Positions 1 through 42,017 of a stretch of 42,017 bases of DNA are shown piece by piece. The translations under genes were made by a program, and so were the position numbers. Origin of the DNA: Chiloscyllium plagiosum (lineage: Eukaryota). The stretch is from positions 53,323,015 to 53,365,031 of the forward strand of contig NC_057718.1 in the NCBI RefSeq assembly GCF_004010195.1. The letters are read 5' to 3'. Position 1 is the stretch's first letter; the number at the start of each line of letters is the position of its first letter. A model generated the notes under the pieces. The model did not search any database, was not told the DNA's origin, and saw nothing but the letters and a program-made list of their open reading frames with translations.

Positions 1-265
1 ACCAGCGGGCATAATCTCAGATTAAGGGGTTATGCATTTAAAACAAAGATGAGGAACAATGTCTTCTCTCAGAGGATAATGTATCTGTGGAATTTCTACT
101 GCATAGGGCTGTTGAGGCTATGTCATTCAGTATATTCAAAGCTCAAATGGACTGATTTTTAATCAGAAGGGAATCATGGGTTGGGGGGAAAAGCAGCAAA
201 ATGGAGTTGAAACTTATCAAATCAGCCATTGAATAGGCCAAATAGCCTACTTCTGTTCCTATGTT
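1..265 (+). mobile_element. CR1-clade (HER1-like) LINE 3' end, degraded
   Basis: Translates to GHNLRLRGYAFKTKMRNNVFSQRIMYLWNFL..., the typical CR1 ORF2 C-terminus, followed by a CR1 3' UTR ending gcctacttctgttcctatgtt. Confidence 0.85.
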
Positions 266-317
266 TTGCAATTTTTTATGGTCTTAAACATCCTTTGGAA
301 AGGATTATGTTCAGGAT

Positions 318-555
318 CTGTGGCTCAGCAGTTGGCACTACTGTCTCACAGCACCAGAGTCCCAGGTTCAATTCTAGCCTCAGGTGACTATCTGTGTGGA
401 GTTTACACATTCTCCCTGTGTCTGTGTGGGTTTCCTCCTGCAGGCCAGGTGAATTGGCCATGCTAAATTATCCACAGTGTTAGGTGCATTAGTCAGAGGG
501 AAAAATGGGCCTGGGTGGGTTACTCTATGGAGGGCCTGTTCCCACACTAATCTAA
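318..555 (+). mobile_element. HE1-type V-SINE (tRNA-derived), internally deleted
   Basis: A-box-like gtggctcagcagttgg, B-box ggttcaattc, V-domain tgtgtggagtttacacattctccc and tail gggcctgttcccacac; aligns to the copy at 8583-8869. Confidence 0.9.
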
Positions 556-1299
556 AATTATCATCTTCCTTTCTTGCTCACACACGTTACTTGACGGACT
601 AAAAACAGAGTGCATGTGGTTATGCACATGAACAAAATCATGTCTTCTTATGGGGTGAATTCCAATCCATTTAAAATGGAAGCACATTGATATTTTCAAT
701 CAAGACGTCTTTTTCTGCAGCTTTCAAAACACTTAGTCAGACAGACATGAGGGATACAGTTTTCATCACAGTGAAGAGCTTTACCATTGTGGTGAAAATA
801 ATGGGAACACCTGAATATTATAAGCCCGCTTTTTTGCAGCAATGGAAATGCAGGTAGTGTGCACTTTGCACACATTCATTTTAGGTAGGTACCTGATCAT
901 TTTAATCATCACTTGCCTCCACTATACTGGTAACTTGACACCTTGGAGTGTGCAATCTAAAGTGTGCAGATTAGACCTGGTAAAAGCACAACTGTATTTT
1001 GTGGATTCATTTGGACAGCCAGGATGATCCTTTGGATCGGTTGCTGGGACACATAAAGAGGAGGGAAGTTGCCTTTTGGTAAGGGCTAAGACCTTTGGAG
1101 GAAAGTCAGGTGCTCTTTAGGAAAAGCAAAATGCTCTTTTGGATAAAAGTGGGCATTGATCTGTGTAAACAGCATGCAAACTCATTCCTGTCAATCTTAT
1201 TGGAGCTATCAACACAGCTGTCAAAAGTAACTATTAATAATAATATCTGAATAAAATATCTGAACTGTTAAAAACAATTGTTTGCCTCCATCTAGGCAT

Positions 1300-1472
1300 G
1301 TGGATAACATTCTATCACATTCTTGCCCTGTGCCTAGTGGGTGGTGAATAAACATTGGAGACAGGAAGTGAGTTACTTGTCATGGAATTCCGAACCAATG
1401 ATTTTCTCTTGTAGCCACTATATTTTCATAGCTCACACAGTTTATTTTACATGTTAACGGTAACCTCCAAGA
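1300..1472 (-). mobile_element. Old CR1/L2-type LINE fragment (same family as 21310-22715)
   Basis: Similar to 21800-21920 (aggaagtgagttacttgtcatggaattcc ... taacggtaacctccaag). Confidence 0.55.
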
Positions 1473-1527
1473 CTTTTCACTGTACTTCAGTACATGTGAT
1501 AACAATAAATCAAATCAAACCAAATCC
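1473..1527 (+). mobile_element. Rex1/Babar-like LINE extreme 3' tail
   Basis: ttttcactgt...acatgtgataacaataaa followed by (aaatc)n, matching the tails at 12740-12792 and 17001-17055. Confidence 0.65.
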
Positions 1528-1899
1528 TCGATTTGAAGATGGGATTTCATTTACAGAAGGCCTGTGCAGTGAATACTCCTACCAAAATGGTCATGAACAG
1601 ATACATGTGTCACTGCAACTTCACAATGTCTGTGCCTTCCATCTATTGTACAATGGGCAAACACATCTGCTACAGGCCAAGATTACAAATAGAATCAAGT
1701 TTTTTGACCTCTGTGAACTTGACCCCAGTTCTCATGCTCTGTTTTACATGTTACTCATGTCACTCTACTCTATCACTCCACCTCTGCCATCAATCCTCAG
1801 GCCTTTAACATGGTCTCTTACTGCTGGCAGTCATTAAGACCTGAATCAACCAGAATTTCCTCCAGCTTGCTAATGGCAGAGCCAAAGCCACATTTTCCA

Positions 1900-2330
1900 T
1901 TTCTTAACAGCAGTTTTGTGTTTCTTGCTCTGTGCCCCACCTCAAGCTAAACCTAGAGTTATGAATCCTTGGCATGATGCTTAATCCCAGACTGAGTTTC
2001 TTTCCCATATTCATTCCAATACCAAGTCTGCTTTTTTTTCTCTCTCTGTCTTTGCAGCAACCCCACCTTCCTTAACCAATTTCAATTCCTTAATTTGTTT
2101 TATATTTTTCTGTTTGTCTAAACTCTCACTATCGCACTTCTATCACCCATCACAAATGGCAACTCATTCAAAATGCTCGACATATATTCTGATCCTCGCT
2201 AAGCTGGATTGGTTAATTCTGCTTCTATGATTTTATATCAAGATCCCAGTGTTCTGTCACAAATCCCTCCATAGCTTCAGCCTCCACCCCCAACTCCATG
2301 ATTTTCTCAGTACATATGGCCCTACATCCA
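1900..2330 (+). mobile_element. Ancient L2-like LINE ORF2 3' remnant
   Basis: Degenerate LGMMLNPRLSF...HSNTKSA and QLIQNA segments resemble the L2 RT C-terminal region. Confidence 0.45.
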
Positions 2331-2347
2331 CACTTTATTTCCAGAGA

Positions 2348-2447
2348 ATTCCCTCATTCCTTATGAAGGGCCTGTGCCCGAAATGTTGATTATCCTGCTC
2401 CTCTGATGCTGCCTGACCTGCTGTGCTTTTCCAGCACCACGCTCTCG
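2348..2447 (+). mobile_element. Penelope-like element (PLE) terminal-repeat fragment with decayed hammerhead motif
   Basis: ccttatgaagggcctgtgcccgaaatgttg...gatgctgcctgacctgctgtgc; imperfect flanking direct repeat actttatttccagag / actttattcccaaag. Confidence 0.75.
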
Positions 2448-2509
2448 ACTTTATTCCCAAAGACACTATCACTTCCAAATTCTTGAATCTCCCCAAAGAC
2501 AGACTTGAA

Positions 2510-2670
2510 CATTCATTGCTAGGTCAAAAACTGATGGTTAACCTGACTGTAGGAATAACATCACCACAAGTACTGAAACAGATCAAAGAGCAGTTCATCA
2601 TCATGTTCTCAGGGCAATTGAAGATGGACATCATAGTGGTCTCACCAGTGCCGCCCACTTGCTGATAATT
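2510..2670 (+). mobile_element. Old CR1/L2-type LINE 3' tail
   Basis: Similar to 9150-9320 (ttgctaggtcaaaa...gggcaattgaagatgg). Confidence 0.55.
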
Positions 2671-3358
2671 GAAAGGAAAGTGAACCAAATCCTCAGATGA
2701 AAAATGGACAACTTCTCAGTCTGGCCCAATGATTAGTGAAGTAAAACTAATGTATAACATGTTGTGTTAAATAGCTGAACATTAAACAAATTAACATTGA
2801 AATAAAATCACAGGCTGGTTGTAATCAATTGACTGCAGTTTCCAGCAAGCAATGTAGTTGAGAGCAGTGTTTTTCATCCTATGAAATTTTCAAGTTGATA
2901 ATAGCAATAAAAATAATGAAATAAAACAAAAGAAACCCTGTAGTCCGGAAAATTAAATTAGAGCATTTGTGTTTCTCCGACAGAGAAGCGAGTTCCATTG
3001 TATGTGGATACCTGAGGTAATATTGCTTCAAGTATTCCAATATCGTATAAGGAAAATTTCTACTCTCAACTGGAAAAACACCAGAAAACATTACTATTTC
3101 CATTAAAGCACAAGACATTTTTAATTTGCAATGGGAGGTACTAACATTTTAAATGGTAAATAATTAAACTCTGCATTCAAATGGAGAAAAAAAAGTCAGT
3201 TCTGCAACATAATGACAATGATTATCATGTGTCAACCTGGTTGCCTGTCTTTAGTTTATTTTAACCTTTTAAGCAAATAAGAATTGGCTTAATGACATTA
3301 CTCCCAATGCTAAATGTCTGTTACTCTGCTTAAAAATGTAAGTCAGTTTAAATATACA

Positions 3359-3787
3359 CCACACCGCCCTGTGGCCTAACATTTCAACTCCCCCAGGTAA
3401 AACCTGATGAAGGGCTTTTGCCCGAAACGTCGATTTTACTGCTCCTCGGATGCGGCCTGAACTGCTGTGCTCTTCCAGCACAACTAACCCTTTTCAACTC
3501 CCCCTCCCACTCTGCCGAGGACATGGAGCTCCTGGGCCTCCTTCACCGCCGCTCCCTCACCACCAGACACCTGGAGGAAGAACGCCTCATCTTCCACCTC
3601 GGAACACTTCACTCCTCTCACTTATCTCTCCACCCTTCAGGCTCTCTGCCTGTATTCCTGATAAAGGGCTTTTGCCCGAAACGCCGATTTTACTGCTGCT
3701 TGGATGCTGCCTGAACTGTTGTGCTCTTCCAGCACCACTAATCGAGAATCTGGTTTCCAGCATCTGCAGCCATTGTTTTTACCTACC
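3359..3787 (+). mobile_element. Penelope-like retroelement remnant: GIY-YIG C-terminal coding fragment with two tandem pseudo-LTR copies
   Basis: Encodes PVA*HFNSP / FNSPSHSAEDMELLGLLHRRSLTTRHLEEERLIFHLGTL (PLE GIY-YIG C-terminus); direct repeats at ~3403-3487 and ~3657-3741; 11-bp TSD ttaaatataca at 3348-3358 and 3788-3798. Confidence 0.9.
3396..3440 (+). ncRNA. Minimal (dimer-type) hammerhead ribozyme motif, intact core
   Basis: CUGAUGA (3404-3410), A, stem II GGGC/UUUU/GCCC, GAA, palindromic ACGU, C17 at 3431; helix I GGUAAAAC / G(A)UUUUACU. Confidence 0.7.
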
Positions 3788-3906
3788 TTAAATATACAAG
3801 TGTCCTTTTTTCAACTTGTAAGTCTCAAATCAAAATCGCTTCTTACACTAATATAAAACTATTCTAAAGAAAATAAAACATTTACAAATGTATTCTGAAA
3901 AATTAA

Positions 3907-4080
3907 GACCATAAATGACCATAAAACACAGGAGCTGAAGTGCGCCATTTAGCCATTGACTTTGCTCAAACATATAATGAGATTATGGCTGATCTGATCA
4001 TCTTTAGCTCCGCCTTGTTCCGATAACTTTGATTCCTTTGCTCATTAAAAATGCATCTACCTCTGCCTTGTATTATATTA
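3907..4080 (-). mobile_element. CR1 LINE 3' end
   Basis: gaccataa repeats then aggagctgaagt...gccatt...ataatgagattatggctgatctgat, the reverse complement of a shark CR1 3' UTR. Confidence 0.75.
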
Positions 4081-5375
4081 ACAGCAAATTGTTGATAAAA
4101 GGTCAACAAAGTACAATTTGTTCTCCTTTCTCCCCATCTTTCTTCAAGTTACTTGTTTTGATGTTTGACCAGCTGCGAGATGCTCTTCTTCCAGAAGCAA
4201 ATGAGATTTCTTTTTAATCTTTTTGAATCTAAATAACACCAAAGAGCATTTTTATGGAACTCCTCAACCACGAAGTGATGTCTCAAAGTGTTTTACAGGA
4301 TAGTGGAAACCAGTGAATACAGAATAGGAGAAAAGTCTGCAACAGCTGGACAGAAATAAAAGACAACATGGGAACATATTTTGGATTAGTCTGAAAAAGA
4401 GAAGAAGGCATTAACACATTTAAGGAAACACTGCAGTTGTGCAAAGGGAACTGGAAACTGATGCTGTTATCCTTCTCAGAGACAGATGTTGTAGGAAACA
4501 AGGGCACTGACCAAGTAAACTTGGTTATTTGTTGCACAATATTGTGCTGATGGTACACACTTTAGCCATGATGCATTGGTTTCAATAGAGTCAATCAAAG
4601 TAAAAGGCCGTTTCCACATTTGCTATTGAGCCACTAATTGGTTTGAATGTTAAAATTCAGCTCTGTATTTTAAAGTATTTACATTAAAGGTTAATAACAA
4701 TTGACAAAACTCTAGATTATCAATTAGACTCTTCTCATATTGACCACCTTAATCACAAGCCATCACAATGAGTCATGAAGCATAGCCCCAAGTATACTAA
4801 GGAAGCAATGAATGTGATTCAAGATAGCATATTGTCACTGTTTCTCTCCGTCAAGTACATTTACAACACAACTACTCCCTGTGCACTTTAATTTACACAG
4901 ACACAGGTTTGGCAGGTTAGCTATCTACATGTGCTTCAAACCTTCAATTTCCCTATTTGCCTGCAGGACAAAAATTACAGAATGGGGTGAGCTTTTCAAC
5001 ATTTTAAATCTAAGTGGCGCGAATAAGCCATGTGAGGCTCCCAAAAACATAGAGGAAGTGGGCTAAAGGGAAACCAGAGACAGCACTAAAGCTTCAGATT
5101 TTTACCATTCATGTATTTTTATTCTTTGTTCATTTGTGCACTCATTAATTTCTTGCAACAAAACAAGTGATATGTCTTAATTAAACATTATTTTTGTAAG
5201 GGTATATTTCAGCTACTGGCCTAACATTTGTAGCTATTTTATTCCAATTTTATACAAGAAGGAAAAATTCTGATTGCCTTAGTGTCCATGATTCTGGCAC
5301 CTGACAACACTCAGCTAACTCCGTCTCTCTGTAAAACAGAGGTACATCTACCTGAGTTGCATCCCAAAGAACAAG

Positions 5376-5441
5376 TGAAACCAAATGGATCAAATGCCCT
5401 TGACTGCCCCAGTCTTAAGGCATTTGATCCATTTGGTTTCA
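5376..5441. repeat. Perfect 23-bp inverted repeat with 20-nt spacer
   Basis: tgaaaccaaatggatcaaatgcc (5376-5398) and ggcatttgatccatttggtttca (5419-5441). Confidence 0.95.
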
Positions 5442-7119
5442 AGCATCTTGAGGGATAGAATGGAAATATCCATCGCATGGATTTCATTCCTTCATGCTGT
5501 CCAGAGATAGGTCACATATTGTAGAAGTACCCAATAGCAGGTGTATGTTTGAAATAGGCATTGAAAGATCACTGTCACTCGAAGCACTGCATCACTGGTC
5601 TTTCAGAAATGCAACCTAAATGCAACAAAACATGCTTCACATCCTCCCTACCTCATTTGAGAAAAAGCAATCACCATTGGAATACCCACATGATTACCGA
5701 AATCACATCCATCTCGTCAATCACTGCTCCCTCAGTCCAGACCTCCTGCTTAACTGGAACAGACAGTGGACCATTTAAAATGTACATCAGAATCATATAA
5801 CACACATTGCTTTCAGGGAGTACTGAATGGATTTTACATCATGGATAAACCATTTAATGTCATCAAGCCATCCAGTTGAAGAAGGTCTCACAAAGTTTGA
5901 GGTTATTTTTATCGTGCCGTGAACTGTACCAAAGTTGTACTGGGCCCCACTAATATGCAGTGGCCTGGTATCTACAACTGTCACTTCACCCCCAGCCAGA
6001 CCCATCCTCAGACTAGAATGTCTACTCCAAGACCTACTTTCAGCTGCTACTAGTCAATATTCTAATATGGTCTGCTAGGGGGCCATCCAAATATCAAAAT
6101 TTACCTCAAGCTACCTCCTATGGTTCCAAAGGTCAGAAAATCTAAAAATGATGCACAGATAAGACTTTTTAAACCTGCTCAGCACTTATTTTTAAAATGG
6201 TGTTGCCACTGTAGAGATAAGACAACAATGCGTACAAATGTTATTTACTTATTCTGCATTGTTAGAATAGATACCACCTGTCACATCTTGCTGATATACA
6301 GCAATAAATGTAAAGTTGTGCCTGATAATTAAAAAACAACTTTGAGCTAAATGTTGAAAGCTTATTGGAAAGTTTCAAATTCTTGTGAGTGCAAAGCAAC
6401 AGTCCAAAATTTGGTCTTATTTTAGATTATGCTTTCATTTTTCCAGCGATTGGATGATAATGGAAATAATCTTCACTGCAAATAAATAGGATTTGTGTTA
6501 TATTGAACTTTTAACACTCTTAAACCAAACCCAAACCTACCTGCTTCAGCTTATGATAGAGAAGAGAGAGGATGGATGATGAATTCACTCACAGAATTGA
6601 TGTTAACCATTTAATATGCTTTGGAGTTTATGTGTTTCAGATTTGATCTGTCTTCCAAGTAATCCCGACAGTAGAATAGGGGTAAGAATGTTTTGATGGA
6701 AAAGATAAATGCATTTCAAACACTTCCTGCATGACCAAAGGATCAGTAATTCTTGTCCCCAGCCTACCAAGCTTACTTCATTCTTGCTTGCTATTTGTAC
6801 CTCACCTCCAACCAAGCCATTCGACCCCTTTTTGCAAAGACTCCACTGAGACTGGTGATTTGAATCCTACCTCTGCCCTGGATCCAACTTCCCTTGCCAC
6901 CGATGTTGAGGAACAAAGTTGAAGAACGTCCATCAAAACTCTACCCCTCCCTGTTGTAGGTTCTCTCCCTCCCTGCTGTTATGCTGCCACCTCCTCCGGA
7001 GATCCATTGTCAATCGGGCTCACTTTCAACTAGGACAATCTTCTCACATTGCAACAATGAATGAAATCAAAAAAATCAAGTAAGTGTCTTTGAAATGAGA
7101 TCCATTAAAATGCAAGGAA

Positions 7120-7330
7120 TCAGCTTCTTTTAGTAGGAAATTTAATAAAACATCATTAAGTCTTAAAATTGAAGCAAGGTCGTGAAGGAGTGAAATCAGC
7201 AGGGGAATCATGAAGGTAGTGGGAATTTGAAGGTTCCTTCCCCAAAATGCTACACATTATGACTTGATCAACATATTCAAAGCCTGAAATGTTTATATTC
7301 ATTTTGGTAAATGTATCAAGTAACTTCTAT
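7120..7330 (+). mobile_element. Highly degraded CR1 3' fragment
   Basis: Resembles CR1 ORF2 end (cttaaaatt...aggagtgaaatcag...gtagtgggaatttg...ttccttccccaaaa). Confidence 0.45.
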
Positions 7331-7544
7331 CTCTATGGTCCTACAGTTGCATGTATTACAATTCAGAACTCTAACTTCTGCAACTTTTGAAGGCAATTAA
7401 ACCCCATGAAGAAAGAAATGTCCAGTAAGAAAGTTAGGTGACGGTAGCAATTAAAATTCAAAGTATTAAACAAAATTACAATATCATACAGAGCAGCTGA
7501 AAGAAATAACTAAGTTCTGTAAGCAGAAATTCCAAGCAAAACAT

Positions 7545-7690
7545 TAGCAATTGGAGAAAACCTGAGAAGAAATTCTTCAGAGAAATGAAGTGAGTATGAA
7601 ACTCTGATGGATCTGTAAGAATATATCAGTAAGGAGGTGGCAGTCAAGAATCAATTGCAAGATGAGGCCTAAAAGGGAATTAAACATTTC
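7545..7690 (+). mobile_element. Highly degraded CR1 3' fragment
   Basis: LRRNSS/RNFF-like gagaagaaattcttcagaga ... aaaagggaattaaacat. Confidence 0.4.
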
Positions 7691-8459
7691 ACAAACCAAG
7701 TTAATTCATTGCACTAATTATCTTATTCCTGTGATGCACCACCAACTCCAGGAATTCATTTTAGTCTTTGTTGTTGATCAATTTGAATATACATCTTGTT
7801 ACAGCCCAGAATCAAACCAAAGTCAATTGGTGCGAAGTGAGCTATACTTACCACAATAACACTATCACAGTCAGAAATTCATTTTAATTCTTCGTTGTTT
7901 ATACTTCTCCATGCACAGATACTACTGTTCTTGTTCTTAATTACAAAACATCGCTATAAAGTTGGTATTTCTGTAAAGAATTGCGGCTATGATATAGCAT
8001 TGATCAGGGATGCGTGAGTTTCTGGGCAGTTATATTTAAAATGAACTACAATCAGCAACTGTTTAATATTCATCTATATGTAGAAAGTATTAATAAATTA
8101 CTGTCAAATGTTAATTCATAAGGCAGTAGATCTAAGTATAGCCAGTTGAATGTTCCAATTATTTAACATACACATCAGATGCATCTCTAAGCAACAGATA
8201 CCTGCATATTAAAATAGAATTCAATTACAACCTATTCATGTTATTAACTTTAACCTGAATCCTGATTAAACAATTATTTTAAATGTTGCCATTCAAAAGT
8301 TATGAATTATATTCTAGATGGGTTTATCAATGTAGACTCAGTTCTCATAGTTTAACATTTTTCACAGGCTATTTTGAACTGCAGTTAAAAAGAACCTAAC
8401 AACAAATTTATCCAGAAGTTGTGTTGGACCAATCATGTAAATACTGTGTCTACAAAGCA

Positions 8460-9325
8460 TGTCATAGGCTGGGAATTCTGCAGTGAATGACCCTCTTCCT
8501 ATCTCCCAAAAGATTATCCACTATTTACAAGGCATTACTCAGACATGTGATAGAATGCAATCACTTACCTGGAAGGGTGCAGCACAGTGCTGCCTCACCA
8601 GCGCCAGAGACCCGGGTTCAATTCCCACCTCAGGCGACTGACTGTGTGGAGTTTGCACGTTCTCCCCGTGTCTGCGTGGGTTTCCTCCGGGTGCTCCGGT
8701 TTCCTCCCACAGTCCAAAGATGTGCAGGTCAGGTGAATTGGCCATGCTAAATTGCCCGTAGTGTTAGGTAAGGGGTACATGTAGGGGTATGGGTGGGTTG
8801 CGCTTCGGCGGGGTGGTGTGGACTTGTTGGGCCGAAGGGCCTGTTTCCACACTGTAAGTAATCTAATCTAGCTCCAACATCACTCAAGAAGACCAAGATC
8901 ATTCAGGACACTTGATTGTCACTCCATCCATTCTCTTCAACAATCATAACAAACACTCCCTTCACACTAGTGATGTATATAGGCAGCAGGGTATACCATC
9001 TACAGGGTGCACCGCACCAAGACACCTTTGATAGAATCTTCCAAACCTGTGACTTCTACCATACAAAAAGACAAGGGCAACAGATGCATGGGAACACCAC
9101 AGCTTCCAAGCCTCACATCATCCTGAACTGGAACTATTTTGACATTATTTCATTGTTGTTAGGTCTAAATACTGGAATTCCCATCCTTACAGCACTATGG
9201 ATGTGCCAAAGCCCCAAGGACTAACTGTTCGAGAAGGTGATTCATCACTATCTGTTTAAGGCCAATTAGGGATGGTAAATAAATCATGGCTTAGCTAGCA
9301 ACATTCACACCCCATGAATGAATAG
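8460..9325 (+). mobile_element. Old CR1/L2-type LINE 3' portion, interrupted by an HE1 SINE
   Basis: LSPKRLSTIYKA...RHVIEC ORF2 end; sequence resumes after the SINE (agctccaacatcactcaagaag) and ends ggccaattagggatgg...ccccatgaatgaat. Confidence 0.75.
8583..8869 (+). mobile_element. HE1-type V-SINE, young copy
   Basis: B-box gggttcaattcc, intact V-domain gtgtggagtttgcacgttctccccgtgtctgcgtgggtttcctccggg, LINE-derived tail gggcctgtttccacactgta and (taatc)n; CpGs retained. Confidence 0.95.
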
Positions 9326-9399
9326 ATACTAAAATCCATTCATCTAGTACTTTACTTAGAATTCCTCCCTGAAGCAGCTCTATCAAAACTTATTTATCA

Positions 9400-9545
9400 T
9401 ATTGTTCATTCATTTGCCGTGGATCAATGCTTTGCACAAATTAGTTATTGTATTTCCTTACATTACAATACTTACCATGCTACACAGGTCATTAATTAAC
9501 AGTAAAGCATTTTGAAATCATTTGAGGTACTTTACAAATTCAAGT
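9400..9545 (+). mobile_element. DeuSINE (SacSINE1-like) 3' remnant
   Basis: tgcacaaatt...ttccttacattacaa...gtaaagcattttgaa...tgagg tail, similar to 32130-32255. Confidence 0.45.
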
Positions 9546-11079
9546 TCATTCGTTCAATTGAAATAGTAATAGAGGAACATGATAAGACTGGAGGATGAGA
9601 CTTGAATGAAGAACAAGTTAGGGATATCTGAGGCAGACTCTGTTGCAAGACTCTTGCAAGAGATTTAACATCACATTGAAGACTTTGATGAGTTCCGGAA
9701 TGAAATCCCGTGGAACCTTTCCACAGGGAAGAAAGATAATCCTGAAATCCTGTCTCTCTGTCATTTCTCTCTTCCTTATTTTCCTGAGGGTTAATGCCAT
9801 GGATTTCTGGTGGATTGATCCATGCATTTGGCTGCAATTATTTGCCATTGTCTGCCATCAGATGTATTTGCAGGATTTACAAGCTGATAGTCAACCTCGT
9901 TTGTCACATTATGACTGTTCCTCATAAGGCCAACAAGTGTTGGACTCAAGCTTGAAGCATCTGGCTCCAAAATGGGAACATTGTGATGATCATTGCACCA
10001 AATATTTCTGCCCGATTAATATTTCTATTAAATAACTAAAATATATTAAGTTAAAAGATAACTGTAGAAACATTCAATTTGCCAAATGAATGATAAAATA
10101 TTAAAATTATTCATGAATATGTGATTTTAGATTTTAGATTTTAAACTAATCATAACATAGATTTGCTTTATGTTCAATAGTGGTCTATGACTGGAATATC
10201 TATATGGGACTAGAAATAATGTTTCATTTTTTAACACATCTTCTCTGACCAGTATCATCTGAAGGTCAATGTTAACCCACTAAAAGGCATGTGGTTGGCT
10301 TAACATAACATTGTTTGAGGTTTCTTTGTGCTAATTGTGGCTTGATATTACATTGACAAATTACACTGGAGTTGTAATACCTTTCTTTTCAACTCTGTTT
10401 ATATCTCTGTTAGAATTACACAACATTTGTTTAAGTATAGTTTAGTGAAGGGCAGCAGGTAACATAACAAAGATACTTATATTTAGCAACTATAAATGCA
10501 ACTGAAACCATCGGGTAATATGAATTTTAAAGACCTGCATTATATTTTCCAGGTTGCTAAATTGATTTTGCATTGATAATAAAATGTCAGTTGTACCATA
10601 AATATTTCTCCATTGTGACTTTATAGATTTAGTCAACCAGGGGAAGCTGCTGACAGGTCGGTTGCTCTGTCTGAATTTACTACACTGTTGTGAGATCAAT
10701 GTGAATAAAAGTGATATATTGTAAACCTATATCAGTTTCAGACATGAGAATTCCATCATCATTGCATAATCTGTCAATAATGTATTGTCGTACCATGATA
10801 ATGTGGTATTTTCTTTGATTTATTGACCTTGTATTAATATGACAGATAATACTAACAATTAATTATTAAAACAGCAGATTCCAAACTAGTTGACCTTAAG
10901 TACAATTTATTAATGCAAGTGAGAATTGTCAGAACAGCATGTGTTGATGTGCAATGGTTGCTTTCTTAAGTTGAGAGGATTTATAGACATTGTGTTTGAA
11001 GATTTTGTCAGGCAATCAGTCTGGTGGAATAATGAACTATTTCTTTATAAACTATACCAAGTATAGAGAAGATCTCTGG

Positions 11080-11700
11080 GAAGTGCATTTGATAAGATAC
11101 TGCACATAAAACTATTTAAGAACCCATGACATTGGAGGTAATATATCAACATGGAGAGAGCACTGGCTAACTAATAGAAGCCAGGCAGTTAGGACTGGGG
11201 GTATCCTTAGGATCAAAATCTGTACCAAATGGAGTGCCACAGGGATTAGTGCTGAGGCCAAAATTATTTACAACATCTATCAATGGCTTGGATGAAAGAA
11301 GTGAATCCACAATTGCCAAGTTTGCAGGGTACACAAAAATAGGAAGGCAAGTGGTGAGGATGATACAAAGAGTCTGCCAAGGGATATAGGCAGGTTTAAT
11401 GAGTGGGCAAAATGTTGGCTGAGGCATATGTCTAAGATAACAAGGTCATTTATTGCATGACAGCAACAGAAATATAACGTGGGAACATGTGAGGTCATGC
11501 AGTTTGGCAGTACAAATGAAGGAGCTGAATATTATTTAAATGGAAAAGAAAGTTGCAAAAATCCACAGCACAGAGGGATTTGGGGGTTCTGATACATACA
11601 TTTCCAAAAGCTAACATTCATGTTCAGCAGCTATTAGGGAAGGTAAATGGAATGTCAACCTTTCTTTCAAAGGGAATGAAGTATAAAAATAGGGAACTGT
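11080..11700 (+). mobile_element. CR1 LINE reverse-transcriptase fragment (pseudogenised)
   Basis: AFDK, VPNGVPQGLVLRPKLFTTSINGLD, KFAGYTKIG (FADD-equivalent) and QRDLGV motifs. Confidence 0.9.
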
Positions 11701-11713
11701 GGACACTGGAATT

Positions 11714-11813
11714 CAGAAACAAAAACATAAACTGGTGAAAAAGCTCAACAGGTCTGGCAGCATCTGTGGAGACAAATCAGAGTTAACGTCTTAGGTCTAG
11801 TTACCCTTCTTCC
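11714..11813 (-). mobile_element. PLE family-2 terminal fragment
   Basis: aacaggtctggcagcatctgtggagacaaatcagagttaacg; reverse complement gaagaagggtaactagacctaagacgttaac is a decayed hammerhead core; homologous to 22718-22785 and 27899-27992. Confidence 0.65.
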
Positions 11814-12040
11814 AATATGTCACAGTAAGTTATAAGAGTTTCAATCTCTTTGAAATCTTTGGCCATCGCACTGTGGTTTGAACGCTGGACATATACCTGA
11901 TCATGCCTAAGTGTACATGTGCATTATTTTCAATCACAACTAACCATATTGTTTTCTGGTTTGGATTGTTTGCTGCAGCAACCTTTTTTGCTTTGTGCTG
12001 AATTTAGAGTCTGTCTAGAGGATGGATCATGGGTAAATTT

Positions 12041-12250
12041 AAATAGCCGAGGCATATGTCTATGGTAGTTTCTTGCATGTCAGCAACAGGTAAAAATTAC
12101 ATGAACTCACTAGACACAATTACTTGGTAAAAACAATGACTGCAGATGCTGGAAACCAGATTCAAATAGCCGAGGCATATGTCTATGGTAGTTTCTTGCA
12201 TGTCAGCAACAGGTAAAAATTACATGAACTCACTAGACACAATTACTTGG
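12041..12250. repeat. 87-bp perfect direct duplication flanking a 36-bp PLE 3' tail (minus strand)
   Basis: 12041-12127 is identical to 12164-12250; spacer 12128-12163 is the reverse complement of 3746-3781 with one mismatch. Confidence 0.95.
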
Positions 12251-12637
12251 GTCTATCAGGAGCTATGCAGATGGTATACAATCCTCTCAGAAATTGGTAC
12301 AGATCTCAATTGCCTCCACCCAGGAGTGTGTGAAACCATCAGACTGAGTTAAGCTTAATGCAGCATGAACATTATTTCCTTCAAATTCATTATCTTATCA
12401 ACATTGCCAGCATTTCTGTTATTTGTTTGGTTTTCTGTGTGGGCCTCTGAAGTTCATGCACAGCAGCAACTTCTGGAACTGAAAGACAATGCTGCAAACA
12501 GCATCGGCGTGTTGATCTCCAAGGGCAGACAGTCGGAAGGGCTGCAAGCACATGAGCAGCAGTGCAGTTCAGTAGGTAATAATGGACCTTGGAGTTATGA
12601 TATAAATAATGCTGGTCTTGCTAATGTTGATCTAGCT

Positions 12638-12793
12638 TAGCGCACACCCTGTCCAACGTAACCTGTCTAAGTTTGTTTTTACCCTACAATCTGTATGTCC
12701 TTGCTTACTATGACCTGCCTGTACCGCTCGTAAACAAAGCTTTTCACTGTAATTGGGTACATGTGACAATAAATAAATCAAACCAAATCAATC
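12638..12793 (+). mobile_element. Rex1/Babar-like LINE 3' UTR fragment
   Basis: ctgcctgtaccgctcgtaaacaaagcttttcactgt...acatgtgacaataaa(taaatc)n, similar to 16975-17055. Confidence 0.75.
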
Positions 12794-13089
12794 GTTTGCT
12801 CCACACTGAGTTGTCCTATGAATAAATATATGAGGAAGCAAGGAAGAAAGAATTCCAATGATATCTTCAGATGAAAAAAGGTGGATGAGTTTCAAGTAAC
12901 TGCTAACATGGGCAAAATGGCTTTTTTTGATGTTTTGATCCTTGTGTAGAACAGCAAAATGAAAGAAAGAGATTTAACAAGTGACCTCAGAGAAAGACAA
13001 TGTACAATATTTCACTCTTTTATGCATTTGTGTTTAATAATCAAATTGAAATTAATATAAATTAATGGTAATATAAACCATAATGTACA

Positions 13090-13381
13090 TTTAGAATCAT
13101 AGATTCCCTACAGTAAAGTGCCACTTAACCCATTCAGTCTGCAGCAACCTTCCGAATAGCATCCCACCCTATCCCCATAACCCTGCACTTACTATGGCTA
13201 ATACACCTAGCCTGCCATCCCTGAACACCACAGGGCAATCTAGTGCGGCCAATCTACCTTATCTGTACATCTTTGGACTGTGAGAGGAAATTGGAGCACC
13301 CAGAGGATACCCAAGCAGACACGGGGAGAATGTGCAAACTCCATACAGCCAGTTACCCGAGGCCAGAATTGAACTTGGGTT
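13090..13381 (-). mobile_element. HE1-type V-SINE (5'-truncated)
   Basis: Reverse-complement V-domain (ggactgtgagaggaaa...cacggggagaatgtgcaaactcca). Confidence 0.9.
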
Positions 13382-13441
13382 TATATTTTGTAGCTCCCAA
13401 TTTTGCATACTGTGAACCTTGGATGCAAGATGGTGCCAGAT

Positions 13442-13610
13442 ATAGTCATTGTCATAGAGTCATAGTCATAGAGATGTACAGCATGGAAACAGACCCTTCG
13501 GTCCAACCCGTCCATGCCGACCAGATATCCCAACCCAATCTAGTCCCACCTGCCAGCACCCGGCCCATATCCCTCCAAACCCTTCCTATTCATATACCCA
13601 AATGCCTCTT
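13442..13610 (-). mobile_element. HER1/CR1 LINE 3' end, probably nested in the Rex1 5' region
   Basis: (catagagt)n tail, then gatgtacagcatggaaacagacccttcggtccaac...ggcccatatccctccaaacccttcc. Confidence 0.9.
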
Positions 13611-14237
13611 GCAAGCTCCTGCATGCAGATCTAAGTTTCCTATTCCCTACGATTGTTCTACACTCTTTAAACTTAATAGCATACTTTTAAAAATTACTAA
13701 TAGTTTTATCTAAACTCACAGGTTTGAAGCTCCTCTGATCCAGCTTACTAGATGAAGGCAGCAGACCACGCGGTGCCCATGACCCATCCGACCACTGCAG
13801 AAGAAGGCCAGGCCAGCCAGAAGCAGCCTCCGTGAGCCTCAGGCTTGGGGCCTGCCAGAAAATCGAGGGACCCGAGAGACCTGCCCCAGGAAGGAGAACC
13901 GACACGAAACGCTCCCGGTCTCATAAGACATTCTATCAGAATGTACCAGGAGAGCAGCCCAAACACTTCTGCAAAAAACGTGGCCGGACCTGTAGCAACA
14001 AATCGTCAGCAACTGAAACCAGGAACTTCTCCATTGGGTCCTAAGCAAACACCCTCCGGTTAAAAAAAAAACACACAGTAAATTACCTGCTACACTGGGT
14101 CCTAAGCAGACCCTCTGCAAAAACACACTAAACTGCAGCCTACCTGCTCCACAAAGTCCAAGGAAGGATCACTTAATTGGAAGCAGTCACAATCCACTCC
14201 ACCAGACCACTGGACCACTCAAGTGTAAGAAACCTAC

Positions 14238-16896
14238 AAGGAAGCGGGGTAAGCATGCCAGTCTGTGAGTCTGACTGAAACTACATGGTTTCAAGACCTC
14301 CCTTCCTAGCTTACTCTTAGCAAATGTACAATCTCTGGAGAACAAGATGGACAAACTCAGATCATGGCTCAGCTTCTAGCATGAACTGCGGGACTGCTGC
14401 GCACTCTGCTTCACAGAAACCTGCCTCAACCCATCCATTCCTGACTCCTCACTTCAGGCTGATGGTTTTTCTATCCATCGTATGGACCGTACAGCATCCT
14501 TGGGTAAGATAAAAGGTGGAGGGGTTTGCTTTTTAATCAACAACTTGTGATACATGGGCATTGCAACCCTGGGCAGCCATTGGTCCCCAAACCTTGAACT
14601 CCTCACCATCAAATGCTGCCCCTTCTGTCTACCACGGGAATTTACTACTGCTATACTAACTGCTGTGTACATACCGCGACAAGCAAAGGTTGAGAAAGCT
14701 TTAGATGTGCTGTACTCCACCATTACCACCCTGGAGAGGGAACACCCTGAGGCCCTGTTTATTGTAACTGGTGATTTCAATCAAGCCAATCTAAGGAAGG
14801 TGTTGACCAAGTACCACCAGAACATTACCTGCTCCACCTGGGCCCTGAATATTTTAGACCACTGCTACACCACTGTGAAGGATGCTTATCGCTCCATTCC
14901 CCGCCCTCATTTCAGGAACACCAACCACAATGCCATGCTTCTTCTCCCGGCTTACAGGCAAAAGCTCAAGCAGGAGACCCCCTCGCAGATACAGGTTGAG
15001 CGCTGGCCGGAGGAGGGAGAGGATCAACTCCATTGCTGTCTGGAATCGGCTGATTGAACATGGCCCAAACAGTCCACAGGTCCCTTGGACAAGTAAGCCA
15101 CCACCATCACAGACATTATCAGCAAGTGTATGGAGAACTGCATACCAAGGACGTTAATTCAGATGTTCCCCAACAAGAAACCTGGATGAATCAGGACATA
15201 CGGAACATGCTAAAAACCAGGCATGAGGCCTTCAGATCAGGAAACCCACTCAAATATAAGGAATCCAAGTATGACCTTCGCAGAGCCATTAAGACAGCCA
15301 AGGTCCAATCCTGATCCAAGCCAGAGACCCAGACAGACACCCGGACACTATGGCAAAGACTGAATGACATCACAGGTTCTAAAAAGAGATAGTGCAAGAT
15401 AGCAGACGATGACATATCCCTCCCAAATCATTGCAATGCCTTCTATGCTCATTTTGAGCAGAATTGCGGCGGAGAGATAACACCTTTTCCGACAAGTCCT
15501 GACGAACCTATCCGAACAGTCACTGCATCGGAGGTCAGATCAGTTTTCCTTCGTGTGAATCCAAGGAAAGCAATGGGACCAGATGGAGTACCAGGCTGTG
15601 CACTCCGAGCATGCACAGATCAACTGGCAGATGTCTTCTCGGACATCTTCACCCTCTCCCTGCAGTAGGCCACTGTCCCTGCCTGTTTCAAGAGGGCCAA
15701 CATCATTGCTGTGCCTAAGAAGGCTCATGCAACATGTCTCAATGACTACCACCCAGTGGCCCTAACTGCGGTGGTCATGAAATGCTTTGAATGGCTGGTC
15801 ATGGCATTAATCAACTCCAGCCTCCTCACTATTCTTGACTCACTCCAATTTGCCTATCGGACCAACAGTTCCATGTCAGGTGCCATATCACTTGCCTTTC
15901 ACTCCTCCCTCAAACATCTTGACACCAATAACAGCAATGTAAGAATCCTACTCATTGACTACAGTTCAGTCTTCAACACTATTATTCCCTCGAGACTGAT
16001 TACTTAACTTAGTGATCTCGGACTAAGCCCCACTCTCAGCAACTGGATCCTCGGTTTCCTGACCCACAGGCAACAATCAGTTAAGATTTGGGACAATATT
16101 TCATTGTCACTAACACTCAACACTGGAGCACTCCAGGGGTGCGTACTCAGCCCCCTACTGTGCTCACTGTATACCCATGACTGCTTCACCAAATACCAGA
16201 CTAATGCCATTTACACGTTTGCTGATGATACCTCCATAGTTGGTTGAATCTCAGATGGCGACGAAACAGATGACAGACGGGAGGTGGAAGATCTGGAAAA
16301 ATGATGCACTGAGAACAACCTAGCTCTCAAGGCCGGCAAAACCAAGGAACTCATTATTGAATTTCGGCAGAATGTTTCTCATGCCCCCCTGCACATTAAC
16401 AGCACAGAAGTGGAACGAGTGGAGAGTGTCAAGCTCCTGGGAGTGGTCATCCACAACAAGCTTTCTTGGACTCTTCATGTGGACACACTGATTACAAAAG
16501 CCCAACAACATCTCTTCTTCCTCAGGCAGCTGAGAAAATTTGGCATGACGGCGAATACCCTTGCCAACTTTTATAGGTGCGCCATCGAGAGCATTCTGTC
16601 TGGATGTATCACTACCGGGTATGGCAACTTACCATTCAAGATCTGCCATGGTTACAGAGAGTGGTGAACTCGGCCCAGACAATCACAATCTCCCATCTAT
16701 AGAATCCATCCACCAGGCCCGCTGTCAAGGAAAGGCCGCCAGCATTCTCAAAGGTCCATCCCACCCTGGCAAAGTTTTTCTACAACCTCTACCATCAGGG
16801 AGAAGGTACAGAAGCCTGAACAAAAGCACCAGCCAGTTTCGTAACAGTTTCTACCCTAATGTTGTTAGAATACTGAATGGACTCACAAACTCTTAA
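14238..16896 (+). pseudogene. Rex1 ORF (apurinic endonuclease + reverse transcriptase), multiple stops and frameshifts
   Basis: RKRGK, LLLANVQSLENK, FTET, GGGVC, VYIP, GDFN, LDHCY (APE); [41 protein letters not shown] at 16218-16229 (RT); KAQQHLFFLRQLRKF (DUF1891-like). Confidence 0.92.
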
Positions 16897-19223
16897 CATT
16901 CGCCTGTACCTGCATTTCTGTTTTTGCCGCTGTTTATCTATTATTTACTTATCTATGCTACTTAACTATGTATTCTGCCTGTATTGCTTAAAAAACAAAA
17001 CTTTTCACTGTGCTTCGTTACACATGACAATAAATTCAATTCAATTCAATTCAATGTGGAGTGCTCTTCCTTCTCCCGTAAAGGTTTTCCATGGCAAAGT
17101 TTCAGCCCAAGAACAACAGTCTGTATCACAGTCGCCCACAATCACCTCTCAGATGAACATAGTTGCGATCCTGAATATGATCAATAGCTACTTGAGCTTT
17201 CATTTTGGTTCTTCTCTCCAAATCTGTATTAAATCACTCCAGCCTATCAGACGTCATCACACTCTGCCGTAAGTCCTATGTAATTTTTTTATTTTGGATT
17301 ATTGATAGAATTACATATGTCCCAGATGCATTTTATTTTCTTGGCATAACCAATTTATATTGCTTGAGAATCTATGTCAACAAAGCGTGGGAAACATATG
17401 ATGGAAATAAACCAAGATATTTGATATTACTGCGCACAATGCAATAAAAAAAGGCAGAGTAGGAGTTCTAGGTATTTCCTTATTACCCCATTCTGCAATG
17501 TCACTACATACCTCTGGAGAAGGTTGGACTTGACGTCAGGCCTCATTGTTTCAGAAGTCAGGAACACTACCACTACGTCACAAGAAGAAGTTCAGTAATG
17601 GGTTAGCATGCTGACCTTTGATCTGTGAGCAGAGTTTAAGCAAGCTCAGTTTGCTCGCAGATGCTTTTTATCAATTATTTCAATTTTCTCATCAACCTGC
17701 TCAGAGATGTTATTATACATCTCTGGTGGGACTTCAACTCTGGCCTCCTGGTTGGAGGTAGGGATACTACCGACGCACCATAAAAGATTTAATCAACTCA
17801 AGTGAAATGACTTTGAGCAGATTCAATATATGATAAAACCTAAAGAGCTCTTGAGGCACAGTGATAGCATCCCTCGTCTGGCTCTGATTCAAGTCCCACC
17901 TTCTCCAGAGGTGTATCCCTGAATACATTGATTAAACAGCTTTCTTCTCACCAGCAAATCACCCGTGGTACTTTTCATCTATTATTCACCAGCACTAAAT
18001 AACCCAGGTTCCAATTAATCAAGTTATGTGCAAATCTCACCAAGCTCAATGCAATCTGCCAGGGATGGAGATGGTTAACTCAGAACTGGAGTTGGAAGAG
18101 AAAATATAGAACTCCATCCCCTGCAGTGCCCTGATCAGGTCGATTAGAAATATCTGCACAATGAACTTCAGCATGCAATTGCCTTTAATTAGGAATTAAA
18201 TTGGCTCAAAGATGTCCATCATCAGCAACATTTATAACAGTGATGTTAACTTGGTTATGGGACAATTTCTTTCCCTTGTTCTCACTGGGTAAAATGTCAT
18301 GTAAAGTTTCTACTCTACACATTCTTTATTTCATCAAATGTCAAGTTGCATATTTGTGGTCCATTTAAATCTTCAAAATCCAGTTTATCAGATGAATTGA
18401 TGAAACTATTGTGACATCTCTGATTCCAGAGGGATGCATGTCTTTCAGCAATTTGAGCTTTCCTGCGCTACCATTGCCTATCTGTCATCACTAAATTGAC
18501 AAAACATTATGAAAACAGCAACTATTTATATTCGTAGCCATCAGTTAGTCCAGTGCAGCAGGGTAGCAGAAGCGATGACAATGTGGATAGAATTATGCTT
18601 CATTCGGAGATGTGCAAAGTGTACAGATGCAGAGAAATGCTTTCAAGGCTGAAGAAAGTTACTAACTCAAGTAATGGTACATGCTGTTGCATGTTTTAAA
18701 TGACAGCGCACAATTCTGTTTTGTGTAAACATGCTGTAAAATTCAGTTCCAGTGCTGATAGTTTCAGCAGGGTGGGTGTCAGTTTAGAAGCAAAATGGCA
18801 TCTGTGCTGTTTCCACCCACTTCTAGCAGAGCCCACACTGAGCACCATTCTGGTGAGGGGATGTAAGTGCACACATTATATGAGGGCACTAGAAGTATAC
18901 ATAGTAGGCTGATCATGACATTAGTCAGCATCTAATGTTGATTTGATGCCAATATTGCCAGTTTGCAATTCTCTACTGAAATTACCACCCTCTTGTGTTC
19001 AACAGCAGTAAAGACCTGCCCAGCAGCATTATTTAAGGATGGTATGCATTCACCAATTTGAAATGAATTGCTTATTAGTTTCTATTGACTTTGCATGATT
19101 TTATCCAAGTGTTCTGTGATTGGACGAGATGCTTAAATCTGACAGAAAATGCAAGGGGTAAAGAAGGCATTGGGCTCCTCCCACAGGTGTTCAACCTATC
19201 TGCCCTGGCTGCTAATATTAGCA

Positions 19224-19418
19224 CTGAAAATGTGTTGTGGAAAAGCGCAGCAGGTTAGGCAGCATCCAAGGAGCAGGAGAATCGACGATTCCTGAAGAAG
19301 GGCTCATGCCCGAAACGTCGATTCTCTTGCTCCTTGGATGCTGCCTGATCTGCTGCGCTTTTCCAGCAACACATTTTCAACTCTGATCTCCAGCATCTGC
19401 AGTCCTCACTTTCTCCTC
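19224..19418 (+). mobile_element. PLE fold-back insertion with hammerhead motif
   Basis: Inverted arms ~19225-19287 and ~19316-19379; PLE tail ccagcatctgcagtcctcactttctcc; 15-bp TSD ctgctaatattagca at 19209-19223 and 19419-19433. Confidence 0.9.
19288..19325 (+). ncRNA. Minimal hammerhead ribozyme motif, intact core
   Basis: CUGAAGA (19292-19298), A, GGGC/UCAU/GCCC, GAA, ACGU, C17 at 19319; helix I weak. Confidence 0.6.
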
Positions 19419-19589
19419 CTGCTAATATTAGCAGACGTCCTTGGGAAGCAAAATGAAAGAGGATAGTGCAGAAGCAATGAAGAATGAAGAGAAACTGCTC
19501 ACAGCAAGAGGAGCAACAAGGGGGTAAGGGATCTCATCTAGAAGATTCATCTAGGGTAATTCAAGAGAATTTGTCATACCCATGGGAAC

Positions 19590-20330
19590 AAGATCAGTTG
19601 TTCAGTATATGAGATTGACCAAGGAGTTTCTCATTCAAATCTGCCACCTTTTGCAATCAGATCTGCAGCTCTAGATCCATGCAAGGACATAGCCAACAAT
19701 ACCATGAGGGTGACTATGGTCCTCAACTTCAGTATGCAGGATCCATCCAAGCTGTAAGGAGTGATATAATTAAATCTCACAGCTCGATGCCCATTGCTGC
19801 ATCTGGGAGGATGTAAGCTCATAGACTTTCCTGTGAACAAAGCTTGCCTGTGGCTTTGCAAGGCTCGTGAGTTTCCCTGGGGCTTACTGCAAACAATAGC
19901 AGTGTAAGAATGGCATTGCAGTTCTGATATGTATCCTAATCATAAAGTTTACAATGTTCTCAATGTGCAGTTGGTGCGCAACCACAGCCGGTTTGTCAAG
20001 CTAGTGGACAACTGCTGTCTCGTTAACAGGTCTGATGTGTTCATCTTGTAACAGTCCATGTGTTCCAGAAATCTCAGCTATTTCATTAAATAAAAGCTGC
20101 TCCATGTCAAGGGCTAAGTTTCTTGCATCTGGCTGATGGAGACGCTCTGTAACCCATAGAATGAGCTGTGCTGCCTCATATAACATTATCAACCAGATGC
20201 TAGGGTTGCTGAAGCAGAAGTTTCACACCTTGATTGATCTGGCAAACATTCTCATATTTGCCAAAATGGATGCCACAGTTTTTTAATGTGTTACATTCTC
20301 CACAATCATCAGAGACAATCTCAGGAAAGG
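19590..20330 (+). pseudogene. PIF/Harbinger (HARBI1-like) DDE transposase fossil
   Basis: With frameshifts: MRLTKEFLIQICHLLQSDLQ; RVTMVLNF..AGSIQA; SQLDAHCCIWE; NHKVYNVLNVQLV; SDVFIL; KLLHVKG*..WLM; IINQMLGLLKQKF; CYILHN. These are colinear with HARBI1-family motifs (NRKGFHSLNVQ, HDS, LGDKGY, IERTIGLLK.RF, CCALHN). Confidence 0.8.
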
Positions 20331-20424
20331 GTGACGAGGAAGAAGAAAAGGAGAAGCAGACAGAATAGGGATAGCTGTCAGATCCAGCTGGTGCAGACAG
20401 GTTCCTCAGTATACCACAATCCAT

Positions 20425-20932
20425 TGTCGATTGTTTTTAGTTTTAGTTTTCAGCAGCTGTTGCTGGGATCTCAGCAGCAATTGGAAGCTACAGTACAACT
20501 CTCCCCAACACACTCTCTCAGAGTTTTCCCTTGAGGTTTTTTTTCCCTCTCTCGGTTGTAGCAAACAGCTGTGAGTTCTTTTCATGTGCTAGAATAGCAT
20601 GTGAGACCACCTGTTTTTCTGTTTGCCTTTTACCAGGGATGTGTTTATGGGATGCTGTTATATTGAAACGGTTAATTATCAATAGTTACTATATCTATTA
20701 CTTTCTTAAGCGTTTTAATAGCGTTACAGCTGAGCCAATTCTTTTGTTTTTGTTGTTGTTGCGTTTTAACTATAGTGTATGAATAAATTGTGTTTAACTT
20801 AATGTCGAGTAGTTTGATCAATAGAATATCATCTGGGATGCAGCACCTTATGTTTATCTTTAAAATAAGAAGCAGTTAGCATCTAGACAATCTTCTGAAC
20901 ATTTTGAGGGGAGTTTGGTTTGGTCCATAACA
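20425..20932 (+). mobile_element. Probable partial solo LTR
   Basis: Abrupt T-rich block with aataaa at 20782 and a terminal ...ggtccataaca (LTR-like CA end); no 5' TG or TSD identified. Confidence 0.45.
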
Positions 20933-21309
20933 AATTGAACATCACTTTGGCACAGGCTCCACACTGTCCATGTGAGATCCTTTGTGCCAAGTTGCATTCC
21001 GAGTGATTCCTATTCCTTGGCAGCGACATCCGCCTTTTTGGTAGGCCTTACAAAACATCAAAATATTTCATTTTGTCAACCCATCAGCATTTTGCTGTAG
21101 GATGCGCGAGTGAAATCTTCAGCTCAACATATCTCCAGCATGTGCAATCTTGCTCTCTGGAAAGCAAGGTTTTTTTGGGCCTCAGCTGTTGGCGACTCAT
21201 GGTCTGAACTACTGCCTGTTCAAGTGTCAGATTGTAGATATCTGAAAGCAATAAGGCACAGAGGCCAGATTGGGGTCAAGGTTTCTGAATTTTCTCATTG
21301 GCATGATCA

Positions 21310-22715
21310 ATGCTTAGTGCCTATCTCCATTTGTCCTTGAATGGTGTTGATGAGCTGTGGGTAAGGATGATGGGGATAAGTGCACCTATAGTACTGTCAT
21401 AGAGGGGATTCTATGATTGTGACCCTGCAAAGATGAAAAAAACAGCAATATAGTTTCTATTCAGGATGATGTGTGAGTTGGAGAAGAACTCGCAGGTGCT
21501 GGTACCCCATGCATCTATAACCCTTTTCCTTTTAGGATAGGAGAGGTGGGGGATTTGGAACATGTCATCAAAGCACTCTCAGTGACTTGCTGCAGTGCAT
21601 CTTTTAAATGGTAAACTGCTGTCAGGGTACATCAGTGGATGTCTAAGTTTGTGGATATGGTGCCCATCAAATAGTCTGCTTTTTGCCTGGATGGTGTTGA
21701 GCTTCTTGATTGCTTTTGTAGAAGCACACAGCCAGATAAAGGGAGAGTATTTCATCACATCCCAAATCATATTTAGTAGTTTATGGACAGGCTTTGGGGA
21801 GTGAGGAGGTAAGTAACTCGCTACAGAATTCCCAGCCTCTGACATGCTTTCATAGTTATAGAATATATGTGTCGTCCAGTTCAGTTACAGTTGCTATCTA
21901 GTTAATGGTAATATCCAGGATGTTGATAGGGGTCCAGTGATGATAATGCCTCTGAGTGTTAAGTAGAAATTTCTAAATGCTCTCTTGTTGGAGATGTTCA
22001 TTGCTTGGTACTCATGCGATGTTAATGTTGTTACTACGTGTCAGAGGACCAGTGAATATTGTACAGGTCTTGCTGCATATGGACATGGACTGCTTCCGTG
22101 TCTGAGGAGTTGCAAAAGGTACTGAACATTGTTTAATCATGATTGGCAGCCCCACTTCTGACCTTATGTTGGAGGGAACGTCGGTGCTCTGGCATCTGAA
22201 AATTGAAGGTGGGATTAAGTTACTAGCCAGAGGGATTCCTGTAGAAATATCCTGGGACTGGGGTAGTTAGCTTTCAATGACCAAAACTTTCTCCTTTTAT
22301 GAAAGCAATGCCTCCAGGCATAAAGAGCGTTCACCTAGATTCCCAGATACCTTCAGCTTTGATAGAGCTCCTTGATGCCACACACAGTCAAATGTCCTCT
22401 TGATGTCAAGGACAATCACTCTCACCTCACCCTTAGAGTTCATTCTGTCCATGCTTGGACCAAAGCTACAATGATGTCAGGAACTGAATGGCCCCAGCAG
22501 AATCCAAACTGAGTGTAAGTGAAAAGCCCTTTGCTGTGTAACAGCTGTATAATAGGATTGTCAATGACACCTTCCATCACTTGCTGTTTATTCTGAATAG
22601 ACAAAAAAAGCTGTTATTGATTTTGTTGGATTTGACCTGCTTTTTGGGACAAGAGATACCTGGTTAGGTTTCATACTCCTGGGTAGGTGCCAGTGTTAGA
22701 GCTGCACAGGAACAG
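21310..22715 (-). mobile_element. Old CR1/L2-type LINE, RT and 3' region
   Basis: Minus-strand LPPHSPKPVHK...WDVMKYSPFIW...IKKLNTIQAK; VIVLDIK.TFDCVWH and PSG*.L motifs; homologous to 8460-9325. Confidence 0.8.
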
Positions 22716-22717
22716 CT

Positions 22718-22785
22718 GAAACAAAAATAGACATTGCTGGAAAAATTCAGTAAGTCTGGCAGCATCCATGGAGCGAAATCAGTTA
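22718..22785 (-). mobile_element. PLE family-2 terminal fragment
   Basis: gaaacaaaaatagacattgctggaaaaattcagtaagtctggcagcatccatggag. Confidence 0.6.
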
Positions 22786-22799
22786 TTTCAGCAATTTCC

Positions 22800-25335
22800 C
22801 TGATTTTGCTTGTCGTCCCTTTAGAAGACGTTGGAGATCTCTGCTTTCCAAGATTGTTTTGTACTCAGAGAATCATTGCTTGAAGTTGTCACAGATTCTC
22901 AACTGCTTGGCCCTGCTCTCCGCCTGGATGTCTGGGTACTTACCCAACCTTGCTAATGGTTTTCTTCTCATCATTCTGCTTCTTCCTTTCTCTTCCTGGG
23001 TGAAAAGTTTATTTTTCCAAGCTTGTCCAATTTCCTGTAATTTGCTTGGTTTTACAGGCAAGTAGCTAACAATCAAGCATGTCTCATCTCCCAGCTCTGG
23101 GTGATTAAGTGGTACTCTGGACAATGTATCTACTATGGATTGATACTTTCCCAAACAAATTCTATTGTAGCAATGTATCTCATTATTCTTAATCTGAATC
23201 TTTGCGTGCTCGGTTGCACTATTGCAATTACTTTCGTGTTCAGCTGGGGTCTGTTTCTAATTTAAATTTAACTTTAGAATATAGTACACATGGCCAATCA
23301 AATGCACAGCTTAGTTTTTGATCATAGCATTATTTTTGTTCAGTTTCAATGAATACATTGTGAGTTATTCTCCTTTTGCAATCTTTCTAGAATACTACTT
23401 AGTCTGATCGATAATGCATCAATCACCACTTGGTAGTTCAAGATAATAATGAGCTAGAATTTCTGATGAGAGCAGCATTTAGATTTATAGATTCCCTTTG
23501 AAGTGTGGAAGCAGGCTGTTCAGCCCATTGAGTCCAAACCAAATCTCCGAAGAATATCTAATCCAATCCCCACGCCCACCCTATTCCTGTAACCCTGTCT
23601 TCATCATGGTTAAACCACCTAACCTACATATCCCTGGACGGGGCAATTTAGTGTGGACAATTCATCTCACCTGCATATCTTTGAACTGTGGAGGAAACCA
23701 GCGCACCCAGAGGAAACTGTGGCAGGCACAGAGAATGTGTAAACTCCACATTGACAAATGCCCAAGGGTGGCATCGAGGCTGGTTCTCTGGAGCTGTGAG
23801 GCTTTCTTGTATATATACTTTTAAAAGATGCTACTTTCCATTCCAACACCATACCACATCCTAGCAGATGCTTAATGGTTTGTTAATCTTTGAGAGATGT
23901 GGCAAAATTTGTTCATGTGGTTGACCATTTCCCTGAACCTCTGCAGTTCATGATATTTTGGGTAATGGGAGCTCTTCAATAACCCTGTATATTGTAGGTC
24001 TACTTTTATGTTTATTGTTTGATCAGTATGGCCAGGTAGTAGTGAAATCACATTGTTCATTTAATGTTGGTTCTACTTGCTGAAAGCTTTCAGCCTGCTC
24101 TTACATTCTTATCATGCTCAGTTTTAACCAAACCATGAATGAAAATGTTATGCATTAGCAGATGATGCTTTCTAATCCCTCCAAGATGCTTGTCATTATT
24201 GTCTGGAATACTTGAGGTAGAGTCATAGAGTCACAGAGATAGACAGCATGGTTGACATATCTAAGCAGTGCCAAGCAAATGGTGCAATGAATGTCATTAA
24301 GAGTTTTGATTCTCCTTCAGTATTTATTAAAAATGGTTCTGTTTACTGCCATTGCCAAGTTTTCATCCATTGATGCCTTTGATTGGATTTCACAATTTAC
24401 AGCTTTATTCAATTTGTAAGGAAGTTTTCAATGACCCATTTGATTTGTGAAACTGGCACCACATTCCAGAACATCAATTCAGCACCTTGGTCACTGGTGA
24501 AATCACTCCTTGGAGAAGCATTGCCTCAATCTCATAGTCTACATTTTTTCTTTGAAGTAGGATGTAAGACTTTTCTAAGTGTGACTAGGTAAATTGGCCA
24601 GCAATCTGCTCTCAGCTCGATGTGATATGCTCTGTTTAGCATCCCCAGACCACCTAACAACTGTGGAAATTCAAATTCAAACCTCAAGCCACTTCTTTAT
24701 TCATTGCAGTCAACCTCATCACCCTTAATAAGATTCAGATTCATGCCTGAAAAGAGCAGTCTTCACTTGATTTACCCACCATCTCTCAAAGTTTGCTGTA
24801 TCTTTATACTTGCTCTTTGGCTGACCTTTACTTTCAATTGGATATGTCCTGGTCCCTGGAATCAAATTAGGAATGACTGCAGTGTTACTTGATTTTCAGC
24901 TATGTATCTGAGAGGACTACCTGAAGGTCAGATGTAAAATCTGTTTAGTGCCACCTACTTCTGTATCAGTATGTCAATATTCCCTTTCACTTTTAAAAAT
25001 ATTTTCTCGTTCATTTACTCGAGAAATGTGATTTCACTGCTCTTTGGTTCTTTAATAGTTTGGATTCTGCTGTCTTCTCTTATGGACTTTTCCTTCTGTT
25101 TTGATGTTGAGTTTTCTTTTTAACTATGATGGCCTATCTTTGTACAGGCATGACCTTCTACATTTTAGGGAGACAATCTTTGTGCTGATGCAGAATCTTC
25201 TTGCCATAGCAATAACAGCTTGTAATGGCATCTGCCACCTTTGCTTTGAGGCTCCTCAGCTTCAGCTTTGGTGTGGCTTTGATGTTGTACTCAACATGTC
25301 GTACTGCCTCAAATGTGACTTCTCACAATGAGAAT
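22800..25335 (-). mobile_element. Ty3/Gypsy LTR-retrotransposon internal fossil (gag zinc knuckles, RT, RNase H; integrase mostly missing)
   Basis: Minus strand: CYCYGKK..QHKDC and HACTKIGH (gag); EFPQLLGGLG..YHIELR, EIEAMLLQGVISPV, LNKAV, ESKLLMTFIAPF, FQTIMTSILEGLE, ELQRFREMVN (RT); ILAHY, KLETDP, QRFRLRIMRY, IVDTLSR (RNase H). Confidence 0.85.
23480..23802 (-). mobile_element. HE1-type V-SINE nested in the Gypsy fossil
   Basis: gtgtggaagcaggc...gaactgtggaggaaacc...gagaatgtgtaaactccaca. Confidence 0.85.
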
Positions 25336-25380
25336 TTCTATCAACTATAATAAATATTTAATTCAGTTTCTTTTCAGCTT

Positions 25381-25580
25381 CATCCAAAGATGTGTAGGTT
25401 AGGTCAATTAGCCATGCTAAATTGACTACAGTGTGCAGGCTAGGTGGGTTAACCATGGGGAATACAGGGTTACGGGGATAGTGGGTTGGTCTGGGTGGGA
25501 TGCTCTTCGGAGGGTCAGTGTGGACTTGATGGACCGAATGACCTGCTTCCACACTGTTGGGATTCTATGAAATCTATGAA
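25381..25580 (+). mobile_element. HE1-type SINE 3' half
   Basis: tccaaagatgtgtaggttagg...gccatgctaaattg...ttccacactgttgggattctatga. Confidence 0.85.
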
Positions 25581-26540
25581 ACTGTCTTCCGCCTTCATAG
25601 CCACACTGTCTCAAGAATTTAAAAAATTCAACACATTTTAGCAATTAAAATACATGTTGAATGCTAGGATGTCCCAACTGCTAGACAAACCCTCAGAAAT
25701 GGCTGATGACTATTAGCTGATCCATAAAATTAAGCCATTTTGCTGTCTTCTCTACAAACTCAAGAAAGATAGAGGGTGGGAGAGTGAAAGGAAGACAAAC
25801 AGGCAAGGTGAAGAAAGGGACGCTGGGAATGCCTCCAAATCCACTCCTCAGAGCAGAAAGGAAGGTGCTGAGGGAGGAGGTAAAAATCAAAGACTTGAGT
25901 GTTTCTATTGTAATAAAGTGAAATACCTTCATTTCTAATGCTGAAAGTTCTCTGGAAAACCCATGGATGTACTAGAGATTGTGTGAATGAGGTCAGAAAA
26001 GGAACTCACAAGGAAAATGCCACAGATCAAACTGGAACATTAGTTAAGTCTAAACAATCAGAGGTAAACACTTCTAAGAGCATAAGAAAGGTGAATATTG
26101 TAAATGGGAGATATGAAGAGCTCTTGTCAAGAGGAAAGGTAACCCTTTTTTCTTCAATTGATTCAGCTAAACCCATACACAAGAGCCAAACAAACTCTTC
26201 TGTTGGAAAGGGCTAGTTTTTCCTTAAGATCGTACAAGGGGACCCAAACTTTAAATCAATGAAATTAATTGAAATCATTTACTCCTCCCTTTGAATGAAG
26301 CACATTAAATAAGAGTGACACAATTGTTCAGAAGTTACCCACAGATGGGTAACGCAGGTAATGATTTGATAGGAGTGAAAGTGATGGCTCAATTTATCAT
26401 CTCAGAGAGTCTGCAGGACATCAAAGAAATGGAGTTGTTACAAGAGTAAGTCCCAGATGATTGACTATTATTTGTAATGACAAGAGCAATAGCTAAACAA
26501 CATTCATCACCAGGAGTCAAAGTAATACCACAAGTGACCT

Positions 26541-26968
26541 AGGGTGGCATTGTGGTTCAGTGGTTAGCACTGCTAGCTCACGCAGCCAGGGTTTGTTTCC
26601 GGCCTCAAGTGACCGTCTGCGTGGAGGTTGCACATTCTCCCCGTGTCTGCGTGGGTTTTCTCCGGGTGCTCTGGGTTCCTTTCACAGTCCAAAGATTAGG
26701 TGAATTGGCCATGCTAAATTGCCCATTGTGTTCAGGGATTGCAGGCTAGGGATATTAGCCATGGTAAATGCAGATTATGGGGATAGGGTGGGATGCTGTT
26801 CGAAAGATTGTTGCAGACTGAATGGGCTAAGTGGTACTTTACTGTAAGTGCATTAATCAGGGGAAATGTAAAGTATTAGGGGAGGGGAGTGGGTCTGGGT
26901 GGGATACTCTTTGTGTGGATTTGTTGGGCCAAATAGCATGTTTCACATTGTAGGGATTCTATGGTTCT
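26541..26968 (+). mobile_element. HE1-type V-SINE with two successive 3' tails
   Basis: A-box gtggttcagtggttagc, V-domain, first tail to ~26848, second tail ~26849-26968. Confidence 0.85.
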
Positions 26969-27898
26969 AAGCTGTTTTTGAAATAGCCAAAACATTATTT
27001 AAAAGATGGTGATGATTCAAAATATATATTTTGCATGTCCTTATTTATCGAGGTTCAGAAAGCAGATCCAGAGTTAAGCAAGTCCATACATGCAAGTCAC
27101 ACTATTATTTTAAAAACTCAGTGTTAATGAGGGAGTGCATACACTCTCACAGATCTGAAAATGAGAAATCAACAGTGGATAATCTAAGCAGTGGTACTGC
27201 CCAAGTCTTGTAAGAAAATATTAGGTGTGGCACATGAAATTCCTATGACGGGACGTTTTGGAGTACAGAAAGCTCAAACATCAATAAGCAGGTATTTAAC
27301 CTGGTCAATAAGGATGCGGTGAAGTTCTGTAAAACATGTCATACATGCCAGATAGTAGGAAAATCTCATATAATCAAATTGGCTCCTTTCAATATCCATA
27401 CTGATGAACTCTTCACCATTTGTAGTCAATGTGAAGAACCATTACTGAAAAAAGAAAATGGGATGCAGTATTTCCTTACAGGTGTGGAAAGGACAACACA
27501 ATTTCTAGGAGCTTTTTTTTCTTTGGGGACAACTACAATTAAGATAATGATGAAAACAATAACACAGGTTTTTACATATTATAGGTTACCAATTGAAATA
27601 CAGTCAGACCAATGTTCTAAATTTACGTGTCAAATTTTTCAGGACATAATTAGCAATTTTGATATAAGACAGTTACTACTGTCTACAGCTGAAGGAAATT
27701 TATCGACATATACCAAGATGTATTATGTTAGCCTGTATGATATGGATGTAGGGGAATTAATCGCAATAAGACAACACTTTTATCTGTTAAACTTGGAAAA
27801 CAAGATCAAGTGTGAACAAAGGTTTAATATATGTTGGAAAATAACCTGATTCAACTTAGTTAAAGAAGTTGAAGTTCACCAGTGACATTAGTTCTGAA

Positions 27899-27992
27899 CA
27901 GAAAGTAGTGCTGGAGAAATTCAGCAGGTCTGGCAGCATCTGTATAGAGAAATACAGAGTTAATGTTTCAAGTTCAGTGACTCTTTGTCAGA
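27899..27992 (-). mobile_element. PLE family-2 terminal fragment
   Basis: gctggagaaattcagcaggtctggcagcatctgtatagagaa; flanked by acattagttctgaa (27885-27898) and acattaattctgaa (27993-28006). Confidence 0.7.
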
Positions 27993-28028
27993 ACATTAAT
28001 TCTGAATTTGATGGGTTGACTTATTTTT

Positions 28029-28325
28029 AGATTAGATTACTTACAGTGTGGAAACAGGCCCTTCGGCCCAACAAGTCCAAACCGACCCGCCAAAGCGCAC
28101 CCACCCAGACCTATTCCCCTACATTTACCCCTGCACCTAACACTACAGGCAATTCAGCTTGGCCAATTCACCTAACCTGCACATTTCTGGACTGTGGGAG
28201 GAAACCGAAGCACCCGGAGGAAACCCACACAGACAGGGGGAGAACATGCAAACTCCATACAGTCAGTCGCCTGAGGCGGGAATTGAACCCGGGTCTCTGC
28301 TAACCATTGTGCCACCGTGCCACCC
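28029..28325 (-). mobile_element. HE1-type V-SINE, young copy
   Basis: Near reverse complement of 8583-8869. Confidence 0.95.
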
Positions 28326-28445
28326 ACTACTTTATTCTGAATCAATTACAGAAAAGTAAATGCAATAAACAGAACAGATTAATATTTAATATCTTGGTTG
28401 GAAAATTGCATCAATGGGTGGGCAGGGCGTCTTTCCTTTCTAAGA

Positions 28446-28596
28446 GAAAGTAAGGACTGCAGATGCTGGAATTCAACTCGAGAGTGTGGGACTGAAAAAG
28501 CACAGCAGGTCACGCAGCATCCAAGGAGAAGAAAAATCGACGTTTCGGGCATAAATCCTTCATCCTGCTCCTCCGATGCTGCCTGACCTGCTGTAC
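28446..28596 (-). mobile_element. PLE family-1 insertion with 5' inversion
   Basis: gactgcagatgctgga...cagcatccaagg...tcgacgtttcgggc, then inverted cctgctcctccgatgctgcctgacctgctg; 16-bp TSD tctttcctttctaaga at 28430-28445 and 28597-28612. Confidence 0.85.
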
Positions 28597-29514
28597 TCTT
28601 TCCTTTCTAAGACTGATTTCTCAAAAGGGTTCTGGAATATACCATTCACATTAAGAGCTAAATAAATACCAGCCTTTACAACACCAAATTAGTTCTATCA
28701 ATGTTGAGGCATGCCGTTCAGCTTTCAAAATACTCTAGTTATACTTCAAATGCAAATAAATAAAATTGGACCTGCCTAACTGTGTCATTTTAGACAATGT
28801 TGCAACATGCAGTAACCAGGGAAGAACAAATAAAACAATTAGAAAATCTGTATGAGTAATTACAGTTAACTTGCTTAGTCATAAATCTTGTCAAGTGTAA
28901 ATTCACACAACCGCAGACAACCTATTTAGGACACAACACAGGGTAAAGCGAAAATCAGGGTTCTATTCAAATTCCCCACTCCTAATACTAAATAGGAAAT
29001 TGTGAGATTTGTGGAAATGTGAGGATTTTGTCAGAAATTTGTAACTAAATTCAGAGTAATAGCAGTAAGTTCTTACAGATTTATTATGAAAATAGGCAAA
29101 GGTGATATACTTAGCAGTGTGACAAGTAGGCTTTGAGAAGCTGAAGGCAATTCTAATAAATGAACCAGTGACAGCTACCTTGGCTTTACAGAACCTTATA
29201 AAATGGCAATTGATGCTATTGGTTTGGGGGGTAAGTAACTGCATCCAGTTATAAGATGATAAACCTGAAATAGAGAAGGAGGTGGGTTACTTTCCTAAGA
29301 AATTAAACCAATATCAGAAGAGGAAACTTTGTCCTTGAAGATGGACCATTGCATTTGAGTTTCATACCTGGCATTGTGTGCAAGTGTTAAGATGTGAGTG
29401 TATGCCTTGCAGTAATGTTAAGTATGAAAATAAGGCAAGGCCATGAATGTGGCTTGAATCATGGTTGACAGAAATTGTTAGTGAGCTAATGAAGGAGCTA
29501 GTGTAATTGTTTTT

Positions 29515-29810
29515 ATTCATTCATATGATTTAAGCATCATTGACAAGGCCAAAAGTTATTGCCTCCCCAGATTATCTTTGTGAGTGTGTTGAAGGGGAAC
29601 TTCCTTGAACTACTGCAGCTTATGTGATGTAAATACGCTTACAGTGCAGTTAGGGAGAAAGCTCCAGGAGTTTGAGCTAGCAACAGTGAAAAAGCAATGG
29701 TGTAGTTCACAGTTAGGTTGATATGTGATATAGTCATGATCCCATCCATCTACTGCCCTTCTCCTTCGAGATGATAAAGATCATATGTTTGGAAAGTGCA
29801 CTTGAAGAAT
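29515..29810 (-). mobile_element. Old CR1/L2-type LINE 3' tail
   Basis: ttattcattcat...caaggcc...ttattgcc...ttccttgaactactgcag, the reverse complement of the tail family at 9150-9325. Confidence 0.65.
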
Positions 29811-29854
29811 AGAGCAGTTTTATGTAATTAGAGTATTGCATTTGATGATGCATT

Positions 29855-31010
29855 CACTGACCGTGGCCAATTTTATGAGGTTATTAAACTTGTTTTTACA
29901 CTGCATCCTCAGGGTTCTGAAGACCGGACTGGAGTCATCAATTGCAACAGCTATCCGTTCCTCTGGTTTTCCCAGAACATGGCTGGCCGTCCTCCTCTGG
30001 AAAGAGGACTTACTCATAGAGTCATAGAGCACAGAAACCCACCCATCGGTCCAAACAGTCCATGCCAAACATAATCCCAAACTAAACTACAGTGCCACCT
30101 GCCTCCTCCTGGCCCATATCCCTCCAAACCTTTCATATCCATATACTTATCCAAATGTCTTTTAAACATTGTAATTGTACCCACGTTCACCACTTCCTCA
30201 GGTAGTGCACTCCACATGCGAACCACCCTCTGTGTTTTGCCCTTCATGTCTTTTTTAAATTTCACTCCTCTCATCTTAAAAATATACTCCCTACTCTTGA
30301 AAGCTCCCATCCTAGGGAAAAGACAGCTATTGTTAACTCTGTCTATACCTCTCATTATTTTATAAATTTCAGTAAGGCTGCCTCTCAAACTGCTATGCTG
30401 CAGTGAAAAGAAGTCCCAGCCTATCCAGATTATCTTTATAACTCAAATCTTCCATGCCTGGCAACATCCCAGTAAATCTCTTCTGAGCTTTCTCCAGCCC
30501 AATAATATCCTTTCTCTCACTGGGAGACCAGAGCTGGGCACTGTGTTCCAGAAGAGGCCTCACCAATGTCCAGTACAAACTCAACATGATTTTTTAACTC
30601 CTCTACTCAAAGGACTCAATGAAGGCAAGCGTGACAAATGCCTTTTTAAAAACCCTGTTTGTATGTGACACAAACTTCAAAGAATTGTGTACCTGCAGTC
30701 CTAGATCTCTCTGTTCTACAACAAGGCCTTACCCTTTTTCATTCTACCAAATTGCAATACCTTGCATTTATCCAGATGGAACGACATATGCCATTTTTCA
30801 GTCCACTGACTCATTTCATCAAGATCCCTTTGTAATCTTAGAAAACCTTCTTCACTGTCTCCTATGCCATCAATTTTGGTGTCTTCCGCAAACTTACCAA
30901 CCATGCCTTCTGTTTTCTCATTTATTTAAATGACAAACAAAAGAGGGCTTCTCTCCTTTCATCACTACATTAAACAACCTTGGGTGCATCCACTCCAGTC
31001 TAAGTAACAT
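29855..31010 (-). pseudogene. Harbinger accessory Myb/SANT-like DNA-binding gene fossil, split by a CR1 insertion
   Basis: ERIAVAIDDSSPVFRTLRMQCKNKFNNLIKLAT resembles the Myb/SANT-like W..IA..VN......RT..QC.KKW..L pattern; a weak PR(L)F-like N-terminal part lies at ~30950-31010. Confidence 0.55.
30014..30940 (-). mobile_element. HER1/CR1 LINE 3' ~0.9 kb (RT C-terminus and tail)
   Basis: GKFAEDTKI, LQRDLD, LYWTLVRPLLEH..QLWSP, RGSLTEIYKIMRG, RVVRMWSALP; (catagagt)n tail. Confidence 0.95.
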
Positions 31011-31954
31011 TCTGTGTGTTATTGAGGGCTTTCAGCACTTCCACAGCCAGTTCCAGTCCCTAACACAGAATGTAACTTGTCTTTAGGCGATGCAGTCTGG
31101 CATGAATTAATTTAGGGTTAGCTTTTAAATGGTTCCACTGTTAAACCGTGCAGGTACTGAACAGCATGTTCAGTGCTGAGCCTCATATGGCAATGATTAT
31201 AATTAATAGGCTGCATGAAGTTTGAGTAATGCTTGTATCAACGTGAATGTGTGTGAAGTAATGATTCATCACAATTCTCAGCACCAATTTTAGGGCACAT
31301 CTAATTTAGATTGCAGACCTTTTGAAAAATAAAACTTTTTTTATTTCTAATCACAACTCACCTACTCTTTGGCAAATCTACACTTGATATTACTAATTGG
31401 TTGATGCCGTCAACTATTGCATTGATAGCTGCGCATTGTAATGTTTCAACCAATTCCCTTTGCAGCAAACCCTTGAATTTGTCAAAACAAACCCGATGCA
31501 TTTTGACTTTAATTTGAAAATTAATGACATAAACAAAATTAAAACTCAATTAAAGATCCTGGCACAGGAAATCAATTGCGTTGATCCTGACAATTATGCT
31601 CGGATCACTGAGTGTGGTACAAAACTTGCAATAAATTGCAAGGTTATATGGAGAGGTCTCAAGGACAAGGATTTCAGTGATTTGGAAGCATAGTTCTGTT
31701 GCTTTCCCATCGACTGATAACCCTAAAAATACTGGAGAAGCTTACTGGTCTGGTAGATGTGCTTGGAATGTGACAACTCTTCATCAAAGGTGAATCGTCC
31801 TCCATGCTCCCTAATGTTGACAATCTTCAAAACTAGACCTCTGTAAGGCCTTGCAAGAAATTTTGTGCAAAAATTAGAATCTGGAATGTTTTCTTTTTTA
31901 TCCCTTGGCTGCATTTGCAATTTTATTTTGGCAGATTCCTGCAAAGCTTTCAAA

Positions 31955-32260
31955 GAATGCTGTAGTGTCAGAATTGCTATCTGTCAGATGAGGATCCTTC
32001 AGCTCACAAATAGATGTAAAAGGTTTAAAAGAATTATTTGAAGAATAGCATGAGTGTTCTCCAAGAATCCTGGTTAATATTTATTTCTAACCAAAATACC
32101 TTCTCATTCATTTCCTTATGGTTTTATAGGGCCTTGCTGCACATGTATGGACTGTGCTTTTCTCTATATTTCATAAATTATGTTCTTCAAAAGCACTTCA
32201 TTAACTTTTAAGTAATTTTGACCATCCTGAGATTGTGAAAAGCACTAGTTCTTTCCTTCA
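31955..32260 (+). mobile_element. DeuSINE (SacSINE1-like) remnant
   Basis: gctgtagtgtcagaattgctatctgtcagatgag...gatgtaaaag...tatttgaagaa...ttctcc..gaatcctggttaatatttat (Deu-domain-like) plus tail. Confidence 0.6.
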
Positions 32261-32494
32261 ATCTGTTCATTAGAATTGCTAATTGATTTTAGAGCCTATC
32301 ATGGTCTTGTGGAACCAATTGATAAACATGATGGCTCATAACTTTCTGCATCAGGTTTGCCAGATGGTCAACTCATCTCTTCAGTTAAGCCCTTGAGGAG
32401 TTAATGAATGAATGAGGAGGTTTCTCACAGGCAGGAAAGATAATCATACCACTGCAGAAGTAGCATGTCATAAGATACGTTGGTTCTTGAACAG

Positions 32495-32632
32495 TAGAGG
32501 AGTCAAGCATCATGGGGAAAGGGCAGGAAAGTGAACGTGCCGATAGTTGGATCAACCAGAATCCTATTGAATGGGGCAGCAGAGTCAATAGGCTGACGCT
32601 CCTACTTCTGATCATATTTCTTACTGTCTTAT
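32495..32632 (+). mobile_element. CR1 3' UTR fragment
   Basis: gagtcaag..atggggaaagggcaggaaagtg...attgaatggggcagcag...cctacttctgatcatatttcttac. Confidence 0.75.
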
Positions 32633-33139
32633 AAATTAAAAATTTAAATCAAGCAGTTCAAGATAATTTGATAAACCCTGCAGTTTGCAATCTTACTGTG
32701 TTTTAAGATATTCTGGAAATCAAAGTGATTCAAAGCAGTGGAAAAGAGGTGTGATTGCAATTTCTCTTTATGAAATCATTTTTGAGAAGTGATCCAATAA
32801 CTTAAGGTTGCTATAGGAATGAAGATTAGAGCACAAAAAACCAAATAGTAGCTAATTAGAAATATTGAATTTCAGCATTTGTGTTCTTTGCTGCTGAAGA
32901 ACTGCAGGAGAAGCAAACAGGCTTCCAGTTAAAGGTCAGTTTTCTGTTTACTAGAACAGATGGAAGGTCTTGATGAAGCAATGTGCAAGGTAGTGAAAAA
33001 AGACTGAAGCTTAAAAACTGTTTGATTAGCTCAGGAATACTAATTAAAAACTGGGTGTCTTTATGAGAAGTCACAAAACAATTAACCAATGTACTGTTTT
33101 CAGTTAAAATTATTCCATGGGATTTCAGCAAATCGAATA

Positions 33140-33445
33140 TTTTCCTGCTCATCCCTAAATGTCCTTGAATTGACTGGTTTGCTAGGCCAACTCAGAGAGT
33201 GGTTATGAGTCAAGCACATTGCTATGGGTCTTGACTTTTTATGTAAGCCAGACCAGATAAAAACAGCAAATTTTCTGCCTGCAAAGAAAATAGTGAAACA
33301 TGCGTATTTTTGACAATTAAGTGCAGTAGTTTCATGCTTCTAATTGCTGAGATGAGCTTTCAATTCTAGATGCATCAATTACGTTGAAATTCTAATGGCT
33401 GCCATGGTTACAAAGGGACTTTGAAAGCGATGTCCATCAGGATTG
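33140..33445 (-). mobile_element. Old shark tRNA-SINE (non-HE1 family)
   Basis: Reverse-complement homology to 35420-35700 (gagtcaagcacattgctatgggtc...atgtaagccagaccag). Confidence 0.6.
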
Positions 33446-33682
33446 TCATAATGCAAGGGAGATCAGATTTATAGACGGGCAATTAGTTGGTGCCAATTGG
33501 GTACCGAGGAAACCCAGATGGAATCGAACTGCTGGTCAAAGTGACTCGAGGGCCAATCCCAGTGAGTGGGAAAAGTGAGAGATCCCATGTTCAGGAGCTA
33601 ATGTTTTAAAGGACATTGAAACTGCATGTGATACCACTAATGTGCTGATACTGATGCTGAGAATATTATGAATGTTAGCTTT

Positions 33683-34214
33683 ATTTTATATAAAGGATGC
33701 AGATGGTTTAGAGATGGTACAGAAAAGGTTTACCAGGATGTTGCCAGGTATGGGGGATTTTAGTTATGAGGAGAGGAAAGGAAAGACTGGGTTTGTTTTC
33801 ACTGGAATGCAGGAGGTTGAAGGGCGATCTGATAGATGTTTATAAGATTGTAATGGCATGAATGGAATGGAAAATATGAGGCCTTTACCCAGGGTGGAGG
33901 GGTCAATTAGTCGGGGACACAGGTTCAAGGTGCGAGGGGGGAGTTGAAAAGAGAAGTGTGAGGCAAGTTTTCACACAAAGGGTGGTGAGTACCTGGAACA
34001 TGCTGCCAGAGGAAGTGGTGGAAGCAGATACAACAGCAGCATTCAAGAAGCACTTGGTCAAATACATGAACAGGAAGGGAATAGAGGGATACGGATCCTG
34101 TAAGTGAAGACAGCTTTAGTATGGAAGAGCAAAATGTGTCAACGCAGGCTTAGAGGGCGAAAGGGCCTATTCCTGTGCCTTGCTGTTCTTTGTTCTCTGT
34201 TCTCTGTTCTTTGT
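33683..34214 (+). mobile_element. CR1 LINE 3' fragment
   Basis: LEMVQKRFTRMLPG, LGLFSLE.RRLKGDLIDVYKI, RVVSTWNMLPEEVVEA; tail (tgttctc/t)n. Confidence 0.92.
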
Positions 34215-35419
34215 TAATCCATGCTTAATTTTACATTACTTTTGGGTTTGATAGTTATGACAAAATATCTGAAAAATGAAATCCTATCTGATTTGCCCTA
34301 CAATCTTTTAGTTGGGTCTATTTCAGGATTTCTTTTCAAGACATTGGACTCTATGTGGATTGTAACAACCGGAATAATTAAATTTGCCATAAACTGCCTG
34401 TAGAATGATTCACCCAGAAAATTTGAGATGGACACATTCAGAGAATGATGTCACTGGTTGCTGCTTTTAAGGATGTTGTGAGTGTAATCAAAAGTCAACT
34501 GGTTATAATTCTGGATTACAATTGAATAAAAAAGATTGATACTTTGCACACACTGTAAATGTTTGTGTTTAAGGAAAACACCTGTGATTAATTAACAAGG
34601 TAAATCAATTTAAATTGTCACATTAATTTTAATAGTTTGCAAACAAAGGGAACAAATTTCCAAAAGTAACTGAACAAAATCCTGTCTGAGTTCATTCTTA
34701 TTTTGTTGCTGCTAATCTGAAATGAATAATTCTATCAGACTATTTTGATGGAATGCCTTTGGTGCTGTATGGTTCTGAATTTTAATCATTTTGTGTTACA
34801 CTGTTTGCTCAGTAAATCAAAATTATTCACTTTACACTAATTCAAATTTGAAAGGAAAATTAGAAGGAAATAAGAGATAAATGTAGTTGATCTGATATTT
34901 GGAATTTATAGGCCAGGAAACAATTGATATATATTTGAAAGAACATTGTAGTAATCACTTTTTGTCCTGAAGCTTTTAAGGATTTGATTTTTAAGTTGAA
35001 TTACTATAAAACTTACATTGACAATTACTGTGTGTATGAACACACAGTGTGTTGCAGTAATAGGCTTTCATCCTTATTTACCATTTCTCTGTAACCTTAT
35101 TTTACCCAAAGGAGATCATTTTAAATTACTTATTCCTCTGTTCAGCACTTGCCAACCACTCTTAAATAAATGGACACTCAGATGTAACAGTGGGACCATT
35201 GCTGTTAAACTGATATGCTTTGTGCAGTTATGATGCCAGTTGATGTTAATATTGAACAAGTCAAATTTGTTGTTATATCTCAGTCAGCATGCTAGTATTA
35301 CCTTTAAAAGAAATGATCACTGCATCATTTCATGTCACCCAAGGGTATGAAGATCTCATAGTTCATCTTACCTTGCATCACCTGAAGCATGTCATTCAAC
35401 TGAAAGCAAGTGGGAGAAA

Positions 35420-35700
35420 ATGGCCTAGTGGTATTATCCTTAGATTTATCATTCCAAGGCAGGAGATAGAAATTGAATTCAACAACTAATCTGGAAGTGC
35501 AAGTCTAGTGGTGACCACAAAACCACTCAAGAGTTATGGAAAAGCCCTTCTGGTACAATCATGCCCTTTAGAGAAAGTAGCAGATGTCCTTAACCTGGTC
35601 AGGTCTACATATAACTCCAGACCCTCAACATTGTGGGTGATGCTTAGCCACTTTTTGGACAATAAACATCAGTGAGACCTACGTCCCATGGCTGAATAAA
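35420..35700 (+). mobile_element. Old shark tRNA-SINE (non-HE1 family)
   Basis: A-box tggcctagtggt, ttgaattcaa..aatctggaa, cctggtcaggtctacatataactccagacc, and a tail shared with the CR1/L2-type LINE. Confidence 0.65.
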
Positions 35701-36442
35701 GGAAAATACTCCTCTGACATAAGCTAAAACCAGCCCAGACACACATGTTCATGAGTTTGTTGTGATCAATGGCTGTTGGGTTCGCCAACAATAAACCATG
35801 CGCAGTTTATTATTTCATGGGAGATAAAATAAGCATTAAACACCTGGTAAAACCAGTTAGAGTCAAGCTCACACCAAGATTTACTTTTGCAGTTTGGTTA
35901 CCATGTTGGTCAGTCTCTTAATATATTCATATGAGACTGTCGATATTCTTTTTAACAAAAGAACACATGTACATAACACATAAAAAAAGCGAAATTATGC
36001 ATATGAGAATATTTTAACATAAACAGCAAAAAGGAACAATTTAAGCTATTTTCTCTGCAATATTTCTTATGGTCACTCAATCCTAATCACACATTCCTCA
36101 AATCTTAAATCTTTACTTACTGAAACAACTCTTTCCAGTCCTTCTCCTTGAACTGTTGAAGCAGCTTAAGATTTCCTTTCAGTTCCAATACCTTGAAGAC
36201 TTCTTTCCAGCTCTAATGGCCTGGATATTTCTTTCCAATTTTGACAATCTGGAGAGTTTAACCAATTTCTCACAGTCTGGAAATTTCTGCAAATAATGCT
36301 GATGCCCTTCTGCTAGGATAACTTCTATTCTTCTGAACTTAAGGTACTGGTGATCTCTGGCCATCTGTCTTACTGTTGTCAAAGAAGTTCAACTTTGTAA
36401 ACAATCCTTGAATTAACTAGCAGGTAGCTGACCAGTTTATCA

Positions 36443-36755
36443 TTAGATTAGATTAGATTACCTGCAGTGTAGAAACAGGCCCCTCCAGCCCACACCAACC
36501 CTCTGAAGAGTAACCCACCCAGACCAATTGCCCTCTGACTAATGCACCAAATACTATGGACTATTTAGCATGGTCAATTCAACCCGGCCTGCACATCTTT
36601 GGACTGTGGGAGGAAACCAGAGCACCGGGAGGAAACCTACACAGACACGGGGAGAATGTGCAAACTCCATACAGACAGTTACCTGAGGCTGGAATCGAAC
36701 CTGGGACCCTGATGCTGTGAGGCTGCAATGCTAACCACTGAGCCACATGCCACCC
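36443..36755 (-). mobile_element. HE1-type V-SINE, full length
   Basis: (ttaga)n tail, V-domain, B-box (gaatcgaacc) and A-box (gctaaccactgagccac) in reverse complement. Confidence 0.95.
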
Positions 36756-37425
36756 TTTGACACATGCTTTCTTGGAAAAGCCAACTTTAACTCATTGTTC
36801 AAAATGATTTTCTGACATGTATTTTAAAAGAAAATCAAATTCACAGAATTGAAAACTAAAAACCTTCAAATCCGAATTCCCAAATAATAACAATATACTT
36901 CAAACCCACATCACAGTTGCCACTTAATATGCAAAAGAGTGGAACATTGCATGACAATCTCTGTTCCTACAATTCAATTGTTTCATCATACTAAAGAATA
37001 GTGGAGATTTTATACTCCATTTTAAATTACTCCATCATGTTGCTTTGTTAAGCTGTTAATGAGTTGGATTCCTCTATACTTGCTTAAAGAATTAACCAAC
37101 AAGTGCAGGTTTTAGGAAAATGCACTTAACCTGAGATAGAGAAAGAATTCAGGTTACAAAAATCTTGGTTAGAAAAGAAATATATATATATAACCAGGGT
37201 TTCTGATTGCTTTCAAGAGACTTTGGCGAAAAGTATGTATGCCTGAGCATTAATTGAGGGAATATTAGCTTGGATGCTCTCTAGAAAGAAGGAAGAATTT
37301 ATATCAAATTCATCAAGTTACATTAACACATCTTGTTTATTTGTTAAATTAGTCCAGTGTCCTAACCTCAGCCAAACTGCTTAGAAATTGAATCATGTAG
37401 AAGTGTCATACTGGACACAAAATGC

Positions 37426-39115
37426 TGGGCAGAATCTTCTCAGCAAAATCTGGACATTGGAAAGTCAGTTGGGAAAATAGGGTAAGAGCAGCAGAAATTG
37501 GATGATTGATTGAATGAAAAAAAATGTCCAATTCTCCAACCATGTTTTGAACAACGAAGCAAGAAACTTATTAGTGAGTGCTAAAAGGTTGGTCAGTATC
37601 CAATTGCAAGCATCAATATGCCATTGCTCCACATCTTGCCTCATTTATATACAGTTTTCCATTGTCTATCCCACATGTCGTCAATTCCCGACATGAAAGT
37701 TAGAGAGGTAACCTTGCCACTCTAGCTTGACAGTTGTTCCACTGGGCTTCCATCTTTTAGGGCACACTCCATGGGCAGCATCTACTACACTCCTCCATCC
37801 ATGGGCATTGTGTTGAGCATGTACCAGGCTCTCTGCACACTTGTGGCATGTCTCTAATCCACTTATGATATGATTCTACCCTTTAATGCAGCACTTTGGT
37901 ATGCACCAGTAGATTTCACCGTACTTTCCTTCCAGGACATGCCATGTGCAGACACCCAGCTCATGATTGGATATTCTTTGCATATTTTTGGTTGTTCGCA
38001 GCATCTCTGTCGTGCTCTGCCTTTTACTGCATACCCCTCAGCCAGAGCGTAAAGTCTCATAGTACTTCAGCCTTGCACTGACACAAAACCAGCTCGTCAG
38101 TGTTGTTCGCAGTCATCAGGCATGTTACTGTACGGCAGTGTGCTGCATCAATATCACAAGTGTCCTATGTGCCAGTAGTGCTTGCGTCAAAGCCACTGCA
38201 TGTTCTTCCACCAAGTTGCTATGTCTTAAGTTCCAAGGATATTAAGCCTTAGTTAAGTCAAGGGAGATAGTGGGTTCCAGCACTGTAAGTAAAAGGTTCC
38301 ATCCACTATCAGCCTAGCAGCTTGAGCATTATCAGTCAGATACTTGAGGCTGTTAAAGTCAGGGTTTAATATCACTGCAGTCCAGGCTGTGGATCAGGGT
38401 CAATCCTATAGGTCCAGTGCAACTTATCCAACAAATCATTGATTTAGTTAATGATCTGCACAGAGATTATTCGGGAGTCCAGGCATACAGCAGTTGAGGC
38501 TGTCCCTCCATGTCAGCCAGAGAGAGGGGTAGACCATGGTCAGTCCTGGGAGTTAGCTCAATGAGACAAGAAGGCTTTTTTCCTGGTGCCATTCCTGTGC
38601 TAGGAAAGCTGGGTATGTCAATTGTGGGGCTTGGAGACAGCATTCTAAGGGACAATAAGTGTAAAGGGAGAACTGAATATATAAGGGGCTAAACAATAAA
38701 GAGTGGGACTGAAAGGGATAATACACGAGGAGGTGTTATTGTCAGTCAGCAACCTGGCTTTCGTTGGGAGGAAGTGCACTGTTATATCTGGCATTATGAT
38801 GTGATACACCTGGGGTTCAAGGAGTAAAGGGTGAACATGAAGAGATATGTAAAGAAGCTGAGCGAAAATATAAAGAAGATTGAAGCTGATAGGGTTGGCA
38901 AGGAGGGCAATCAAGAAGGAAGGAAGCATGAAAGTTTGGATTGGGGCCACCTAGACTGAGGTGCTAAGACTGTTTTTTACTCTGTGAGGTCTGACCAACG
39001 TTCCCTGCCACCTTCACCCAAATCCCAAGTGTGCAAATCATTGTATCTAGTGTGGGTGGAGGAAGTACTTCATTCTGTGAAGGAAGAGGGCCCACATTCG
39101 AGCAATGTAAGGACC
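37426..39115. mobile_element. Possible ancient Harbinger-derived non-autonomous remnant(s)
   Basis: TIR-like gggcagaatctt start, GC shift relative to the flanks and a weak Myb/SANT-like IWVKVAGNV segment (-); poorly supported. Confidence 0.3.
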
Positions 39116-39136
39116 CTAAAAAGAAAATAGCATTGA

Positions 39137-39233
39137 ACACACACAGACACACACACACAGACACACACACAGACACACAGACAGACACACACACACAGAT
39201 ACACACACACATATACACACACAGACACACATA
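39137..39233. repeat. Imperfect (CA)n microsatellite
   Basis: acacacacagacac... over ~97 bp. Confidence 0.98.
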
Positions 39234-41598
39234 CCTGTGATCACAAAGTTTTCTATGTGAGCCTTGCCTGTTGACCTACAGTGTCTACTAAAAGTCCTGA
39301 CCCGAAGCACACTTGATCACATAATGCAGCATGGTGAATCAATCCTGCTAAAGGCTAGAAGAACAGACAAGTCATTTGGTTACATCATTAAACTACCTCA
39401 ATGCCAATAACAGCAGGACCATTGAGTTCAGCCTGAATCCAGCCAAATCACTAACCCACAGGACTCCAAATTGCTGAATCTATCCTCCCACCTTGCAATC
39501 TGTGAGTGTGTGTTTGAACTTGGAGTGTTTATGTGTAAAAGTCAGAGCATCTCATTATTTGTTTACAATATGTTAAGCACATGTTTTCTTTTAAAAACTC
39601 AAGAAATAAAGTCCAGTGTATTCCATAATCACAGGGTGCAAACAGTCAAACATCAATTGAATATGCAAATATATGCCTTTTTAAAAAAAAATGCATTCAA
39701 TGAAGGGCAAGAGGGAAGCATTCAACCTCTCCTACCTTGAACATAACAAGAGGGGCACAGGATTTTACAGAGGTTGCAGAATGGTTTGGAGCTAACCTGA
39801 TGCATTATTGTTTTCGGATGTTCATGCATGAATAGATCAGTAAGATCACAAGATCAGAGGTAAAGAAGTGAGGCATGTCTTTATCATTCCTAAATATGGG
39901 TAAATATGCCTTTTCTAACCATGGCCAAATGCTAAAGCTTATTAAAAGTTCGCTTGCACTACCTTGTTCATGGGGTGGTAGAGACTATATTCACTGCCTT
40001 TGCTGTCTTCATCCATTTTGAATATACCTCTGGTGACTTCCTGTTCTTATTTTCTGGGAGTTTTAACCAGTCACCACTGGGGAAACAATACATGTGTGGA
40101 AGCTATTCCCTCGCTGACCTGCCTTCTCCAATGTACTTCCTCCCAACTTTATTCTTACATTGTTTTGTTTCTTTTAGCCAAGAAGATGTACCTCCTCCAG
40201 TCAAAATTGTAGTATTCAAAACTAAAGCACTGCTGTTTGTGACAATCAACAAGCCACAGATTCACCATTGTATGTATAGAGTATTTTTAACTAAAGCTGA
40301 AATGCTTAGATTATTCCTCATAGCATAGGAACCTAGGCATGGCTAACATGGTATTGAAGGATCCAACAAATGTTTATTAAGCTCACTTGTTTATCAATGT
40401 TCACAAGCACATCAGCTTTGGGGATCATATTACACTATCAGGTTACAAAGAACAGCATCCTTTTAATAACACATTATGCTTCACAGTTATCCCTAGTAAG
40501 ATGGCACATTTATATCTCACCATGATGTGCTCTGATGCACTGATAACATTATGAACATGTCTCTTAAAGCTATACTGATATTGACCATGTATAATCTATA
40601 AGAATTTCTATCATGCAATGTCATTTTATTAACAGCTAGGTTACTTGAGTGGGCAGACATTTTTCTTCCCTGTTTCTCATCATTTCATGACATCTTCAAC
40701 CCAGAAAGGTTTGACTATTCCTAATGGTGGGAGTAAAATTGGATTATATAATTGATAGAGTTAACAGTAGAAGGAAAAGTAAAACAGGCATCCTGGCATT
40801 TCAGTTCCAGATGTCTCTGCATAACCCAATTAATTCCACACAGAAATACATTATTTCCCATTTGTAGGAGATTATATGGAGCAATCCAACCGTAAAATGA
40901 AAGAGTCAAATCAATGTTCCTTTCACAGGTGAAAACAGACACAAATATTCTTCTTACTCTGACAAACATGAAATCAAAACAAGATTCGCTCTTTTCTACC
41001 ATATACCAAGTAGAAATTGCAAGTGACATTGCATAGTCATTTGTGCTAATAGTATAAATCTGAGAATTAAACTGCTTTTATGATGGAATTAATCATGAAC
41101 ACAGACTGTACCCGAATGCTCTTTAATAAAAATTAATAATAAGATTCCATCTGTGATCTGAAGGAAGGGACTGTACAGATTTCTCAAAGGATCTGAAGAA
41201 AGGAATTTTCAACTCTTCCATACCTCTGATTGAAGGGTTGAACTTTCCTAGCCCCTGACCAACTTGTGCAATGATAGGTTAGTTGGGTAAATATGATAAT
41301 ATTGGAAAAATGGGATTCTCAGCATTGAGAAAGCAAATGTCTAATTTCCCACCAAGATTTCAAGGGTGAGATGAAAATCTTGCTAGTGAGGGGTGAGAGG
41401 CCGACTTGCACACACTAACACCACATTATCACCTAATTTATTTGCAGTATGCTATTTTTACTCAGTCATGGAGAGAAACAAGATTGCAACAATTTACAAC
41501 ATAAAAGTCAGCATAGGTACCCGGTGACTGCAACTCACTGCTTGCTCTTCCAATCCTCCATCCTTCCATCATTCCTCAACACCTCAGGGCACATTCCA

Positions 41599-42017
41599 TG
41601 AACATAGAACATAGAACATAGAACATAGAACATAGAAGAATACAGCACAGTACAGGCCCTTCGGCCCTCAATGTTGCGCCGATCCAAGCCCACCTAACCT
41701 ACACTAGCCCACTATCCTCCATATGCCTATCCAATGCCTGCTTAAATGCCCATAATGAGGGAGAGTCCACCACTGCTACTGGCAGGGCATTCCATGAACT
41801 CACGACTCACTGAGTAAAGAACCTACCCCTAACATCTGTCCTATACCTAACCCCCCTTAATTTAAAGCTATGCCCCCTCGTAATAGCTGACTCCATACGT
41901 GAAAAAAGGTTCTCATGGTCAACCCTATCTAAACCCCTAATCATCAAGTCACCCCTAAACCTTCTTTTCTATAATGAAAACAACCCCAAGTGCCTCAACC
42001 TTTCCTCATACGATCTT
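41599..42017 (-). mobile_element. CR1 LINE 3' end (runs off the window), young
   Basis: (gaacata)x5 tail, tacagcacagtacaggcccttcggccc, and reverse-complement CR1 ORF2 end (ggcagggcattccatgaactcacgact). Confidence 0.93.

What the first reader, a model, noticed from the sequence alone, without database searches (positions are those of the whole stretch)
3396..3440. Intact minimal hammerhead ribozyme in shark Penelope-like repeats, recurring across the window
Seen: CUGAUGA-A-GGGC(UUUU)GCCC-GAA-ACGU-C at 3404-3431. Related motifs occur at 19292-19319 (intact), 3658-3685 and ~2360-2388 (mutated) and ~28538-28563 (-, truncated). In the plus-strand copies the GGGC/GCCC stem is constant while the loop varies (UUUU, UCAU, CUGU), as expected for a conserved RNA structure. 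Established: PLEs carry minimal type I hammerheads whose palindromic helix III lets them cleave as dimers. Inference: this dense shark family is a large pool of self-cleaving RNA motifs that could cut host pre-mRNAs. This copy also has an unusually good helix I (GGUAAAAC/G(A)UUUUACU).
Basis: partly seen in the sequence, partly recalled or inferred. Interest (0 to 1): 0.72.

Follow-up and report, generated by a model that had tools for sequence, protein, structure and literature searches.

The report
Nested shark Penelope stub with hammerhead
This is a real, intact copy of a known kind of tiny self-cutting RNA motif, carried by a very abundant jumping gene in a likely shark genome; its apparently strong closing stem is likely an insertion by-product and its only close partner is mutated, so it likely does not cut host RNA.

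Summary
The hammerhead core at 3404-3431 is real: 87,506 exact genome matches, control 0. It belongs to the terminal repeat (pLTR) of a Penelope-like retroelement with a Neptune-type zinc-finger linker; such motifs are published (PMC4209133). This copy is a 97-bp stub with a 13-bp target duplication, nested in another copy's endonuclease fragment. Its 'unusually good helix I' is not native. The 5' strand is the reverse complement of the element's own 3' end, and the predicted fold traps the core. The tandem partner 254 nt away carries G8A and U16.1C. Inserted copies lose catalytic G12 at the ordinary CpG rate (14/68). Loop variation marks subfamilies, while true covariation appears between families. 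No host gene was found, and RNA reads showed no end pile-up. Host pre-mRNA cutting is therefore unsupported. More informative: copies start just before the core (59/131), not at the cut site (3/131), with a G excess, so templates were likely uncut. The scan found this start pile-up before, in this genome and others. Added here: half (15/30) of apparent cut-site starts are fold-backs in helix I register.

The parts
3404..3431 (+). Intact minimal hammerhead core: C3-A9 3404-3410, bulge A3411, helix II 3412-3415/3420-3423, GAA 3424-3426, palindrome ACGU 3427-3430, C17 3431 (predicted cut 3' of it)
   Evidence: helix II pair probability 0.99 or more
3395..3491 (+). Inner insertion: short 5'-truncated pLTR stub starting at 3403 and ending about 3487-3489 (the inner of the family's two 3' end classes), preceded by a tiny inverted piece
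3395..3402 (-).
   Evidence: perfect complement of 3777-3784 and pairs with it in the fold of the whole insertion; the same 8-nt terminus is in 10 of 12 family ends read from loci L032-L050
3382..3394 (+). Left copy of 13-bp target-site duplication of the inner insertion
   Evidence: identical to 3492-3504; the other 19 loci run from 3394 on into 3505 with no insert
3492..3504 (+). Right copy of the 13-bp target-site duplication
3359..3787 (+). Outer insertion: 5'-truncated Penelope-like copy (end of GIY-YIG endonuclease coding region 3359-3394 + 3505-3611, internal deletion, pLTR, full tail ending at about 3784)
   Evidence: flanked by an 11-bp direct repeat at 3348-3358 and 3788-3798
3658..3685 (+). 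Tandem partner hammerhead, 254 nt downstream, with G8A (3663) and U16.1C (3684): predicted dead both as enzyme strand and as substrate strand
   Evidence: family reads and contigs show G at 3663 and T at 3684
3654..3657 (+). Native 5' strand of helix I (ATTC); its A is where family 5' ends peak (predicted transcription start)
19224..19418 (.). Fold-back insertion of a sister subfamily: intact core 19292-19319 on +, inverted arm 19224-19291; predicted long hairpin that pairs GAAACGUC and the cut site
   Evidence: (-109.3 kcal/mol, z -18)
2356..2443 (+). Older copy with mutated core (G5U, C15.2U, C17U)
28438..28594 (-). Fold-back insertion, minus-strand copy truncated inside the core, short inverted arm 28563-28594

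Best explanation
The motif is the minimal hammerhead of the terminal repeat of an abundant Penelope-like retroelement, left as a 97-bp stub nested inside another copy, and at this locus it is likely an inert passenger rather than a cutter of host RNA. Shown: the core, the element identity, both target duplications, the inverted origin of the helix I 5' strand, the mutated tandem partner, near-neutral decay of inserted cores, and 5' ends piling just before the core. Inferred: the element's RNA starts at the A of ATTC (initiator-like; consensus recalled). Reverse transcription would begin about 85-130 nt downstream, at the two tail ends, and run off the uncut, probably capped 5' end. It often folds back or switches template, which gives the many short and inverted stubs. 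The hammerhead is kept by selection in source elements, where it would cut as a protein-assisted dimer of tandem repeats (from PMC4209133 and PMC11167929; untested here). Most dispersed stubs have no partner, no protein and often an inverted arm that blocks the core.
For: Element: GIY-YIG above cut-off in L036. Full-length relatives have RT + GIY-YIG, and the family has a CX4CxxC linker. Anatomy: 13-bp and 11-bp duplications, and 3395-3402 is complementary to the terminus. The forced hammerhead fold is -10.7 kcal/mol against an MFE of -15.0, in which UGAUG pairs with CGUCG. Decay in 68 copies spanning the core: G12 (CpG) 14/68 vs non-core CpG G 28/169, p=0.46; core G/C 8/203 vs 82/1690, p=0.73; 36 of 68 intact. 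5' ends of 131 non-inverted segments: 59 at -9..+8, 21 at +9..+36, 3 at +27..+31 against 3.75 expected. G before ATTC 7,979 vs A 3,757, a 3.1-fold excess over base composition. 3' ends form two clusters about 35-40 nt apart, the published tail. RNA run X5: 900 reads laid, both strands, no start or end pile.
Against: Core A/T positions are slightly less mutated than non-core A/T (8/475 vs 55/1542, p=0.048). In the finding's own subfamily, starts at the cut site (279) exceed starts 3 nt upstream (52). After I removed fold-back and one-base-insertion classes by hand from the 100 listed, an excess of about 3-fold remained, so a small cleaved-template class is possible. One transcribed copy elsewhere starts exactly at the cut site in DNA. 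The RNA test is weak: poly(A) single-cell reads, about 2% of one run, mostly other copies; the second run laid nothing. The G excess could partly come from inverted-junction microhomology, and I could not inspect those loci. No cleavage assay was possible.
Confidence: 0.8

Rival explanations
1. One reading: dispersed intact cores, this one included, cleave host pre-mRNA by pairing in trans or at long range through the ACGU palindrome, helped in this copy by the long helix.
For: 87,506 intact cores, all sharing one palindrome, so trans partners are abundant. Family sequence is present in poly(A) RNA on both strands. The outer 7 bp of the helix form in the isolated 45-mer. A preprint reports retrozyme depletion in Xenopus introns (10.64898/2026.07.22.740005, passages).
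Against: The cis partner is G8A/U16.1C. The pair next to the core is not formed and the core is trapped. There is no sign of selection for or against G12. Forward and reverse counts are equal genome-wide (uninformative without gene annotation). No host exon was found in 146 of 239 window ORFs or in 59 of 71 candidate exons across 202 kb. Only about one read lay on the unique flank. Published monomers are inactive and dimers slow (PMC4209133).
Confidence: 0.07
2. The hammerhead cuts the element's RNA routinely, and most genomic copies derive from cut or circularised RNA (the Cervera and De la Pena model).
For: The core and palindrome are preserved across three families with compensatory helices. 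There is a residual excess of starts at +29 in the finding's subfamily. 41 of 59 listed one-base insertions in that subfamily type sit at the cut site, against 4 of 41 in the sister type (counted by hand).
Against: Only 3 of 131 non-inverted copies start at +27..+31 (upper 95% bound 6.5%). Of 30 inspected +29 starts, 15 are fold-backs whose inverted arm carries the uncut core right at the junction and 3 have plain host flank. The sister subfamilies give 289 at +29 vs 280 at +32. The one-base insertions may be one inherited sub-lineage. Short stubs need not represent how full-length copies are made.
Confidence: 0.1
3. The motif is a chance or vestigial sequence with no ribozyme role even in source elements.
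For: Near-neutral decay in inserted copies. The native helix I is only 4 bp, with a U-U mismatch in most subfamilies. No Rfam hammerhead hit.
Against: Three families keep the core with different paired helices (GGG/CCC, GGA/TCC, GTC/GAC; ACGT vs AGCT; TTC/GAA, CAC/GTG, GCA/TGC). Subfamily-variable columns fall in N7, loop II and the flank and never in the core.
Confidence: 0.03

Closest known systems
Minimal hammerheads (min-HHR) in pLTRs of metazoan Penelope-like elements (Cervera and De la Pena 2014, PMC4209133; parts 1-2 of 4 read, supplement file 2 searched, file 1 not available)
   Same: Core, unpaired base before helix II, G10.1-C11.1 pair, palindromic 15.2-16.2, short helix I, mostly single dispersed copies from truncated elements, opposite-strand pairs; Neptune, Poseidon and Xena elements of fishes are named there.
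   Different: Helix II is 4 bp here (7-8 in the Schistosoma families). 87,506 strict copies against about 9,000 in the richest vertebrate named there. No shark term was found in supplement file 2. This copy has a non-native helix I.
EN+ PLE insertion structure with pLTR, inverted 5'-truncated copy and 30-40 bp tail; Neptune/Nematis linker (Craig et al. 2021, PMC8557442; passages read)
   Same: Inverted arm next to the forward copy, tail on one end only, CX2-5CxxC linker before a C-terminal GIY-YIG.
   Different: The inverted arm here is only 8 nt, and the stub is nested in another copy with clear 11-13 bp duplications. Clade not placed on a tree.
Poseidon element of the green anole, PAc (Frangieh et al. 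2024, PMC11167929; parts 1-2 of 4 read)
   Same: Two 3' end classes matching two internal RT start sites; uncut RNA as dominant substrate; no RNA-seq ends at the cut site.
   Different: Different clade (no zinc-finger linker in Penelope/Poseidon per PMC8557442). In PAc the ORF starts inside the hammerhead; this was not examined here.
Non-LTR retrozymes (10.64898/2026.07.22.740005; part 1 of 5 and passages read)
   Same: Non-coding, type I hammerhead, PLE-derived; reported in one chondrichthyan genome.
   Different: They are tandem arrays with a complete hammerhead in each unit. The 254-nt spacing here is a nested insertion with a dead second core.

Membership tests
min-HHR of metazoan PLEs | Core CUGANGA...GAAA..UH intact | tested here: met
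   3404-3431
min-HHR of metazoan PLEs | Unpaired base between A9 and 10.1, and G10.1-C11.1 pair | tested here: met
   A3411; G3412-C3423, probability 0.99
min-HHR of metazoan PLEs | Palindromic 15.2-16.2, no loop III | tested here: met
   ACGU 3427-3430; AGCU in a second family
min-HHR of metazoan PLEs | Short helix I closing the core | tested here: inconclusive
   Family: ATTC/GATT or ATTC/GAAT. This copy: non-native strand, 1 bp then a bulge, core-proximal pair probability 0.02 or less
min-HHR of metazoan PLEs | Located in the pLTR of a PLE | tested here: met
   downstream of the GIY-YIG coding end in family copies
min-HHR of metazoan PLEs | Self-cleavage as dimer or with protein help | not testable with these tools
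   needs an assay; one weak RNA lay showed no end pile
Canonical type I hammerhead (Rfam families) | Match to a curated covariance model; helix III with a loop | tested here: not met
   no hammerhead family among 6 hits at E up to 5
EN+ Penelope-like element | RT with DKG motif and C-terminal GIY-YIG | tested here: met
   GIY-YIG 25.4 bits vs cut-off 22.6; genome RT fragment 46% identical to the full-length RT+EN protein P0004. No intact full-length copy was recovered: assembly gaps in the stretches fetched
EN+ Penelope-like element | pLTR, inverted truncated copy, 30-40 bp tail | tested here: met
   78 of 209 segments have an inverted partner; 3' ends cluster at about +84-93 and +123-130
Neptune clade | CX2-5CxxC linker between RT and EN | tested here: met
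   CX4CxxC in L036, L050, L058 and P0002; shared with Nematis
Neptune clade | RT phylogeny groups with Neptune references | not tested
   no named reference set was fetched
Non-LTR retrozyme | At least two consecutive tandem units, each with a complete hammerhead | tested here: not met
   nested insertion with target duplication; second core mutated

The most novel reading that the evidence does not exclude
The genome's tens of thousands of stubs record that this Neptune-type element normally reverse-transcribes uncut, capped RNA that begins at the first base of helix I, and that helix I complementarity sets the register of cDNA fold-back that builds inverted arms. The hammerhead would then act mainly as a 5'-end structure in integration, and the apparent 'cleavage footprint' at the cut site would be largely a fold-back footprint.
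Probability: 0.4. Interest if true: 0.55.

Novelty: new member of a known kind. Interest (0 to 1): 0.3.

Why it matters
The motif and its dimer logic are published, and this copy looks inert, so the locus itself matters little. The family is useful as a large natural sample for an open question, namely what PLE hammerheads do (called unclear in PMC8557442). Its copy ends favour uncut templates, agreeing with the one in vitro study. They also show a trap: starts at the cut site can be fold-back junctions. If host pre-mRNA cutting were real, about 87,000 sites would be a large burden on gene expression, but nothing tested here points that way.

Tried and rejected
Rfam scan: no hammerhead hit, expected for a motif without helix III. 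Full-length element: four long open frames proved to be assembly gaps in the output seen (partly cut), so no intact ORF from this genome was read. Host gene: Pfam on 146 of 239 window ORFs gave only mobile-element domains and weak hits; 59 of 71 candidate exons over 202 kb gave nothing above cut-off; gene and strand unknown. Sequencing runs: no RNA holder listed. Only 2900-4600 was laid, so splice joints elsewhere in the window were not examined. Run X6 laid 0 reads. A 38-read loose-end cluster at 3432 looked like an RNA junction at the cut site, but the same junction is in genomic DNA at one other locus; rejected as an RNA event. Retrozyme reading of the 254-nt spacing: rejected (target duplication; the other 19 loci lack the insert). 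The cut-site patterns are not perfectly matched controls: the +29 filter lets one-base insertions through while the +26 and +32 filters do not, and no +32 control was run for the finding's subfamily. One pairing probability used a wrong index and was redone. Lunse et al. 2016 is not held and is known here only through the review PMC6765202 (passages). A TATA box upstream was not evident by eye and was not tested. Literature searches for shark plus Penelope plus hammerhead found no paper describing this family; most subscription papers and bioRxiv supplements were not searchable.

Full report
Observation. The sequence at 3404-3431 is as described. A generic core pattern matches twice in the window, at 3404 and 19292, against 0.01 expected from 100 shuffles. 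The family pattern with up to 3 mismatches matches four times against 0.00. The minus-strand copy near 28538-28564 begins inside the core. Genome-wide the strict pattern has 43,730 forward and 43,776 reverse matches in 3.56 Gb, with 0 for the reversed control. An unselected 1.56 Mb sample gave 34, a similar density. Rfam gave no hammerhead hit.

Element. Bases 3502-3621 translate to the end of an endonuclease with tens of thousands of candidate matches in the genome. A longer family copy hits Pfam GIY-YIG above cut-off and carries a CX4CxxC linker. Its best database relative is 89% identical and labelled Chiloscyllium punctatum by its source, and 816-902 aa relatives carry RT and endonuclease regions. 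An RT fragment from this genome is 46% identical to one of them. By PMC8557442 (passages) the linker marks Neptune or Nematis; I did not build a tree.

Anatomy of the locus. Nineteen other loci match 3358-3394 and then continue directly into the sequence after 3504. The finding therefore sits in an insertion, 3395-3491, flanked by an exact 13-bp duplication (3382-3394 and 3492-3504). The host copy, 3359-3787, has its own 11-bp duplication. The first 8 bases of the inner insert are the exact reverse complement of the element's 3' terminus (3777-3784; same terminus in 10 of 12 family ends read). The forward part ends at the inner of the two 3' end classes. This is the published arrangement of an inverted truncated copy with a tail at one end, with the arm reduced to 8 nt (inference). 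The native 5' strand of helix I is ATTC (23 of 30 loci).

Folding. In the 45-mer the outer 7 bp form, but C3403-G3432 has probability 0.02, and UGAUG of the core pairs with CGUCG at the cut site. The forced hammerhead fold is 4.3 kcal/mol above the MFE. In the whole insertion the helix falls to 0.02 or less because its 5' strand pairs with the true terminus. These are predictions.

Dimer partner. In a double hammerhead each core uses one copy's enzyme strand and the other's substrate strand (established model, PMC4209133). The copy at 3658 has G8A; G8 is proposed as the general acid in PMC6155905 (passage). It also has U16.1C. Both hybrid cores are therefore predicted dead. The next intact copy is 15.9 kb away inside a predicted hairpin of about 50 bp. 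In the sample, 4 of 34 intact copies have an intact same-strand partner within 5 kb, and 11 of 33 have an adjacent inverted arm.

Conservation. I took 249 segments found through the flank downstream of the cut site, dropped 27 as another family, and used the 68 that span the core from native upstream sequence. Subfamily-variable columns lie in N7, loop II, one helix I base and the flank, not in the core. After dropping such columns and one indel-rich stretch, G12 is mutated in 14/68 against 28/169 for non-core CpG G, and core G/C in 8/203 against 82/1690. Core A/T is 8/475 against 55/1542 (p=0.048, the one result leaning toward constraint). 36 of 68 cores are intact. Across three families in the sample the core is kept while helices change in pairs, including ACGT to AGCT. 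So selection acted on source elements, and there is little sign of it on inserted copies.

Where copies begin. Numbering C3 as +1, the cut is after +28. Of 209 segments without an adjacent gap (13 dropped), 131 lack an inverted partner. Of these, 59 start at -9..+8, 21 at +9..+36 and 3 at +27..+31 (p=3e-10 for the pile; 3.75 expected at the cut). BLAST ends are fuzzy by a few bases. Genome-wide, in three sister subfamilies whose native base there is C, G precedes ATTC 7,979 times and A 3,757 times. That fits copying of a cap, but junction microhomology is not excluded. Starts at +29 with three non-native bases before them number 289, against 99 at +26 and 280 at +32. Of the first 30, 15 are fold-backs in which the inverted arm carries the uncut core and joins in helix I register (the script flagged 17; two have extra bases). 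Three have plain host flank, two are one-base insertions, and the rest are other inverted or deleted forms. In the finding's subfamily the counts are 279 at +29 and 52 at +26, with a residual excess of about 3-fold by hand count, so a minor cut-template class stays possible. Earlier scan notes reported the start pile-up and the extra G (e1-8159767, e1-8159471, e1-8639351). I had the start-site idea before reading them, took the extra-G test from them, and reproduced both. Notes e1-9129149 and e1-8622036, on other genomes, read cut-site starts as a cleavage trace; my data here mostly give another cause.

RNA. One poly(A) single-cell run laid 900 reads on 2900-4600, 885 of them under 99% alike and so from other copies, on both strands, with no start or end pile. 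The unique flank had about one read, and the second run laid none. This is weak evidence. No host gene was identified.

Known art and verdict. PMC4209133 (parts 1-2 read) describes these motifs in fish Neptune, Poseidon and Xena elements, with no monomer cleavage and low dimer cleavage. PMC11167929 (parts 1-2) found protein dependence and uncut RNA as the main substrate. PMC2377424 (passages) places the Drosophila Penelope promoter inside the transcribed region. The scan already holds 770 notes with these words. Verdict: new member of a known kind; the locus is likely inert; the host-cleavage claim is unsupported. Interest 0.3, mostly for the family's value as a record of how PLEs copy themselves.

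Noticed in passing
L129:3800-6200, L104:1531-1575 (-), L121:2939-2988, L081:598-648: Two further hammerhead families in the genome sample, one with an AGCT palindrome and CAC/GTG helix I, one with a longer helix II and GCA/TGC helix I.
   Followed up: partly
   Followed up: partly
genome-wide: Of 227 copies with one extra base between GAAA and the downstream flank, the 100 listed show an extra purine at the cut site in 41 of 59 of one subfamily type and 4 of 41 of the other (hand count): an inherited sub-lineage, or repair or jumping at a cut junction.
   Followed up: partly
68 spanning copies: At the three CpG sites in and beside the core, the G is mutated more often than the C (43 vs 19 of 204 each), mainly in the finding's subfamily; would fit deamination of minus-strand cDNA.
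   Followed up: no
L261:1409-1500 (-): A genomic copy that starts exactly at the predicted cut site, with host flank, and is transcribed (38 reads in run X5).
   Followed up: yes
L032-L050: Many copies carry different internal deletions between the endonuclease end and the pLTR, across a pyrimidine-rich stretch; the query selected for them, so their frequency is unknown.
   Followed up: no
window 15669-16664 (+) and 27238-27846 (+): LINE-type reverse transcriptase fragments, and a weak integrase-like fragment below cut-off.
   Followed up: no
window 12037-12127 and 12160-12250: Near-perfect 91-nt tandem duplication, 123-nt spacing.
   Followed up: no
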